From positions 28,631-92,630 of the forward strand of contig JAUIBR010000002.1 of assembly GCA_030427705.1 (NCBI GenBank): a DNA stretch of 64,000 bases, in the 5' to 3' direction. A program made the position numbers and the translations under genes. Positions 1-64,000 of this stretch are shown piece by piece (position 1 is the first letter of the stretch; the number at the start of each line of letters is the position of its first letter). The notes below the pieces were generated by a model. It had not been told where the DNA came from. It ran no database searches and saw only the letters and a list, made by a program, of their open reading frames with translations. This DNA comes from a bacterium. Its GTDB lineage: Bacteria; Myxococcota_A; Bradymonadia; Bradymonadales; Bradymonadaceae.

Positions 1-1026
1 AAGGTTCAGGTTCGCGGGGTCCGCTGAGTACGAACAATCCTTGAAGTTCACGGGGGCCGACATGTCCGGGTCTGAGCCGTCAGCAGGAAGTCCTTCGATG
101 AAGCAAAAGAGTGCCAACATGTCTGGGATATCGAGCGGCTGATTCGCCAATGGCATGCGAGAGCCAGGGACGCTCTCACCGTGCATTTCCCCGCGCATAC
201 GTCCCACGAGGTAGGAGCCCTCGGGATCGCCGGGCGCAATCATTGGGATAGGCGTACCTTCGTCCGAGCCGAACTCGCCGTTACGGTTCAAGTCGCCTTG
301 TTTGATGCCCAGATTTGGTAGTTCTTGAGCGGTATCCGTCTGGTAGTTGCGGACCTCTGCCACAAGGTGAGTCCCAGCGACGTTTTCGTCATCGATGATC
401 CACCAACGTGTCTCGTACCTTGCGAACACGATACGTTCCCCGTCAGGCAACGTGCGCCAGAACTGCCCGTTTGCCCAAAACTCACTACGCTCGGTATCGA
501 GTTTGTCGCGCAAGACGACGTGCACGCCTGGCGAGTCCACCGTTGGTGGGTTTCCTTCGCTGTATTCAGGGTACTCGCCTTGAACGAAATCGATCCAACC
601 AACGTCCGAACGACCGCCAAGGTCGCCGCGATTGAATTCAAACTGGTCGGGCTCTTGTTCGCAGCGGTCGTAAACCGATTCCCACTCGCCAGGAACCACG
701 TTGCATGGCGCATTGATCGTCGCCAGGAAGTTCGAAGGCGTGTGGAGGTCCGGATACTCTTTGGTGTTGTGGCAGACGCCATCAAACGGCGTACAGGTCC
801 GCCAGATCACCTTACGATGAACGTCGAGTCCAGTCCGGTAGCGCTCCTGCGCGTCGAGCACGTAAGAGTCCGTGCCTTGATACGGGGCAACCGTTTCGCT
901 CCGCGGAATCTCCGGTCGGTCAGGCTCAAAATCAATCGATGTACCGAGCCCACTCTCGGTGAAATCGGGACCACAAGACAAGAGAAGCGGAACCGCAACT
1001 AACGCAGTAAGTCGTGAAAACTTCAT
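1..1026 (-). CDS. secreted lipoprotein, hypothetical (N-terminal 342 aa in window; gene continues past window start)
   Basis: ATG at 1026..1024 gives MKFSRLTALVAVPLLLSCGPDF, a signal peptide with a lipobox. Hand translation of this frame from 1026 down to position 1 shows no stop, which is why the gene is absent from the complete-ORF track. Track ORFs 325..1002(+), 288..785(-) and 807..998(-) are its shadow frames. Confidence 0.6.
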   Translation of the reverse strand, partial: MKFSRLTALVAVPLLLSCGPDFTESGLGTSIDFEPDRPEIPRSETVAPYQGTDSYVLDAQERYRTGLDVHRKVIWRTCTPFDGVCHNTKEYPDLHTPSNFLATINAPCNVVPGEWESVYDRCEQEPDQFEFNRGDLGGRSDVGWIDFVQGEYPEYSEGNPPTVDSPGVHVVLRDKLDTERSEFWANGQFWRTLPDGERIVFARYETRWWIIDDENVAGTHLVAEVRNYQTDTAQELPNLGIKQGDLNRNGEFGSDEGTPIPMIAPGDPEGSYLVGRMRGEMHGESVPGSRMPLANQPLDIPDMLALFCFIEGLPADGSDPDMSAPVNFKDCSYSADPANLNL

Positions 1027-2426
1027 CGAGTTAGGTCTCCAAACGGTTCATCGGCTGGGAAGAATTCGCTGTGGTCGCCGCCCATATAGTCCATGACGGT
1101 CTTCATTAGACCGCGGTATGAGTAGACTTTACCGAGCGCGTTAAGATCTTCGGCGGACGTGCCACCGAAGGAGCGTCCGCCGTTGCCGGCTTGCTCGATG
1201 ATCCCGCCCATAACTGGCATCGACATCCAACGGGTGGCGTTGTCACCACCGTGGTCGCTGCCGCGGGCCGAGTTGAAGCGTCCACCGCGTGCGGTGCGTC
1301 CGAACTCGGAGCCGAACATGACCAGAGTGTGGTCCCAATACGTTCCGCCTGCTGGGTGCGTCATCGACTTCAGGGCCAGATTGAGACCAGAGATAATCTG
1401 ATTCAACTGCTCGATACGTCCGGGAAGGCCTTCTTCCTCGCCCGAGTGCATGTCGTAGCCGCCCTGGTTCATATAGATGGCGGGGCAACCAAAGTGGAAC
1501 AGGCGCAGGCCCAACATGAGGTTTCGCGCGGTACCCGAGTCGCCCAGCATCATGCGCAGCTGGTTGTTGCTGAGGCCGTCAAACGGCTCATCGCTCTGCT
1601 GCCGCACATCGAGGACCGGGTCATTAAAGATTTCCGCATATCGCTTTGTTGCCTCGCGAGACTGCAAGTATGCGTCAATTGGGGGGCGTGCGATGCGGTG
1701 CGTCTTGTTGAAATAGCGCGTGTCCATGCCGTCGGACATGTTTCGTGCCCATTCCGGCAGCGAACCTGCGGCGTCAAATCCAAAGCCCGAGAATCCGTCC
1801 TGCAACACAGGAGGTCGGTACCCTGCAAATTTACCGGTGCCGTTGGCCATACCCGAGCCGCCGAGAACAAATGCAGGCAAGACGACACCGTCTTCGGTTG
1901 CAGGTTCGCGGTCGCGTAGCGCGTAGTTGATCATCGTGAAGATGCCGGTTCCGTTTCCAGCGTAGCCGGAGACGAAGCGCTGCAAACCGGAGTTGTGGTT
2001 GCCGTCGGCACTACCGGATGTCGGTTCGTGGTCAACGCAAGGGATGACCGCGATCTGGTCAGCGATCTCCGTGACGCTTCCCATGCCCATTTCACGCAGC
2101 GCGGCGCCATTATCCCCTTCCAGGAATGGCGCACGTTCGAGCAATGAGGATGGGCCCCATTCGGCGCCTTCTGCCTTCGATGAGGCTTTTCCGAATGGGT
2201 TAAATCGCGAGGCGACCTCACCATTGAAAGCTGCGGTGAATCGGAATCCACCCGAGAGGCGAATATAGATGAAGTGTTTCACCGACCCGCGTGCTTCGGT
2301 CTGCTGTGCGTGGGCTTCGCTAGGAATCCACACGTGCGGGACCGCCGCCGATGCGGTGGCGAGTCCGACACCCTTCAAAAAGGAGCGTCGGTTGAAACCA
2401 GATTTTTTCTTCGAATCGTCGTTCAT
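1023..2426 (-). CDS. DUF1501 family protein (sulfatase-like fold), Tat-secreted
   Basis: Start chosen at the internal ATG (MNDDSKKKSGFNRRSFLKGVGLATASAA), which gives a twin-arginine signal. The rest matches the DUF1501 pattern (GGYDMHS..., SEFGRTARGG..., GSDHGGDNATRWMSMPV). The ATGA overlap at 1023..1026 couples it to the downstream lipoprotein gene. Confidence 0.8.
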   Translation of the reverse strand: MNDDSKKKSGFNRRSFLKGVGLATASAAVPHVWIPSEAHAQQTEARGSVKHFIYIRLSGGFRFTAAFNGEVASRFNPFGKASSKAEGAEWGPSSLLERAPFLEGDNGAALREMGMGSVTEIADQIAVIPCVDHEPTSGSADGNHNSGLQRFVSGYAGNGTGIFTMINYALRDREPATEDGVVLPAFVLGGSGMANGTGKFAGYRPPVLQDGFSGFGFDAAGSLPEWARNMSDGMDTRYFNKTHRIARPPIDAYLQSREATKRYAEIFNDPVLDVRQQSDEPFDGLSNNQLRMMLGDSGTARNLMLGLRLFHFGCPAIYMNQGGYDMHSGEEEGLPGRIEQLNQIISGLNLALKSMTHPAGGTYWDHTLVMFGSEFGRTARGGRFNSARGSDHGGDNATRWMSMPVMGGIIEQAGNGGRSFGGTSAEDLNALGKVYSYRGLMKTVMDYMGGDHSEFFPADEPFGDLTR

Positions 2427-2436
2427 TTGTTGACCC

Positions 2437-4248
2437 TCAGTAGAAGAGCATTTCTGCGGTGGAAAGAACTGCAAAGCAGGTTGGACGTGCGAACGCGGCC
2501 GCTGTGCATCCACTGCATTGCTCGCCGTATTCGCGAACTTCCGCCCGCTCTTCTTCGGTCGTTAGTCGGCCAAGGAATTGGCCGACCTGATAGTTGTAAA
2601 TCTCTTCCGCTAGGTCGGGCGTGAGGTTGTCCGCTCCGGAAACGTCGCGTGGCAGCAGTGACCGAATGCTCGCGCCGTTGCCGTCGAAGCTGGGGTCGCA
2701 AACCTGGTTTACGAAGTTGAGCTGCTGCGCGGTGGTCAGAATCGAGATGATCTTGAAACGACCACCATTAGTGTTGTCTGGGCATCCACCAAGCGGACGA
2801 ACCGTGTTGCGATACGAGTAGTCGACGCGGACATTGCCTTCGTCATCCACATCGCGAATCTGCCAATTCGAGCGCTCTACCAAAGCGACGCCAGCCAAAG
2901 AGCCCGCCTCCAGGAATTCATCTGGGCGGGTCAGTCTGTGGTCACAGGTCGAGATTTCGTAGCCGGTCATCTCGCGGATGGAATCAACCCACGTCTCGGG
3001 ATCGACCTGTCGGTGCGGACCAAACGTCCAGCGGTAGTCGGTTGGCGTGTTGCCAAGCGTCGACTGCAGGTACGGAATGGATGTCATGACTGCGAAGTGC
3101 AGTGCGCGCATGTCGCCGTTGAACTCCAAGAAGTAGCGGACGAGCTCGTCTCGGACAGCCGGCACCTGGTGACCAAGGTCGTAACCAAGATACTGTTGGA
3201 GCACGTCGTCGACGGCTTTCTCCCAGAACAGGGGCTGTGTCGCCAGGAGTTGCCCAGGTGCTTGCAGCTTCTCCCATTCTTCGGCTTTGAGGATGCCGCT
3301 CCACATCGTGAGGTTGCCGTTCTCGTCGACGCGGGAGCGGATGTCCGGCGTGAAGATCAACTCGTGGTAGCCCCACAAGACGCTTGTGCAGCTGGCTCGA
3401 AGCTCATCTGAGACCTCACCATCTTCACCCACGCACGGATACTGAATGTGCGCGTCAGGAAGGCGCATGCCGAGGTCTGGGTGGTCGTAATAGCCATTGA
3501 ACCAGGTTCCGTAGAGGCGCGACATATCCGCAAGCTCCGTGCCCAGCGGCGGACGCCCCATAAAGGTCGCGAAGAGTGCATCGGTGCGGTCTTCGGGAGT
3601 GTCGTGTCGTCGAGTCAGGACAGGGTGTGCGCTGACCACCGCGGCGAACTCATCGTATGCGATAGTTCCGCGGTAGAGCTTCGCGACGAGGTTGTCCATG
3701 TCATAGATGCGCTCGACGCTCACAGCTTGTGTGTCGTAGAGCAGCCGGTCCGACCAGTGCCGCTTGTTCAACCGGACGAAGTCGTCACGATTGATGAGCG
3801 AAATGGCCACCTCACCCCATGTCTTGCCGTCGCAGGTTGCAACGACTTCGTCACGTGTTGGGAAGCGTCCGATCGCGTCAACAAACATACGTCGGCAGGC
3901 TTCAGCGCGCACAATCGGTTGGTGCTCCAACCCGACGCCCCACAAGCTCTTGCACACGCCTCGGTTGACCGGGTTGGTCAATTGGAGCGCGTCACAATAT
4001 GCCTCGCAGCTTGTTCCGCAGTTCGGCGGAGCAGTGTCATCTGGAATATCACTCACCGGTCGGGCAACCGGAAGCTCGTCGTTACCGCCGAAGAAATCTC
4101 CATTCGAGACCTTCGTCTGTCCGCCTACAAGATCTGCTGGTCCACGTGCTGGATCGTCAAAGCTGAAGCGGTCGTCCTCACAAGCGCTTGCAGCTAATAG
4201 AATCACGAGACCAAACATCGCCGCGGCCCTCACGCGAAATCGATGCAC
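2437..4248 (-). CDS. DUF1549/DUF1553-type protein (partner of DUF1501), lipoprotein
   Basis: Signal peptide with lipobox (MFGLVILLAASAC). A DUF1549-like block (ACRRMFVDAIGRFPTRDEVVA...RHWSDRLLYD) is followed by a DUF1553-like block (GTIAYDEFAAVVSAHPVL). It lies immediately upstream of the DUF1501 gene, with an 11-nt gap. Confidence 0.6.
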   Translation of the reverse strand: MHRFRVRAAAMFGLVILLAASACEDDRFSFDDPARGPADLVGGQTKVSNGDFFGGNDELPVARPVSDIPDDTAPPNCGTSCEAYCDALQLTNPVNRGVCKSLWGVGLEHQPIVRAEACRRMFVDAIGRFPTRDEVVATCDGKTWGEVAISLINRDDFVRLNKRHWSDRLLYDTQAVSVERIYDMDNLVAKLYRGTIAYDEFAAVVSAHPVLTRRHDTPEDRTDALFATFMGRPPLGTELADMSRLYGTWFNGYYDHPDLGMRLPDAHIQYPCVGEDGEVSDELRASCTSVLWGYHELIFTPDIRSRVDENGNLTMWSGILKAEEWEKLQAPGQLLATQPLFWEKAVDDVLQQYLGYDLGHQVPAVRDELVRYFLEFNGDMRALHFAVMTSIPYLQSTLGNTPTDYRWTFGPHRQVDPETWVDSIREMTGYEISTCDHRLTRPDEFLEAGSLAGVALVERSNWQIRDVDDEGNVRVDYSYRNTVRPLGGCPDNTNGGRFKIISILTTAQQLNFVNQVCDPSFDGNGASIRSLLPRDVSGADNLTPDLAEEIYNYQVGQFLGRLTTEEERAEVREYGEQCSGCTAAAFARPTCFAVLSTAEMLFY

Positions 4249-4430
4249 GTCTACTCCTACTTTTCTTCCTAGTTTCTAAGGGAATTGTACGGCTTTCCAC
4301 CGCCAACTGCAACGATTCCAAACACCTACACCACCGCACATTGGGCGGATTTCGGCGATTGACCCATCTCAAATTGACAGCATTGGGGGTCGTAACCGAT
4401 TCTTGGGTTACTCAATCCACTGGAGACGCC

Positions 4431-5150
4431 ATGAATTTCCGTCGCTTCACTGCCTCCGCAGTGATCACGTTCGCGCTGATTGTTGTTGGCTCGGCGGCCG
4501 CGTGGGCCCAAGCGAACACCGTCGTGGGCATCGGTCCAGGCATGTACTTCGAAGATGGCACGATGGATGGTGAGGAGCAGGCGAGTGTCCAAATCACCGA
4601 TGAGACGTTCAATTATATCAGTGATGGAACGCTCAACTTCTCGGTTTGGTGGCTAGCAGCCGTCACCGAGAACCTCCGGATGGGAGCCACGATCATGTAT
4701 TACGGCTCATACACGGCATCCATCCAAGAAGAAGACAACAACGATGACGAGGAAGAAGAACTCTATGAGTTTGGCTCGCTCTGGGAGTTCTACGGACGTA
4801 TCGAATATCTGGTCCCGACCTACGAAGGTCTCGACGTTATGTTCGGTGCGGTTGCGGGAATTCCAGTGCTCTTCCCCGACGGTGAGTTTCAGGAAGAGAT
4901 CGACCGCCTGCGCGACCAGCAGGCGTCCGTTTGGGACCTGCCTCGAATTGGCTACATGGTCGGCCCAATCGTCTCGATGCGTTATGGCTACTCAGATTAT
5001 CTTTTCTTCCGCCTCGACCTCGCCCTGAAGTGGGAACAGCTGCTGCTGTTCAACACATCAGAAGAAGTTCAAGGGGTCGCGTTTGGAAAAGACTGGACCA
5101 TCTCGACGCTTCGCAGCGAATTCACGCTCGGCATCGAGGTCGGCCTCTAA
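4431..5150 (+). CDS. secreted hypothetical protein with acidic stretch
   Basis: An internal ATG at 4431 gives MNFRRFTASAVITFALIVVGSAAAWAQ, a cleavable signal peptide. The protein has an alternating beta-like pattern and an acidic run (EEDNNDDEEEELYEF). Confidence 0.55.
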   Translation: MNFRRFTASAVITFALIVVGSAAAWAQANTVVGIGPGMYFEDGTMDGEEQASVQITDETFNYISDGTLNFSVWWLAAVTENLRMGATIMYYGSYTASIQEEDNNDDEEEELYEFGSLWEFYGRIEYLVPTYEGLDVMFGAVAGIPVLFPDGEFQEEIDRLRDQQASVWDLPRIGYMVGPIVSMRYGYSDYLFFRLDLALKWEQLLLFNTSEEVQGVAFGKDWTISTLRSEFTLGIEVGL

Positions 5151-5839
5151 GGCAGGTCGAAGACCAGGACTTCCGCGTCCGTGGTCGCGCTCAGCGTGAT
5201 CGTATCCACATCAACCAGGGCAACACCATCACCTTCGACGAGTTCTTGACCGTCGAATGTCAGGCTCCCGCGAACGACTTGAATCCAGGTGTTGCGCCTA
5301 TCCGGGACCGCGTACGTCACCTCCTGGCCCGCATCGGGCTTGGCTGCCAGAATCCGCGCATCCTGATGGACTTTTACAGCGCCATCCTGACCATCGGGCG
5401 CAACAACGACGCTAAAGTCGCCGTCGAGTTCAAAGTGTTTTTGCTCATACGACGGCTCTAGCCCTGCCTCTGACGGTGGAATCCAAATCTGAAGAAATCG
5501 AACCGGTTCGGATTTGGAATGGTTGAACTCACTGTGCCTAACGCCGGTTCCCGCGCTCATGCGCTGCACATCACCTGGTCGAATGATGGAGCCGTTCCCC
5601 ATGCTGTCTTTGTGCTCCAAGGCTCCATCAACGACATACGAGATGATCTCCATATCGCGGTGCGGGTGCGTTCCGAATCCCATTCCGGGTGCGACACGGT
5701 CGTCGTTGATCACCCTCAGAACGCTGAACCCCATATTGCTTGGGTCGTAGTAGCCGCCAAACGAAAAGCTGTGTTTGCTGTCCAGCCATCCGATCTTGGT
5801 TTGCCCTCGGTTGTCTGCCTTTTTGACTGCATAGCTCAT
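5147..5839 (-). CDS. pirin family protein (cupin)
   Basis: MSYAVKKADNRGQTKIGWLDSKHSFSFGGYYDP...GFGTHPHRDMEIISYVVDGALEHKDSMGN is the canonical Pirin N-terminal cupin, with the HxH...E metal site. Start taken at the internal ATG (5839) just after an RBS-like run. Confidence 0.85.
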   Translation of the reverse strand: MSYAVKKADNRGQTKIGWLDSKHSFSFGGYYDPSNMGFSVLRVINDDRVAPGMGFGTHPHRDMEIISYVVDGALEHKDSMGNGSIIRPGDVQRMSAGTGVRHSEFNHSKSEPVRFLQIWIPPSEAGLEPSYEQKHFELDGDFSVVVAPDGQDGAVKVHQDARILAAKPDAGQEVTYAVPDRRNTWIQVVRGSLTFDGQELVEGDGVALVDVDTITLSATTDAEVLVFDLP

Positions 5840-5965
5840 GGTTTCTCCTGTTTGAAAAACGTGTTCTCTCTCGAGTCGCAACCAATCTAACCCGTTGACA
5901 GTCATCGACTAGGGTGCCAAAAAGTCAAAGTTTGTCTCTCACTGTGAACAATCCTGAGTCAGATA

Positions 5966-6856
5966 ATGCATCGATTGGCAGAATTGGAAGTATTCGTAGC
6001 TGTGGTCGAGTCTGAGAGTTTTACTGCAGCGGCAAAGGACCTCGGCGTGTCCAAGTCGTTTGTGTCGAAAGAGATTCGAGCGCTTGAAGACCGATTGGGG
6101 GTGAGACTCATCAATCGAACGACACGAAAACTCGCGCTCACGGATGCTGGCGCAGGGTTCTTCGCGCGTGCGCGACAGATTATGGAAGACGTTGAAGCTG
6201 CCGAACGCTCCGTCGTTCAACTGAACACCGAACCACGAGGTCTACTGCGCATTTCCGTCCCGATGACCTTTGGGATTGAATACGTCTCGCCTGCCCTCAC
6301 CAAATTCATGCAGAGCCATCCAGACCTCGAAATCGACATCGCGTTCGCAGACCGCAAAGTTGATATCATCGACGAAGGTTTCGACCTTGTGTTGCGCATC
6401 GGAAAGCTCGCGGACTCCAGTTTTGTGGTGCGTAAGATCGCCCCGGTCCGTTTGATGTTGCTCGCCAGCCCAAGCTATCTAGAACAGGCCGGCACACCAC
6501 AACGGCCACAGGATTTGGCTGATCACGAGTGCATGCAATACACATATCAGGACACCAACACATGGCGCCTGGACAATGGCGACAGCGAAGTCGCCATTCA
6601 GGTTCACGGCCGAATGCGCGCAAACAACGGAAATGCACTGCGTGACGCAGCTGTCTCTGGTCTGGGGATCGTCATCGTGCCCGACTTCATGGCGTGCAAT
6701 CAGCTCGCCGATGGCTCCCTCGTCGAGGTCCTCCCAGGTTGGTCGGTGGGTGACCGCGCGGTTTGGGCGATGTACCCGCATAGCCGCCACCTGTCTGCGA
6801 AGGTTCGCCTCTGCGTGGATTTCCTGGCCGAGTACTTCAATCCCGTCCCATGGTAG
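5966..6856 (+). CDS. LysR family transcriptional regulator
   Basis: The N-terminal HTH (MHRLAELEVFVAVVESESFTAAAKDLGVSKSFVSKEIRALEDRLGVRLINRTTRKLALTDAG) is followed by a LysR substrate-binding fold. The gene is divergent from pirin. The 126-bp intergenic region holds a 9-bp palindrome, TCACTGTGA, at 5939..5947. Confidence 0.9.
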   Translation: MHRLAELEVFVAVVESESFTAAAKDLGVSKSFVSKEIRALEDRLGVRLINRTTRKLALTDAGAGFFARARQIMEDVEAAERSVVQLNTEPRGLLRISVPMTFGIEYVSPALTKFMQSHPDLEIDIAFADRKVDIIDEGFDLVLRIGKLADSSFVVRKIAPVRLMLLASPSYLEQAGTPQRPQDLADHECMQYTYQDTNTWRLDNGDSEVAIQVHGRMRANNGNALRDAAVSGLGIVIVPDFMACNQLADGSLVEVLPGWSVGDRAVWAMYPHSRHLSAKVRLCVDFLAEYFNPVPW

Positions 6857-7755
6857 ATGTCATCCTTGTTGGCGGCGGACTAGCCGGCGTCACCGTGCAC
6901 CGAGAGTTGGCTACCTTGGGCATCGCGTCCATCTGGTACTCACTGCCTTCCGACAATGTCCCCATCGCAATTGCGCATCCCTTCGCCGGCCGGTCGCTGG
7001 ATGTATCTGCCGACCGACTCGCCGCATATGAACTGACGCTGAATTGGTGGCGAGCGGTAGACCCGGATGACCGATTTCATCGAATCACGCCGGTGCGACG
7101 CGTCGCTCCACAGGGCAGTCGTTTGCACCGCAGTTTCACGCGCACCGGAGACTTTCCAGATTGGCTCAACGTCCGATGGCAAAACGACGAGCTCGTCTAC
7201 GAGGGCGGGCTTACGTGCAAGATGGACGCGTTCATCCAGCAATATCGCACCCAACACGGATGTTTGGAGAAGTCGGTCTCGCAGATTGAGCCGGGCGAGC
7301 CAGCCACGGCAACCGTCGAAGGCTCTCACGTCACCGGCCAGTTCATCTTAACCACAGGCCCTCAGATGGCCGAGTATATCGAGTCGCCCGACCTATCTCC
7401 GGGGGAGCTAGCGGTTGTCGAAGCATCGAGCGACGAGATTCGAATTGGGAGCGGATTCCACGCCTCCGCATCTATGGAAGGACAGATTGGAATCGGCAGC
7501 ACACATGAGCGCGAAGGCGACTCCACCGCCGCCTTGCGAGACGCGCTTCTGGACAAGGCTCAGACGCTTGTTTCCTGGACCGGAGAGCCCAAATGGTATC
7601 GGGGCGTACGACTCAACGCGCTGCCATTGCGAACGCCCCAAATCGTGACCCCCGGACCGAGTGTCTTGGGAATCGCTGCCCTAGGCGGGAAAGGGCTGGT
7701 TTGGGCACCGACACTAGCGAAGCAGCTTGTGCGTGATCACCTTGAAATCCGCTAA
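6850..7755 (+). CDS. FAD-binding oxidoreductase-like protein (possible MnmC oxidase-domain homolog)
   Basis: N-terminal dinucleotide-binding motif MVDVILVGGGLAGVTV. It overlaps the LysR stop by 7 nt. It is convergent with, and overlaps by 42 nt, the DUF752 methyltransferase gene. Confidence 0.45.
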   Translation: MVDVILVGGGLAGVTVHRELATLGIASIWYSLPSDNVPIAIAHPFAGRSLDVSADRLAAYELTLNWWRAVDPDDRFHRITPVRRVAPQGSRLHRSFTRTGDFPDWLNVRWQNDELVYEGGLTCKMDAFIQQYRTQHGCLEKSVSQIEPGEPATATVEGSHVTGQFILTTGPQMAEYIESPDLSPGELAVVEASSDEIRIGSGFHASASMEGQIGIGSTHEREGDSTAALRDALLDKAQTLVSWTGEPKWYRGVRLNALPLRTPQIVTPGPSVLGIAALGGKGLVWAPTLAKQLVRDHLEIR

Positions 7756-8418
7756 CTGCGCGACATCGTTGGAAGCGAACGTGATCTCGCGCTTTCGTCC
7801 GATTCCGGGACCGACCGCCACCTCCAACCCGGTCTCAGCCATCGCTCGCCGAACACGAGTTGCTGCACCGTAGGTCGCCAGCACCGCTCCAGGAGCCATG
7901 TTCTTTAGCTCCCATTTAAAGCAATCTACCGACCAGCACTCGGGATTCACATCCACCGAAAACGGGTCGTGGTACACGGCGTTTACACCCAGCGACTCGA
8001 AACCCGATTCCGAAAAATCCGCTCGCACAACGACCAATCGCAGGTTGTCATCAGAGTACTCGAATCGTTCGTGCTCCTGCAGCGCGCCCAATGCCTCTCG
8101 AACGATGTCAAACGCCTTACCCTCGCCACCCACCAACTCTGGGTCGATGGGGTCATGCTCCACCGCAAAGTAGCTCAATGACCGCCCTGCGAGGTTCTGG
8201 AGGGTGGATGCGAAGTTGGTGCCCAACCCGAATCCCAGCTCAAGCACACGGCGGTCGGTGCCTCGGTCCGTCCCATCGACAAAGATGTGCAACGATTCTT
8301 CATGCGCGCCGCTCGTGGACCGGTAGGTCACGCCGTCATCGCGCACAAGCGAGACGGAACCGTCGTCAGTCTCGAATTGACGCACCGCCACGCCTGACTT
8401 GGTGGTCCCCTGCTTCAT
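7714..8418 (-). CDS. MnmC-like SAM-dependent methyltransferase domain protein (DUF752 / MnmC2-type)
   Basis: The internal ATG start gives MKQGTTKSGVAVRQFETDDGSVSL...RRVLELGFGLGTNF (a SAM-binding G-x-G-x-G-like motif) and ...DPFS.... This matches the 5-methylaminomethyl-2-thiouridine methyltransferase domain. The longer track ORF (start 8523) would overlap the upstream gene. Confidence 0.65.
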   Translation of the reverse strand: MKQGTTKSGVAVRQFETDDGSVSLVRDDGVTYRSTSGAHEESLHIFVDGTDRGTDRRVLELGFGLGTNFASTLQNLAGRSLSYFAVEHDPIDPELVGGEGKAFDIVREALGALQEHERFEYSDDNLRLVVVRADFSESGFESLGVNAVYHDPFSVDVNPECWSVDCFKWELKNMAPGAVLATYGAATRVRRAMAETGLEVAVGPGIGRKREITFASNDVAQLADFKVITHKLLR

Positions 8419-8434
8419 GTGATTGGGATGAAAA

Positions 8435-8803
8435 TTAGAATTCGGCGAATTCGTCGTCTTCTTCGACGTCGTCGCTCTCCCATTCATCATCGTCGTCGTC
8501 GATCTCTTCGTCCTCATCGGCATCGATATCGTCGAAGGTCAATTCGATATCGAGATTGGCGAGATTCTCAGACATGAGTTCAACGAGCTCGACGGGGTCG
8601 CCACCGTCCCACATCTCGAAGATTTCCATCATGAACTCGTCGGCGGATCCGCCTGCGCGAGCCTCGATGGTTTCGATGTCATTGTCCTCAAGGCAGCCAA
8701 TCGCTTCTTCGCAGAACGCTTCGCCTTGATCGTCAGCTTCTAAGCCTGCCAACGTGCTGTCACGGATAAGCAGGACATCGTATTTCGAAAGATGAATGTG
8801 CAT
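8435..8803 (-). CDS. small highly acidic hypothetical protein
   Basis: 122 aa. The C-terminal third is almost pure Asp/Glu (DIDADEDEEIDDDDDEWESDDVEEDDEFAEF). No signal peptide. Confidence 0.45.
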   Translation of the reverse strand: MHIHLSKYDVLLIRDSTLAGLEADDQGEAFCEEAIGCLEDNDIETIEARAGGSADEFMMEIFEMWDGGDPVELVELMSENLANLDIELTFDDIDADEDEEIDDDDDEWESDDVEEDDEFAEF

Positions 8804-8901
8804 CGCGTCTACTTCCTATGCGCGGTAACAACCCGACTGTTAGAAGCGCTACACGAAAATCGTGCGTTTGAAAATTCGTTTTTGAACCGCCTGAAAATAA
8901 A

Positions 8902-11088
8902 CTACAGACGGCCCTCCAACTCGGCATCGATCATGATGTGACCATCGCGATAATCGATGGGCCTGACCTCGTTGAAATTCAGGACCAAGTTCGCCAATGG
9001 TGGGGCGAGGTTGCCCAATCCCGAAAGATCGAGCGCAGGCAATTCCAACGCGAGACCGTTCGAAACTGCATCGATAAGTTGTGGGTAGACGAGGCTCAAA
9101 ACGAGGTCCTCCAAGACACCCGGATTGAGGATCGTATCGTCATCCGATTTCGAGATTAGCCATGTTCGAATGACCGGTGTGTCTGAAACTTGGACGGTGA
9201 GCGCGTTGTCGACCAAGACGAGCTCCATGCCTGTCTCGATGAACACGCCATATTTTTCACGACTGCCAAGCAGCTCGACATCGAGCTCAACCTGTCCCAA
9301 CTGCACGACCAGCGCACCGTCCACGCCCTGCTTTGGTCCGCGGATGATGGGTGGAAGTTTGGCCGACAAATCTGCCCGCTCAACGTTCAGTGGGATTTGA
9401 TCTCGAGCATCCAGTTCTAGAACCCCAGCCGACCAGATCGTATGGAGCAACCCGTTGGCGAATGCACCCCGGAGACCTATCTGGATGCGGCTGGATTCGA
9501 ATAACGGAACCGTCCCTGTATCGCCTGGGTCAAGTGCGACGCCACGCGATGTCGGTCCAACGATATTGCCGTCAACCGAGCACTGGCCGGACATTTCCGC
9601 ATCGATCGCAGACCGGAACGTCGTTGTTAGGCTGTCGATCCCAAGATCCAGATTCAGTGTAACAGGCGTTCCCAAGCCAAGGTCCAGGTCCAGTGATTGA
9701 CCGCGAAGCGAAGTATCAAGCGTCGTGAACAGGTCTTGGATAAGCGCCGGCAGCTGGTCAACAAACGCGCCTTCGATCGCATCACGCAACAGGTCCTCTA
9801 GCGTCGTTCGAAGTACACTCTGGGCCAGCGTGAAAATGGCATTCGCCTCCGGCGCGACGAAGTTCGGTGTCACGGACTCAACCGCCAGCGCCAACTGGTC
9901 CAAGTTAACGACCACCGGAGCCGTCGGGCTGGCCTTCGATACCGATATCGATGCCAACGCGCTGAACTTCGCGTCGATGGAACCATCTAGGCTGATGACC
10001 TGTCCTTCAAGGTCGATACCGCCTTCTGTGACAGCCGTGAGTTCATCGATTTGGATGAACAGGTCCATTCCGGTATCCGTGATGTCCACCTCGATACGAG
10101 GCTTACCAGCGGTCACGGACGGCACCCTCAGCTGGAATCCGCTGGAGTTCACGACAGGGTCCGGAATCTGACTCTGCAGATCGACGTACGTAAGCAGGAG
10201 TTCAAGAACATCCGCGAGGTCTTTGGTAACGAATGTACCGTCTTGCTCACGCATCGTCTTGACGCCGTCGTCCATGAAGTTCTGCCCCAGTCTGAACACC
10301 AGGGCGCGTGGGTCCGAATAAAGGGGTTGAGTGTCCGAGACAGGCTCATACGAACCGGCCCAAATCACATCTAAGGCAGCGGTCGTCGTGGTGGCATTGA
10401 TGCCGTCCGTCGCTTGCAGTTCAATGTGGTTGATCCCGAATTCGGCCGGAACATCGACCGAGAACGCTCCATTATCCAGAGGGATCTCCTGCCCTTCCCT
10501 GAACAATCGAGGAACGCCGTTGGTATCGGACACCGTGCCTTCGACGGTGATAACTCCGCCGTTCGCGTCGAGCTGGTCACCCGGCATCGGTGCAGTGATT
10601 TCAATCGTTGGTGGATTGTCGTCGACGACGATGTAGTCGGTATCGCAAATCTGCTCGTCATCCAGACCAAGCAGCGTCGCGCAGACGGTAAACTCAATGC
10701 CGCCCTCTTCAATTAGCGTGAAGCGGCCTTCTGTTTCCGCAGGCATCGTCGCGGTTGGCGGGTCGATCGTTACCTCGAACCCAGCACCGTCAATCAACTC
10801 ACCCTGAATATCGTAGATCTGCACTTCGGGCAGCACGTTCAACCCGGTCGTGTACACCGAACGGCCGGGCGTGATGTCGACCGTGAGGTATTTAACGATT
10901 GGGCGAGGCGGCGGTGGAGGCTGGTTGTTGTTCTCGGGGGCTGGGCGCGTGTCGCCCCCCATATCGGCAACGTTGTTGACGTTATTGTCATTGTTCGAAC
11001 GCTGGGTGCTTGTGCTCTCGTCATCACCGCAGGCGGCCAAGACGAAAATCGCGATCAAAAATAGTATCTTGTTTTTCATCGTCTTCAC
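8902..11088 (-). CDS. large secreted lipoprotein with Ig-like (Big) region, hypothetical
   Basis: MKTMKNKILFLIAIFVLAACGDDES (lipobox), followed by an Asn/Pro-rich linker (NNDNNVNNV...NNNQPPPPPRP). It is a paralog of the upstream gene, with the same C-terminal architecture. The ATGA overlap at 11085..11088 indicates an operon. Confidence 0.75.
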   Translation of the reverse strand: MKTMKNKILFLIAIFVLAACGDDESTSTQRSNNDNNVNNVADMGGDTRPAPENNNQPPPPPRPIVKYLTVDITPGRSVYTTGLNVLPEVQIYDIQGELIDGAGFEVTIDPPTATMPAETEGRFTLIEEGGIEFTVCATLLGLDDEQICDTDYIVVDDNPPTIEITAPMPGDQLDANGGVITVEGTVSDTNGVPRLFREGQEIPLDNGAFSVDVPAEFGINHIELQATDGINATTTTAALDVIWAGSYEPVSDTQPLYSDPRALVFRLGQNFMDDGVKTMREQDGTFVTKDLADVLELLLTYVDLQSQIPDPVVNSSGFQLRVPSVTAGKPRIEVDITDTGMDLFIQIDELTAVTEGGIDLEGQVISLDGSIDAKFSALASISVSKASPTAPVVVNLDQLALAVESVTPNFVAPEANAIFTLAQSVLRTTLEDLLRDAIEGAFVDQLPALIQDLFTTLDTSLRGQSLDLDLGLGTPVTLNLDLGIDSLTTTFRSAIDAEMSGQCSVDGNIVGPTSRGVALDPGDTGTVPLFESSRIQIGLRGAFANGLLHTIWSAGVLELDARDQIPLNVERADLSAKLPPIIRGPKQGVDGALVVQLGQVELDVELLGSREKYGVFIETGMELVLVDNALTVQVSDTPVIRTWLISKSDDDTILNPGVLEDLVLSLVYPQLIDAVSNGLALELPALDLSGLGNLAPPLANLVLNFNEVRPIDYRDGHIMIDAELEGRL

Positions 11089-13868
11089 CGAATTCCAAAG
11101 TTGCCGCGCAAGACGAAATGTCTCGTAAACTGATAGAGCGTCGGGCTCACGATCCCCAACTCCTCACCCGCAGGTAGATTGTACTGCGCGAGCGATTGAG
11201 GAATCTCAAACGAGGGAATGGGTAGCGCCGGGAGCGAATCGTTCAGGGACGCATCGATAACAGCCTGCAACAGACCTTGCAGGAAGTTCTGCAGGATGGC
11301 TCGCGTCGACGCATCGAGCGAAGCCGCCGGCGTGCTGAAGTAAATCTGCTGCAATGTCACATTGCCAAACGACAGGTCATCGCCGACAAGCTGCACCGAC
11401 GTCTGCCCCACCCCGCCAAGTTTCAGCGGCAGCCCTGGCGCATCGAAGATACCCGGATAGATCAGATTCAGATTGATGGCACCGATGGTGAGCCTCGCCT
11501 GATTGCTTCCAACGAGCTCCACAACCGGCGGTAGGTCGGCATCGATCGTTGCCTGCGTTCCGGCCGGGAAGTTCCCGCCAAGCGTGCTGCCGTCGATGGT
11601 CGCCCGGAAGAATCCACCCTTCCATAAAGCGTGGAGCACCTGGTTGATGACGCTGATGTGAATTGCCACCACAGCTGAAGTCGTCGTGGTTGGATTGATG
11701 AGCACGAGGCCTGGTTGCCGCGCGACGCCCAGGGTCGGCGTGCCGACTGTCGTTGACGCTGGGAGGAATCGAGTCCCCAAACCAAACGTGGCCCTTGAGC
11801 CCAGAACTTGGATTGAAGAGAAGTCCAAACCAAAGTTGACTCGCACGGTTCCAGTGCCGTCCAGCTGCGGGATATTGAAGCTTGTTCCCAACGTCGATAC
11901 GTCGAGAGACGAGAACACATCGTCCAGAACCTGGTTGAAGCTGTCCTCGATGAAGTCGCGCATCGTGTCGCGAATCAGGTTGCGAATTGTGCCCTCGAAG
12001 AGGCCTTCGAGGATGTCGATGATGAGCCCACCAAAGCCTGGGAAGTCCAAGTTGATGTTTCCAACATTGACCGCGTTAACCTGACGCACTGACGCCGATG
12101 GTTGACCGTTCACAAGCCCCACATCGAGAGTGAGGTCGACCGAGATACTGTCCAGTTCGACATGTCCGGTTCCGTCGTAGAGCGTACTTTCTACGCGGGC
12201 TTCGAGGTCCAGATTTCGGGCGGTCGCGGTGGCCCTAAGTCCCCCAGGGACAAGGTCGAGACTACTGCTTTGTGGCCCGCCAATCGTGATGTTTCGGTAC
12301 ACGATAGATGACCGGAACACGCAGGCGCATGCGCCGAACACGCAGACTTGCTGGTCACAAGAATCGGGCTTCAGTGGATTTGCGGCGGTGAGCGCCGAGT
12401 GCAATTCATTGCGCAATCCGGATGAGTTCAACACGCGGTACAGCAAGTCATTCAAGCTGTCGATGTCACCAGTCGCGTTGTCATCAATTGCGCCTTGAAG
12501 CAGCTTGAGGCTGATGCTGTCATCCAGATAGCTGAAGGGCGAATCCCAATCATCTGATGCCAGGAACGCACAGGTCCGGCTGTTCTGCTCGCCGAACGTA
12601 TCCTCGGCGACGATTTCGACAAAGTTAATGCCCCAATCGACCAGAAGCGTGTTTGCGAATGAGCCGTCTGCCGAAACTGCGACGCCTGTGCCGTTTACGG
12701 TGACGCTCGAGACGCCGTTGGCGTCCCCAACGGACCCGTTGAAGGTCAAGGTTGAGCCGGGCGCAGCGTCGATCATCTGGCCGTCGAACGGCGTGTCGCA
12801 GTTGATATCAGGTCCATCTGAGTTGACCGTGAACGTGACTTCTTGCTGAAGCATCTGGCCCATGTTTGTCGCGTCCGTCACCGTCGCCTGGATGGTGTAG
12901 GTGCCCTCGGCCGTGTAGCGGAATCGGCCTTGTCCAAACGAATCCCCATTTGGAGTAGAGATGATGTTCACGCCGGCGTCAGGAATCACGTTCCCGAATT
13001 CATCGGTGACGGTATAAGACAGCGAGACCACCTGACCCACGGCGTAGACCGATTCATTGGGAATCAAGGAAATCGCAAGCGCGGCGGGCGCGCCCGGCAC
13101 GACCTCGACCAGCTCGCTCTCTTCAAGGGTTGCGCCAGAGACCGTGCAGCTGACCTCGTACACACCTGAGGTCGTGATGGTTGCTGCGAGCATGTCGATT
13201 GTCACGCCACTATCGCTCGGTGCGACGACAAGCTCGAACGTCGCATCTGAAACGTCGTTCCCGTACTCGTCAAACGCTCCGCACGTCGCCGACACCGTGT
13301 CGCCAGCAGCCATCTGGCTCAGGTCCAGCTCGGTCGTCACCTCGAAAACTGGCCCTGGAGCGATGGTGACCTCTTCGGGCGTCTCGTCCACCAACCCGAG
13401 GTCTGGCAGCGAGCAGCGCACTGTCGCAACGCCGGCCTGTACCGCAATCAAGGAGTCCATGTCGGTGATGATGGCGCCTTCCGGTGCAATATCGACCCGG
13501 CTATCCAAGCCCTCAGGCGTAAACGGCAGTCCCTCTTGGTCCAAGATCTGACAGGTGACAACGACCTCTTCACCCGCCGTCACCGTATTGGAAAGCACGG
13601 ATGTCTCGATGCCGACAGCGATGCGTGGAATGGGGATGTCAGGGACATCCAAGTCCATTCCCATGTCCGCTTCGCCGGTCATGTCCTCTTCGCCCGACAT
13701 ATCCTGTTCGACGTTGTTTTCGTTTCCGTCGTCAGGTTGCTCGCGGCGTGTGTCGATCTCGTCCTCACCGCCGCACGCGACGGTAAAGGCGCATAGAAAG
13801 CCAGCGAGAATCGCTTTCAATCTAAAATTTGGTCCCACAGGGCACCTCGGCTTGTGTGTGTTTTCCAC
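11085..13868 (-). CDS. large secreted lipoprotein with tandem Big_2-like Ig domains, hypothetical
   Basis: Lipobox (...FLCAFTVACGGEDE) and an acidic linker. Repeated beta-rich modules of about 90 aa (TVTCQILDQEG..., VSATCGAFDEYGN..., YEVSCTVSGATLEE...) are typical of bacterial Ig-like domains. Confidence 0.75.
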   Translation of the reverse strand: MENTHKPRCPVGPNFRLKAILAGFLCAFTVACGGEDEIDTRREQPDDGNENNVEQDMSGEEDMTGEADMGMDLDVPDIPIPRIAVGIETSVLSNTVTAGEEVVVTCQILDQEGLPFTPEGLDSRVDIAPEGAIITDMDSLIAVQAGVATVRCSLPDLGLVDETPEEVTIAPGPVFEVTTELDLSQMAAGDTVSATCGAFDEYGNDVSDATFELVVAPSDSGVTIDMLAATITTSGVYEVSCTVSGATLEESELVEVVPGAPAALAISLIPNESVYAVGQVVSLSYTVTDEFGNVIPDAGVNIISTPNGDSFGQGRFRYTAEGTYTIQATVTDATNMGQMLQQEVTFTVNSDGPDINCDTPFDGQMIDAAPGSTLTFNGSVGDANGVSSVTVNGTGVAVSADGSFANTLLVDWGINFVEIVAEDTFGEQNSRTCAFLASDDWDSPFSYLDDSISLKLLQGAIDDNATGDIDSLNDLLYRVLNSSGLRNELHSALTAANPLKPDSCDQQVCVFGACACVFRSSIVYRNITIGGPQSSSLDLVPGGLRATATARNLDLEARVESTLYDGTGHVELDSISVDLTLDVGLVNGQPSASVRQVNAVNVGNINLDFPGFGGLIIDILEGLFEGTIRNLIRDTMRDFIEDSFNQVLDDVFSSLDVSTLGTSFNIPQLDGTGTVRVNFGLDFSSIQVLGSRATFGLGTRFLPASTTVGTPTLGVARQPGLVLINPTTTTSAVVAIHISVINQVLHALWKGGFFRATIDGSTLGGNFPAGTQATIDADLPPVVELVGSNQARLTIGAINLNLIYPGIFDAPGLPLKLGGVGQTSVQLVGDDLSFGNVTLQQIYFSTPAASLDASTRAILQNFLQGLLQAVIDASLNDSLPALPIPSFEIPQSLAQYNLPAGEELGIVSPTLYQFTRHFVLRGNFGIR

Positions 13869-13917
13869 ATCTTACGCGGAGCGGAGGTGCGCAGCAAATC
13901 GGATTGTGGAAGGCTCG

Positions 13918-14754
13918 CTAGCCCAGAAAGTCGCGAACGACGGGAAGCACAACGTCGGGCTTTGCGAGGTGGAGATGGTGCCCGCCCTCTAACGTGACGA
14001 CGTCTAGTTCCTGGATGGCGTTCAGACGGCCGGTGATGGCGTCTTCGTCGTACCGAAGGCCGTCGCTCGCACGAATCACCAACGTTGGGCACTGGATCTT
14101 GGAGAGAAAGGAAAGAACCTGCGCTTCCGTGAATCGCAGGATAGAGCGGGCGTGTAGCCGCCCATCATGCCGAAAACTGTACCCGTCGCCGTTTGCAACG
14201 AGCGCACGCTCCATGAGTGGGGCAATGGAGTCTTCGCTCAGATCCGGGGACTGCTGCAGCCGTCGTTTGGTCGCCGCTTGCGCATCCGGATAAACGCTGC
14301 GTTCGCGTTTGGCCAGATTTCGCCCCTTCATCGCCATTCCCAAGTTGGCAGGCGCCTCTTCAGGGCTCGTTGTGAACGGACCGAGACCTTCGATCAGACA
14401 TAGCTTTTGGTAGCGCTCCGGCGCTGCACCCGCGGCCAACGCTTGCACACCCGCCCCCATAGAATGGCCAAGACCAATCACGGAGTCCAAGGACAGAGCG
14501 TCAAGCACGGCGAGTATATCGGCCACCCAATTGACGTAATGATACTCGGCGTTTGCGGGCCGGTGGTCGCTTAGCCCATGGCCAGGGAAATCCATCGCGA
14601 TGAGGCGATACTCGCCCAGTCCATCGCGAAACCCTGACCACGTTGCAGCGTTATCCAACCAGCCGTGGGTAGCCAAAACCGGCTGTCCATCTGGATCTCC
14701 AGATTCGATGCCACGAACGGTGATGCCACGGACTTCAAGCTCGAACGGTCTCAT
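13918..14754 (-). CDS. alpha/beta fold hydrolase
   Basis: HGWLDNAATW (oxyanion HG), GLGHSMGAG (nucleophile elbow GxSxG), and a C-terminal His region. Its start overlaps the transporter stop by 4 nt. Confidence 0.85.
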   Translation of the reverse strand: MRPFELEVRGITVRGIESGDPDGQPVLATHGWLDNAATWSGFRDGLGEYRLIAMDFPGHGLSDHRPANAEYHYVNWVADILAVLDALSLDSVIGLGHSMGAGVQALAAGAAPERYQKLCLIEGLGPFTTSPEEAPANLGMAMKGRNLAKRERSVYPDAQAATKRRLQQSPDLSEDSIAPLMERALVANGDGYSFRHDGRLHARSILRFTEAQVLSFLSKIQCPTLVIRASDGLRYDEDAITGRLNAIQELDVVTLEGGHHLHLAKPDVVLPVVRDFLG

Positions 14755-17051
14755 GACATCAGGTCCGCTTCACCAGAAGAGCACACAATCAGAGTCGTCG
14801 GCATGCCGTCGACCAACTCCGAGTATGCTGTGTGGAACCCTTCGGCCCGTTCATCAGAAGGCGGTTGGAAACCCAGGAATACGCAGTCCGCATCGCCAGA
14901 AGTCTCATGCAATGCGGTCTTGAAATCCGGAAAGTCGTCGCTGGCCACCAGGTGGTGGTCCGCCTCAATACGCGCGGCCGCGATGAGGTCGAGCAACTCC
15001 TTTTCCGCCTCATCTTTTGCTTCATCTGGCATCAACATGCGCAGGATTCGAATTCGCGAGCGGCGCCACTCCCAGTTCGACGTCAGAAGATACGCCAAGA
15101 TCACCATCAAAGATCCGTTCTCGCGACCACGCCACCAAACATCAATACGAGACGGCCCTTCTTCAGGAGGCAAACCCTCGTCGATGAGCACAATCTGACT
15201 CATCCCGAGCTCTTTAGAGAGCCGCAGATGTTTCGCAAACGGGACGGCGCGCTCCACACGATTTGGCCACCCAAGCATGACAAGGTTTGGCTTGAGCGGA
15301 CCGATAGAATGGACCTGAAGCAAGCTACTCATCCCGTCGTCAAATGAGGGCGAGACGATAATCTCGCTGTATGCGTTCAGGCCATTCGACTCGATATAGT
15401 CGTCCAGGTTCTTTCGCCCGGTTCGCTGCTTTTCGATGTTCTCGTGCACATCACCGACGATGACCTGCGAGAGTGTCACGATACCGCGGCCGCTCTCGAG
15501 CCAACTCGCATAGCTAGTCAACGTTAGGCGTGTTGCAGGGTTCCCAGTTAGGACGAGCGTGGTTGGTCGCCAATTCTTTGGGTGGGGAGGATGTCCAGCA
15601 AGTCGGCGCAGGTTGGACCGCACCCGCTCGTAGTAGAACCCGCGGCGAGCGTCTCCAAACGTTGTCTCCAGAACGCGTCGTGAGACGTAGAAAAAGACCA
15701 GAACGATGATGACCAGCGCAGCCGCAGCAGCGCCTGGATTGATGAGAATGGCGGCGCCAAAACAGCCGACACCACCCAGAAGCGCGGTCACCCAGTGGAA
15801 ATATCGGAAACGCGGTCGAAATGAGGGGTTCTTTGAGAACTGCTCAATGAACGCCGCCGCATTTGTCATTCCGTAGGTGAATAGGAAGAACATCGTCAGC
15901 AGTGATGCCACCGCATTGAGCGCCCCACCTTTTGCATCGTTGCCCGCAAACCAAAGCACCGCCAGCGTCATCGCAAAGGTCAGCCACAGACCGCGCCGCG
16001 GTTCGTCGCCCTTCTCGGTCCCCATCGCGAACGGAGCAAGCACAGGAAAGATATGGTCACGCGCAAGTGCCTGTAGGATGCGCGGCGCGCCCATGAGTGA
16101 GCCGATGGCGCTGGACAATGTGGCGGCGAACACGCCCGCAATCACGATGGCCGTGAACCCAAACAGCGATTGGTCCAACAGCGACCCATACGGGTCGCTG
16201 ATAAGCGCCTGACGAGATATCGAGCCACCCGTCACAATGATTTGGACCAGGTACACCAACGCACCGACGGCAATCGCGGCCAACGTGCCCTTCGGAATCG
16301 ATTTTTCAGGTTCCTTGAGGTCCCCGGACATGTTTACGCCAGCCATAATGCCCGTCACAGCTGGGAAAAAGACCGCGAAAATCGTCCAGAAGTCCTCGTC
16401 ATTGACGTAGAACGTGCTGGCGTTGGCCTGGAAAGTCTCGGGACTGAAGTTCAGTATTGAGCCAATCACGAACGAGACGATGGACCCAACAAGCACCGCC
16501 AGAATGAAGTACTGCGCGCGAATCGCCCAACCCGCCCCCACGTAGTTCATCGCAAAAAGGCCACACGACGTGATGACGCCAAGCAGGAGGAAATTCTCCT
16601 CGAACTGCGGGAACGTGACCGTCAACGCCTCAACGAAACCCAATACGTAGAACGGCACCGAAAACGCCTGCGCCAAAAAGAGCGCCAAACCAATTGCACC
16701 ACCAAACTCAGGCCCCAAAGAGCGAGAAATCAGGAAGTACGCGCCCCCACCCTTGACCTTCGTGTTCGTGGACACCGCCGAAATCGACAGGCCGGTGAAG
16801 AACGTAATCGACTTGGCGATAAGCAGGATAATCACCGCTTCCCAGATGCCCGCCTGACCGGTCACATAGCCGGTCCGCATGAACATGATGACACCCAGAA
16901 TTGTCAGGATGGACGGGGTGAACACCCCGCCAAAGGTGCCAAACTGGTTTTGGGACTTGTCACTCACCAAGGACGCTCTTGTTCGGTAGTCCGTATCGTT
17001 TAGCCGCAACCCTGCCCGCATTGCAACGCGGAACACGGGCTCTAGTCCCAA
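14751..17051 (-). CDS. APC-superfamily permease of the cation-chloride cotransporter (SLC12-like) type with C-terminal cytoplasmic domain
   Basis: FGTFGGVFTPSILTILGVIMFMRTGYVTGQAGIWEA closely resembles the KCC/NKCC TM1-TM2 signature. There are 12 predicted TM segments and then a C-terminal soluble domain of about 280 aa. Confidence 0.8.
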   Translation of the reverse strand: MGLEPVFRVAMRAGLRLNDTDYRTRASLVSDKSQNQFGTFGGVFTPSILTILGVIMFMRTGYVTGQAGIWEAVIILLIAKSITFFTGLSISAVSTNTKVKGGGAYFLISRSLGPEFGGAIGLALFLAQAFSVPFYVLGFVEALTVTFPQFEENFLLLGVITSCGLFAMNYVGAGWAIRAQYFILAVLVGSIVSFVIGSILNFSPETFQANASTFYVNDEDFWTIFAVFFPAVTGIMAGVNMSGDLKEPEKSIPKGTLAAIAVGALVYLVQIIVTGGSISRQALISDPYGSLLDQSLFGFTAIVIAGVFAATLSSAIGSLMGAPRILQALARDHIFPVLAPFAMGTEKGDEPRRGLWLTFAMTLAVLWFAGNDAKGGALNAVASLLTMFFLFTYGMTNAAAFIEQFSKNPSFRPRFRYFHWVTALLGGVGCFGAAILINPGAAAAALVIIVLVFFYVSRRVLETTFGDARRGFYYERVRSNLRRLAGHPPHPKNWRPTTLVLTGNPATRLTLTSYASWLESGRGIVTLSQVIVGDVHENIEKQRTGRKNLDDYIESNGLNAYSEIIVSPSFDDGMSSLLQVHSIGPLKPNLVMLGWPNRVERAVPFAKHLRLSKELGMSQIVLIDEGLPPEEGPSRIDVWWRGRENGSLMVILAYLLTSNWEWRRSRIRILRMLMPDEAKDEAEKELLDLIAAARIEADHHLVASDDFPDFKTALHETSGDADCVFLGFQPPSDERAEGFHTAYSELVDGMPTTLIVCSSGEADLMS

Positions 17052-17098
17052 TAAATTCCGCGATTTTCAAAAAAAGTTTGCTTTCAAGAAAAATGTTA

Positions 17099-17127
17099 TT
17101 GACATCGCAAGATCGCACCCTTAACTT
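17099..17127 (+). promoter_or_regulatory. sigma-70-like promoter candidate (TTGACA-17-TAACTT) in AT-rich intergenic region
   Basis: TTGACA at 17099..17104, a 17-nt spacer, TAACTT, and an A/T-rich UP-like stretch upstream. No downstream ORF; tandem terminators follow at 17288 and 17362. Confidence 0.25.
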
Positions 17128-17287
17128 CCTAACAGATCGCAAAGAAACCCTCGAAATATCAGGATGATCTCAGATCATTGCCTCTCGCGTTGGCTGCGGA
17201 TTTTGGATCAAATTTCAATGGTTTATGGCTTCGAGGGATCTTCGATCTAAGGCAAAGTGATCAAGGATGATCCGGCCACAATATTAA

Positions 17288-17336
17288 GACCCGTGTGAAA
17301 GAACCAAGGATGGTCATCTGCACACGGGTCTTTTTT
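17288..17336 (+). terminator. rho-independent terminator (stem GACCCGTGTG/CACACGGGTC plus T6)
   Basis: Perfect 10-bp inverted repeat with a 23-nt loop, followed by TTTTTT. Confidence 0.5.
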
Positions 17337-17361
17337 GTCCCCGAAGCCAAGAACCAAAAAA

Positions 17362-17385
17362 GCCCGGCCGATGAGCCGGGCTTTT
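17362..17385. terminator. bidirectional rho-independent terminator (AAAAAA-GCCCGGC-loop-GCCGGGC-TTTTT)
   Basis: GC-rich 7-bp stem flanked by an A-run and a T-run. It lies 22 nt after the stop of the minus-strand gene 17407..17763 and also faces plus-strand transcription. Confidence 0.7.
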
Positions 17386-17406
17386 TACGTGTATTGCCCT
17401 ACGACA

Positions 17407-17763
17407 CTATACGCCGTCGAATTTCGCCTTCGCATCCACATGCCCCATCGCCGCCGCAACCTCCCAGAGGCGCTGCGCAGCGGCCAAGTCCTGTGGAATC
17501 ACACGGCCCTCTTCCGCCCAACATCCAATCTCGTAGTAGGCGTGGCGAATCTCGGCATATGTAATCTTCTCGGATGCTTCCAAGAACTCCGTCGCATCGA
17601 TGGCTTCCTCAACCCCGCCATCGAGCGACAAAGCCAACCATTTGTAGGCTTTGAAGTACTCGCCGGTCTGTTGATACAGCCAACCAAGCTCAAACTGCGC
17701 TTTCGCATCTCCGCGTCGCGCTTGAACAAGCGTCGCTTCGATGCGTGCAACGAAATCCGTCAC
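17407..17763 (-). CDS. Sel1-like/TPR-like repeat protein, hypothetical
   Basis: AKAQFELGWLYQQTGEYFKAYKWLALSLDGG and a second similar helical repeat. A 2-nt gap after the FKBP gene indicates an operon. Confidence 0.55.
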   Translation of the reverse strand: MTDFVARIEATLVQARRGDAKAQFELGWLYQQTGEYFKAYKWLALSLDGGVEEAIDATEFLEASEKITYAEIRHAYYEIGCWAEEGRVIPQDLAAAQRLWEVAAAMGHVDAKAKFDGV

Positions 17764-17765
17764 CG

Positions 17766-18308
17766 CTACTCCTCGATCTTGATAAGCTCAACGTCGAACA
17801 CCAGCATGCCCGCGGGCTTACCTGGACGTCCTTTGTAGGCAAGGTCTTCAGGAATCCATAGCCGACGTTTTTCACCTTCGGCCATCGAACCCACACCCTG
17901 CTTCCATCCATCGATGACTTTGGTCAGCGGGAACGTGGCAGGCTCACCGCGCTCGACCGACGAATCAAAGCGCTCACCGTTGGTTAGCCAACCCGTGTAG
18001 TGTGCGGTCACTGTGCTGGTCGGCGTCGCGACCTTTGCACCTGCCGGTGCCGGGGTGAGAACTTTGTATGCCAATCCGGTTGCGGTCTTGGTCGCATCCT
18101 CAGGAATAGCCGCGACGTCTGCAGGTGGTGAGAGTGGGTCGTTCGGGTCGTGCTCAGCGACCGGTGTGACTGGCTCATCCGCAACTTCTACAGGCTCAGT
18201 CGGTGGCTCCGCTGGTACTTCAGCGGTCGCAACCGGTTTTTCTTCAGGAGCTTGGGCGCCACCGCAGCCCACCAAAAACAATGCCAAAATCAGGCTTCTT
18301 TTCCACAT
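17766..18308 (-). CDS. FKBP-type peptidyl-prolyl cis-trans isomerase lipoprotein
   Basis: Lipobox MWKRSLILALFLVGCGG, a Pro/Ala-rich linker, then the FKBP domain (HYTGWLTNGERFDSS...FPL..VIDGW..G...M..GEKRRLWIP..LAYG..G....IP..A.L.FDVELI). Confidence 0.85.
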   Translation of the reverse strand: MWKRSLILALFLVGCGGAQAPEEKPVATAEVPAEPPTEPVEVADEPVTPVAEHDPNDPLSPPADVAAIPEDATKTATGLAYKVLTPAPAGAKVATPTSTVTAHYTGWLTNGERFDSSVERGEPATFPLTKVIDGWKQGVGSMAEGEKRRLWIPEDLAYKGRPGKPAGMLVFDVELIKIEE

Positions 18309-18368
18309 AGGTCCGTATCCTCGATTTGAGTAATCGAGGCGGATTCTACTGATGAGCAGGCGACTCGT

Positions 18369-20510
18369 CTACAGTGCGCTGGCGAGTCGACCTTCGATGG
18401 CGCGGATAAGAGATTTCGCGCTGAACGGCTTGAGCAAGAGGTCGGTCGCAGTGGCTTGCGACAGGTCTGGACCGATGACGTTGTCTGGGTAGCCAGACAT
18501 GAACAGAATCGCGAGATCAGGGCGAGTCTGTCGAATCTTCGCGGCGAGTTCTGGGCCGGATAACCCTGGCATCACGACGTCGGTCAAAAGAAGGTCAACC
18601 GGCGTCTCGTCCAAGACCTTCAAGGCCTCTTCTGCGTTCGACGCAGTCGCAATCGCATAGCCTCGGGTCTCCAAAATCCGTCGGACGGAGGCCAACACGC
18701 CAGGTTCGTCCTCAACCACAAGGATGCGCGCGCCCTCATCCGGCAAAACTTGCACGTCACTGTGTTCCGCGGTCGGTAGGTACACATCGAAGCACGCACC
18801 ATCTTCGTCTGAGCGCGCGGTCACGTAGCCACCAGAATGCTCAACAATACTGCGAACGACCGCCAATCCGAGGCCCAGTGACGCCTCCAACGGAGCACCG
18901 GTTCGTGAGTAGAACGGGTCGAACACATCATCGATCGACTCGGATGGGATAGTTGCCCCGCTATCCAAGACACGAAGCCGCACCACCTGCTCCTCGCCCT
19001 TAAACTTCGGCAGATCTTCGCCAGAAACCAGAGACGTCTCGATGCGGAATCGCCCGTGACTTCCCATCGCCTCACGCGCGTGAACCGTCAGGTTGACCAT
19101 CACCTGGTCAAACAATGCTGGGTCCATCACAATCCGCGAAACTGGATTCAGATCGAGCTCAAACTGAACGCCAGACCCAAGCGACTTCTGCAATAGCTCC
19201 GAGATATTGCGGACCGCATCATTGACCTCAAGACTGGCCGGCTTGGACGAAACTCCGCGCCGCCCCAGAAGCAACAAGCGCCGCGTCAGGTGGGCAGCCC
19301 GTGCGGCCGCGTCCTGAATCTGTGCGACATCTTCGTGAAGCAGCGCGTCTTGCGTCTGACGCTTGATGAGGTCTGAATAGTTCAGAATGACGCTGAGCAG
19401 ATTGTTGAATTCCTGCGCGACGCCGACGGCGAGCCGTCCCATCGCGTCGAACTTCTGACTACGCCGAATGTCTTCTTCCAAGAGGATTCGTCGACGTTCT
19501 TCGTGTTTGCGCTGCTGGATGTCACGGCCGACTGCCATGATATACGGCTGGCCGGTGATGATGGTCTTCGACAAGTGAAGCTCAAACCAACGAACCGACC
19601 CATCCTTGTGTTTCAGCGGCCATTCCAAGCTGATTGGACGGTCGGCGGCCTCATGCACCAGGTTTAGGCTGATATCGACGCCATCACCCATCTCGACCGC
19701 GCTGGACATCCAATTGTTCTGGCCAATCCATTCTTCGCGATCAAATCCGAGCGCGCTATGGAGCCGCTCGTTGACGTCCACGACCTCACCTGTGGTCAGG
19801 CTGTGCAGAATGATAAGGTCGGTGGAACGGTTGAAAATCTCGCGATAGTTGCGCTCCGATTCGACCAACGCTTCTTCGGAGGCTTTGCGCAACGTGATGT
19901 CCTGAGCGACCACACAGATGGCGTCCACTTCCCCATCAATTCCGATAATGGGGAACAGATTCTCAAGAAACGTCAGCGTCTCGCCTGCATGCTCAACATT
20001 GCGTTCGCGCTGCATAGAATCAGGCCTGTCGACGATCTCAGCCTGCACCGAATCGATGTCAAAAAGTGACAGACTTGACGACTTACCAACGACATCTTCG
20101 CGGTCCAGACCCAGCATCGACTCGCAGAAACGATTCATGAATCGCACGTCGCCGTCGCGACCGATCATGAAGATCGGCAAAGGCGCGCCGTCGACCAGAC
20201 CTTGCAACACAATCTCGCGTCGTTTCAACTCTTGCTCAGCGCGATCGAGCGCTTGCACCTCTGACTCAAGATACCGTACGCGTTTGTCCTGACGAACCAG
20301 CAACGCCGCCGCTTGCTCGATAGCTTCCGCCCCGATTTCAAAGTTACCTTCGACTGCGAGGTTGCCCGCTTCCGGCGCGTCGAGCTGCATCGACTCGGGA
20401 TGGCAGGCGAGACAATCATCACCGTCAAAGAGCGCTGCGGCCTGAATACCTGCATGTGATTCCACAAGCATTCGGCAAAACGCCCCAAGGGTGTCGCGAT
20501 GATTTCTCAT
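18369..20510 (-). CDS. hybrid sensor histidine kinase/response regulator with PAS domains
   Basis: Two PAS-like regions, an H-box (LAVGVAQEFNNLLSVI), an HATPase region, and a C-terminal receiver (ILVVEDEPGV...LLLTDVVMPGLSG...K). Confidence 0.9.
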   Translation of the reverse strand: MRNHRDTLGAFCRMLVESHAGIQAAALFDGDDCLACHPESMQLDAPEAGNLAVEGNFEIGAEAIEQAAALLVRQDKRVRYLESEVQALDRAEQELKRREIVLQGLVDGAPLPIFMIGRDGDVRFMNRFCESMLGLDREDVVGKSSSLSLFDIDSVQAEIVDRPDSMQRERNVEHAGETLTFLENLFPIIGIDGEVDAICVVAQDITLRKASEEALVESERNYREIFNRSTDLIILHSLTTGEVVDVNERLHSALGFDREEWIGQNNWMSSAVEMGDGVDISLNLVHEAADRPISLEWPLKHKDGSVRWFELHLSKTIITGQPYIMAVGRDIQQRKHEERRRILLEEDIRRSQKFDAMGRLAVGVAQEFNNLLSVILNYSDLIKRQTQDALLHEDVAQIQDAAARAAHLTRRLLLLGRRGVSSKPASLEVNDAVRNISELLQKSLGSGVQFELDLNPVSRIVMDPALFDQVMVNLTVHAREAMGSHGRFRIETSLVSGEDLPKFKGEEQVVRLRVLDSGATIPSESIDDVFDPFYSRTGAPLEASLGLGLAVVRSIVEHSGGYVTARSDEDGACFDVYLPTAEHSDVQVLPDEGARILVVEDEPGVLASVRRILETRGYAIATASNAEEALKVLDETPVDLLLTDVVMPGLSGPELAAKIRQTRPDLAILFMSGYPDNVIGPDLSQATATDLLLKPFSAKSLIRAIEGRLASAL

Positions 20511-20599
20511 CTAGTTTTCCCACAGCATCACAGAATTCCGAGAACGCGATGTTAGTCACGTGCAGCTTAGATGGCAATCAAGTCACACTTGTTTCTAAG

Positions 20600-21604
20600 A
20601 TGCCGACCGACAATACTAATTTCATGTTGGATCAATCACAAAACGCCGCATTTGCGGAACGGTTTCGAAAGCAGTTGGGCGCCACCGTTGTGGACAACTT
20701 TTTCCGCGGGCTTGCGGGCGCTTCGGTGCGCATGCCGCCTGCACAAAAGGCCCTTCAAAAACACCAGATTATTCGGGATGTTCCGTACCGCGCTGACCGC
20801 GGAGAACGTGATCACCTTCTGGATGTCTACCTGCCCGACGACCGACACGAAGGGCCGCACCCAGTGTTGCTCTATGTACACGGGGGCGGGTTTCGCATCC
20901 TGTCGAAGGAGACCCATTGGTTAATGGGAGTCGCCTTCGCGCGCGCTGGATATGTGGTCTTCAACATTAACTACCGACTTGCGCCGCAGCATCCATTTCC
21001 AGCGGCTATCGAAGACGCGTGTGACGCCTATGAGTGGGTTGTAGAGAACGCGCACACCTACGGCGGCGACCCAAACACGCTAGTGGTTGCAGGAGAATCT
21101 GCAGGCGGGAATCTCGCTTTGGGTCTGACCTTGGCAGCCACAATGAAGCGCGAAGAAGGTTACGCAAAGACGGTCTTCGACACCGGCATCGTTCCAGATG
21201 CGTCTTTGGTTGCGTGCGGGATGCTGCAGGTGACCGATTGGGAGAGACTGATTCGTCCTCATACCCCTGTGTGGTTGCAGGACCGACTCGCCGAGGTCCC
21301 CGCCGCTTACCTGAACGGTGTTGATGGGCCAGTGCACTTTGCCGATCCGCTAATCATGCTTGAGCAAGCCGAAGGCTTTGACCGTCCGCTACCACCCATT
21401 TTTGCGCCGGTAGGAACAAAAGACCCGCTCCTGGAAGACACCAGACGCCTGGCAGAAGCCGTCCGAGCCAAAGGTGGAATCGTTGACGAACGATATTATG
21501 TCGGCGAGATTCACGCGTTCCATGCGATGCTCTGGCGCCGAAACGCTTTTCGGTGTTGGAAGGACAAATACAGGTTCCTCGAGACCCATGTGAAACGGCC
21601 ATGA
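20600..21604 (+). CDS. alpha/beta hydrolase, esterase/lipase (HSL-like)
   Basis: HGGGF oxyanion motif and GESAGGNLA nucleophile elbow. Start placed at the ATG (MPTDNTNF) to leave a divergent promoter gap from the histidine kinase gene; the longer track ORF start (20456) overlaps the histidine kinase start. Confidence 0.8.
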   Translation: MPTDNTNFMLDQSQNAAFAERFRKQLGATVVDNFFRGLAGASVRMPPAQKALQKHQIIRDVPYRADRGERDHLLDVYLPDDRHEGPHPVLLYVHGGGFRILSKETHWLMGVAFARAGYVVFNINYRLAPQHPFPAAIEDACDAYEWVVENAHTYGGDPNTLVVAGESAGGNLALGLTLAATMKREEGYAKTVFDTGIVPDASLVACGMLQVTDWERLIRPHTPVWLQDRLAEVPAAYLNGVDGPVHFADPLIMLEQAEGFDRPLPPIFAPVGTKDPLLEDTRRLAEAVRAKGGIVDERYYVGEIHAFHAMLWRRNAFRCWKDKYRFLETHVKRP

Positions 21605-22338
21605 AGTTCTTCTATATCCCGTATTCGCCTTGGTCGATTCAGGCCAAGTGGGTGCTGGACCACCACCAAATCGCATACAAACCAATTGAGTTTGTGCCGA
21701 TGATTTCCAACGCTCAACTGCGCCTGGCGTCGGGTCAGTGGTTTGGAAAGATCACTGCACCAACGCTCATCGACGGCTCACAAGTTTGGGCGGACAGCTA
21801 CGATATCGCACGCCATGCGGATGCAATCGGGAGTCATGACACGCTGTTCCCCGAAGGCCAGACCAACGCAATTCACGACTGGAACGAGCGAACTCACGAG
21901 ATTAAAGACCTGAGCCGTCGATGGGTTACCGCGGCCACGATGCAATCCCCGGATGCGCTTGCCGCAAGCCTGCCCCCGCTGGTCCCCAGACCAGCCCGAA
22001 AGCCCTTGCGACATGTCGCCACAGTCGGCTGCCACTATATCGCCCGAAAGTACGAGTTCGATGCCGCCGAGGCCGAGCGCACGATGGACCAGCTGCGGTC
22101 GGCGCTGACGTACCTTCGCGATAACTTGGACAAAGACTACCTGTTAGGCCAGTTCAGCTATGCCGATGTAGTCGCCGCCAGCTCGTTCAATCTCTTCGCG
22201 CCGGTTGACAACAAGCACATCCGGTTGCTCGACCCGATTCGTAACGCTTGGACTCGGGAAGACCTCATCGAAGAATTCTCGGACCTCATCGAGTGGCGAG
22301 ATTCCATCTTCGAAAAACACTATAAAGTGCGCGCTTAG
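21601..22338 (+). CDS. glutathione S-transferase-like protein
   Basis: MKFFYIPYSPWSIQAKWVLDHHQIAYKPIE is a GST N-terminal thioredoxin-like fold, followed by a helical C-terminal domain. The ATGA overlap with the esterase stop indicates an operon. Confidence 0.6.
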   Translation: MKFFYIPYSPWSIQAKWVLDHHQIAYKPIEFVPMISNAQLRLASGQWFGKITAPTLIDGSQVWADSYDIARHADAIGSHDTLFPEGQTNAIHDWNERTHEIKDLSRRWVTAATMQSPDALAASLPPLVPRPARKPLRHVATVGCHYIARKYEFDAAEAERTMDQLRSALTYLRDNLDKDYLLGQFSYADVVAASSFNLFAPVDNKHIRLLDPIRNAWTREDLIEEFSDLIEWRDSIFEKHYKVRA

Positions 22339-22523
22339 GCGGGCAGTTATCTTTGCGCTGACGCGCAGTTGTCTTGCGCTTCGCGCAGTTGTCTTGCGCT
22401 TCGCGCAGTTATCTTGCGCTGGCGCGCAGGGGCAACTCGCCGAAGGCGAAGAAAACTCGCCGAAGGGCGAAGACAACTCGCCGAAGGCGAAGACAACTCG
22501 CCGAAGGCGAAGACAACTCGCGA
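22339..22523. repeat. hairpin-array element: 4 tandem ~21-nt units (GCGCAGTTGTCTTGCGCTTC), a short centre, then 4.5 tandem units of the approximate reverse complement (AACTCGCCGAAGGCGAAGAC)
   Basis: Read directly from the sequence. Each unit is itself a mini-hairpin (GCGCA-gttgtct-TGCGC; CGCC-gaa-GGCG). The two arms can pair into a long imperfect stem of about 90 bp. Confidence 0.85.
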
Positions 22524-22605
22524 GCATAGTGAGCGAAAAGAGAAGGTTTGAGTCATTTTCGACCTCTGGTATCCTCGGAATGATTCCCCATGCAAATGAG
22601 GCAGT

Positions 22606-24006
22606 ATGTCACGCAGATTGGCAGTGATTTTAGGCTTTGGATTGTTCGTTGCCGCGCTAGCGCTTTTGATTCCCGCGTGTAAGGGCGACCTGTCCGGTAC
22701 AAACAATCAATGTGTCCCCAACTGTGGCAGCGGCGCGAAAGAGTGCGGCACCGATGGATGTGGCGGTTTCTGTGGAGAATGCCCTCCTGGTGAATCCTGC
22801 ACGACCGAAGGCCGATGCGTATCCTCGTTCTGTGGTAACGGCCGCGTAGATACCGGTGAAAGCTGTGACTCCGCCATTACAGAAGGCGCTGGCGTCTGCC
22901 CGACGGAGTGCCCCGATGACGGGAATCAATGCACGCAAGAGACGCTCTTCGGTTTTTCGGAAGACTGCGACTCGGAATGTCGCGCCACCGTTATCAACGA
23001 TTGCTCGCCTGGCGACGGTTGCTGCCCTGCCGGCTGCAACGCTGCCAACGACCTCGACTGCTCGGCGAACTGCGACAACGGCGTCGTCGACACCGAGGAC
23101 GGCGAGACCTGCGACCCACCAAGCTCGTGCCCAACCGAAGCCGACTGCGATGACATGGATCCATGCACGAACGATTCGCTGACGGGCTCCGCCGCGAACT
23201 GCTCGGCTGCATGCGCAAACATCCCCATCACCGAAGCCGCAAACGGCGACGGTTGCTGCCCGCCTGGCGAAGATGGAAGCACGGACGACGACTGCATGTT
23301 TGTCTGCGGCAACGGCACGGTCGAGATGCCTCAAGAGACATGCGACAACATGATTGAAGCTGGCATGCCAGGCGCCTGTCCTGAGGACGCGGCGGCCTGC
23401 GACGACAATAACGGATGCACCACCGACGAGTTCACGGGAAGCCCAGACAACTGCTCGGCGCTGTGCACCAACACCGTCGCGATTACAGATCCAATCAACG
23501 ACGATGGGTGCTGCCCAACGGGCGCGACGGAAGCGAACGATAACGACTGTGTCGCGGTCTGTGATAACGGAACGATTGAAGCCGGCGAAGTCTGCGACCC
23601 AATCGCAACCTGCCCGACAGCGTGTGACGACCAAGACGCGTGCACGACAGACACCCTGATGGGTGACGCACAAATGTGCACGGCGGAGTGCCAATTCGAC
23701 CCAATCACGGCCTGTGGTGCTGCTGAGGGCTGCTGCCCTGCAACCTGCACACCCACGATGGACTCTGATTGCACGGCGCTCTGCACACAGATGTGTGACC
23801 TCGCCGACGCAAACTGCCCTGGTGTTGACTACCCGTACACTGACCGCGCGGAGTGCGACACGCAGTGCGCAGCCTACGTTTCAGGTAACAGCACCGACCA
23901 AACCGGTGACACGATCTACTGCCGCATCAACGCACTGGTACAGGCTGCCAACGACGCGGCGATGTACTGCCCATGGGCGGCTCAGACCAGCCCACAATGT
24001 CAATAG
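22606..24006 (+). CDS. secreted lipoprotein composed of Myxococcus-type cysteine-rich repeats
   Basis: Lipobox (LLIPACKG). At least 6 repeats of about 60 aa: CGNGxVDxGExCD...CPxxCxDxxxCTxDxLxGSxxNCSAxCxNxxIT...DGCCPxGxxxxxDxDC. Confidence 0.8.
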   Translation: MSRRLAVILGFGLFVAALALLIPACKGDLSGTNNQCVPNCGSGAKECGTDGCGGFCGECPPGESCTTEGRCVSSFCGNGRVDTGESCDSAITEGAGVCPTECPDDGNQCTQETLFGFSEDCDSECRATVINDCSPGDGCCPAGCNAANDLDCSANCDNGVVDTEDGETCDPPSSCPTEADCDDMDPCTNDSLTGSAANCSAACANIPITEAANGDGCCPPGEDGSTDDDCMFVCGNGTVEMPQETCDNMIEAGMPGACPEDAAACDDNNGCTTDEFTGSPDNCSALCTNTVAITDPINDDGCCPTGATEANDNDCVAVCDNGTIEAGEVCDPIATCPTACDDQDACTTDTLMGDAQMCTAECQFDPITACGAAEGCCPATCTPTMDSDCTALCTQMCDLADANCPGVDYPYTDRAECDTQCAAYVSGNSTDQTGDTIYCRINALVQAANDAAMYCPWAAQTSPQCQ

Positions 24007-24252
24007 AACTCGCTTCGCTCGGGGCTCGCTTCGCTCGGGGCTCGCTTCGCTCGGGGCTCGCTTCGCTCGGGGCTCACTCGCTTCGCTCCCTCGGGTACGT
24101 TGTTCAGTAAAACACAAAATCCTGGCCCAACTCTGAACGAACCCGAGCGCAAAGCGCGAGTCCCGAGGCGAGCGAAGCAAAGCCGAGCCCCGAGCGCGAA
24201 GCGCGAGCCCCGAGCGCGAAGCGCGAGCCCTAGAAGCCCGAGCCGGGCTGCT
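24007..24252. repeat. hairpin-array element: 4.5 tandem units (CTCGCTTCGCTCGGGGCT), a 50-nt loop with its own GTTCAG/CTGAAC inverted repeat, then 4 reverse-complement-like units (AGCCCCGAGCGCGAAGCGCG)
   Basis: Read directly from the sequence. It sits between the convergent genes 22606..24006(+) and 24230..24841(-). Confidence 0.85.
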
Positions 24253-24841
24253 TCAGAAACTCAATCTCTTCGGGCGTAGATTCACGCCCGATAATCTCAT
24301 TTCGATGGGGAAAGCGGCCGAAGCGCGCGATGATATCGCGGTGCTTCACAGCCCACTCGATCCACGAGCGATAGAACTCGCGAGCTTCCTCGGACTCTCG
24401 TGAATCCGCGAGGGCTTCGAAGCGTTCAATGCACTCTTCCTGCAGCGCAAGGTCTTCCGCGTGCTCTAGAGGCAGCAGAAGGAAAACGCGCTTGGCAGGG
24501 TGAACCGCGTCGTAGTGACCGTTGTTGTAGGCCTCACGGACAACCTCACGGCACTTGGCGTCGAACGCCCACGACAGCGGAGAGCCGCGATGCGCATTAC
24601 GGCTGAATTGGTCGATGAGCACGACGAACGCGACGCGCGACTCTGGGTCGTCCAACCAATGGTCGTATGCACCGGCAGCGGCGCGTGCGATATGGTCACC
24701 GAAATGTTCGATGATGTGCTGGTCGGTCGCATCGGACTTCTGAAACCAGAGTTGACGAGCCTTGTCCGGAATCATCTCTGAGTCCGGATCAAGCGCACCA
24801 AACCAATAGTCGAGGACTTCTTGGGGATTTAGTTGGGTCAT
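24230..24841 (-). CDS. DUF924 family protein
   Basis: The MTQLNPQEVLDYWFG...LIDQFSRN...WIEWAVKHRDIIARFGRFPHRN pattern is characteristic of DUF924. It overlaps the upstream lipoprotein stop by 1 nt. Confidence 0.8.
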   Translation of the reverse strand: MTQLNPQEVLDYWFGALDPDSEMIPDKARQLWFQKSDATDQHIIEHFGDHIARAAAGAYDHWLDDPESRVAFVVLIDQFSRNAHRGSPLSWAFDAKCREVVREAYNNGHYDAVHPAKRVFLLLPLEHAEDLALQEECIERFEALADSRESEEAREFYRSWIEWAVKHRDIIARFGRFPHRNEIIGRESTPEEIEFLKQPGSGF

Positions 24842-27336
24842 TACTGTGCAGACAGAAGGCTTTCGAGATTGAACTGGCCTGCGTCAATCATCGGCGAAGT
24901 GCCGCGTGAGTAGACCTGAACGTCTTCTGGCGCGTCGTCGTCCTCGAACGTGTACGAGCTCAAGAGCTCAATCTCCGAAGGCTCAACGAGGTAGAGCATC
25001 GAGTAGCCAACCACAAACGCGCCCGGCTCGTCCAAGTCACGGAAGATGCCATCTTCAGCCAGGTCAACCAGGTCAGGCATCAAGGTCTCGATGACCTGTC
25101 CCTTGTGTTCAGCGACCGTTGCCAGGTCGAGGTCGTTTGGCTTCTCTTCAGGAATCGTCACAAGCGCGCCGTACTCGCCGACGGTCTCGTTGTTGAGTTG
25201 AAGCGTTGCAATCTCATCGAGCTCAGACCAACGGAATGTGGCTTCGTCGTACATCGCCGCCATCTCGTCGATGCGGTGCTGGCGGTCGTCGATGTAGTCG
25301 ACGATATGCTCACGCTTGTTCTCCATGTCGCGGTCGCGCTTGGCAGCCATCAGGCTCAAAACCTCAGCGACTGCGGTCCCGAAGTCCTCGCCACGGCCAG
25401 GAATCATGGCGCCATGCAATGCATCGTCCGAGAAACGAATCTGCGTCACCATGCGACCCTCTGGGCCGTCGAGCGCGACGTCTGGTCGGTCGTTGAGTGA
25501 CGAGAGAATGGTCTTGAAGACAATCAAGTCACCAACAACTTCTGCGCCGGACGCGAACTCTGAATCGAAACCGCTTCGTACGCCGCGCGAAATGATGTCG
25601 TCGGCTGCAGCTTCAATCGCGTCCTGGCGAGTCTGCACCTCAGGAAGTGTTGCGAGTGAATCCAGGCAATCATTGAAATCTTGGCGTTCCTGGAACGACG
25701 CGTTGGAATCCAATCGACCGCAGTGTGAGTCGACGAAATCAGCGAGCTCGTCAGTTAGAGCGCCAAGTTCTTCAAACGTTGCGTCGTAGCCAAGGAAGTA
25801 GCCAACCAAGCCGTCGACATGGTCGAGCATCTGGTCACGCGACAGGAACTTGTCCTTCTCGCGCATCGTGATGCGAGCGTTGACCTGCGCGTCGGTGAGG
25901 CGACCTTCCGAAGACTTGAGCGAAACAAGCTTGCGCCAGCTGACGTCGCGGTCGGTGAAGAAAAGACCGGACTTGTCTTGGATTTCGGTGAAAAGCAGGG
26001 TTTGCGACTCACCGTCGGCTTCGATTTGGATAGTGCCCGTGTCGAAGTTGTTCGCGCGATAGAACTCCATGCCCAGGAAGCGGAAGCCAATGTAGTTGGC
26101 TTCGCTGCGTGATTCCTTCAGCAGGTCGAGTTCTTGAATCACACCTGAATCGCCACGGTTCGCCAAGGCTTGAGCAAGGCGGATATCACCGCGCATCGCT
26201 TGAGCCATCGCCTGTTCAAATGAAGGGTCTGAAGCGAAAGACATATCGAACTTAAATCGTGCCACCGTCATACGCAGGTTGGTCGTCGAGGTGCTGGCCG
26301 ATGCGCTTGGTGCGATGCGCTTGTTGAGCTGTTTCTGCAGTGCCTTTTCAGCAAGATTGTCGACGCTAAGGTCGACCGGTCCAAGGTCGAGCTGAACCTC
26401 AGGGAGGCCTGCGACGCCAAATCCGGTGGTCGCTGCGACCGAGAAGTGCCGAAGGTCTTGTTTCGACATCCCAACGTCAACCCATGCGTCGTTTCCTTCA
26501 CCGCGAACGAGCTGAACGTCGAGCTCACCCGTGAGCGCCACGCGAGCGCCGAATGACAGGCGAGCACGAAGTGCGATGAGGTTCGAGATGGTGGCAATCA
26601 TGAATGGTACGCCAACGCCCAGGTTCATGCCCAACGCGCCTTCCGCACGCATCGACAGGCTTTCGCCAGGTCGCATCGTCGTGACATCGTCGAGCTCTCG
26701 AGGAACCACGAATCCGCGTGCTGCTTTGATGGCGTCCAGCGGGTTTTCACGAAGTGCGTCGTTGAAATCGTCATGTGGTGCGATGACGACGGTTTCGACG
26801 GAGGCATTGGCGTTAAAGCCCACGCTTCCGACCACATCGCCAGCGTTCATGCCCCAGTTGTGTCCGAGGTCCGGGCCAATCTCGAAGCGCGATTCCGCCC
26901 AAAGACCGCCAGTCTGTGCTGCATGGTTGCGACGCATGTCGACTACGCGAGTCGCAAAGGCACGCTCACCAAGTCGGTCAGTTAGGCCTGCGCGAAGGCG
27001 ATTCAGGTCGTGGACCGTCGTCTCGCCAAACACCTCTTCCTGGTCGCCGTAGAGTGCGACAGGCTCGAGTTGAAGGGTCGTGAACGGAATGTCCGACAGC
27101 TGGTTGTTGAGCTCGTCGGATGCAAAGCCAACACCTAGGACCGTGAGGTCGTCCAGGTTGATGTCTTTCATATCGTTGAAAGCATCTTTGAACTTATCCG
27201 AAACACCGTCGCATTTTGCACCGGTGCAATTCTTCACATCTGAGTTGTTTGCAGGAGTGTCACCGCCGTCGTCAGCCGCACAGCCGGTGAGGAGCGCTGC
27301 GCCCACGAGCGCCATCAATACATTTCTATTCAACAT
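24841..27336 (-). CDS. large secreted lipoprotein, hypothetical
   Basis: MLNRNVLMALVGAALLTGCAADDGG (lipobox). 831 aa, with no recognisable catalytic motifs. Confidence 0.7.
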   Translation of the reverse strand: MLNRNVLMALVGAALLTGCAADDGGDTPANNSDVKNCTGAKCDGVSDKFKDAFNDMKDINLDDLTVLGVGFASDELNNQLSDIPFTTLQLEPVALYGDQEEVFGETTVHDLNRLRAGLTDRLGERAFATRVVDMRRNHAAQTGGLWAESRFEIGPDLGHNWGMNAGDVVGSVGFNANASVETVVIAPHDDFNDALRENPLDAIKAARGFVVPRELDDVTTMRPGESLSMRAEGALGMNLGVGVPFMIATISNLIALRARLSFGARVALTGELDVQLVRGEGNDAWVDVGMSKQDLRHFSVAATTGFGVAGLPEVQLDLGPVDLSVDNLAEKALQKQLNKRIAPSASASTSTTNLRMTVARFKFDMSFASDPSFEQAMAQAMRGDIRLAQALANRGDSGVIQELDLLKESRSEANYIGFRFLGMEFYRANNFDTGTIQIEADGESQTLLFTEIQDKSGLFFTDRDVSWRKLVSLKSSEGRLTDAQVNARITMREKDKFLSRDQMLDHVDGLVGYFLGYDATFEELGALTDELADFVDSHCGRLDSNASFQERQDFNDCLDSLATLPEVQTRQDAIEAAADDIISRGVRSGFDSEFASGAEVVGDLIVFKTILSSLNDRPDVALDGPEGRMVTQIRFSDDALHGAMIPGRGEDFGTAVAEVLSLMAAKRDRDMENKREHIVDYIDDRQHRIDEMAAMYDEATFRWSELDEIATLQLNNETVGEYGALVTIPEEKPNDLDLATVAEHKGQVIETLMPDLVDLAEDGIFRDLDEPGAFVVGYSMLYLVEPSEIELLSSYTFEDDDAPEDVQVYSRGTSPMIDAGQFNLESLLSAQ

Positions 27337-27410
27337 TAGCCGCCTTCAATATTTCTTGGACAGACGCCCAACTTAGCTGAAACAGGGCGAGAATGCTAGA
27401 TCTTGCGGGC

Positions 27411-27522
27411 AGCTCGCTGCGCTCGCGTTACAGCTCGCTGGGCGCTCGCGTTTCAGCTCGCTGCGCTTCGCGTTTCAGCTCGCTTACGCTCGCGTTTCAG
27501 CTCGCTTGCGCTCGCGTTTCGG
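27411..27522. repeat. tandem array of 5 x ~21-nt units (GCTCGCGTTTCAGCTCGCTGC)
   Basis: Read directly from the sequence. It lies downstream of the lipoprotein gene start, in the divergent intergenic region. Confidence 0.85.
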
Positions 27523-27541
27523 CCCCGCGGAGGGAACAGAT

Positions 27542-27561
27542 GTCTGGGAGGTCCCACGGAG
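27542..27561. repeat. 20-nt direct repeat copy A (GTCTGGGAGGTCCCACGGAG)
   Basis: An identical copy occurs at 28311..28330. The two copies bracket the single gene 27569..28207. Confidence 0.8.
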
Positions 27562-27568
27562 GTGGGTT

Positions 27569-28207
27569 ATGGTCTTGGTTCCGACTTTTGCGTTGGTAGG
27601 GCCTGTGTCGAGTAGACTGAATTTTGTGGGCACAAAAGACTTGTGCCAATCGGCGTTTGTACGGCAGGTCGGAGATATGCTCGTGTCCGCAAACGCCTAT
27701 AACGTGCCGTTCTGCTCATGGTGGGCCGAGGGTTCCGATTGGTTTCTGGACGCGTTCGAAAAGAATTTTACGAACGACATTTACGAGGCCCTCTACAAAA
27801 CCTGGTGGGAGTTTGCCTTCTGGACCGACACCCTCGACAATCGCGAATTCGATGATTGGTACGTCTACGATGCTACGTTTTCCGTCTACGACGCCGCCCA
27901 CAGGGTGTTCATCTGGCACGGACCAACGCGCCTTTATGCTCTGCGGGATGGAGATGTCGTCGTTGCCTCAACACCACATACGTATCAGGCAACCCAACCC
28001 GAGTTCCCACCCGTGCTCGACCTAACTCATGGAGTCGGGAAGTTGCAGGTCCCGGTCATCGCCCATGAGGTTGTCGTGTTGAGTTGGCATCTTCGAAGAG
28101 CGCTAGGATTCACAGACCACACAAACATCATCGATCTAGATCTGCTTCAGGAAATTTCACCGGACGGCGAGCACCCGATTCAGTGGTGGTTTCGGCAACA
28201 GGTGTAG
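27569..28207 (+). CDS. hypothetical protein (Trp/aromatic-rich)
   Basis: ORF 27506..28207. Start placed at the ATG after the repeat (MVLVPTFALVGPVSS). No homolog recognised. Confidence 0.4.
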   Translation: MVLVPTFALVGPVSSRLNFVGTKDLCQSAFVRQVGDMLVSANAYNVPFCSWWAEGSDWFLDAFEKNFTNDIYEALYKTWWEFAFWTDTLDNREFDDWYVYDATFSVYDAAHRVFIWHGPTRLYALRDGDVVVASTPHTYQATQPEFPPVLDLTHGVGKLQVPVIAHEVVVLSWHLRRALGFTDHTNIIDLDLLQEISPDGEHPIQWWFRQQV

Positions 28208-28648
<441 letters not shown>

Positions 28649-30019
28649 CTACTCCGAGCCAAACCAATGGGCCTTCATTCGACTCAACAAGTCTTGCGAG
28701 ACTTCGAATCCAGATGAATCTCCAATCACGGAATCTATCGAGCAGTGCGGGCAAAGAGCCGTCCCTTCGTCTTCAAGCCATGCGTGAATTTGCTCGGGTG
28801 GAAAGATTGCCAGGCAGCAAAAACAACCACACAAATCGCTTGATTCAAGCTCGCTACGGTGGAAGCGCGAGTGCACATGGGCCGCGATGTGGTCATGTTT
28901 TGGCATGGTTTCACCGTCCCTAAACTGTTCAATCAACAACCGCTTGAATTTTCGTTGCGACTTTGAACACCCCTCGGGCATGTCGGGCAGTTCGCTTAGC
29001 TCAACCCCTTTTCGCAACGCTTTATAGGCAATACTGAATTCACCCAACTCCAATGCCCTTGTCAGTCGCTCCTCGGGTAGCTGCAACCCGTTGTGGATGG
29101 CGGCATGAATCAAGGTGTTCAAACATCGCAACTCGAGGGTTAACGCGTCTGAATCCGATAACAGTCGTCGCCAAACCTCTTGCATCCTCAAGGTGAACTC
29201 AGGGTTCAAAATTCCGTGGTGGCACCACACCGACGGAGCCAACGCGTCGACGTTCTCGAGCAGAAGGTCGTTCGACCAATCCTCTCGAATCTCGAGCAAT
29301 AGCCTTTGGTACCGTCGATTTTCAATGAACGCGTTCTTCGATTCACACACGATTCGAACCGCCGTTGGGTCAAGTCCACGAACCCGCAGTTCATCTACGA
29401 CTGCCCAGAAGTAAGACGGGTTGTGGCAGTGCTCAAGGACGGCCAACAGGTTCTGGGCAGTTGGACCGGTGCATTTAATCACCCCAATCAGCGCGACCAT
29501 GTGTTCCCAATCGCAATTTGCCAGGAGGTCGCCAAGCACAACCGCACGTTCGGAATCCGGTAAGTCCAAAAGCGCGATGATGAGATTGGCGGGTTTGCTT
29601 GATAACCAGTCGGCCTGCGGTTGCTCGCCACCCATCCTCGTCCTCACGAAATCTCGCAGCCGAGTGTTGAATTTTGGATTCCTTTGGTCTTCCGCAAGGA
29701 AGGTCGCCAAGGCGTTCTCGATTTCTCGACCCGTCTCGGTCATCAACTGATCCCAAACGTCCTCCAATCCCCCAACTTGCTCACACGCAGCGTCGTCTAG
29801 GCCTGCCAGTATCAGATTGAGCAGACTCCACCGTCGATGCGGAATCTCTTCGATCAGCAACAGTTCAAGCGCCGGGCGGACCACCTCGCGCGTCGCGACG
29901 AAAATCTCCCAATCCTCCAACTCCTCGTAGAAGCGGAGTTCAAGCTCCTCGGCCAACTGCTGCTTTTGCTCGCACGTTGGATAATGTTCATACCAAGTTG
30001 GGTCACAGAAGAATCGCAT
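28649..30019 (-). CDS. hypothetical helical-repeat protein with C-terminal Cys cluster (CPCC-like: CGCFCC...ALCPHCSIDS)
   Basis: 456 aa, Leu-rich helical repeats, no signal peptide. The C-terminal 60 aa carries a CxCxCC...CPxC motif. Confidence 0.55.
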   Translation of the reverse strand: MRFFCDPTWYEHYPTCEQKQQLAEELELRFYEELEDWEIFVATREVVRPALELLLIEEIPHRRWSLLNLILAGLDDAACEQVGGLEDVWDQLMTETGREIENALATFLAEDQRNPKFNTRLRDFVRTRMGGEQPQADWLSSKPANLIIALLDLPDSERAVVLGDLLANCDWEHMVALIGVIKCTGPTAQNLLAVLEHCHNPSYFWAVVDELRVRGLDPTAVRIVCESKNAFIENRRYQRLLLEIREDWSNDLLLENVDALAPSVWCHHGILNPEFTLRMQEVWRRLLSDSDALTLELRCLNTLIHAAIHNGLQLPEERLTRALELGEFSIAYKALRKGVELSELPDMPEGCSKSQRKFKRLLIEQFRDGETMPKHDHIAAHVHSRFHRSELESSDLCGCFCCLAIFPPEQIHAWLEDEGTALCPHCSIDSVIGDSSGFEVSQDLLSRMKAHWFGSE

Positions 30020-30164
30020 CGCGCGTTACATGCACAGAAACCATCGAGACTACAACAACCGACTAACAAGAACCCTGATTCCCGAGTACATCGCCATTGA
30101 CCACAACCTCTGGCAGCGGCTTTCCGTCCTCGCAACAATCGACTTCAGCTTTCACGTTTGGCGC

Positions 30165-30279
30165 TCCGATTCACGACTCTCGATTTCCGATTTTCCGATT
30201 TTCCGATTTCCGATTTCCGGTTTCGAACCGCGAGCCCCTCGCCGCAGGCCCCAAATTCCAAGCCAAGAACCAATAAATC
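30165..30279. repeat. composite element copy: TTCCGAT heptamers, GAGCCCC block, CCAAGCCAAGAACCAA block
   Basis: Same modules in the same order as in 28208..28648 and 31866..32235. Confidence 0.8.
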
Positions 30280-30690
30280 TCAAGGCTTGGAGAGTTTTGG
30301 AGGCCGCTTCGATTCCTGAGGCACTGACCAACCTAAACCGCCACAATTACAGATGGCCTCGGGATGTTTGGGAATTTCACCTGTGCCAGCGCAATATTCA
30401 CATGCGACGGCATCCTCGGGCCGGAGAATCAGCTGGGACAACTCCGGCCATGTCTTGCTGCCCTGATGAAGCGCCAACCGAGCCCAAAACGGATTCACCT
30501 CTGCAACTTCTTCGGAATCTTGGTGCCAGTATCTGACATGGAAATTGCGGGTGAGGAAGAAGGCACCAAACCAATCGAAGTAAAGCGGCAGACCTAACTC
30601 TTCGACGGGTCTCACCCATTCATACTTCAGGTTGATAAAGTATCCTTCTATCGCGCTGTCCACCCATTCTGCCGTCTTCCAATCAGACAT
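30280..30690 (-). CDS. hypothetical small protein with C-terminal CxxC...CxC motif
   Basis: 136 aa, Trp-rich, with ACEYCAGTGEIPKHPEAICNCGG near the C-terminus. Confidence 0.45.
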   Translation of the reverse strand: MSDWKTAEWVDSAIEGYFINLKYEWVRPVEELGLPLYFDWFGAFFLTRNFHVRYWHQDSEEVAEVNPFWARLALHQGSKTWPELSQLILRPEDAVACEYCAGTGEIPKHPEAICNCGGLGWSVPQESKRPPKLSKP

Positions 30691-30699
30691 CGAATGTTA

Positions 30700-30775
30700 C
30701 CCAGTTCCCAAACTCAAGCCCTCGAGCCCCTAGCCCCCGAGCCACTAGCCCGCGAGCCGAGAACCAACGACCCAA
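30700..30775. repeat. composite element copy (GAGCCCCTAGCCCCCGAGCC... plus GAGAACCAA)
   Basis: Shares the GAGCCCC(T/C)AGCC module with 32140..32200 and, as a reverse complement, with 33676..33710. Confidence 0.75.
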
Positions 30776-31849
30776 TCACGTAGCTAGAATCTGCCCTTTT
30801 TCAGTCAACGTTACCATTGTGCCATTCGAAGTGACGCACCCGAGGTCTTCGAGGCGGCGCAAGGTATGCCGCACGGCGTCCTCGCTTCCGAAGTCTTGAG
30901 CGGCCTGTAGCAACGCGGATTCGTGGGCTGTCCCACCGCTGACGTTCAGCATTCTTAGAATATGGGCATCCCGGACCGAGAGTGCAGATTTGGAGAAAAA
31001 ACGCATTCGCGTTGCGCCGCCCAGCTGGCTGACCATCCTCATCATAGTTCGCAGTCTCGTGCCATCGCCCAACCGGGATACCCAAATCTTCTGCCCCTCA
31101 AATTCAAGAAGGTCGGCAGAAAATCGCCACTCAGGCGAGGGTTCCTCGTGCTCAGCCAACAACTCATGCACGATTCGTCTCGTGTGTCCCAACGCTACAC
31201 GCAAAGTTGATTCGTCGAACTCGGGATTTGTATCCAGGTCAACTTCGGCCTGTGATGCGAGTTTCAGCACTCGTACCAATTCAGGGAACGGATTGTCCGC
31301 CATCGCCGACATCCGTTGTTCCGAAGCTCCGACGCCGGCGATCAGGCAAATGATGATAGGAATCTCACTTGCGGGTGGAGAAGGCGATTCCAGTAATTGC
31401 TGTTTCCTTTTGTCTATCGCCCGTTTGCGAGCTCGTTCCTGCTTGCAGGGCCAACAAATGTCATTGGGTACATAGGGAGAGTCGTTCGGGAGAAAGAGAT
31501 TACCGCATTGAGTGCATGTGGATGCCTGCGAACGTTGCGCATAGGTCGGTGCATCATCGTCTGGTGTTTCGGGCCGTGGAAACCAAACGGTCCACCCAAG
31601 CTGCTCCAATCGCCTTCCTACCTCGCTTGCCACTCTGGCTTCTGGCCAAGGCGGGACATCACCAGCAAACATTCGGAAGTCTCCGCCGTAGCTCAACACG
31701 TTCACGTCTTCACCGTCGACAACGAGGGCCAAGAACCAACCCTGCGTATCGCCGTCCCAAAGTGCCTCGAACACGTGCGGTTCAACACCTGGCTTCGCCG
31801 CTTTCAGACACCGGCCGACGTACTTTTTGACCTCGTCTTCGAACTTCAT
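30776..31849 (-). CDS. hypothetical protein with central zinc-ribbon-like CxxC...CxxC and C-terminal winged-helix-like region
   Basis: STCTQCGN...DICWPCKQERARKRAIDKRK. The C-terminus (VRHTLRRLEDLGCVTSNGTMVTLTEKG) resembles a MarR/TrmB-type wHTH. Start uncertain between GTG at 31867 and ATG at 31849. Confidence 0.5.
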   Translation of the reverse strand: MKFEDEVKKYVGRCLKAAKPGVEPHVFEALWDGDTQGWFLALVVDGEDVNVLSYGGDFRMFAGDVPPWPEARVASEVGRRLEQLGWTVWFPRPETPDDDAPTYAQRSQASTCTQCGNLFLPNDSPYVPNDICWPCKQERARKRAIDKRKQQLLESPSPPASEIPIIICLIAGVGASEQRMSAMADNPFPELVRVLKLASQAEVDLDTNPEFDESTLRVALGHTRRIVHELLAEHEEPSPEWRFSADLLEFEGQKIWVSRLGDGTRLRTMMRMVSQLGGATRMRFFSKSALSVRDAHILRMLNVSGGTAHESALLQAAQDFGSEDAVRHTLRRLEDLGCVTSNGTMVTLTEKGQILAT

Positions 31850-31865
31850 GAGCACTCTCGAGTTC

Positions 31866-32235
31866 ACAGCTCCCTGCGGTCGCGTTTCAGGCTTCGGCTT
31901 CGCCTCGCCGTTACAGCTCCCTGCGGTCGCGTTTCAGGCTTCGGCTTCGCCTCGCCGTTACAGCTCCCTTCGGTCGCGTTTTCCGCCCGCCCTTCGGGCT
32001 GCGGGATTTCTACTTTCGATTTCCGATTCTCGATTTCCGATTTCCGATTCTCGATTTCCGATTTCCGATTCTCGATTTCCGAGTTTCGAGTTTCGAGTTT
32101 CGAGTCTCGGCTTTCGATTTCCGATTTTCGCCCCCCGAGCCCCCTAGCCGCTAGCCTCCGAGCCCCTAGCCCCCTAGCCTCGAGCCCCCGAGCCCCCAAG
32201 CCGCGAACCGAAAACCAAGAACCAAGAACCAAGAT
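31866..32235. repeat. composite element copy: 2.6 x 47-nt unit (TTACAGCTCCCTGCGGTCGCGTTTCAGGCTTCGGCTTCGCCTCGCCG), 3 x 21-nt (TTTCCGATTCTCGATTTCCGA), GTTTCGAG repeats, GAGCCCC(C/T)AGCC repeats, GAACCAAGA x3
   Basis: Read directly from the sequence. Track ORFs 31397..32239(+), 31827..32147(+) and 31864..32232(-) are low-complexity read-through of the repeats. Confidence 0.85.
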
Positions 32236-33675
32236 CTAAGCCACCACGTGCTTTTTCACCGTCCGCCGATCCAACCCCGTAATCCGCGCGACCTCTTCGT
32301 ACGTGCCATGCCGCTCATAGAGGAGTTTGCAGTAGTGGTCGACCAGCTCGCGAGCGTCGAATAGCTCGTTGTTGATTTGGTCGGCCAGGCCGGCAGGTGA
32401 GCCGGCGTTGCCCGTTTCGAACGAGCAGCGGCCGGTTAGGATGATCTGGCGAGCGGCCTGTTCAAGTTCGCGGACGTTGCCCGGCCACGCGTAGTCCTCG
32501 GGAACCGTCTTTTGAATCGTATCCAATACAACATCCGCCATGCCCTCCTCGCCCATAATTCTGCCGGTGATGGTCCTGACCAACATCGGCAGAACTGTGT
32601 CGGATTCGCGGATGCGTTGGCGAAGCGTGGGCATCTCGATCACATCGCTGCACAGGCGATAGTAGAAGTCGTCGCGGAAGGCGCCGGACTCACGTAGTTC
32701 GCCAATTGGGCGGTTTGTGGCGGCGAGCACACGGCCGGGGAATCGTTGTTGCTCGTGGGAGCCGACTGGCGAATACAAACGTTCTTGCAGCACACGGAGC
32801 AGCTTGATTTGGATATGGACCGAGACGTCGCCAATCTCGTCCAGGAAGATGGTCCCGTGCGGTTCGCAGCGTTGAAATACGCCGGTGTGCGAGTCGATGG
32901 CGCCTGTGAACGCGCCTTTACGGTGGCCGAAGAGCTCGCTCTCGACCAGGCTTTCAGAAAACTCCGAGACGTTGACTGCAAGGAAAGCGGTCGTGAAGGA
33001 CTGCTCGAATCGCTGCGTGCTCAGGTCATAAGGAATCCAACCCGAACGGCCGATTGCCGCAGCTGCCGTGCCCTTCCCGCTTCCGGTCTCTCCAACCAAA
33101 AATGTCGAGAAGTCTTCCATTCGGTCCCACAACCGAGCCTCGTACGTGCGCACATCGTGGGTGAAGATGTTGTTCCAGACCTGCTCACGGATCGCGACCA
33201 TCGACCGCGAGTCCCCCAACAACGACGTCGAGATAAAGTAAAACGCTCGCCGAATCTGATAGAACAGTGCCACCGCCCGAAGCGCGCGTGGCTCGGGCAC
33301 GTCAGCCGCCACCAGCTCGTGCACTAGCTCCGCACCAAACGGCGCTTTTAGCGGCTTAGCCGCCGTCAGCTGCCGCTGAATATGCTCGTCCATTTGCGGC
33401 GAGTATTTGTGGAATTCCGAGAAGAGCAGCGCGTACTCGATAAGCTCGCGGTCGCCAGATTCCCATTCGGACAGCTTCAACGGCCCAATACGCGTCAGGC
33501 GCATCCAGAGATTCTGAATCATCTCCTCAAGCACACGCTCGCGCGACGCGCCGGATGCGGCCTCGGCCAGGCGCACGTCGACTTCATGGCGGCGGGAACC
33601 AAACGGATTGGCAAACGCAGCTTCTGTCACCAGTGTGAAGAAGTCTCGGTCTTCGGGGCTCAACGACTTCGCCAT
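32236..33675 (-). CDS. sigma-54-dependent transcriptional activator (bacterial enhancer-binding protein) with non-receiver N-terminal domain
   Basis: AAA+ sigma-54 interaction domain (GETGSGKGTAAAAIG, ESELFGHRKGAFTGA, and a GAFTGA-type sigma-54 contact) plus a C-terminal Fis-type HTH (YEEVARITGLDRRTVKKHV). The first ~190 aa lack the receiver Asp-pocket pattern. Confidence 0.9.
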   Translation of the reverse strand: MAKSLSPEDRDFFTLVTEAAFANPFGSRRHEVDVRLAEAASGASRERVLEEMIQNLWMRLTRIGPLKLSEWESGDRELIEYALLFSEFHKYSPQMDEHIQRQLTAAKPLKAPFGAELVHELVAADVPEPRALRAVALFYQIRRAFYFISTSLLGDSRSMVAIREQVWNNIFTHDVRTYEARLWDRMEDFSTFLVGETGSGKGTAAAAIGRSGWIPYDLSTQRFEQSFTTAFLAVNVSEFSESLVESELFGHRKGAFTGAIDSHTGVFQRCEPHGTIFLDEIGDVSVHIQIKLLRVLQERLYSPVGSHEQQRFPGRVLAATNRPIGELRESGAFRDDFYYRLCSDVIEMPTLRQRIRESDTVLPMLVRTITGRIMGEEGMADVVLDTIQKTVPEDYAWPGNVRELEQAARQIILTGRCSFETGNAGSPAGLADQINNELFDARELVDHYCKLLYERHGTYEEVARITGLDRRTVKKHVVA

Positions 33676-33850
33676 TTGCGGCTCGGGGCTAGGGGGCTAG
33701 AGAACTCGGGCAGCTACACATTGAATGTACACCCCATACGCACTCAACGTACAGCCCCACCATCCAACAAGAAGCAACCCCAACGCTTCAAGAAACCAAA
33801 AAACCAACCAATAACCAACAACTTAAAACCAAGAACCTTTGTTGGCACGG
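33676..33850. repeat. composite element copy (GGCTCGGGGCTAGGGGGCTAG, the reverse-complement orientation of the GAGCCCCTAGCC module, then an ACCAA-rich tract)
   Basis: Read directly from the sequence. Confidence 0.7.
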
Positions 33851-33891
33851 CGTTTGTAATTACCCCCTCCGAACTTCAACGGAGATTGAAC

Positions 33892-34164
33892 ATGGAACAG
33901 AAAGACACAGCAGCTTGGATTTTTCAGTGTTGGGCATCCTTCATTTTGGCATTCGGAACGACGGGTATCGGCGTCTACTTCCTTCCGGTGGACCTGTGGG
34001 TGCGCGGGTTCATGTGGATGGGAATGCTCTTCACTGTCGGGTCGTCATTCACACTGGCGAAGACCATCCGAGACCAACACGAATCGGAGCGGTTTCGGAA
34101 CCGAATCAAGGAAGCAAAAGCGGACAAGATCCTCAGCGAATTTGAGTTTCGCGACGCAGCCTAA
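33892..34164 (+). CDS. small two-helix inner-membrane protein (YiaA/B-like), hypothetical
   Basis: 90 aa with two hydrophobic helices (WASFILAFGTTGIGVYFL; FMWMGMLFTVGSSFTLA) and a basic C-tail. RBS GGAGA lies 7 nt upstream. Confidence 0.5.
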   Translation: MEQKDTAAWIFQCWASFILAFGTTGIGVYFLPVDLWVRGFMWMGMLFTVGSSFTLAKTIRDQHESERFRNRIKEAKADKILSEFEFRDAA

Positions 34165-34280
34165 ACCCTCATAACCCCGCATTTCATCAGGACTTCCTAC
34201 ACACACCTACCTACGGAATAACTTGAATAGCGGGTGCAGAATCCCTACTATTCAATCAGGAATTTTCTGAAGGAAGCAGT

Positions 34281-34655
34281 ATGAAGAAGATCCTGGTCGT
34301 CGAAGATGATCCGGTAAACGCAATGATGGTGTTCGATTACCTTCAGACGCATGGCTATGACGTAGCCGTCGTCATGAATGGAGAGGACGCGGTCGAGAAG
34401 TGCGTCACGCTCGAGCCGGATTTGATGATTGTCGACGTGCTCTTGCCAAAGAAGAACGGCTTCAACGTCTGCGACGAGGTGACTCGCCTGAGCAACGGGC
34501 AGGTCCAAGTGCTCTTGATGAGCGCCGTCTACAAAGACAATCACGCGCACGACTACGCCGCCAACGATCTGAACGCTGCGGGATATCTGAACAAGCCCTT
34601 CAAGATGAAGGAGCTCCTGCGTGTGGTGGAAGTCCTCCTAGACACAGCAGCCTAG
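34281..34655 (+). CDS. single-domain response regulator (CheY-like receiver)
   Basis: MKKILVVEDDPVNAMM...DLMIVDVLLPKKNGF...LLMSAVYKD...K has the receiver acidic pocket, phospho-accepting Asp and conserved Lys. No output domain. Confidence 0.85.
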   Translation: MKKILVVEDDPVNAMMVFDYLQTHGYDVAVVMNGEDAVEKCVTLEPDLMIVDVLLPKKNGFNVCDEVTRLSNGQVQVLLMSAVYKDNHAHDYAANDLNAAGYLNKPFKMKELLRVVEVLLDTAA

Positions 34656-36038
34656 ATGCCTGTTCCGGCATTCCTACAAGACCTACTGACCGACGAAACC
34701 CAGGAACGCCTGCGTATGGGCGTACCTTCGGGTTACATCATGATCACCGCACTGGCTGTGTTCGCGGCGGTGTTCCAATGGCAGGGGCTGGTCGGGAACA
34801 TCATGCCGATGTTCTACATTTTCATCCCGCTGAAATACGTCACCAATACGCTGATGTGGTGGGCGCTAGTGAAGCGCAAACAGCGTCTGATCTGGATTAC
34901 GATCAATCAACTCGCTGACATCGTGGTTCTGACGGCGATCGTGTATTTCACGGGCGGGCCCGCGTCTCCGCTGGCATCGCTATACCTTTTGGTTTTGGGC
35001 GTCATCGCAGCTTTGTCCAATATTGGGGCGACCATTGCGGTCGCGATCACGATGGTCGTCCTGTATTCGACGATGCTCATCTTGATCGCAGCCGGGGTTT
35101 CGACGCTTCACCCGCCCATATTGCAGACCGTCTTCGAAACGACCGGTACCACGTGGTCGGTCGTCGTGCTGGATGTGGCGAAACTGGCGACGATGCTCGC
35201 GATGCTCGCCGTGGCGATCTCAGGCATCGTCCAGGTCCTGCGCGACCGTGAAGCACAGCTACGCGATCGGAATGAGGAGCTGAAAGAGGCGAGCCGGCTG
35301 AAGAGCGAGTTTGTCGCGAACATGACGCATGAGCTCCGAACGCCAATTCACGGTGTGTTGGGGCTGGCCGAGATGTTGGATGATGGGATTTACGGCGAAT
35401 TGAACGAACGGCAGAAGATTGCGTTGGAGAACATCAATCGCAGTGCGACCGGCTTGTTGGACATGGTCGACGACTTGCTCAGCTTGGAACGTGTCGAATC
35501 CGGTCGTCTTTCGATTCGGGTTGTTCAGGCAAAAGTGCCAGCGATCTTGGAAGCCGCCGCTGAGACGGCGCAATGGATGAGCGGTAAAAAGCAGCACGCT
35601 ATTCATGTGGAGTGCAGTCCGAAGATCAATCGCGCGTTCACTGATCCAGACCTTGTCGAGCACATTCTGGTGAATTTGGTGTCAAACGCCGTGAAGTTCA
35701 CGCCCGCCGGTGGCGATATCTGGCTGCGTGCGAGTACACCCGATGGCCGCACTCTGGTTCTGGAAGTTGAGGATACGGGGATTGGCATCGCGCCTGAGTT
35801 TCATGCTCGGATCTTCCAGGCATTTCGTCAGGTCGATGCGTCGTCTTCGCGCCAGTATGGCGGGGCCGGCCTGGGTCTGACGGTGGTTTCGCGGCTGGCC
35901 GAGATGCTGAGTGCGCAGGTGGAATTTGAGAGTGAAGTCGGACGCGGAACCAAGTTTACGATCGAGATTCCGCAGTCCGTCATACCGGTCGATAGCGAAG
36001 AGTCGCTGGACGCCCTAGAGTCGAGCGCCACCGGCTGA
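34656..36038 (+). CDS. membrane sensor histidine kinase
   Basis: About 6 TM helices, an H-box (MTHELRTPIHGVLGLAEML), and N, G1 and G2 boxes (GGAGLGLTVVSRLAEML). Its start is 1 nt after the response regulator stop, indicating an operon. Confidence 0.9.
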   Translation: MPVPAFLQDLLTDETQERLRMGVPSGYIMITALAVFAAVFQWQGLVGNIMPMFYIFIPLKYVTNTLMWWALVKRKQRLIWITINQLADIVVLTAIVYFTGGPASPLASLYLLVLGVIAALSNIGATIAVAITMVVLYSTMLILIAAGVSTLHPPILQTVFETTGTTWSVVVLDVAKLATMLAMLAVAISGIVQVLRDREAQLRDRNEELKEASRLKSEFVANMTHELRTPIHGVLGLAEMLDDGIYGELNERQKIALENINRSATGLLDMVDDLLSLERVESGRLSIRVVQAKVPAILEAAAETAQWMSGKKQHAIHVECSPKINRAFTDPDLVEHILVNLVSNAVKFTPAGGDIWLRASTPDGRTLVLEVEDTGIGIAPEFHARIFQAFRQVDASSSRQYGGAGLGLTVVSRLAEMLSAQVEFESEVGRGTKFTIEIPQSVIPVDSEESLDALESSATG

Positions 36039-37016
36039 AAACGTGAGCCGACCACCGCTAGTGATTTCGGCGACCTGTGATTGGCAGATGACCTCACCAG
36101 CAAGGAAGCTGGAGCCGACTTCTTCTTCGACAACATCGGTGCCGTAGCAGACCTCGAACGACGTGGGCTGCGGAATGTACTGATGCTGCACGCATTCACC
36201 GGCTTCTTCTGAAGAGTACACGCGGGAGTAAGTGTTACTGAATGTCGCCTCGATGGTTTCGCCAGGCTCAAGCGTACGGATGCTATCCTGCGGACAGGCC
36301 TCAGCGGCGCAGGCAATGTCACACAATCCTTCGCCACATTCGCACAGGCAGTGTCCGCCGCGAACTTCTTCACCACTGCTGGCGAGCGATACCCACGCGT
36401 TGAAATCACAGAATTGGGTTTCCTGGATGAAGACGGGCTGTGTTCCCAGATTTTCTAGAACCACCGTGAATGGCTTGTCGTTGGGTTGAACTTCGTGAGC
36501 GATCGCGACCGGGATGATGTCGTCTACGCCGGCGACGAACTCAACACGTTGGCACGTGCGGCCGAGCATCGTGCGCTCAAACTCGTCTGCGCCTTCATAG
36601 TTGATCCCGTAACAAAGCTCGGCTTCAAGGGTCTTACCTTTGAATCCAACGAACTCGCACGCTCCATCGTTGAACTTCTGACGGCCATCAAAGAGGCCAA
36701 TCTTCGTTTCCCCGGGTCGAAGTTCATAGATGGCAGGGCCCGCCCACGCTGCGCAATCTAGCTCATCACAGGTGCAAGGCTCAGGCAGCTGAATCTCGGT
36801 CTCGCCGTCGAAAACGCGCTGCAGCAGGAAGTCATCCACATACACCGAGGAATGACCAGTGTTGGTCATGTGGAACTGCGTCACCACGAAGCTTAGATTG
36901 TTGTTATTGTTGTTATTGTTGTTTCCGTTGCCCTTCGTGTCTGGCGCCTCGATACAAGCCGTCAGGCCGAGTGCTAACAGGATGGCGATCATTTGGATCG
37001 TGTTGCGGGTGTTCAT
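36015..37016 (-). CDS. secreted lipoprotein with poly-Asn linker, hypothetical
   Basis: MNTRNTIQMIAILLALGLTAC (lipobox), then GNGNNNNNNNNNL, then a Cys-containing beta-rich domain. Convergent with the histidine kinase and overlaps it by 24 nt. Confidence 0.65.
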   Translation of the reverse strand: MNTRNTIQMIAILLALGLTACIEAPDTKGNGNNNNNNNNNLSFVVTQFHMTNTGHSSVYVDDFLLQRVFDGETEIQLPEPCTCDELDCAAWAGPAIYELRPGETKIGLFDGRQKFNDGACEFVGFKGKTLEAELCYGINYEGADEFERTMLGRTCQRVEFVAGVDDIIPVAIAHEVQPNDKPFTVVLENLGTQPVFIQETQFCDFNAWVSLASSGEEVRGGHCLCECGEGLCDIACAAEACPQDSIRTLEPGETIEATFSNTYSRVYSSEEAGECVQHQYIPQPTSFEVCYGTDVVEEEVGSSFLAGEVICQSQVAEITSGGRLTFSAGGARL

Positions 37017-37199
37017 GGTGTTCTCCTTGGTGGCATCAAGCAATCTAGTACCGTAAGAGCAATCGCCGTGCCGATACACAGAACAACTCTCGACCGCTAG
37101 TATTCATGCGCCAAACCATCCATACACTCCTGTCGGGACCGTTGTGAATCCACAGTTTTTTGATGATTTCCATGTCACACCCTGACTGTGATCTCACAA

Positions 37200-37420
37200 C
37201 TTTCTGACACTCTCGAGGTTATCTTCGGCTGCGCCGAGTTTTCTTCGACTTCGTCGGTTCTCTTTTGCCTTCGGCAAGTTGTCTTCGGCTGCGCCGAGTC
37301 TTTAGCACCCTAGCTATCTGGCAATTTGGCGGTGGTCCCAACTGCGCGAAGCGCAAGCAAACTCGCGTAGCGAAAGATGACTCGCCGCAGGCGAAAGATA
37401 ACTCGCGCAGCGAAAGACGA
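37200..37420. repeat. hairpin-array element: left arm of ~22-nt units (CTTCGGCTGCGCCGAGTTTTCT-like) x4, an ~40-nt centre, then a right arm of reverse-complement-like units (AACTCGCGTAGCGAAAGATGAC-like) x4
   Basis: Read directly from the sequence. Same architecture as 22339..22523 and 24007..24252. Confidence 0.8.
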
Positions 37421-37509
37421 CCCAAACACTGAACACAATATCAGTATTTAACCTAGACCACTGAACACCTGTCTGGTATGTTTATCGACCGCGTTGCACA
37501 GGAGGGTAA

Positions 37510-38151
37510 TTGAGCGCGCTACTAGACATCCCATTTGTAACCACTGGCCGTGAGCTTGAGCGACGGCGCTCACATGCGCCTGAACAGGGGGATTGGTCGT
37601 GGACGCATTTGGTTGGGCGTTTGGTAGAGCTTCAGAACGAGGGGGCGTCTTCGGTGCTAAGCTTTGCGTTCAGCCTGGTTTACGAGGCGCAGCAGGATGG
37701 TGAGCCGGTGGCGTGGATCTCAGCGTCCGACAGCCTCTTTTATCCACCGGATGTGATCGAAAACGGGATCGATCTAGAGGCGGTCGCGCTGGTGCGCGTG
37801 AACAGTGCAAAGGACGCGGGTAGAGCTGCGGACAAGCTCTTGCGGTCGGGGGCGTTTGGCCTGGTGTTGTTGGATTTGGGCTCGGACGATGCCTTCCCTA
37901 CCCCGCTTCAAAACCGGCTTGTGCATCTGGCTGATGAGCATCGTGCAGCCGTGGTGTGTTTGACCGAGGTTTCGGTCGCTCGCGAGAAGAGCTTGGGGCC
38001 CATGGTTTCGCTGCGTGCAGCTGCGCGTCGGCAACGTGAATGTGAATGTGAAGGAGGTGAATCGTGTCAGCTTGTCGTCGCGCGTGACAAGCATCGTGGA
38101 TTGCGTTGGACCTATAGAGAGGATCGTCGTGGACCGGTTGGCATGCGTTAG
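37510..38151 (+). CDS. imuA: ImuA-like protein (RecA-fold, SOS mutagenesis cassette component)
   Basis: TTG start at 37510, preceded by AGGAGG at 37500..37505. ...VAWISASDSLFYPPDVIENGIDLEAVALVRV...ADKLLRSGAFGLVLLDL matches the ImuA family pattern. It lies immediately upstream of imuB-dnaE2. Confidence 0.7.
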   Translation: MSALLDIPFVTTGRELERRRSHAPEQGDWSWTHLVGRLVELQNEGASSVLSFAFSLVYEAQQDGEPVAWISASDSLFYPPDVIENGIDLEAVALVRVNSAKDAGRAADKLLRSGAFGLVLLDLGSDDAFPTPLQNRLVHLADEHRAAVVCLTEVSVAREKSLGPMVSLRAAARRQRECECEGGESCQLVVARDKHRGLRWTYREDRRGPVGMR

Positions 38152-39625
38152 TGTGCCTTATCTGGCGCTGCAGATAGCGCTGAAACGGCACCCACAATGG
38201 AAGGATTTACCGGTCGCGATCGTCGATGAACACAAGCCGTTGGGCTTTGTGCTCGAGGTGAACCGGCAAGCGCGTCAGTTCCGAATCAAGCCTGGGATGC
38301 GGTATTCAGCGGCACTGTCACTCACCGAAAAACTGCGGGCTGCGGTGATTGAAGATGACGATATTGAAGAGCACGAAGAACTGCTTGAGTCGCTCCTTCA
38401 CAACTTCTCGCCCAGCTTTGAACGGCACGAAAAACGCGGGACATTCTGGGTGTGTGCGACAGGGCTCGACCGCTTGTTTGGCTCGTTTGATACGTGGTCA
38501 GAACAGCTGTTTGAAGAGTTTAAGTCGTATGGCTTCTACGCTTCTGTCGTCGTCGGGTTCAGCCGATTTGGGACGTATGCACTCGCTCGAAACCAGCGGG
38601 CGGGGATTCGAGTGTTGGCGTCCGAAGATGAAGAACGGCAGCGGGTGGATCGTACACCTATCGCAGCCCTCGGTGTCGACCCGAAGTTTCGCGACGCCTT
38701 AGAGAAGCTGGCGATCACGACGGTAGGTGAACTTCGTGGGCTACCGTCTGGCGGGGTTCGTGAGCGCTATGGGGAAGAAGCGCAAAAGCTCTTGGACTCA
38801 ATTCACGGCACACAGGTGGTCTTGCCATTACAGCCCGAGGGGTTGAACGAGCCCGTGCAGTGTCGGGTTGAGCTGATGGATGCAGAGTGTGACTCAAATC
38901 GGCTGCTCTTCCTCATTAAAGAGAAGCTGCATCCCATGCTGCTTGAGCTGACGGCGCGCCATTGCGACCTGCTTGAGCTGGTCATGCAGCTGATTTTGGA
39001 GGACGGCGATTGTCATGAGCATACGATTAAACCCGCGACACCGACGCTGGACGAAAAGAAGGTCATCGACTTAGCGCGTCTGCGGCTTGAGAACCTGCTT
39101 TTCCCATCATCAGGGGTCATCGCCATCGTCCTAATCGCGCGTGGCGTGCCAATTCGACGCGAACAGGAGGCGTTGTTTGCCGGCAGTATGCGTCGCGATA
39201 TGCAGGCTGCAAATCACGCGCTCGCCCGTCTAAAAGCCGAGTTTGGGGACCATTGTGTTTTGAAGGTACAGCCCTGTGATGCGCATGTTCCCGAACAGAA
39301 GTTTGAGCTTGTCCCGCTCGAGACCATTCGTCGTGCGGAGCCCGAGAAACAGCCTCAGAAACGTAACTTGATTCGGCGGATTCGAAACCGTCCAGAACCG
39401 CTGCACCGCTTTCGAAACGACCCGCTTGAGGGGTGGTTATTACACGGACTTGAAGCGGGTCCGGTGAATGCCTCTTGGGGTCCATTCACAACCTCTGGCC
39501 AGTGGTGGACACCCGATCGTATCGACCGTGACTACTACTTCGCCCGTACGCGTGAGGGCGATATCTTCTGGGTTTTCTACGACCATATTCGCGAGCAGTG
39601 GTTCCTTCATGGGGTGGTGGAATGA
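38129..39625 (+). CDS. imuB: ImuB, Y-family DNA polymerase-like (catalytically inactive UmuC homolog)
   Basis: A GTG start at 38129 with a GAGAGGA RBS is proposed; the track ORF begins earlier (38015), inside imuA. ...VSVPYLALQIALKRHPQWKDLPVAIVDE... has a UmuC/DinB-like N-terminus without the DxD catalytic pair. The stop overlaps the dnaE2 start (ATGA). Confidence 0.7.
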   Translation: MDRLACVSVPYLALQIALKRHPQWKDLPVAIVDEHKPLGFVLEVNRQARQFRIKPGMRYSAALSLTEKLRAAVIEDDDIEEHEELLESLLHNFSPSFERHEKRGTFWVCATGLDRLFGSFDTWSEQLFEEFKSYGFYASVVVGFSRFGTYALARNQRAGIRVLASEDEERQRVDRTPIAALGVDPKFRDALEKLAITTVGELRGLPSGGVRERYGEEAQKLLDSIHGTQVVLPLQPEGLNEPVQCRVELMDAECDSNRLLFLIKEKLHPMLLELTARHCDLLELVMQLILEDGDCHEHTIKPATPTLDEKKVIDLARLRLENLLFPSSGVIAIVLIARGVPIRREQEALFAGSMRRDMQAANHALARLKAEFGDHCVLKVQPCDAHVPEQKFELVPLETIRRAEPEKQPQKRNLIRRIRNRPEPLHRFRNDPLEGWLLHGLEAGPVNASWGPFTTSGQWWTPDRIDRDYYFARTREGDIFWVFYDHIREQWFLHGVVE

Positions 39626-42600
39626 CGGAATACGCCCCGCTCTGGGTGAAATCGAACTACTCGTTCTTAGAAGGCGCAAGCCACCCTGAAGAATATGTCA
39701 CGCAATGGCATGAATTGGGTTGCACAACAGGTGTCGCGATCACGGACCGCGACGGTGTCTACGGCATTGTACGCGCCTTTGGGCAGGCCAAAGAACATGG
39801 CACCAAGGTGAACTACGGGGCTGAGGTTACCGTCGATGACGGGACGACCCTGGTACTTCTTTGCCAGTCACGCCAGGGCTATAGGCAGCTCTGCCGACTT
39901 CTCACCAAGGGACGACTTCGCTGCGAAAAGGGCGAGAGTAGAGTCACGTGGGAAGAAGTCTGCTTTCACAGCGAGGACCTCATCGCCTTATGGGGCGGGC
40001 ATCGCAGCCGCATCACGCAAGAGACAGACATCCAGCCATGGTTGGAGTTTGTCGATACCTATGGCGACCGCTTGTACGCGATGTACACGCGCCATCACGA
40101 AGAGATTGAAACACGCGAGCAAAACCAATTGCTCAACCACGCACAGCGCTACGCCATCCCCGTCGTGGCTTCGACCGAGGTGCTCTACCACCACCCAAAT
40201 CGCCGGCGGCTTCAGGACGTCATCACCTGTATTAAACACGGCACACCGCTTGATGCTGCGGGACAGCTTCTGCAGCAAAATCAGCATCACTACCTCATGC
40301 CACCCAAGGCATTTTACGAGCTGTTTGAAGACATGCCCGATGCGGTGGAGCGCACGCTTGAGGTCGATTCGCGCTGCAACTTCAGCCTGGCTCAACTTCG
40401 CTATGTCTATCCCTCTGAGCGGCTGCCGGATGGGAAGACCTCGTCGCAATGGCTGCGAGAGCTGGCCTTTGAGGGCACCAAAAGACGCTATCCAGAGGGT
40501 CTACCCGACGACGTTCGGCACCAGCTAGAGCGCGAGCTCGATATCATCGACCAGCTCGATTACTGCGGCTATTTCCTGACGATGTGGGAGGTCATCAACT
40601 TCTGCCGAACGAATAATATCCACTGCCAGGGGCGCGGTTCGGCCGCCAATAGCGTGGTCTGTTACTGCTTGGGGATTACGGCGGTCGACCCCATTCGAAT
40701 GAAGCTGCTCTTTGAGCGCTTCCTATCGTTAGAGCGTGCAGAACCACCGGATATCGACCTCGACATCTCGCACGAGCGGCGCGAGGAGGTCATCCAGTGG
40801 ATGTACGAAAAGTACGGGCGAAATTACGCAGCGATGGTCGCCAATATCGTGCGCTACCGCCCACGCTCCGCAATCCGAGAAGTCGGGAAGGTGCTGGGTA
40901 TTCCAGAGACATCGCTCGACCGCGTGGCCAAGATGCTCTCGCATTACGAGTCACCGACCTTAAGCGATATCGAAAATGCTGGGTTGGATTTAGACGGCAA
41001 ACAGACACGGCTTTTGATGGAGCTGACCGCAGAGCTTCTGGATTTCCCGCGCCATCTCTCCATCCACCCGGGCGGCTTTCTATTGGGTCATGAACCTGTG
41101 CATGACCTGGTCCCCATCGAGAACGCCACAATGGAAAACCGCACGGTCATCCAGTGGGACAAATACGATGTCGAAGCGCTCGATTTGTTCAAGGTCGACC
41201 TACTTGGGTTGGGCGCGCTGACCCACCTGCGTAAGTCGTTTGACATGCTCAAACACCACCGTGATGTCGACCTGGAAATGGCGACGATTCCGCATGGCGA
41301 CCAGGACACCTACGCGATGATTACGCGCGCCGAAACCATCGGCGTCTTCCAGATTGAAAGCCGTGCTCAGATGCAGATGCTGCCGCGAATGAAGCCCTGC
41401 AAGTTCTACGATTTAGTGATCGAAGTTGGCATAGTTAGACCGGGACCGATCTCGGGCGACATGGTTCACCCCTACTTGCGAAGGCGCCGTGGCGAAGAGC
41501 CCGTTACCTACCCGCACCCCAGCTTGCAGCCTGTCTTAGAGAAAACGCTCGGCATTCCGCTCTTCCAAGAACAGGTCATGAAACTTGCCGTCGTTGCTGC
41601 GGACTACACACCGGGCGAAGCCGACCAACTGCGTCGTGACATGGCGGCATGGCGCAGCAAGGGGCGCATCGATACCCACCACAAACGCATGACGCAGCGC
41701 ATGATCGCCAAGGGTATTGAACCCGAGTTTGCCGAACGTGTTTTCCAACAGATCCAGGGCTTCGGCGAATACGGATTTCCCGAAAGTCATGCGGCGAGTT
41801 TCGCGCTGATTACGTATGCGACCGCGTATATGCGCTGTCATTGGCCCGTCGAGTTTTTCTGCGGGCTGTTGAACTCGCAGCCCATGGGTTTCTACACACC
41901 TGCGACCATCATCGATGACGCAAAACGGCTAGGCGTGCGCTTTTTGCCCATCGATATTCGGATCAGTGATTGGGATTGTACCATGCAACCTATTGGCACA
42001 GATTTCGCCATACGAATGGGGCTTCGTTATATCAAGGGCATCTCTGAAAACGACTGGGAGCGGATCGAAGCTGCGCGTGCAGAATCCCCATTTACGTCGA
42101 TCCGAGATTTTGTGACGCGGACGAAGGTGAACAAACGCATCTTGCACCGCTTCGCCGAAGCCGGTGCATTCGACGGCTTCGACGTCTCGCGGCGTGAGGC
42201 TCTATGGGAGATTCAGGGATTCAGCGCCGGCACCCTTCCCTTGCCGTTTGAGTCCCCGGATAGCCGACCCGAGTTTGCTGAGCTCAATGCCTTTGAATCT
42301 ATCGCCTGGGACTACCAGACGACCTACCACAGCCCGCGCGGCCATCCGCTGCAGACGGTTCGAGACGAGCTCGAACGAAGAGGCCTGCCGACCGCGATCG
42401 AGGTTAAGGACTCAAAAGATGGCTCGTATCGACACTACGCAGGGATGGTCATCTGCAGGCAGCGCCCGGGCACGGCATCGGGTGTGATCTTCATGACCCT
42501 TGAAGACGAGACCGGGTTTGTGAACGCCGTCATCTGGCCCAAGGTTTACGAGAAGTACCGTTTGTTGGTGAAGACGTTGGCGTTCGCTGGCGTGTCGGGA

Positions 42601-42705
42601 AAGATCCAAAACCAGCAAAACGTCACACACTTAATCGTCGATCATTTCTGGACGCCACACGTCAGCTTCCGCCCTGAAAAGGTCAAGAGCCGAGACTTTC
42701 ATTGA
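39622..42705 (+). CDS. dnaE2: error-prone DNA polymerase (DnaE2, Pol III alpha-like C-family)
   Basis: PHP domain start (APLWVKSNYSFLEGASHPEEY), the polymerase core (...GRGSAANSVVCYCLGIT..., FQIESRAQM), and a C-terminal OB fold. 1027 aa. Confidence 0.9.
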   Translation: MTEYAPLWVKSNYSFLEGASHPEEYVTQWHELGCTTGVAITDRDGVYGIVRAFGQAKEHGTKVNYGAEVTVDDGTTLVLLCQSRQGYRQLCRLLTKGRLRCEKGESRVTWEEVCFHSEDLIALWGGHRSRITQETDIQPWLEFVDTYGDRLYAMYTRHHEEIETREQNQLLNHAQRYAIPVVASTEVLYHHPNRRRLQDVITCIKHGTPLDAAGQLLQQNQHHYLMPPKAFYELFEDMPDAVERTLEVDSRCNFSLAQLRYVYPSERLPDGKTSSQWLRELAFEGTKRRYPEGLPDDVRHQLERELDIIDQLDYCGYFLTMWEVINFCRTNNIHCQGRGSAANSVVCYCLGITAVDPIRMKLLFERFLSLERAEPPDIDLDISHERREEVIQWMYEKYGRNYAAMVANIVRYRPRSAIREVGKVLGIPETSLDRVAKMLSHYESPTLSDIENAGLDLDGKQTRLLMELTAELLDFPRHLSIHPGGFLLGHEPVHDLVPIENATMENRTVIQWDKYDVEALDLFKVDLLGLGALTHLRKSFDMLKHHRDVDLEMATIPHGDQDTYAMITRAETIGVFQIESRAQMQMLPRMKPCKFYDLVIEVGIVRPGPISGDMVHPYLRRRRGEEPVTYPHPSLQPVLEKTLGIPLFQEQVMKLAVVAADYTPGEADQLRRDMAAWRSKGRIDTHHKRMTQRMIAKGIEPEFAERVFQQIQGFGEYGFPESHAASFALITYATAYMRCHWPVEFFCGLLNSQPMGFYTPATIIDDAKRLGVRFLPIDIRISDWDCTMQPIGTDFAIRMGLRYIKGISENDWERIEAARAESPFTSIRDFVTRTKVNKRILHRFAEAGAFDGFDVSRREALWEIQGFSAGTLPLPFESPDSRPEFAELNAFESIAWDYQTTYHSPRGHPLQTVRDELERRGLPTAIEVKDSKDGSYRHYAGMVICRQRPGTASGVIFMTLEDETGFVNAVIWPKVYEKYRLLVKTLAFAGVSGKIQNQQNVTHLIVDHFWTPHVSFRPEKVKSRDFH

Positions 42706-43333
42706 TGAGGCTGACGATGATTTCGTCGACCGATTCGGCCAAGCCAATCGCGGACAGGAAAGTGACGCCTTCAAGCTCGGGGCGGGCGCGTTTAGCCATC
42801 TCGGGCACGTCTTCAAGCGTATGAGGACCGGGGGCAACGAAGTATGGAAGGATGGTCACGCCACCCGACACATCGTGAATTGCCTCGTCCAAACCTGGCG
42901 TATCGTCGATGAATCCAGCACGAACATCTCGTCCACGCTCCCGAAGTCGTTCGACGTGTCTCAGCACGGAATCCCGCGACGCCTTGTGTTTCGGCGTGCC
43001 GTGGCCCGCCAACACGATGGTGCCTTCAACACCTTCAAGCGCGACGTCTACAACGGAGTCCATCAATGGCGAGACACCAACGGGTTGGGTCACAATCGCG
43101 TCGCCCGCAATGTCTCGTACCTTCTGGGTGAAGTAGCCGTCGGACATGAAAAATGGCACGACCACACCGTCTGCGCCATCGAACACGGGTTCTTGTTTCA
43201 GAAAGGCCGCGTCGACGGTCCAACCCAAATCACGCAGCCGAGCCGCAGCACACAGCACAGGATTGTCTTCGGCATCGAGATCCGGCCAACCATGGCCAAC
43301 CAAGGTGATTTGCTTTGTTGAGTGCTGCGTCAT
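42683..43333 (-). CDS. cbiX: sirohydrochlorin chelatase CbiX/SirB-like
   Basis: ITLVGHGWPD... and a second half with ...LAGHGTP.... Two CbiX-type half-domains. Start at the internal ATG. Confidence 0.65.
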   Translation of the reverse strand: MTQHSTKQITLVGHGWPDLDAEDNPVLCAAARLRDLGWTVDAAFLKQEPVFDGADGVVVPFFMSDGYFTQKVRDIAGDAIVTQPVGVSPLMDSVVDVALEGVEGTIVLAGHGTPKHKASRDSVLRHVERLRERGRDVRAGFIDDTPGLDEAIHDVSGGVTILPYFVAPGPHTLEDVPEMAKRARPELEGVTFLSAIGLAESVDEIIVSLINESLGS

Positions 43334-43399
43334 TCGAGCCCTTTTCAAAGTCCGCTCAGAACGTCAGAATAGATGCGAACTCACATCAAAAGACACCAT

Positions 43400-44068
43400 A
43401 TGAACTTCCCAATCAACCTCGTACTTCGTGGACGGCGCGTTGTGGTCATCGGCGGCGGAACGGTCGCAACTCGCAAAGCCGCAAGACTCATCAACACGGG
43501 CGCGATCGTCGTGGTTGTCAGTCCGGAGTGCTCCGAGCCGCTCGAAGCCATGGAAGACGCAGGGAAGTTGTCGATCACGCGTCGCAAATATGAACGCGGA
43601 GATTTGGACGGTGCAGCCCTTGTGTTTGCGGCCAGCGACGACGAAGCGACGAACTTCGAGGTCGCTGAACATGGTCATCAAGTTGGCGCGTTGGTGAGTG
43701 TCGTCAACGCCCCCGAAGCGGGCGATTTTTCCCTGCCAGCCTTGGTTGAGCTCGGTGGATTGCGTCTGGCCATCGATACACAAGGCTCAAGCCCGGCACT
43801 GTCAAAGGCGCTTCGCAAGCACCTCGAGGAGACGCTTCATCCAGGCTGGGGACGGGCAGCTGTCATCCTCGGCGCACTTCGAGCAGTTGTGGACGACCGT
43901 GATGACGAAGATATTCGGGCCAACTTCTGGCGAGCCCTCGTAGAGCAATTACCAGAGGCCGCAACTAGAGACGTGGATGGCGTCCGCGAATGGATCCACG
44001 ACGCGATGCTTGAGTCACAGATTTCACTCGCACCGCACGAAGTCGAAACGTTGTTGAAACTGGTCTAG
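43400..44068 (+). CDS. precorrin-2 dehydrogenase / sirohydrochlorin ferrochelatase-type (siroheme synthase N-terminal domain, SirC/Met8-like)
   Basis: MNFPINLVLRGRRVVVIGGGTVATRKAARLINTGAIVVVVSP is an NAD-binding Rossmann motif and matches the CysG N-terminal domain pattern. The gene is divergent from cbiX. Confidence 0.7.
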   Translation: MNFPINLVLRGRRVVVIGGGTVATRKAARLINTGAIVVVVSPECSEPLEAMEDAGKLSITRRKYERGDLDGAALVFAASDDEATNFEVAEHGHQVGALVSVVNAPEAGDFSLPALVELGGLRLAIDTQGSSPALSKALRKHLEETLHPGWGRAAVILGALRAVVDDRDDEDIRANFWRALVEQLPEAATRDVDGVREWIHDAMLESQISLAPHEVETLLKLV

Positions 44069-44883
44069 CCGGTGACCTTCGGATCCAGCGTAATGCTCAC
44101 CGGGCAATGGTCGCTGCCAATGATGTCGTGGTGAATGTCCGCATCGCGAACAAACTCCAATGCACCTGGGGACGCCAGGACGTAGTCGATCCGCCAGCCA
44201 ACGTTACGCTCGCGGATTCCCTTGCGATTGCTCCACCACGAATAACGTTCTTCCACTGGTCCGTGAATATGGCGGAATGAATCGACCCAACCCGCCTCAA
44301 ACCAGAGTTCAAGATTCTCGCGTTCTTCCGGGCGGAATCCGCTGGTCTTGACGTTCTGTTTCGGTCGCGCCAAGTCGATATCTTCGCGCGCTGTGTTGAA
44401 ATCGCCCATCACTAAGATCCGCTCACCCTCATCCACAAGCGGCTGCAAGCGCTCGCGTAGGGCATCGTAAAAGTCCAACTTGTATGGGATCCGGCTCAGA
44501 TCTCGGTTTTTACCGCTGCCATTAGGGAAGTAGACATTGGCCACGGTTAGCTCACCAAATTTGGCCAGTTGAAGACGTCCTTCTTCGTTGAACCGCGCCT
44601 CGCCGAGGTCCGTTTCCACCTCGTCCGCCTTGAAACGGCTAAACATCGCAACACCGCTGTAACCCTTGCGTTCCGCCGAATGGTAGTACGCGTGCCAGCG
44701 CTCAGGTTCGACGATTTCGTCGTCCAATTGTTCGGTCAGCGCCTTGATTTCTTGGACACCAATAATGTGACCGGGGTCGTCGGCCAACCAATCCATAAAC
44801 CCCTTCCGAATTGCGGCGCGCAATCCGTTGACGTTCCAGGAAAGAATCTTGAGGTCCTCAATTTCATCGAATGACTCGAGCAT
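44065..44883 (-). CDS. xthA: exodeoxyribonuclease III
   Basis: LKILSWNVNGLRA...GVQEIK...ERKGYSGVAMFSR...GDFNTA...SDHCPV match exonuclease-endonuclease-phosphatase family signatures. Confidence 0.9.
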   Translation of the reverse strand: MLESFDEIEDLKILSWNVNGLRAAIRKGFMDWLADDPGHIIGVQEIKALTEQLDDEIVEPERWHAYYHSAERKGYSGVAMFSRFKADEVETDLGEARFNEEGRLQLAKFGELTVANVYFPNGSGKNRDLSRIPYKLDFYDALRERLQPLVDEGERILVMGDFNTAREDIDLARPKQNVKTSGFRPEERENLELWFEAGWVDSFRHIHGPVEERYSWWSNRKGIRERNVGWRIDYVLASPGALEFVRDADIHHDIIGSDHCPVSITLDPKVTG

Positions 44884-44977
44884 TTTGTGCGTTCTCCGAA
44901 TAAAACGGCCAAAATGTATTGGCCCACGGGCGATATTTCGTTAAGCACAAAGCCAAGGTTGAAGGGAAGCAAAAAAG

Positions 44978-45967
44978 ATGCGCGAAAAAGTAGGCCGCAA
45001 CGATCCCTGTTGGTGTGGTAGCGGCAAAAAATACAAGAAGTGTCATATGCGAGAGGACGAAGCCAAGGGCGGTCCTCCGGCCGAGGCACAGCAGACGGTC
45101 TTCAAAGGAAACGTCACTTCACTTCCGCCAGTACCAGGCCATATTGCCCGGCCTGAGTACGCGGACACCGGGCGTCCTACGCCGACGCGAGAATCATGTC
45201 TGAAGACCAGCGATGACGAGATTGCTCGGATGCGCAAAGCATGTGACGTCGCACGCCAAGTGCTGGACACCGTGCTCGCCGCAGTCGAACCCGGAATCAC
45301 GACCGAAGCATTGGACGACCTTGCGTACGCGAAGACCATCGAGCTGGGCGCCTACCCTTCGCCGTTCAACTACCAGAACTATCCCCGCTGCATCTGTACC
45401 TCGATCAACGAGGTCGTTTGCCACGGGATCCCCGATGACCGTGTGCTGAGCGAGGGCGAGATCGTCAATTGCGATATCTCGGTCTACGTCAACGGGATGC
45501 ATGGCGATTGCTCAGAAACCGTGTTTGTGGGCGAGGTTTCGCCAGAAGCGAAGCGGCTGGTGGACTCGACGTATGAGTGCATGATGGATGCCATCAAGCT
45601 GGTCGAACCCGGGCAACCTTTCTTCGCTATCGGCCGGGCGATCGAAGAGCGCGCAAAGCAAGACGGATACTCAGTTGTGCGCGACTTCACGGGGCATGGA
45701 ATCGGTAAGTATTTCCACATGGACCCTCAGGTTCTGCACTACTTTAGCCCCCGGCTGAATCAGCGCATGGAACCCGGCATGACGTTCACGATCGAACCGA
45801 TGATCAACGAAGGCACGTGGCGCTGCCGGATCTGGCCGGACAATTGGACGGCTGTGACGGGCGATCTGAAGCTCAGCGCACAGTTTGAGCACACCGTTCT
45901 GGTCACTGAATCGGGCTACGAAATCCTCACCGCAGGCGACGATCTGACGCCTTGGTTCCGCCGCTAG
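44978..45967 (+). CDS. map: type I methionine aminopeptidase with N-terminal SEC-C zinc finger
   Basis: RNDPCWCGSGKKYKKCH (SEC-C motif), then the MetAP-I core (CICTSINEVVCHGIPD, MHGDCSETVFVGE) with metal ligands D/D/H/E/E. Confidence 0.9.
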   Translation: MREKVGRNDPCWCGSGKKYKKCHMREDEAKGGPPAEAQQTVFKGNVTSLPPVPGHIARPEYADTGRPTPTRESCLKTSDDEIARMRKACDVARQVLDTVLAAVEPGITTEALDDLAYAKTIELGAYPSPFNYQNYPRCICTSINEVVCHGIPDDRVLSEGEIVNCDISVYVNGMHGDCSETVFVGEVSPEAKRLVDSTYECMMDAIKLVEPGQPFFAIGRAIEERAKQDGYSVVRDFTGHGIGKYFHMDPQVLHYFSPRLNQRMEPGMTFTIEPMINEGTWRCRIWPDNWTAVTGDLKLSAQFEHTVLVTESGYEILTAGDDLTPWFRR

Positions 45968-46074
45968 ATCTCACGTCGAAATCCTGCTGTTTCGATTCCC
46001 AATTTTGGGTGCTGCGTGCTAAGGTCTTGTAACCGAATATCGGCACTTTTTTCCGCAACACACGGAACCTTTCG

Positions 46075-49000
46075 ATGAAGGTCCATTTGGGTCCATTCGA
46101 GATTCAGTCTCGATTTGCCACCGGTGGCATGGGGGAGATCTACCGGGGTGTGCACACCGGTCTTGATACCCCTGTGGCCATCAAGGTGATCACGGGCCCG
46201 AATGCGTTGGTGCCAGAATATCAGGAAGAGTTCCGCCGGGAAGTTCAAGCCGTCGCGCGCCTCGCCCACCCAAACATTGTGCAGGTTTTCGACTACGGCG
46301 TACTTCCCGAGGAAGTTTCGGAGATCAGCTCGGACCTTGTGCCAGGCGCGCCTTACCTTGTGATGGAGTACGCCAGCCGCGGGTCTCTGGCCAACCAGAT
46401 AGAGCCGCTGAACTGGCGCGACCTCAAGAACATCTTGGTATCGGTGCTCGGCGCGTTGTCCCACGCCCACGCCCGCAACGTGATTCACCGCGATATTAAG
46501 CCGGGCAACGTGCTTTTGGGCAGCTACCACGAGACGCCGCCGCGCATCATCCTCACCGACTTTGGTGTGGCGCACGCGACCGATTCGCAGACGCGAACGG
46601 ATGCCATGGAATTCACGTCTCGAAGTACCGAGGAAGCCTCGGGTACGCCTCGCTACATGGCGCCCGAGCAGTTCATGGGCAAATGGCGCGACTACGGTCC
46701 GTGGACCGACCTGTATTCGGTCGGAATCATGGCCTACCACCTGGCTTGCGGAGAGCTGCCGTTCCAGGGCGCCACTTTCATGATGTTGGCGATGGCGCAC
46801 ATCAACAACGACTTCCCTGCACTGAAACCCCGCATCGACGTTCCAGATGGATTCGAAGATTGGGTCCATCGCATGTGCGAAAAGAAGTTCACCGACCGCT
46901 ATCAGAGCGCAGCTGATGCTGCATGGGGTCTGATGGAGTTGAACGACTCGGCGCTGCTGTTCAGCGAACTCAGCGCGATCGCCGGTGAACACGAGGAAGA
47001 GGACGATTTCGACGATTCGACGGACATGCTTCCGACCCGAATTGACTTCGCTCCGCCCGAAGCATTGCGCGTCTTCACGATGAGTAAGACCGAGACTCAG
47101 GACTACCCTGACGCTCCCGCGATGCCATTGACCTGGGAAGAAGCTGAACCACCAACGGCTGAGCTTTCGATGCTGGGCGCGGGTTTGGGACTTCTAGGTC
47201 TGCGAGCAATCCCAGTGGTCGGCCGCGAAGGCCTTCGAACCACGCTGTGGGACAGTTTCAAGAGCGTATACTTCGATGGTGAGCCACGCGTCGTCGTGTT
47301 GCGCGGCTTGTCCGGCACCGGCAAGACACGCATGGCTGAGTGGATTGGCCAACTGTCCGAGGAAATCGGCGCGGGAACCGTGTTCGTTGCCAGCCACAGT
47401 CCAACAGGTGGCCCCACGCACGGGCTCAGTTTTATGCTGACAACGCACTTCCGGAGCGCCGGATTGACCGCCGAAGACATGGGCGAGCGTGTCGACGAGT
47501 ATCTGGACCGCGAAGGCGTCAGTGACCAAACAGAAACTCGCGCATTAACCGAGATTATGCGCTCAAACCTGGTCGAGGCTGACCGGACGTCCAAGTTCAT
47601 GGCGTTCCAGTCCATGGCCCATCGCTACGGCTTCATCCGTCGGGTGTTAGAGCGCGCGAGTCATCGCCGGCCTGTCGTCTGCATCTTGGACGACGCGCAG
47701 TGGAGCTGGGACTCGCTGGGCTTCGTCAAGGACGTGCTCGAAGCAGACGAAAAGCATCCGGTGTTCTTTGTTGTCACCATCAAAGACGAAGCGCTCGTCG
47801 AACAACCCGACGAGCAACGTGCCCTAGCCCAGCTTCTGGTGCGCCCAGAAACGATTGAAGTGTTCGTTGACCCGCTTAGCGAAGAGGACATTTCAGACCT
47901 TGTGCGCGCCCACCTTGGGCTGCCTGACGACCTCGCCGAAAACGTGGCTGAGCAATCCGGCGGAAGCCCCCTCTTTGCCATTCAGCTTGTCGAGGACTGG
48001 GTCAAACGCGGGATTTTGGAAACCGATGGTCAGCACTTCGTCGTGCGCCGCGGTGAAACTGCAACGTTGCCGCAAGACCTGGCAGCATTGTGGGAGAGCC
48101 GAATCAACTTCCTGGTCGAACAGCTCTCGATGCCTGATTCGAACGAGTCGCGCATCCAGATTCTGGTCGACCCTGATGTCGCACGACGCAGCCTCGAATT
48201 GGCGGCAGCGCTGGGCCGAGATGTCGTGACTAAAGAGTGGCTCGAAGTCTGTGACCGAGCACGTGTCAAAGCCGTGGTTGGCATCGTCGACGAGATGATT
48301 CGCCTTCGCATGGCCACCCCACTGCCCGAGACCGAAGGCTTCTCGTTCATCAATATTCAGCTGTGGGAAGCCCTAATCCGCTCCGCGAAAAACAACGAGC
48401 GTTGGGTCAGCCACAACATGAAGTGCGCGCAGGTATTGACGTCACTTTATGACACGGAACAACCCGGCCTCGCACAGCGCGTCGGACGGCACTTCCTTGC
48501 TGCAAAGGCCTATCAGCTGGCAATCACCTGTTTGGAAGAAGCCTATCAACGCGCGCATGGCGCATCAGAACACGGCGAGACCGACGCGATTCTAGAACTG
48601 CTGGAGCGCTCCTACGAAGAGATGGATATCGATTCGTCGGACTCGCGCTGGGCAGAACTTTGGGTGCGTCGCGGGGTTCCAATGATCTACGCCGAAGATC
48701 AGGAGACTTTCGACGCCGGTGTTTCCCTTCTGACCAAGGCCGAACGTGCAAGCCGGGCTGCTGGCCACAACAAGAAGCTGGTCAGCATTCTTCGCGCACA
48801 AGCGTGGGCCGCCGCGTTGTCAGACTCACCGGAAGACGGGCTAGAGAAAATCAACGAAGCCATCGAGCTCTCCGGCGACAAGACCAGCATGCTGGCGCCG
48901 TGCAAACGCACATTGGGTCATATCAAGTTGGTCACCGGCGACTACACGGAAGCCGAAGAAGCACTCCAAGAGACCCTCTCGCTAGCGCCTGATTCGATTC

Positions 49001-50166
49001 CAGCGGTTTGGGCACAAGTTGAGCTGGGTGCCTGTGCTTGGCGATTGGGGCGATTTGATGAGGCCGAAACACTGCTTGAGCTAGGCCGGCAACAGGCTGA
49101 ACAGCACGACATCAAGCTCGCGTGCGCGGTAGTCCATGAAGTCCTGGGGCATATTGCATTCCAGAAAGACGACTACCAGACAGCTTACGACGAACACGCG
49201 CAGGCGTTTGAGATTCGCGAGATGACTGGCGATGGGTCCACGACTCGAAAGCGGTCATGGGAACTCATGGCGCGAAGTGCGGTGTTGCTCGGTAACTACG
49301 ATGAAGCGAAGGCAATTGCCTCTCAGCTGCAACGGGCATTGCAAGGCGGCGCACGGGCCATCTTCGTTCACCCCGCAGACCTCCTGCTCGCCATCGCCGC
49401 GGGACAGCAAGAATGGGATGACTGGGACGACCTGGTTGAATCAGCTCTGCAGTTCGACCGCCCCATCGAGTCATGGCACGTCGAGATTCTAATCAATGCC
49501 GGCCGAAGCGCGATGCGTGCCGGCGAGGCGACTCGTGGTCGCGAAATGCTCGAGCAATTGCTTGAGATGCTGGACTCAGAAGGTCTCTACGAAGAGCTTC
49601 AGGTCGAAGTGACCGAGCTCGTCGACGATTTCGCCATCGAAGAAGAGCTCGATGAGCTGACGATGCTTCAGGAGGAATTCCACCAGAGCGAAGCATCCGA
49701 TGATGAAGTTGAAGAGGACGAAGGCAGCGAGGCCGAATCGAGCGTGGCCGAGGCTGAAGAGCCCGAAGACGAGTTCGGGGTACCCGAAGCCCTGGAACAA
49801 TCGCTTGGCACCCGCGAAGACTCCGAACCCGACGAAGAATATAGCGGCGTTCAGATTGTGAATATCGCCGATATCGCTGCAATTACCGATCAGAGCAGTG
49901 GAAGTTTTGCTGCCGTCGTGCCCGATTCTGGATTCCATAAACTCTATGAGGATCCTGATGAAACGGGCGAACTCGAAGTCAGCGAGGGCGAAGACGAAAG
50001 CGAAGACGAAGATGTCGACGCTGTCCGGGAATTCGCAGCTACCGGCGAGAAACCCGGCGCTGAAGGAGGTGGCAACACCGCCATCGGGAATCCCAATCAC
50101 CTGTGGCCAGCTATCGATCGCGAGAGCGATGTTAGCGAGGCATCGGAAGCCGACTCCGAAGACTAA
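46075..50166 (+). CDS. Ser/Thr protein kinase fused to STAND-type AAA ATPase and TPR/helical repeats, acidic C-terminal tail
   Basis: Kinase subdomains (GGMGEIYRG; VAIKVI; HRDIKPGNVLL; DFG; APE), then a P-loop (LRGLSGTGKT), a long helical/TPR region, and a C-terminal 200 aa of E/D-rich low complexity. Confidence 0.9.
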   Translation: MKVHLGPFEIQSRFATGGMGEIYRGVHTGLDTPVAIKVITGPNALVPEYQEEFRREVQAVARLAHPNIVQVFDYGVLPEEVSEISSDLVPGAPYLVMEYASRGSLANQIEPLNWRDLKNILVSVLGALSHAHARNVIHRDIKPGNVLLGSYHETPPRIILTDFGVAHATDSQTRTDAMEFTSRSTEEASGTPRYMAPEQFMGKWRDYGPWTDLYSVGIMAYHLACGELPFQGATFMMLAMAHINNDFPALKPRIDVPDGFEDWVHRMCEKKFTDRYQSAADAAWGLMELNDSALLFSELSAIAGEHEEEDDFDDSTDMLPTRIDFAPPEALRVFTMSKTETQDYPDAPAMPLTWEEAEPPTAELSMLGAGLGLLGLRAIPVVGREGLRTTLWDSFKSVYFDGEPRVVVLRGLSGTGKTRMAEWIGQLSEEIGAGTVFVASHSPTGGPTHGLSFMLTTHFRSAGLTAEDMGERVDEYLDREGVSDQTETRALTEIMRSNLVEADRTSKFMAFQSMAHRYGFIRRVLERASHRRPVVCILDDAQWSWDSLGFVKDVLEADEKHPVFFVVTIKDEALVEQPDEQRALAQLLVRPETIEVFVDPLSEEDISDLVRAHLGLPDDLAENVAEQSGGSPLFAIQLVEDWVKRGILETDGQHFVVRRGETATLPQDLAALWESRINFLVEQLSMPDSNESRIQILVDPDVARRSLELAAALGRDVVTKEWLEVCDRARVKAVVGIVDEMIRLRMATPLPETEGFSFINIQLWEALIRSAKNNERWVSHNMKCAQVLTSLYDTEQPGLAQRVGRHFLAAKAYQLAITCLEEAYQRAHGASEHGETDAILELLERSYEEMDIDSSDSRWAELWVRRGVPMIYAEDQETFDAGVSLLTKAERASRAAGHNKKLVSILRAQAWAAALSDSPEDGLEKINEAIELSGDKTSMLAPCKRTLGHIKLVTGDYTEAEEALQETLSLAPDSIPAVWAQVELGACAWRLGRFDEAETLLELGRQQAEQHDIKLACAVVHEVLGHIAFQKDDYQTAYDEHAQAFEIREMTGDGSTTRKRSWELMARSAVLLGNYDEAKAIASQLQRALQGGARAIFVHPADLLLAIAAGQQEWDDWDDLVESALQFDRPIESWHVEILINAGRSAMRAGEATRGREMLEQLLEMLDSEGLYEELQVEVTELVDDFAIEEELDELTMLQEEFHQSEASDDEVEEDEGSEAESSVAEAEEPEDEFGVPEALEQSLGTREDSEPDEEYSGVQIVNIADIAAITDQSSGSFAAVVPDSGFHKLYEDPDETGELEVSEGEDESEDEDVDAVREFAATGEKPGAEGGGNTAIGNPNHLWPAIDRESDVSEASEADSED

Positions 50167-50179
50167 CTCGGCATTTCTC

Positions 50180-50207
50180 TTGACATTCCTGTCGCCGCCG
50201 TACTATT
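50180..50207 (+). promoter_or_regulatory. sigma-70-like promoter candidate for the fasciclin gene (TTGACA ... TACTAT)
   Basis: TTGACA at 50180..50185, then TACTAT/ACTATT 15 to 16 nt downstream, about 95 nt before the ATG at 50303. Confidence 0.3.
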
Positions 50208-50302
50208 CCGGCGTGCATTGCTAAAGAAGTTTTCCACAACTTTGTTAACTAAGTTCGCCTTGGGAAAGGTATTTCCACGGCAACAACTACAGGGAAAATC
50301 AA

Positions 50303-50911
50303 ATGAAGAAACTTGTAATCCTTTTGGTCCTCGCCATGTTCTCGTTCGCATGCAGCGGAACTCCTGAAATGCCAGACGCCGACGCAATGGCGGATGAAGC
50401 AGCCAAGGAAGCTGAAGCAGAGCAAAAGAAGATGGAAGAAGATGCGGCTAACCAGGCTGCAGAAGCTATGAAGCTCGACATCGTCGACACCGCTGCTGCA
50501 AACCCTGACTTCGCAACGCTCGTCCAAGCTGTCACGGCTGCTGAGCTTGCTGAAACGCTCAAGGGCGAAGGTCCTTTCACCGTCTTCGCTCCAACCAACG
50601 ACGCTTTCGCAGCTCTTGGTGAAGAGAAGATTGCTGAGCTCATGAAGCCAGAGAACAAAGAGCAGCTTGCTACCGTTCTTAAGTTCCACGTTGTCCCAGC
50701 TAAAGTTATGGCTGCTGACGTCACCACGATGGAAGCTGACACGGCTGCTGGCGTTAAGGCTGCTGTGAACGTCGCTGAAGACGGAACGGTCACCTACGCA
50801 GGTGCAAAGGTCGTCAAGACCGACATCGAGTGCACGAACGGCGTTATCCACGTCATCGACGCAGTCGTTATGCCACCAGAGCAGGTTGCTGCTAAGGCAG
50901 AAGCTAAGTAA
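50303..50911 (+). CDS. fasciclin (FAS1) domain lipoprotein
   Basis: Lipobox MKKLVILLVLAMFSFACSG, an Ala/Glu-rich linker, and the FAS1 signature (TVFAPTNDAF...L..HVV...). GC is visibly lower than in its neighbours. Confidence 0.85.
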   Translation: MKKLVILLVLAMFSFACSGTPEMPDADAMADEAAKEAEAEQKKMEEDAANQAAEAMKLDIVDTAAANPDFATLVQAVTAAELAETLKGEGPFTVFAPTNDAFAALGEEKIAELMKPENKEQLATVLKFHVVPAKVMAADVTTMEADTAAGVKAAVNVAEDGTVTYAGAKVVKTDIECTNGVIHVIDAVVMPPEQVAAKAEAK

Positions 50912-50930
50912 TCTCCCCGAGATTACAGCT

Positions 50931-50963
50931 AAAGAGCGCCGTGATTTCACGGCGCTTTTTTTG
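50931..50963 (+). terminator. rho-independent terminator (GAGCGCCGTG-atttc-ACGGCGCT-TTTTTTT)
   Basis: Perfect 8 to 10-bp GC stem plus T7, 20 nt after the fasciclin stop. Confidence 0.75.
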
Positions 50964-50984
50964 TGCCCAAACGAGGTAGTTACG

Positions 50985-52229
50985 ATGAGTGAGCGCGGGC
51001 AGAGACGACAGGAAATCGATTCGTTGGAAGAGCTTCAGGCTGCAGCCAATGAACGACGCGACCTTTCGGACTGGGTTATTCAAGGCATCGACCTGAATGG
51101 TGTCGACCTTAAGCAGGTCAATCTGAAGAACACATTGTTCTTGGGCTGCAACGTCGGTCCACACCACCAGACAATCTTGGACGGTGGCGGCCATGTCCTG
51201 CCACCCTTGGGCGAATTGCCCTATGACCCGTATCGCACCGGACTGTATTCGGTTGACGAGCTGCTGCAAGGATACAAAGAAGGCGGCTATACCAACAGCT
51301 GTGACTTCAAGATCTACGAACACTTCGACCGGGCGCGCAATCACCCCAGTGGCGTGTCTGTCCGTGAGGCATTCGCCCAGCGGGTACATGACCATGCTAT
51401 CGACGACGGGCTTGAAGAGACGATTGCTGTCCATCGCGGCAACGGCATCGTTGGCATTATGGGCGGACATAGCACCAAGCGTAATGACCCGTATTTTGCA
51501 AAGGTCGCTCACCTGGCCTGGCAATTGACGCGTGACGGGTTCTTGGTCGCTAGCGGCGGCGGCCCCGGAATCATGGAGGCGGCAAATCTGGGAGCGTTCT
51601 TGGCCAGCTATGCCAACCCATCGGCAGTTGATGAGGCAATCCAGATGTTGTCTGTTGCGCCCAAGTTTGATGGGGGGCAAGAGGAAGGCACGCCGGAGTA
51701 TTTGGAGGCCATCCGTAACTACATCCGTGTGGCACGCGGAGTTGTTGAGCACTTCTTTGGCGACGCGTCTGGCGAGGTCGCGCAACGTCTGAACAGAGAG
51801 AAAGATCAACCCGCCGATAGCCTCGCCATCCCCACCTGGTTCTACGGACACGAGCCGACAAACCTGTTTGGGAATCATGTCGCAAAGTACTTCTCGAACA
51901 GCCTGCGCGAAGACGGTTTGTTGGCCATCGCAGATGCTGGTGTCGTGTTTGCTCCCGGCAGCGCAGGAACCCTGCAGGAGGTCTTCATGGACCTCGCACA
52001 GAACCACTACGCGACATTTAAGGTCCGTAGCCCAATGGTGTTTCTGGGCACGGAACGCTTCGACACGCTGTTTGAGTTCATCCAGGGATTCGTGAAACAG
52101 CGCAATATGGAGGGCGTCTACGGCGACATGCTGACGCTTTTGGATGAACCCGCTACAATCGTTGAGTTCATCAAAACGCACCCACCGCGGCCTCGAGAAG
52201 TGAAGACGCCGCTCTACGACTTGATTTGA
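50985..52229 (+). CDS. LOG-family nucleotide-binding protein (PpnN/YgdH-like nucleotide 5'-monophosphate nucleosidase type) with pentapeptide-repeat-like N-terminus
   Basis: GGGPGIMEAANLGA (the LOG PGGxGTxxE-like motif) and GIVGIMGG. The N-terminus (DLNGVDLKQVNLKNTLFLGCNV) is pentapeptide-like. Start at the ATG with a GAGG RBS, after the fasciclin terminator. Confidence 0.7.
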   Translation: MSERGQRRQEIDSLEELQAAANERRDLSDWVIQGIDLNGVDLKQVNLKNTLFLGCNVGPHHQTILDGGGHVLPPLGELPYDPYRTGLYSVDELLQGYKEGGYTNSCDFKIYEHFDRARNHPSGVSVREAFAQRVHDHAIDDGLEETIAVHRGNGIVGIMGGHSTKRNDPYFAKVAHLAWQLTRDGFLVASGGGPGIMEAANLGAFLASYANPSAVDEAIQMLSVAPKFDGGQEEGTPEYLEAIRNYIRVARGVVEHFFGDASGEVAQRLNREKDQPADSLAIPTWFYGHEPTNLFGNHVAKYFSNSLREDGLLAIADAGVVFAPGSAGTLQEVFMDLAQNHYATFKVRSPMVFLGTERFDTLFEFIQGFVKQRNMEGVYGDMLTLLDEPATIVEFIKTHPPRPREVKTPLYDLI

Positions 52230-52237
52230 GGTAGCCG

Positions 52238-52939
52238 ATGCGATTTCTAGTTTTGTTTTTGTTGGTTGTTCTGGCCGGTTGCTCCGAAGACGAGAGCGGC
52301 AACAACGCAAATAATATGTCGAATAACGGCAATAATTCGAACAACGTCAACAACGTTAACAACGTTAACAATTCGAATAACGTGAACAACGTGAACAACG
52401 TGAACAACGTCAACAATTCGAATAACGTCAACAACAGCAACAACGCGAACAACAGCAATAACGCGAACAACAGCAACAACGCGAACAATACGGTCGCCGA
52501 CATGGGTGCTGACATGAATATGTCAGATGCTGGCATGGATATGGGAGCGGACCCGTATGCCGGACGTCCATTGGGTCAGTGTGCTGTGTCTGCGGATTGC
52601 CCTGAGAATCCAAACGGTAAGCTCTGCAATCGCCTGCTTCCGGGCGGAAGTTGTGGTGCATGTGGCGATGACAACCACTGTGATGACACGTGCTTCGTTG
52701 GAACCTGTGTAACGACCTGCAGCGACGAAAATGACTGCCCACCTGGGTTGGTATGCACGTCAGCTGGGCGTTGCGGTGCGGCGCTGTGTGTGAATGACGT
52801 CTGCCCGATTCCGTTCTACGGCTGTAGCACGTCGAATCGTTGTCAACGCATCGACTGCACGGGCGATGCGTCCGTATGTCCCGCTGGCACAACCTGCGCT
52901 GCAAACATCTGCATCGAAGATCGCCTGCTGAACAATTAG
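52238..52939 (+). CDS. secreted lipoprotein with ~60-residue Asn-rich (NNVNN) low-complexity linker and Cys-rich C-terminal domain
   Basis: Lipobox LAGCSEDES. DNA 52297..52497 is a tandem AACAACGT(C/G)AAC codon repeat. The C-terminal domain (CAVSADCPENPNGKLC...SDENDCPPGLVCT...) resembles the C-terminus of the convergent gene 52936..54339. Confidence 0.7.
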   Translation: MRFLVLFLLVVLAGCSEDESGNNANNMSNNGNNSNNVNNVNNVNNSNNVNNVNNVNNVNNSNNVNNSNNANNSNNANNSNNANNTVADMGADMNMSDAGMDMGADPYAGRPLGQCAVSADCPENPNGKLCNRLLPGGSCGACGDDNHCDDTCFVGTCVTTCSDENDCPPGLVCTSAGRCGAALCVNDVCPIPFYGCSTSNRCQRIDCTGDASVCPAGTTCAANICIEDRLLNN

Positions 52940-54339
52940 AGCCCTGGCAGACAGCTCATCGTGCCACTCAATAGGTCAGGCAGACAGCTATAGCCATTGC
53001 GGCAATCGTTGTCAGACGTGCATGACTTCGTGCACGTGATCGGTGAGTTGGCGAAAGCGTTGAACGTGCAGACCGAACCGGCCGGGCATGTGCCTCCCAT
53101 TGGGAAGCAAAGCGTCGTGCAGTAGCCGCCGGGCGCCGAGAGCTCACACGTCGCGAGCCCGAGCCCTCCGCCAACACCGCAATCAGCATCCGAGGCGCAT
53201 GGCGCGCCGATACCAGCTGCCGCGTCACAGGTGTTGTTTGCTGTGCATCCTTCGCCGGACGGGCACACGCCGCAGTCCAAAGCTTGGCCACAACCATCGT
53301 TGGCTTGACCGCACTCGAAGCCTTGCGAAGCGCACGTTCGTGGCGTGCAGTTGCAGTCCGAATCGTTTTGGCTTGAGCAGTTTGACGGGCAGCATCCATC
53401 GCCGCCCTGGCAGACGGTCACGGTGTCATAGATGCATTGAACGTTGCAGTTGTCGGCCGAGCCGATGAGCGTGTCGGTCGTGCAAGCGACGTTGTCGTTA
53501 CACGATGTGGGGCAGTTGCCGTCACATGTCTCCATGCCGTCGAGCTGGCCGTTTCCACAAGCGCCCGAGCAGTCTGAGTCGTTGCTGGGTGTGCATGCTG
53601 CTGGGCAACATCCGTCGCCGCCCTGACAGACTTGGACCGGCGTTGTTTCGCAGCGAGCGTCACATGAGTCGGCTGTTCCAACCAATGTGGCGCCCACGCA
53701 AGCATTCGGGCTGGCGCACGAGGTTGGGCAGTCTCCATCACACGTCTCGCCCTCATCGATCGTTCCGTTTCCGCAATCGCCCATGACCTGGCTGCAATCC
53801 GAGTCGTCGTCGACGGTGCAACCTGGCAGGCAGCATCCGTCGCCGTCATCGCAGATTTGGATGGGGACGAAGTCACAACGCACCGAGCACGTGTCTGGGC
53901 TGCCTTTGACCACGCCTTCGCTGCAAGCTTCCGGTGATGGACAGGACGCTGGGCAGTCACCATCACAGGTCTCTGGACCTTCGACGACGCCGTCCCCACA
54001 GGTGTTTGTGCAATCGCTATCGGTCGTGGAGTCGCACCCGGTGGGGCAGCAACCGTCGCCGTTGGCGCACGCGATGGGTTCGACGATGCAGCGGGCAGTG
54101 CAGGCGTTCGCGTCTCCATCCAAGACAGCCGTGCTGCACGCGGGTGCAGAACACGAGTTGGGGCAAGCGCCCTCCCCACTTTCGATGCTTGGATCACAGA
54201 TTTCGCCGGGGTCCAACGCACCGTTCCCGCAGGTCCCGCCTGTATTCGGCGACTTGCCCTTGTTCTTGCTGGTATCGCTTCCGCAACCAACAAAGAGCCC
54301 AACCGCGACCATCAAAATGAGTAGATATATACGCTTCAT
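52936..54339 (-). CDS. secreted lipoprotein composed of Myxococcus-type cysteine-rich repeats (paralog of 22606..24006)
   Basis: Lipobox LFVGCGSDTS. Repeats CGNGALDPGEICD..., CGDGVVEGPETCDGDC..., CGNGTIDEGETCDGDC..., CGNGQLDGMETCDGNC..., plus a C-terminal Cys-rich domain. It overlaps the 52238 gene tail by 4 nt, convergently. Confidence 0.8.
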   Translation of the reverse strand: MKRIYLLILMVAVGLFVGCGSDTSKNKGKSPNTGGTCGNGALDPGEICDPSIESGEGACPNSCSAPACSTAVLDGDANACTARCIVEPIACANGDGCCPTGCDSTTDSDCTNTCGDGVVEGPETCDGDCPASCPSPEACSEGVVKGSPDTCSVRCDFVPIQICDDGDGCCLPGCTVDDDSDCSQVMGDCGNGTIDEGETCDGDCPTSCASPNACVGATLVGTADSCDARCETTPVQVCQGGDGCCPAACTPSNDSDCSGACGNGQLDGMETCDGNCPTSCNDNVACTTDTLIGSADNCNVQCIYDTVTVCQGGDGCCPSNCSSQNDSDCNCTPRTCASQGFECGQANDGCGQALDCGVCPSGEGCTANNTCDAAAGIGAPCASDADCGVGGGLGLATCELSAPGGYCTTLCFPMGGTCPAGSVCTFNAFANSPITCTKSCTSDNDCRNGYSCLPDLLSGTMSCLPGL

Positions 54340-54459
54340 TACATCTCCAGAGATGTGCGGAGTTCACAGCAAAACGCGCCGTAAATCAAGCGTTCCGCGG
54401 CATGCTTTTAGGATCTTTCAGGCGAAGCCCGGTACTGGCGTCAATCCCACAGACAGGTC

Positions 54460-55155
54460 TCAGGGAAGCCGGTTTAGCGGGGCTTCCCGTTCGAGCTTAT
54501 GAACTACTGGACCGGTCAACCACCAATCCCTGCCATCGAAAAACGGAAGAACTGCGTCGCGTGGGTAAAACGAGTGAAGTGACACACCGTCTGTGGAACT
54601 TGAGTCGTAGACGAGAATTCCTTGGTCGCACATCAGTATCCGGTCTCCGCCGGCTCCAATAAGTCTTGAGCGTTCATTGATGGGAAACTCATCATACATC
54701 TCCAAACCCGGAGAATTGCGAAGCACAGTCAGCTTGCGTGAACACTCCTCACAGTTGCGCGACAGTCCTGTCGCTTCACGAAAGTCGCCATCGATGGAAT
54801 GCGTGACGTAAATGTTTTCGGCATCTACCTGTACGGGGTCGAGCCAACGGTTTGCAAACCTATGACTCGACTCCAGGCGAAATCCGTTTGATTGGCGCCG
54901 CATGCGCCAAATCACGCTGTCGAAGAAGTTGTCGTCAGTCGGTGAGTGACCTTGTGTGACTAGTACATCGCCGTCGTACCAGACTGGGTACCCTTGAACG
55001 TTCATTGCATCTCCAAATCGCACCGCCCCGTCTTGCATCGTCAGCTCGCGTACAAAGACAGCGTGGTGTGGGATACCGTCAACGTCCGGAACCTTCTTGC
55101 GGGTCACAACCAAAAGTCCTCCCTGAGAACTCAGAACATGTACAGCCTTCACCAA
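54460..55155 (-). pseudogene. possible frameshifted 3' continuation of the 55079..56947 gene (or an independent 231-aa gene lacking signal peptide)
   Basis: The frame overlaps the upstream gene's 3' end by 77 nt. It continues the beta-rich composition (VLVTQGHSPTDDNFFDSVIWRMRRQ...) and has no signal peptide of its own. Confidence 0.35.
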
Positions 55156-56947
55156 CTGGAGTTCGAAGCCGAATCGGCGAGGCAGTCGGACTCAAGACCG
55201 CGAAGTGGAATGCGACCTGGCCTGCGCTGGAATCTCTGTAGTGCAGCACGGTGCGGTCTTGAAACGTGTTTACATACGTAAAGGAATCGTAACGTTGAGA
55301 AAACGCCGGCACATCGAGGGACGAAAATTGGAATTCGGACGCGTATTCGAGTTGGAAAAGCTTAGGTTCGACAGCCGGGTCTTTGAGCCATGCGCTAATC
55401 GTCGAGCCATCGCCAGTCATGTAGTACCTCGCGCCCAACAAGGGAAACACGCGAGACTCGCCATCATCTGGAGACGCCCCAGATTCGAGGACGTCCCATT
55501 GGCTTGCCCATCCAAAGTAGGGTTCCTTTCCACGGACAATGAGGTCGCCGACTCGGCGCAAGTGACGCGTCACCATTGGCATCGAAGTGCGCGAGGTCAA
55601 CCGCACTTCATCCCGGATCGAGTACAAATCCAACGTGCTATTCGGTTCCTGTCCGAAAGTGTCTATGCTGTGCACACTCTCACGCGTCGAGCCAATGTGA
55701 TCGAAGTTGCCGTCGATCGTACCTGCAAAGCTGAACACCCCATCGCGCAGTTTGTACACGTACAGCAGGTCGCTCTCTAGCGGGTCGAACCCAATGACCG
55801 TAAACTCGTCATACGAATGCTGAACTGTCTTCGTCAGTCGAGTAGGCGCATTCAATGTCTGTGGCGTTAGCTCGCCGTGGCGGTCTAGGACCACAATGGA
55901 GGTTTCTCCCGTGTCCGGGGCGGCTTCAAAAATGACGGTGAATCTTCCGACATTCGACGAGGAATAGACGTCGTTTCCATACGGCTCGACATTCGGTGGT
56001 GACATCTGTTCTTCCAATCGAAATTTGGATACCACTCCTGAATCCCCATCATCGAAAACAATCAAAGAATCGTCTTCTACCCACGCGCCTTTGACCTGTT
56101 CGAAGCCTTGGAACGAGATCGTACCGTCCAAAACGTCGATGCTTGATACGCCCCTGTCAGTCACAATTGCCGCATACGAAGACCTGTCGACGAACTCGAT
56201 GACCTTCCATCGGTAGTCCAGTGCGAATTCATGTAACAGTCTCGGCTGCTCTAAGTCGGACACGTCCCAGACTTGAGCAACATTTCTATCGCTCAATAAC
56301 ATCAGGTCTCCGCTGAGAGACACGTGGCCATTCAAAGTGGCAGGAATCTCTTGGACTTGGAGTCCCGCTGGCGTGAACGTCAACACACGAACCCCTTGAG
56401 GCATCGATACCCACAATCGACCTTCCGCATCACGAGCTTGCTGCCACCATCGATCGTCTTCCCGCTCGCGATAGACAAGTCTCGGTTCCTCCGGCGTAGC
56501 CAAGTGATACACCGAGGTAATCAGCTGTCTTTCGGGTCTGGTGGTGGTTCCTGAGCGTCGGACGTGACCCTGAAAATCTATCCGTGTCACCACGTAATCA
56601 TCAAAACGCTGCAGTTCGTTGACCGGGAAGCTGACATCTCGCCAGACTATTGTGGGCTCATCAGATTCGAAGTCCATTACGACCAAACCCGATTCATCGC
56701 CCAAAACCAAGTGCTTCGAATCAAACCAAACTGATGAGCTTCTTCTGAATGGTCCGGAGGGGCCACACACATTGTCTGCGAACGGCCAAGGATACTGAAC
56801 ATCATAGCTTGAATCGACGGAAACAAACTCAATCGGGTCGACCTCTATGTCCGGCACATGCTCTGGCGGCTCAACACGTTTTTCCAGAGTATCCTGCCCG
56901 CACGACGTCACGAAGAGTGCGAATAGGAAGATTGGTAGGTACTGCAT
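55079..56947 (-). CDS. secreted lipoprotein, beta-propeller-like, hypothetical (its C-terminal 45 aa look out of frame)
   Basis: MQYLPIFLFALFVTSCGQD (lipobox). Repeated beta-strand blocks. The last ~45 aa (SPTASPIRLRTPVGEGCTCSEFSGRTFGCDPQEGSGR) are low-complexity, unlike the rest. Confidence 0.65.
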   Translation of the reverse strand: MQYLPIFLFALFVTSCGQDTLEKRVEPPEHVPDIEVDPIEFVSVDSSYDVQYPWPFADNVCGPSGPFRRSSSVWFDSKHLVLGDESGLVVMDFESDEPTIVWRDVSFPVNELQRFDDYVVTRIDFQGHVRRSGTTTRPERQLITSVYHLATPEEPRLVYREREDDRWWQQARDAEGRLWVSMPQGVRVLTFTPAGLQVQEIPATLNGHVSLSGDLMLLSDRNVAQVWDVSDLEQPRLLHEFALDYRWKVIEFVDRSSYAAIVTDRGVSSIDVLDGTISFQGFEQVKGAWVEDDSLIVFDDGDSGVVSKFRLEEQMSPPNVEPYGNDVYSSSNVGRFTVIFEAAPDTGETSIVVLDRHGELTPQTLNAPTRLTKTVQHSYDEFTVIGFDPLESDLLYVYKLRDGVFSFAGTIDGNFDHIGSTRESVHSIDTFGQEPNSTLDLYSIRDEVRLTSRTSMPMVTRHLRRVGDLIVRGKEPYFGWASQWDVLESGASPDDGESRVFPLLGARYYMTGDGSTISAWLKDPAVEPKLFQLEYASEFQFSSLDVPAFSQRYDSFTYVNTFQDRTVLHYRDSSAGQVAFHFAVLSPTASPIRLRTPVGEGCTCSEFSGRTFGCDPQEGSGR

Positions 56948-57036
56948 GGCTCTCCGTTCAAAAACGAACGGTCGATGATTAAGCCAATTCCATGCCACGC
57001 TGCGCTTGCACGGAGTTTACCCACGATCAAACCCTT

Positions 57037-57100
57037 ATAAGCAGTTTAACTGAAACTGCTTATACCTTGACCTATAAGCAGTTTCACCTAAACTGCTTAT
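57037..57100. promoter_or_regulatory. two copies of a perfect 11-5-11 inverted repeat (ATAAGCAGTTT-N5-AAACTGCTTAT) abutting the ATG at 57101; TTGACC between them
   Basis: IR1 at 57037..57063 has spacer AACTG. IR2 at 57074..57100 has spacer CACCT. Centre-to-centre distance is 37 bp. Read directly from the sequence. Confidence 0.7.
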
Positions 57101-58117
57101 ATGGAGCGATTGTCGTCACCAACACAGCTACTCTACGCCGAGCTCCTGCAATCACTTCTGGTTGCAGCGAACCCGAAACGCGGCGTCTCCTTCCATACGA
57201 AAGAGGTGGATGGAAATCGCTATTGGTACATGGATTATGTGCTGGGTGAGCAGCGAAATGCCTACTACCTGGGACCTGCCGATGAAGAGTTGACGGCGCT
57301 CATCAACACGATGAAAGCCAACTGGAGCGACGACGCTCCTGACGCGAAAGCGCGGGCGAAGCTGGTCGCGATGGTCCGTGCCGGTGGTGCAACTGAGATT
57401 TCCGGCCGACATGCGCGCGTCCTTGAAGCACTGGCTCAAGCAGGAGTGTTTGCCGTTGGCGGAGTGCTCGTTGGCTCGCACGCCTTCGCGCTGATGGGCA
57501 ATATGTTGGGGGTTCGCTGGGAAAAGGCCGCCATGCGCACTCAAGATGTGGATATCGCCAAGGACTACACGATCCACGTAAACGTACCCTCGGCCGACCT
57601 ACCGCAGGCATTGGACGCCACGGAGCTTGGCTTCATTCCAGTACCGTCGCTTAACCGGAAGGCCGCATCGACATCGTTCAAGGTTCGCGGCGAGGAGCTT
57701 TCGGTCAGCGTGCTAACGCCGATGCGAGGCAAACCCGACGGCTCGCCAATCACAATTCCTGGCCTTGGCACAATGGCCGAACCACTGCGTTTTCTGGACT
57801 ACCTGCTTGAAGACACACAGCCAGCCGCTGTTCCAGTGCGACAAGGCGTGTTGGTTCAGGTGCCATCCCCTGCCCGATTCGCGCTACACAAACTCGTTGT
57901 CTCACAACGGCGACCAGCCGCGTTTGCAACGAAGTCGACCAAGGACATTCGCCAGGCTGAGTTGGTCCTCGAAGTGCTGTTGGAGGACCGTCCTGGAGAT
58001 ATCATGTTGGCGTGGGAAGCGGCTGAAATGATGCCCGCGAAGTTCATGAAAGAGCTGCAACTGGGTCTGAAGCAGTGCGCAGCTCTCATTCGCGAAGAGA
58101 TCTTGGCTCTCGGATGA
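57101..58117 (+). CDS. nucleotidyltransferase-fold protein (pol-beta superfamily-like; AbiEii/GSU2403-like), hypothetical
   Basis: LEALAQAGVFAVGGVLVGSHAF...RTQDVDIAKD fits hG[GS]...DhDh. It is similar in its local pattern to 59378..60232 (LQQALDEAGVEFLLAGGMGLYL...TSDLDVML). Preceded by the palindromic operators. Confidence 0.45.
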   Translation: MERLSSPTQLLYAELLQSLLVAANPKRGVSFHTKEVDGNRYWYMDYVLGEQRNAYYLGPADEELTALINTMKANWSDDAPDAKARAKLVAMVRAGGATEISGRHARVLEALAQAGVFAVGGVLVGSHAFALMGNMLGVRWEKAAMRTQDVDIAKDYTIHVNVPSADLPQALDATELGFIPVPSLNRKAASTSFKVRGEELSVSVLTPMRGKPDGSPITIPGLGTMAEPLRFLDYLLEDTQPAAVPVRQGVLVQVPSPARFALHKLVVSQRRPAAFATKSTKDIRQAELVLEVLLEDRPGDIMLAWEAAEMMPAKFMKELQLGLKQCAALIREEILALG

Positions 58118-58183
58118 ACAGCATCCACAGGCGCTGTTTGCTTCGCTCCTCTGTCGAAGCTACCCTTTCTCAATCCGTGACTG

Positions 58184-58882
58184 ATGTTGGGCGTACTCGT
58201 GAAACGACTTGCTTCGATACAATTGATCGCGCTTTCTTTGGTTGGCTGCGTGGACTCCCCACAAACCGACACCAAGGCTTCCGAAGGCGATTTCGACACG
58301 AAAAACGCTATTCGGTACCTAGCGCCGAACGTCGATGAAACCAGAGACCCAATGTCCGATGAGACGGCGGTGTATGACCTTTGCTCATTCACCAACGCAG
58401 ACCTGATAGCTATCGTCAGAGTAGTAGAGCCTCTTGATTTATACGTTGGCTGCCCAGACGGCACGGCGCGCGAGTACGTCACTCACCATCGAGTCAAAGT
58501 AGAAGTTGTGGAGGAATTGAGCGGGCCGATTGGGGTGGAGGAGTTTGAGTTGGGCTTTCAACACAGCCTGGGATACGAGCCAGGCAGGACCTTCCTGACC
58601 AGCATTGTGGTCGACAACAAGAATTTCTTTTCGGCTGTCGCGCTAGAGGTAGAACTGACTTCTTCAGTGCAGTCGGTGGCTCCGCCGATTGACGATTCGC
58701 CGTTCACGGTCGAACTGCCGGAGACGCTCGGCGAGCTCAAATCTCAAATGGAAGGCAACCCAACACCCACTGAGGTCTGCGAGCCGAGGGCGGCTCAATT
58801 GAGATATGACCGTTCACTCTTCGTCGGTCTGTACACAAACGACGTCGGGGATGCCTGCCAGATTTCCGAGCTTCGACCGTAG
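58184..58882 (+). CDS. secreted lipoprotein, hypothetical
   Basis: MLGVLVKRLASIQLIALSLVGCVDSPQ (lipobox). Confidence 0.6.
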   Translation: MLGVLVKRLASIQLIALSLVGCVDSPQTDTKASEGDFDTKNAIRYLAPNVDETRDPMSDETAVYDLCSFTNADLIAIVRVVEPLDLYVGCPDGTAREYVTHHRVKVEVVEELSGPIGVEEFELGFQHSLGYEPGRTFLTSIVVDNKNFFSAVALEVELTSSVQSVAPPIDDSPFTVELPETLGELKSQMEGNPTPTEVCEPRAAQLRYDRSLFVGLYTNDVGDACQISELRP

Positions 58883-58898
58883 TAAGATTCAGGACCAT

Positions 58899-59381
58899 GT
58901 GACTGTGAATAAATGCACCCAAGTATTTGTTATTTTCGCTCTATTGACTTCGTGCGCAGCAGAACCTGAATCGGCCTCGCCGATGCCCGACATGGCAATC
59001 GAGGATTCCGCACCAGATCAAGGCGATTTGGTGGACTCCGCTGATATGGTCGTGTCGTGCTACGAGCTAGACCGAGAGGAATGTCTTGCGCGAAATCAGA
59101 CCGGATGCTTGTCGCTGCTGCTTTACACCTGGAATGAGGCGGATAACTGCATTGATTACGGTTCACAGGACACCATGTGCGTTCCGGAATCGACCGTCCA
59201 AAGCAATACAGAAGCTTCCATCATTGGTCCGGATGGGGAATGCATTGTGATTTCCGAAGGTGTCTCGACGCTTCCTGGTTACCAAGTTTATCAACATGTC
59301 GGTTGCAGCTGCGATCCAGATACGAATGGCCTGCCAACGACCGAAGGCTGTGATCCGGCTCCGTCTTCATGTACGGATTAG
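58899..59381 (+). CDS. small Cys-containing lipoprotein, hypothetical (GTG start inferred)
   Basis: VTVNKCTQVFVIFALLTSCAAEPES has a lipobox. Track ORF 58806..59381 begins upstream and overlaps the previous gene; GTG at 58899 is proposed. GC drops here. Confidence 0.4.
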   Translation: MTVNKCTQVFVIFALLTSCAAEPESASPMPDMAIEDSAPDQGDLVDSADMVVSCYELDREECLARNQTGCLSLLLYTWNEADNCIDYGSQDTMCVPESTVQSNTEASIIGPDGECIVISEGVSTLPGYQVYQHVGCSCDPDTNGLPTTEGCDPAPSSCTD

Positions 59382-60232
59382 TCCTGCAGCACCGAACACG
59401 CTGCGAACAACTCGCTCAGATCCTGAATGAACTGGGGAACGTAGGTTGAGAACTCAGGGTCAGATTGAAAACTAGGGTGCTCCCTCAACCTCAGTATCCC
59501 CGGACTAGTCGGTGTGCCAAAGTTCAGACGTTGTAGATTCGCGGCCCGTTGGAGATAGTCCTGGTCGTTGTCGTCTTGCACGTGCTGTATAGCGGCCTCC
59601 CAGTCTTCCTCTCGCATGTCAGTCACGACACGAAACACGTCCAACGCATGATGGCGACCATTATCGGATTTCTCATCTGGGCTATCCTTGCGGTCCTCGA
59701 ATGCATGCAGCTTCAAGATGACATAGTTCATCGCCGATGGGATGTTCACACTCACGCCCGACCGAAACTCCAGACTCACGGGGAATTTTGAGATTCCTTG
59801 TGCTTCTTCGGTGACTCTCGCATGTATCCCACTTACGTGATGAGGACGTATTCTCGGTCCATTAATCTTCACCTGACGCCGCTCATCCACCGGCTTTGGC
59901 GCAAGAAGATCGACCTTAACCTCGATGTCATCAGCAACCTTGCGGGCGAATTGATAGTGTTTCGCTATCGACCGATACTCCATGTCGCGTAACACGCCCT
60001 TCAAAGCCTCCATCTGCGGCGCACTCACAATGACTTCTACGGTCAACATGACGTCCAAGTCCGATGTGGTGCGAGAGATCGGGCGTTTCGGATATCGTGG
60101 CGAACGCCCGGCAAGATCCAAAGAGATGTCCCGGAGATAGAGCCCCATTCCCCCGGCCAGAAGAAACTCCACGCCAGCCTCGTCGAGTGCCTGTTGCAAA
60201 ATGGCCAGCTCATCGGTCAGGTAATCAAACAC
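59378..60232 (-). CDS. nucleotidyltransferase, AbiEii-like (type IV toxin-antitoxin / abortive-infection toxin family-like)
   Basis: The GTG at 60232..60230 lies 1 nt after the stop of the upstream gene, indicating translational coupling. N-terminus VFDYLTDELAILQQALDEAGVEFLLAGGMGLYL...SDLDVML fits the hG[GS]-x(n)-[DE]h[DE]h nucleotidyltransferase signature. The longer track ORF (start 60430) overlaps the upstream gene by 197 nt. Confidence 0.5.
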   Translation of the reverse strand: MFDYLTDELAILQQALDEAGVEFLLAGGMGLYLRDISLDLAGRSPRYPKRPISRTTSDLDVMLTVEVIVSAPQMEALKGVLRDMEYRSIAKHYQFARKVADDIEVKVDLLAPKPVDERRQVKINGPRIRPHHVSGIHARVTEEAQGISKFPVSLEFRSGVSVNIPSAMNYVILKLHAFEDRKDSPDEKSDNGRHHALDVFRVVTDMREEDWEAAIQHVQDDNDQDYLQRAANLQRLNFGTPTSPGILRLREHPSFQSDPEFSTYVPQFIQDLSELFAACSVLQD

Positions 60233-60233
60233 C

Positions 60234-61277
60234 CTAGCCTCCAATTTGGCTTGGCAGGCGACGTAGTAACTCCGATGCAGTTTCCAACTCGCGCTTTCCG
60301 CCTCGGTTTCTGAGCGCGAGATAAGACTCCAAGGCCGAAGCCCATCCGTCCTTCTGGTCGAAGAACACCCACTTGTCAGGCGTCGCGATGAGCGTGGTGT
60401 TGTAAAACCGCTCGTCGACAAGGGACTCAAGCTCCTCTATTTGCTGCCATCGGTCCGCCTTTACGTAGATGTTGTTCTCCAAAGGTGGATTTGTTGCTGT
60501 GTATCGAGCCGAAGAGTCTTCCGGCGCCCTCACCCAGTTTCCTGCACCAAGTGTCCGATTCAATAGGTCATCCAATTCGTCTGGATTGATCTTCAGACGA
60601 AGCTTCTCTCCTTCACGAGGCCGCTGGTAACGCTCCTCGAGAGTTTTGAGCAATCGTTCTGCCTGAAGGATAGAAATCGCGTCCCGGCTCTTTTCAATCA
60701 TCACATCAGTGTCCAACGCCTTAAGCGCTTTGGAAACAGTCGATAGTGCGAGTGTTCCTCCATGTCGGTTGAGCGCCTCTTGGACCTCGGAGACACTGCT
60801 GTAGGTGTTCTCGTTCAGCAGCATCAACCTTGCGACCATCGATGTATCACCAGCGTAGATGTTCTTGATGGCGCGCGAATTGGGATACTTGTTTTGCCTG
60901 TCTTGCCTGACTGCGACGAAGTCGTCTCCTACCAACATGTAGTTTCCGTTTAGATCAACGGCTCCTACCCCAACGGCGTAGCGACTGAGCACTTCGATAA
61001 CACTACTTGTGAGGTATCTGACCACCACAACCCGCAAGTCTCCCTTTTGCCCCGTGGAATTCGCGTGAACTAACTCGTTTCTGAGTTCCTTAGGCCCCAC
61101 GTCCGCACGAATCTCGAAGTCAATCCTTCGACGTTGCCCCAGCCACACGATGTCAAATGCCCCCTTTGCATCAGTAAGAGTCAAGGACTTGGGATCGATG
61201 GTCAGGGGCGCTAAGAAGTCCTCAGGCTCCTCCGTTAACGCGGCCTCGAAGATTCGAACTGCTTTCTGTACTTCCAT
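60234..61277 (-). CDS. AbiEi-like partner protein with helix-turn-helix, hypothetical
   Basis: 347 aa. An HTH-like segment (SVSEVQEALNRHGGTLALSTVSKALKALD). Immediately upstream of, and coupled to, the nucleotidyltransferase gene. Confidence 0.45.
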   Translation of the reverse strand: MEVQKAVRIFEAALTEEPEDFLAPLTIDPKSLTLTDAKGAFDIVWLGQRRRIDFEIRADVGPKELRNELVHANSTGQKGDLRVVVVRYLTSSVIEVLSRYAVGVGAVDLNGNYMLVGDDFVAVRQDRQNKYPNSRAIKNIYAGDTSMVARLMLLNENTYSSVSEVQEALNRHGGTLALSTVSKALKALDTDVMIEKSRDAISILQAERLLKTLEERYQRPREGEKLRLKINPDELDDLLNRTLGAGNWVRAPEDSSARYTATNPPLENNIYVKADRWQQIEELESLVDERFYNTTLIATPDKWVFFDQKDGWASALESYLALRNRGGKRELETASELLRRLPSQIGG

Positions 61278-61400
61278 GGTTTCCCATTACTAACATTTTC
61301 CCATACGAGAAAACACCAATCATGGGAAAACACTACCACGCCATTTTCCCGTTTTAAAGATTTTCCGAGTTGAGAAAACCAATATTTCAGGAAAAACAAG
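61278..61400 (-). promoter_or_regulatory. AT-rich promoter region with reiterated TTTTCCC / GGGAAAACA / GAGAAAAC motifs upstream of the two-gene module
   Basis: GGTTTCCCATTACTAACATTTTCCCATACGAGAAAACACCAATCATGGGAAAACACTACCACGCCATTTTCCCGTTTTAAAGATTTTCCGAGTTGAGAAAACC, read directly from the sequence. Confidence 0.4.
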
Positions 61401-61482
61401 GAAAGTATGGTTCGCTGTTGTCATCGAGTCCAAGACTCGGGCTGCAGGACAGAACGTGAAGAACCATCGAAGTCAAAAGCGA

Positions 61483-62061
61483 CTAAATGCGCCCCGGAGC
61501 AACGCAAATCGTATCCAAGAAGCAAACTTGTTCGGCGCTGCAGTCATCCTGAGTCTCACATGCTGGTGCGCCATGGCAAACTCGTCGTACACAAAAGGGG
61601 GTTTCTGGCGTTGAAGCACATTCGGAGTCCAGGTCGCATTCTGGCCAGGTATATGTGCCCGCTGTTTCATTAAGCGGCCCTCTATCGTGGTCAAAGAAAC
61701 ACGCTAACTCCGGGTCGTCTTCATTCCATATGCGTCCGCAACCGGTTGAAGAGTAACACTCATCAAATGCGTTGCACTTTTCTCCCCGCGGACAGTCGGT
61801 ATCACGGTCACACGGACAGCTTTCGCCGAAACCGCAGCCCTCGGGTGTCGTGACGTCGTCTGACATGTCGGAATGTACCTCCATGTCAGCCACGCTTCCG
61901 AAGTCCAGACCTGAATCGGTGGAGTCATCGGATTCTCCGGAAGAACAACTGAACAACAGAAACACAAATATCAGGATGCTAAGGCGCAAGGCGCACTCCA
62001 ACTCAAAGCAGTTTGTTTGTGTAGCACGTCTTGGAGTGTTTCGCGCGTCGTCATTGGACAT
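61483..62061 (-). CDS. Cys-rich secreted lipoprotein, hypothetical
   Basis: LSILIFVFLLFSCSSGESDDS (lipobox), then a Cys-rich domain (CGFGESCPCDRDTDCPRGEKC...). The true start may be internal. Confidence 0.55.
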   Translation of the reverse strand: MSNDDARNTPRRATQTNCFELECALRLSILIFVFLLFSCSSGESDDSTDSGLDFGSVADMEVHSDMSDDVTTPEGCGFGESCPCDRDTDCPRGEKCNAFDECYSSTGCGRIWNEDDPELACFFDHDRGPLNETAGTYTWPECDLDSECASTPETPFCVRRVCHGAPACETQDDCSAEQVCFLDTICVAPGRI

Positions 62062-62143
62062 GTCAGGGTCTCAGTGGCAGTGTCACCTGTCTGCTTCACA
62101 GGATAACGGGTGAGAAGTGTTTAAACTCAACTGTTTGCATTTC

Positions 62144-62674
62144 ATGGCAATCTCTCTTGTAGCCCTCGTCGGATGTGCCGGGAAGCAAACACCTCACGTG
62201 TCTCCGGCGCGTGGGACTACCACGATAGATTTTGCCAAGTGTGTGGCCGAAGATCCAAATCGGTGTCCCGTCCGAACCTATGGCAACCTGCCTATTCCGC
62301 GGCGCGTTACGGGTCGTGCAATACATGTTCGGTTTGGCCTCGGAGATCATGAGATCGGGCGGGAGTTCGAATGCGTCGAGGGTGAGGTCCGAGCCTTCAC
62401 TCAAAACGAGCTTGTTTTTGTTTGTGGACCAGAATTGGTCGAGTTCACGGTATTTGTGCAAGATGGAAAACGGTCCGACTTGTCCTTTCATGAAGGACAC
62501 GTCGCAGATCCAAGTTTCACCATCTTCGTTGCCTCGGGAGTGGTAGAATATCGAACAGAACTTGCATCGGAATGCGCACGATTTGATTTAACTTACAGAA
62601 ACGCGGCGGTTCGCACGGCAAAACCTGTTGTTTTCACGCCAGTAAACCAGAAGCCGATAACCTGCGAGTTTTGA
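62144..62674 (+). CDS. lipoprotein, hypothetical (conflicts with the minus ORF 62096..62500)
   Basis: MAISLVALVGCAGKQTPH is a classic lipobox. An antisense ORF of similar quality overlaps; see findings. Confidence 0.35.
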   Translation: MAISLVALVGCAGKQTPHVSPARGTTTIDFAKCVAEDPNRCPVRTYGNLPIPRRVTGRAIHVRFGLGDHEIGREFECVEGEVRAFTQNELVFVCGPELVEFTVFVQDGKRSDLSFHEGHVADPSFTIFVASGVVEYRTELASECARFDLTYRNAAVRTAKPVVFTPVNQKPITCEF

Positions 62675-62879
62675 GATTCCGCGACGGCCGGCGAGGCTTC
62701 TGTATCGCGGTCCGCTTGAATCGACTGCGACGTTCAACGACCGACGGCCATGACGACGAGACCTTCAGCAGCGTTACGTGAAGAGAGGATTAATGTGCCG
62801 TCTGGAGGTTCAATGGTTTTTCAGATTCTTACCCGAAGCCTCAGTGTTAGGCCCGAATTTTCGGCTTGTTAGTCGCACT

Positions 62880-63326
62880 TCACTCCCAGAACCATGTCAC
62901 CTCGTAAGCGTGCTCGACTACCTGCTCGTACACATCCACCATTGTCTGGGCAAATGCGAGCGTTTCAGGAGCGACAACCATCCTCATCTCAGGGACGTCG
63001 GGATTCGCCCGCGCATCCCTGATAGCGCTCAGTCCATCGCGCAACAGCTGCAACGTTTCCGGCGGATTTGGATCGGTCCACTGTTCAATCCATCCAGCAT
63101 CCGTGTGGTAGAATAGAGCAAAACCCGTGAACTCGCCTGAAGGGGGAGTGTAGACTTTCATGAGAGCGTTCAACCAAGCCTCCCATGCGCTTACCACCAC
63201 CGCTTTGGCCCCATCTCTAATGACGACAACCCTGATTTCTGATTCACCCTCATATCCGGAATAGAAATCATGATAATCGTCGCTCTTCTGCTTGTTCTTT
63301 TTGTTCTTCCTGTTCCATTTCACCAT
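62880..63326 (-). CDS. hypothetical protein with Lys-rich N-terminus
   Basis: 148 aa (MVKWNRKNKKNKQKSDDYHDFYSGYEGESEIRVVVIRDG...). Codon pattern is reasonable. The overlapping plus ORF 62778..63116 is Arg-rich and implausible. Confidence 0.45.
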   Translation of the reverse strand: MVKWNRKNKKNKQKSDDYHDFYSGYEGESEIRVVVIRDGAKAVVVSAWEAWLNALMKVYTPPSGEFTGFALFYHTDAGWIEQWTDPNPPETLQLLRDGLSAIRDARANPDVPEMRMVVAPETLAFAQTMVDVYEQVVEHAYEVTWFWE

Positions 63327-63699
63327 AACATCCTCTTGGAAGACGAGGTTTATCCGTCCGACTCAAGAGAGCTAATTAACTTCGGCCTCACCACGCGTTT
63401 CTTCAGCTCGCTTTTTCTGTCATTTGTTCCGGAGTGTGGATCGATCGCCCGAAATCAGGGAGAAGAAGCTACTCCATTTGGCTTGGAAACCACGAAGAAA
63501 CGCTTGGAGTGTCGGTGAGTTTCCAGCCACGCCAATCGGCCCCAGCCTATACGAACACATAATACAGTATCTCAGAAGATAAAAACTGCCGCCAAACACT
63601 GATACAAACACCCGAAAGTTCTTCGGTTTCATTGGTTGGCATGAATCTCGCTCAGAACGAGTCAACCCCCATTCCACGGAGAAGGACTTGAAATCTGCA

Positions 63700-64000
63700 A
63701 TGAAACCAACACCATTCTATGTTCTAGATGACCCATATTGTTTCTGGCACCCAGACCCTTTGGGGCTGACGCGTAAGTTCCTTCGAACCTTCGACACCGA
63801 TTACTGGACCTTCATAGTCGAGACCTTGAACGACGTTGAGGAGGAGAAGGTAAGTCCAGCGTCTATTCTACTACGAACAAACTTTCATCACGGATTAGAG
63901 ACATTGTTCACTTTGATCGCGGCGATCGTTCAAGCACCAGATGCGTGTGTTGCGTACGTGCCTTTGTGTAAGACCACGCAGCTTCGGAAGATCGTTCAAC
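63700..64000 (+). CDS. hypothetical protein, 5' part (continues beyond window end)
   Basis: ATG at 63700 is preceded by GGAGAAGGA. The frame stays open for 100 codons to the window end (MKPTPFYVLDDPYCFWHPDPLGLTRKF...). Low-GC region. Confidence 0.35.
   Translation, partial: MKPTPFYVLDDPYCFWHPDPLGLTRKFLRTFDTDYWTFIVETLNDVEEEKVSPASILLRTNFHHGLETLFTLIAAIVQAPDACVAYVPLCKTTQLRKIVQ

Follow-up and report, generated by a model that had tools for sequence, protein, structure and literature searches.

A promoter-embedded dyad that travels with GSU2403-family nucleotidyltransferase genes suggests a single-polypeptide, self-repressing enzyme

The AbiE type IV toxin–antitoxin and abortive-infection system consists of AbiEi and AbiEii, and its inverted repeats IR1 and IR2, located at the −35 element, are bound by AbiEi, resulting in negative autoregulation (Dy et al. 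2014, PMC3985639). The locus described here, part of a window of 64 kb (the whole stretch of DNA that was analysed), is reminiscent of AbiE in that a Pol β–type nucleotidyltransferase gene has inverted repeats over its promoter, with both repression and the binding protein putative in this case, and in that its family is widespread and plasmid-borne. In contrast to AbiE, the gene stands alone, without an upstream AbiEi gene (COG5340-type winged helix–turn–helix) or an antitoxin partner. The enzyme matches PF12281 only, and not DUF1814/PF08843 (AbiEii), PADLOC is without a match, and the proposed DNA reader is a predicted N-terminal helix, three-stranded sheet, helix module rather than a winged helix–turn–helix.

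Single-chain precedents are found among the trigger enzymes BirA, PutA, and NadR, in which an N-terminal DNA-binding module is fused to an enzyme and a dyad operator lies over the protein's own promoter. The reader of PutA is a β-sheet (ribbon–helix–helix), NadR carries a nucleotidyltransferase domain, and all three proteins regulate metabolic operons. The protein encoded in the window shares this layout, with a putative N-terminal DNA reader and an enzyme in one polypeptide and a dyad over its own promoter, but it has no sequence or fold relationship to BirA, PutA, or NadR and appears to regulate only itself. Another comparison is offered by CapRel-SJ46, a fused single-chain toxin–antitoxin defence protein in which the regulatory domain both senses a phage protein and acts as an inhibitor of the enzyme; CapRel is not known to have a self-operator. 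Here, too, a nucleotidyl- or pyrophosphoryl-transfer domain with toxic potential is joined to a putative regulatory domain, yet the additional domain appears, from comparison of related sequences, to read DNA.

The gene is complete (57101..58117, + strand) and encodes a 338-residue "GSU2403 family nucleotidyltransferase fold protein," a name that NCBI gives to several of its relatives of about 340 residues, with which it shares 49–64% identity over 93–100% of their length, the N-terminal ~100 residues included. Because homologues align from residue 1, the ATG at 57101 is taken as the real start, and an alternative start codon further downstream was ruled out. A nucleotidyltransferase core, as put forward in the original prediction, is confirmed by a match to PF12281 (NTP_transf_8; residues 104–307, 57410..58021, + strand) with 184.3 bits against a Pfam gathering score of 26.3 and an E value of 3.9e-54. 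The Pol β–type signature hG[GS] … [DE]x[DE] is present as G125-S126 and D149-x-D151; across an alignment of 33 sequences S126 and D151 never vary, and conservation of G125 and D149 is at least 90%. On these sequence criteria the gene is a member of the uncharacterised GSU2403 family, PF12281. A literature search returned no paper on PF12281, one passing mention of GSU2403, and no characterised family member, and no relative among solved structures was detected by sequence with either the whole protein or an N-terminal profile. By analogy with AbiEii/MenT-type nucleotidyltransferases, the substrate might be tRNA or another RNA 3′ end.

Two perfect palindromes precede the gene, as originally described, with a start-to-start distance of 37 nt. 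Dyad 1, the distal candidate operator (57036..57064, no strand), reads TATAAGCAGTTT-aactg-AAACTGCTTATA, and dyad 2, the proximal candidate operator (57073..57101, no strand), reads TATAAGCAGTTT-cacct-AAACTGCTTATA. The arms had been described as 11 nt long, with the second copy ending at the nucleotide that precedes the ATG, and this holds for the 11-mers themselves (ATAAGCAGTTT-aactg-AAACTGCTTAT at 57037–57063 and ATAAGCAGTTT-cacct-AAACTGCTTAT at 57074–57100, with the ATG next at 57101). The true arm length of both dyads is 12 nt with 100% complementarity, so that dyad 2 shares its final A with the ATG. Allowing one mismatch, the 11-mer is found at the four half-sites of the two dyads and nowhere else in the 64-kb window, where 0.55 occurrences would be expected; none of 100 shuffles reached four, which rules out a chance origin.

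The position of dyad 2 coincides with a predicted core promoter of the gene. The TTGACC hexamer noted earlier between the dyads (57067..57072, + strand) is −35-like and directly abuts the left edge of dyad 2, and a −10-like hexamer, TAAACT (57089..57094, + strand), lies inside the dyad, 16 nt after the −35. Dyad 2 would thus extend over the spacer, the −10 hexamer, and +1 of the promoter, whereas dyad 1 lies upstream of the −35 and has no promoter elements itself. Counted from the −10 in the sequence, the predicted transcription start falls 7 nt downstream and coincides with the start codon (57101..57103, + strand); this would imply a leaderless mRNA, and no Shine–Dalgarno sequence was found upstream of the ATG. 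The same arrangement recurs in the family as a sigma-70-like promoter with a TTGnnT −35 at the dyad's left edge and a TAnnnT −10 in its right interior. Of 74 proximal dyads, 45 have the −10 pattern here, compared to 5 in the mirror image, and 38 have TTG in the −35 slot, compared to 13 in the mirror slot, while only 1 and 2 of 27 distal dyads carry a −10 or a −35 signal, respectively. The predicted promoter overlay is hence oriented and specific to the proximal dyad. At 14 of the 74 loci the dyad ends no more than 7 nt before the start codon.

More generally, of 78 homologous loci, which represent at least six phyla, 70 have a dyad of 29–35 bp, (G)TTATA[CA]NNNN…NNNN[GT]TATAA(C), just upstream of the gene. 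These loci were drawn from one-genome-per-species collections and belong to Gammaproteobacteria, Nitrospirota, Myxococcota, Coriobacteriia, Elusimicrobia, and Acidobacteriota, and the dyad was sought within 230 nt upstream as TATA-N5…N5-TATA. The 17.9 kb of upstream DNA contained 89 dyads, as opposed to 2 in 645 kb of flanks, a density about 1,600 times that of the flanking DNA. Most of the loci without this dyad retain the same 33–35 bp geometry with other arms (CTATCAGG, CTATCATCC, and TTGTCAGCAC), and a Rhizobium plasmid member with 38% identity carries GTTATTACCA-N12-TGGTCATAAC 14 nt before its own ATG. In the reverse direction, a scan of metagenomes for the dyad from DNA alone returned 120 loci, 68 of which sit 5–74 nt upstream of a family gene. 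Of the 49 CGCAG- and CGGAG-class loci that could accommodate a gene on both sides, 36 adjoin a family gene, compared to none of the 9 metagenome matches to a control class, AGGAG, that the family never uses; dyads unattached to a family gene are about as frequent as this control class. Taken across these loci, the dyad is a family-wide feature inherited with the gene across phyla. Some exact dyads occur away from any family gene, and one group of these recurs between convergent genes.

Variation among the operators is strongly associated with the N-terminal ~100 residues of the protein and not with the enzyme domain, an association that is confounded by shared ancestry. Operator distance correlated with N-terminal divergence when C-terminal divergence was controlled (partial r 0.37, permutation p 0.0005), and the converse correlation, with C-terminal divergence after control for the N-terminus, was negative (−0.15); it is important to note that these statistics are affected by common descent, in that operator classes are largely clades, and that partial Mantel tests have a known liberal bias. 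When alignment columns are ranked by how well they separate the operator classes, 19 of the top 25 fall within residues 1–100, where 7.4 would be expected. At residue 45, Q goes with all 31 CGC arms, E with all 12 CGG arms, and Y or F with all 12 CCG arms; at residue 54, Q goes with the CGC, CGG, and CGT classes, S or A with all six AGC arms, and E with all 12 CCG arms. The pattern at residue 45 was replicated in an independent, DNA-first set, with Q in 38 of 38 CGCAG loci and E in 28 of 28 CGGAG loci. In the predicted structure, residues 45 and 54 are located on adjacent strands. The protein in the window has D45 and A54, as opposed to Q45 and S54 in other members of the AGC class.

The N-terminal domain, proposed here as the operator-reading domain (residues 1–95; 57101..57385, + strand), is predicted with a pLDDT of 86 to consist of a helix (residues 6–20), a three-stranded sheet (29–36, 39–48, and 51–59), and helical structure (62–94). 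The helix–turn–helix that had been considered for the first ~100 residues is therefore not part of the predicted fold, and no significant match to solved DNA-binding folds was obtained. Among 111 search matches, the domain is confined to the N-terminus of this family and occurs in no other architecture. The closest resemblance is to the arm-type DNA-binding domain of P4-like tyrosine integrases (PF13356; PDB 3rmp), where a helix likewise comes after a three-stranded antiparallel sheet and the motifs are similarly spaced (G-x-S/L…YWY…G…K…LG). In hhalign comparisons with Escherichia coli IntS and IntA, the strands align in the register expected, at scores below significance (E 0.04 and 0.11, respectively). 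PF13356 itself was detected in 2 of 48 N-termini (best E 0.0072), and Foldseek gave a probability of 0.47 for an integrase arm domain, both again below significance. The domain in the window differs in having an extra N-terminal helix and in being joined to a nucleotidyltransferase instead of a recombinase. Membership in the integrase arm-domain family was not upheld by any of the three methods, and the resemblance is regarded as a lead.

Candidates for a separate regulator were sought in the neighbourhood. The gene is flanked by a divergent gene for a 622-residue lipoprotein-like product and by a downstream gene of 232 residues; neither has a significant Pfam domain or a DNA-binding domain, in agreement with the original prediction that no separate regulator gene is adjacent. 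Across 79 loci the neighbours of the nucleotidyltransferase gene are not conserved, with no conserved open reading frame of at least 70 residues within 3.5 kb and none of 30–150 residues within 700 nt. The search thus yielded no conserved partner or antitoxin gene, small reading frames of 30–150 residues included.

Based on these data, the 338-residue protein is probably a single-polypeptide, self-repressing nucleotidyltransferase, with binding, dimerisation, and repression all being proposals from comparative evidence. Because the promoter-embedded palindrome travels with the family and changes with the N-terminal domain, the enzyme most likely shuts off its own gene. The earlier suggestion that the product represses its own gene by means of its first ~100 residues thus gains strong comparative support from the inherited dyad, the promoter overlap, the N-terminal co-variation, and the lack of a conserved neighbour. 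In the proposed model, the N-terminal domain of about 95 residues, probably dimeric, would bind the 29-bp dyads. From just past the −35 (TTGACC) to +1, the A of the ATG, with the −10 (TAAACT) in between, the predicted promoter would lie under dyad 2, and occupation of this dyad is therefore proposed to exclude RNA polymerase. Dyad 1, 37 bp upstream, would serve as an auxiliary operator that adds cooperativity. Tight negative feedback of this kind would buffer the C-terminal PF12281 nucleotidyltransferase at a low level.

Alternatively, the dyads could be operators of an unlinked host regulator encoded elsewhere, with the nucleotidyltransferase gene merely one of its targets. The absence of a recognised DNA-binding fold in the product and the minority of exact metagenome dyads that are not beside a family gene are consistent with this explanation, which nonetheless appears unlikely: the dyad accompanies the gene in at least six phyla and on plasmids without a conserved neighbour, its sequence varies with the N-terminal domain of the gene's product but not with the C-terminal one, the 64-kb window contains no further copy, and unattached dyads are about as frequent as the control class. 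A different explanation is mobility, in which the dyads would be recombination or transposition ends of a small cassette carrying the gene. The solo gene does occur in varied neighbourhoods and on 441 plasmid records, and its N-terminal domain faintly resembles integrase arm-binding domains. The dyads, however, are found on the 5′ side of the gene only, with none consistently 3′ and only the two in 645 kb of flanks elsewhere, the protein has no recombinase or transposase domain, and the promoter overlay accounts for the placement of the dyads, which makes a cassette highly improbable.

The palindromes could also act as nucleic-acid hairpins, either in a 5′-leader RNA that masks the start codon (possibly as a protein-bound translational operator) or as terminator-like or cruciform elements. 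They are perfect, dyad 2 abuts the AUG, and the region as RNA folds at −41.6 kcal/mol (z = −9.8), although two identical palindromes would trivially produce a strong fold. Mismatches of the G·T type outnumber those of the A·C type (16 versus 6), a weak hint of pairing in a single strand, but 40 of 56 mismatches are unable to pair even as G·U. Orphan dyads between convergent genes lie where terminators are found; against a hairpin function, the dyads have no T-run, no terminator-like site was scored at them, and no Rfam family matched at its gathering score (best match RAGATH-11, 23 bits versus 79). The arms keep their sequence across phyla and not just their pairing, and the interior is near-constant in length and not palindromic. 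The proximal dyad has a built-in, oriented −35 and −10 and should therefore lie upstream of +1, and distal dyads are further upstream still. A hairpin function is accordingly considered rather improbable.

Beyond self-repression of this one gene, it is quite conceivable, if still tentative, that GSU2403/PF12281 proteins are single-gene nucleotidyltransferase modules that repress themselves. Such modules would be a class not recognised before and a fused version of AbiE-like systems with two genes. Their N-terminal domain would then be a new β-sheet DNA-binding fold with a simple recognition code, arm position 7 being read by residue 45 (Q, E, or Y/F) and arm position 5 by residue 54 (Q, S/A, or E). 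A large, named, and wholly uncharacterised family would thereby gain a concrete, testable proposal for its regulation and a defined cis-element of 29–35 bp overlying a promoter of the sigma-70 type. Should the N-terminal domain prove to be the reader, it would represent a DNA-binding module of a kind absent from solved structures, and with natural specificity variants at hand (CGC/Q45, CGG/E45, CCG/Y45, and AGC/S54) it would be unusually suited to dissection of a recognition code and to orthogonal repressor–operator pairs. The logic of AbiE, a tightly autorepressed nucleotidyltransferase, would then also exist as a fused single gene, with a bearing on how toxin-like enzymes are domesticated and move between genomes. 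Experiments are straightforward in carriers available in culture, for instance Rhizobium ruizarguesonis TA1, with the gene on plasmid pTA1_3 (WP_027689919.1).

The window also contains, 1.3 kb away, a two-gene module consisting of an AbiEi_2-like regulator and a PF12281-like nucleotidyltransferase. The 338-residue protein had been described as paralog-like with respect to this second nucleotidyltransferase. This description was overstated: identity is 31% over 68 residues (E 2e-4), and the downstream protein passes the PF12281 cut-off narrowly (30.8 bits versus 26.3). Homology between the module and a similar pair elsewhere is only marginal. As for the toxin–antitoxin or defence role suggested earlier, searches for defence or phage annotation gave no PADLOC, PHROG, or NCBIfam match and no phage copy. 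GSU2403/PF12281 proteins form at least 2,900 clusters distributed over many phyla.

The gene under study (57101-58117) encodes a 338-aa protein of the GSU2403 nucleotidyltransferase family and is preceded by two palindromes, dyad 1 (57036-57064) and dyad 2 (57073-57101), each of which was recovered by the repeat finder with 12-nt arms, 100% complementary, around a 5-nt centre. The sequence from 57030 to 57103 reads cccTTATAAGCAGTTTaactgAAACTGCTTATAccTTGACCTATAAGCAGTTTcacctAAACTGCTTATATG. The dyads are spaced 37 nt start to start, a TTGACC hexamer occupies 57067-57072, and dyad 2 ends on the A of the start codon (ATG, 57101). Sequence and repeat finder bear out every detail of the original prediction regarding the two palindromes, their spacing, the hexamer and the contact with the start codon; the arms are one base longer than the 11 nt proposed. 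With up to one mismatch, the 11-mer occurs at the four half-sites of the two dyads and nowhere else in the 64 kb (0.55 occurrences expected; four or more in 0 of 100 shuffles). Homologues align from the first methionine, so that the ATG abutting dyad 2 is the true start. An Rfam match to RAGATH-11 antisense to the 5′ end of the gene (57096-57204, minus strand; 23.3 bits against a gathering threshold of 79.4, E 0.069) is most likely due to chance.

Pfam PF12281 (NTP_transf_8) matches residues 104-307 of the protein with an E-value of 3.9e-54, and no match was obtained in NCBIfam, PADLOC or PHROG. Of the candidates scored in the database search, 2,946 are relatives, and the best of these are 49-64% identical over the full length; where a name is given, it is 'GSU2403 family nucleotidyltransferase fold protein'. 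Of the signature residues, S126 and D151 never vary in the alignment and G125 and D149 hardly do, and the first ~95 residues (including Y12, L15, G28, Y43, G49, G58 and R85) are conserved as strongly as the enzyme core. The family is present on 441 plasmid records in PLSDB, chiefly from Rhizobiaceae and Rhodobacterales, and was not found on phage records. A literature search retrieved GSU2403 once, named in passing in one paper, and PF12281 in none.

Eighty homologous loci were fetched from a one-genome-per-species collection (Gammaproteobacteria, Nitrospirota, Myxococcota, Coriobacteriia, Elusimicrobia, Acidobacteriota and others), and the DNA 5′ of each start codon was scanned. A related dyad is present at nearly every locus in one to four copies, with the form (G)TTATA[C/A]NNNN – about 10-12 nt – NNNN[G/T]TATAA(C) and an overall length of 29-35 bp. 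By a strict definition that required TATA plus 5 nt with no more than one mismatch per arm, within 230 nt upstream, at least one dyad was detected in 70 of 78 loci, and 89 dyads in 17.9 kb of upstream DNA compare with 2 in the remaining 645 kb of locus DNA, an enrichment of ~1,600-fold. One of these only two out-of-place dyads lies at ~3459 in the Coriobacteriia locus L061, 1,542 nt upstream of the gene start. Most loci that fail the strict definition keep the dyad geometry with other arms, such as CTATCAGG in L027, CTATCATCC in L068 and TTGTCAGCAC in L079. The upstream dyads of L068, L079 and L027, of which the first two have two copies each, retain the position and a 33-35 bp geometry with arms GCTATCATCCAACT, (A/G)TTGTCAGCACGTT and GCTATCAGG, natural specificity variants outside the TTATAC type. 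The member on plasmid pTA1_3 of Rhizobium ruizarguesonis TA1 (WP_027689919.1; locus L204), at only 38% identity, has a dyad at 2864-2895, GTTATTACCA-N12-TGGTCATAAC, that ends 14 nt before the ATG; being plasmid-borne in a cultured strain, it offers a convenient experimental system.

The association was also approached from the DNA side. JGI metagenomes were scanned for TATAMGSAGT-N9-10-ACTSCKTATA by DNA pattern alone, yielding at least 120 loci; among the 120 matches listed, a family gene lies 5-74 nt (mode 19-22) downstream of the dyad in 68. Where the contig leaves room for a gene on both sides, 20 of 24 dyads with CGCAG following TATA and 16 of 25 with CGGAG adjoin a family gene among the matches listed, and AGGAG arms, used by no family member and serving as a background control, gave 9 listed matches with none adjoining one. 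The association is very strong, yet not exclusive. Orphan CGGAG-class dyads (TATACGGAGT-N10-ACTCCGTATA) recur on metagenome contigs with no GSU2403-family gene nearby (L152 3134-3164 and L174 6535-6565; also L154, L196, L201, L121 and L094). Those of L152 and L174 lie between convergent genes, ~26 nt past the stop codon of a conserved gene (166-195 aa) located after that for a SWIM-zinc-finger protein. Such orphans could be trans targets, remnants or terminator-like hairpins. At another locus (L141), an intact CGCAG dyad (7191-7221) is followed after 22 nt by a family N-terminus that ends after 44 aa (MDYLPESTRLLYSQLLSQCLHASAPSGRGISFVKRSLGRTYATN), reflecting either a pseudogene or an assembly frameshift.

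A consensus promoter scan of 500 bp in the window identified a single promoter-like site, TTGACC – 16 nt – TAAACT (57067-57094), whose -35 element touches the left edge of dyad 2 and whose -10 element lies partly in its centre and partly in its right arm. The A of the ATG lies 7 nt past the -10 element, at the predicted transcription start, and there is no Shine-Dalgarno sequence upstream of the ATG; the mRNA is therefore predicted to be leaderless. The same overlay is seen in the family when 74 proximal dyads are aligned on their arms. At the six positions 5′ of the dyad the preference is for T-(T/G)-G-(A/C)-G-T (T 45, G 39 and T 64 of 74), beside the right arm the interior is biased towards T-A-n-a-(C-T) (T 56 and A 64 of 74), and the spacer between these -35-like and -10-like elements is 17 nt. 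The signals are oriented: TAnnnT occurs on the gene-ward strand in 45/74 and as its mirror image in 5/74, and TTG at the -35 slot in 38/74 against 13/74 for the mirror. The 27 distal dyads are all but devoid of the two elements, with the -10 found in one and the -35 in two. In most loci 13-27 nt separate the end of the proximal dyad from the start codon, enough for a short leader that includes a ribosome-binding site; the gap is 7 nt or less in 14 loci, one of them the window. Judged from sequence, this layout would be that of a repressor site blocking RNA polymerase, with optional auxiliary sites upstream.

The original prediction had also noted that no separate regulator gene is adjacent. 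This holds in the window, where the gene is flanked by a divergent 622-aa lipoprotein-like gene and a 232-aa gene, both without significant domain matches, and across the family. When ORFs of at least 70 aa lying up to 3.5 kb from the gene were clustered all against all in 79 loci, no conserved neighbour family emerged, the only clusters being spurious frames within the gene itself, and no ORF of 30-150 aa within 700 nt is common to more than two closely related genomes. The family gene acts as a stand-alone, single-gene cassette.

By the bases that follow TATA, the arms sort into classes (CGCAG, 23 loci; CGGAG, 12; CCGCA, 9; AGCAG, 6, among them the window and L002, its closest relative; plus rarer ones) that vary with the N-terminal region of the protein. 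A partial Mantel test that controls for divergence in the rest of the protein gives a correlation between operator distance and the divergence of residues 1-100 (partial r 0.37, p 0.0005, 2,000 permutations), and the converse partial correlation is negative (-0.15). Residues 1-100 contain 19 of the 25 best class-discriminating alignment columns, against 7.4 expected. Residue 45 is Q in 31/31 CGC and 5/5 CGT loci, E in 12/12 CGG loci and Y or F in 12/12 CCG loci; position 54 has Q throughout the CGC, CGG and CGT loci, S or A in 6/6 AGC loci and E in 12/12 CCG loci. Two proteins with E45 outside the CGG class, from L058 (TATAGGG) and L027 (TATCAGG), also have G at the seventh arm position. The pattern was replicated in the metagenome set, which had been picked by DNA pattern: among the matches listed, Q45 is present in 38/38 CGCAG and E45 in 28/28 CGGAG loci, and the lone AGCAG locus has Q45, S54 and F32, as in other AGC members. 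The C-termini of the window protein and its L002 relative are 54-58% identical to CGC-class and 50-53% to other AGC-class proteins, so the pairing of S/A54 with A at arm position 5 is not simply that of one tight clade. These class–residue statistics are confounded by shared descent and do not in themselves prove contact; the covariation is nevertheless what self-recognition, and not an unlinked regulator, would predict. The residue–arm pairing offers a candidate recognition code that is immediately testable, and cultured carriers exist for experiments.

The N-terminal domain, modelled from 67 sequences, is predicted with confidence (pLDDT 86) as a helix (6-20), three strands (29-36, 39-48 and 51-59) and helical structure on to residue 94; in the full-length model the post-sheet helix is broken at a conserved proline. 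The helix-turn-helix that had been considered possible in the first ~100 residues is absent from the prediction. Based on the strand limits and two-residue turns at 37-38 and 49-50, residues 28, 30, 32, 43, 45, 47, 52, 54 and 56 would share one face of the sheet, with F31 and W42 on the opposite face. On the proposed shared face would lie Y43, which is invariant, S30 and Y56, which nearly are, and the majority of the specificity columns. In a phmmer search of the full library with residues 1-100, the domain was found only at the N-terminus of ~340-aa proteins or in fragments; it is exclusive to the GSU2403 family. No solved structure related by sequence to the protein or to this domain is detectable, and the domain has no structural assignment. 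In its motif pattern it is similar to the three-stranded arm-binding domain of P4-type integrases, and matches to that domain fall below significance (PF13356 in 2/48 members, E about 0.007; hhalign in the expected register against E. coli IntS, E 0.04, and IntA, E 0.11; Foldseek 3rmp_C, probability 0.47).

The window dyads are close to certain to be a conserved DNA-level cis-regulatory element of the family gene, and they probably serve this widespread family of one-gene nucleotidyltransferases as a self-operator combined with a promoter. Autorepression, in which the protein would act through its own N-terminal β-sheet domain, is the likeliest mechanism and one we consider probable. Binding by an unlinked host regulator is hard to reconcile with a dyad that belongs to a gene family across phyla, with the lack of a conserved partner gene, and with arm classes that track the protein's N-terminal domain. 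Ends of a mobile element fail as an explanation, as the dyads lie on one side of the gene only.

A role as an RNA or single-strand hairpin would fit the perfect pairing and the position of orphan dyads between convergent genes. It would also fit a mild mismatch bias: of 56 arm mismatches in 104 dyads (L002-L081), read on the gene-sense strand, 16 are G·T/T·G and 6 A·C/C·A, counts that are not independent since related loci share mismatches. The excess may reflect mutational bias or some single-strand pairing. Against a hairpin, however, 40 of the 56 mismatches are unable to pair, the arm sequence is conserved beyond pairing alone, the interior is constant and non-palindromic, there is no T-run, and no Rfam family matched. 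That a very stable fold is predicted follows trivially from the presence of two identical palindromes. The oriented promoter overlay speaks against a hairpin as well, and argues against the dyads being transcribed from this promoter.

Autorepression of this kind resembles, in logic and with no homology, that of bifunctional enzyme-repressors such as BirA, PutA and NadR. The nearest functional analogue is the AbiE system, in which the operon of the DUF1814 nucleotidyltransferase AbiEii is repressed by AbiEi, a winged-HTH protein that binds IR1 and IR2 at the -35 (PMC3985639). Unlike AbiE, the window gene has no partner gene, is not DUF1814 and lacks a wHTH; since these defining features fail, it is not an AbiE member, and by analogy it would work like AbiE regulation.

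A two-gene AbiE-like module is located 1.3 kb downstream (59378-61277, minus strand). Its first gene (60234-61277, minus strand) encodes a 347-aa protein whose 32%-identical relatives score 28.3 bits with Pfam AbiEi_2 (cut-off 21) and also match a Crp-type HTH, and is directly followed by a 284-aa gene weakly matching PF12281. The description of the downstream gene as paralog-like is only loosely true, with 31% identity over 68 aa. An inverted repeat, TTTTCCCAT-N17-ATGGGAAAA, at 61296-61330, 19-53 nt upstream of the first gene's start, may be the module's own operator. Elsewhere in the window, two ORFs (52238-52939, plus strand; 52936-54339, minus strand) encode secreted or lipoprotein-like products of striking low-complexity or repeat composition, one with an Asn-rich NNV/NNS run past the signal peptide and the other, of 467 aa, with repeated Cys-rich CxxGDGCCPxxC modules. 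In L061, a pair of genes (1285-3068) encoding 342-aa wHTH-like and 253-aa nucleotidyltransferase-like proteins lies 2 kb upstream of the GSU2403-family gene and echoes the window arrangement, with marginal similarity to the window module (E 0.22 and 0.001).
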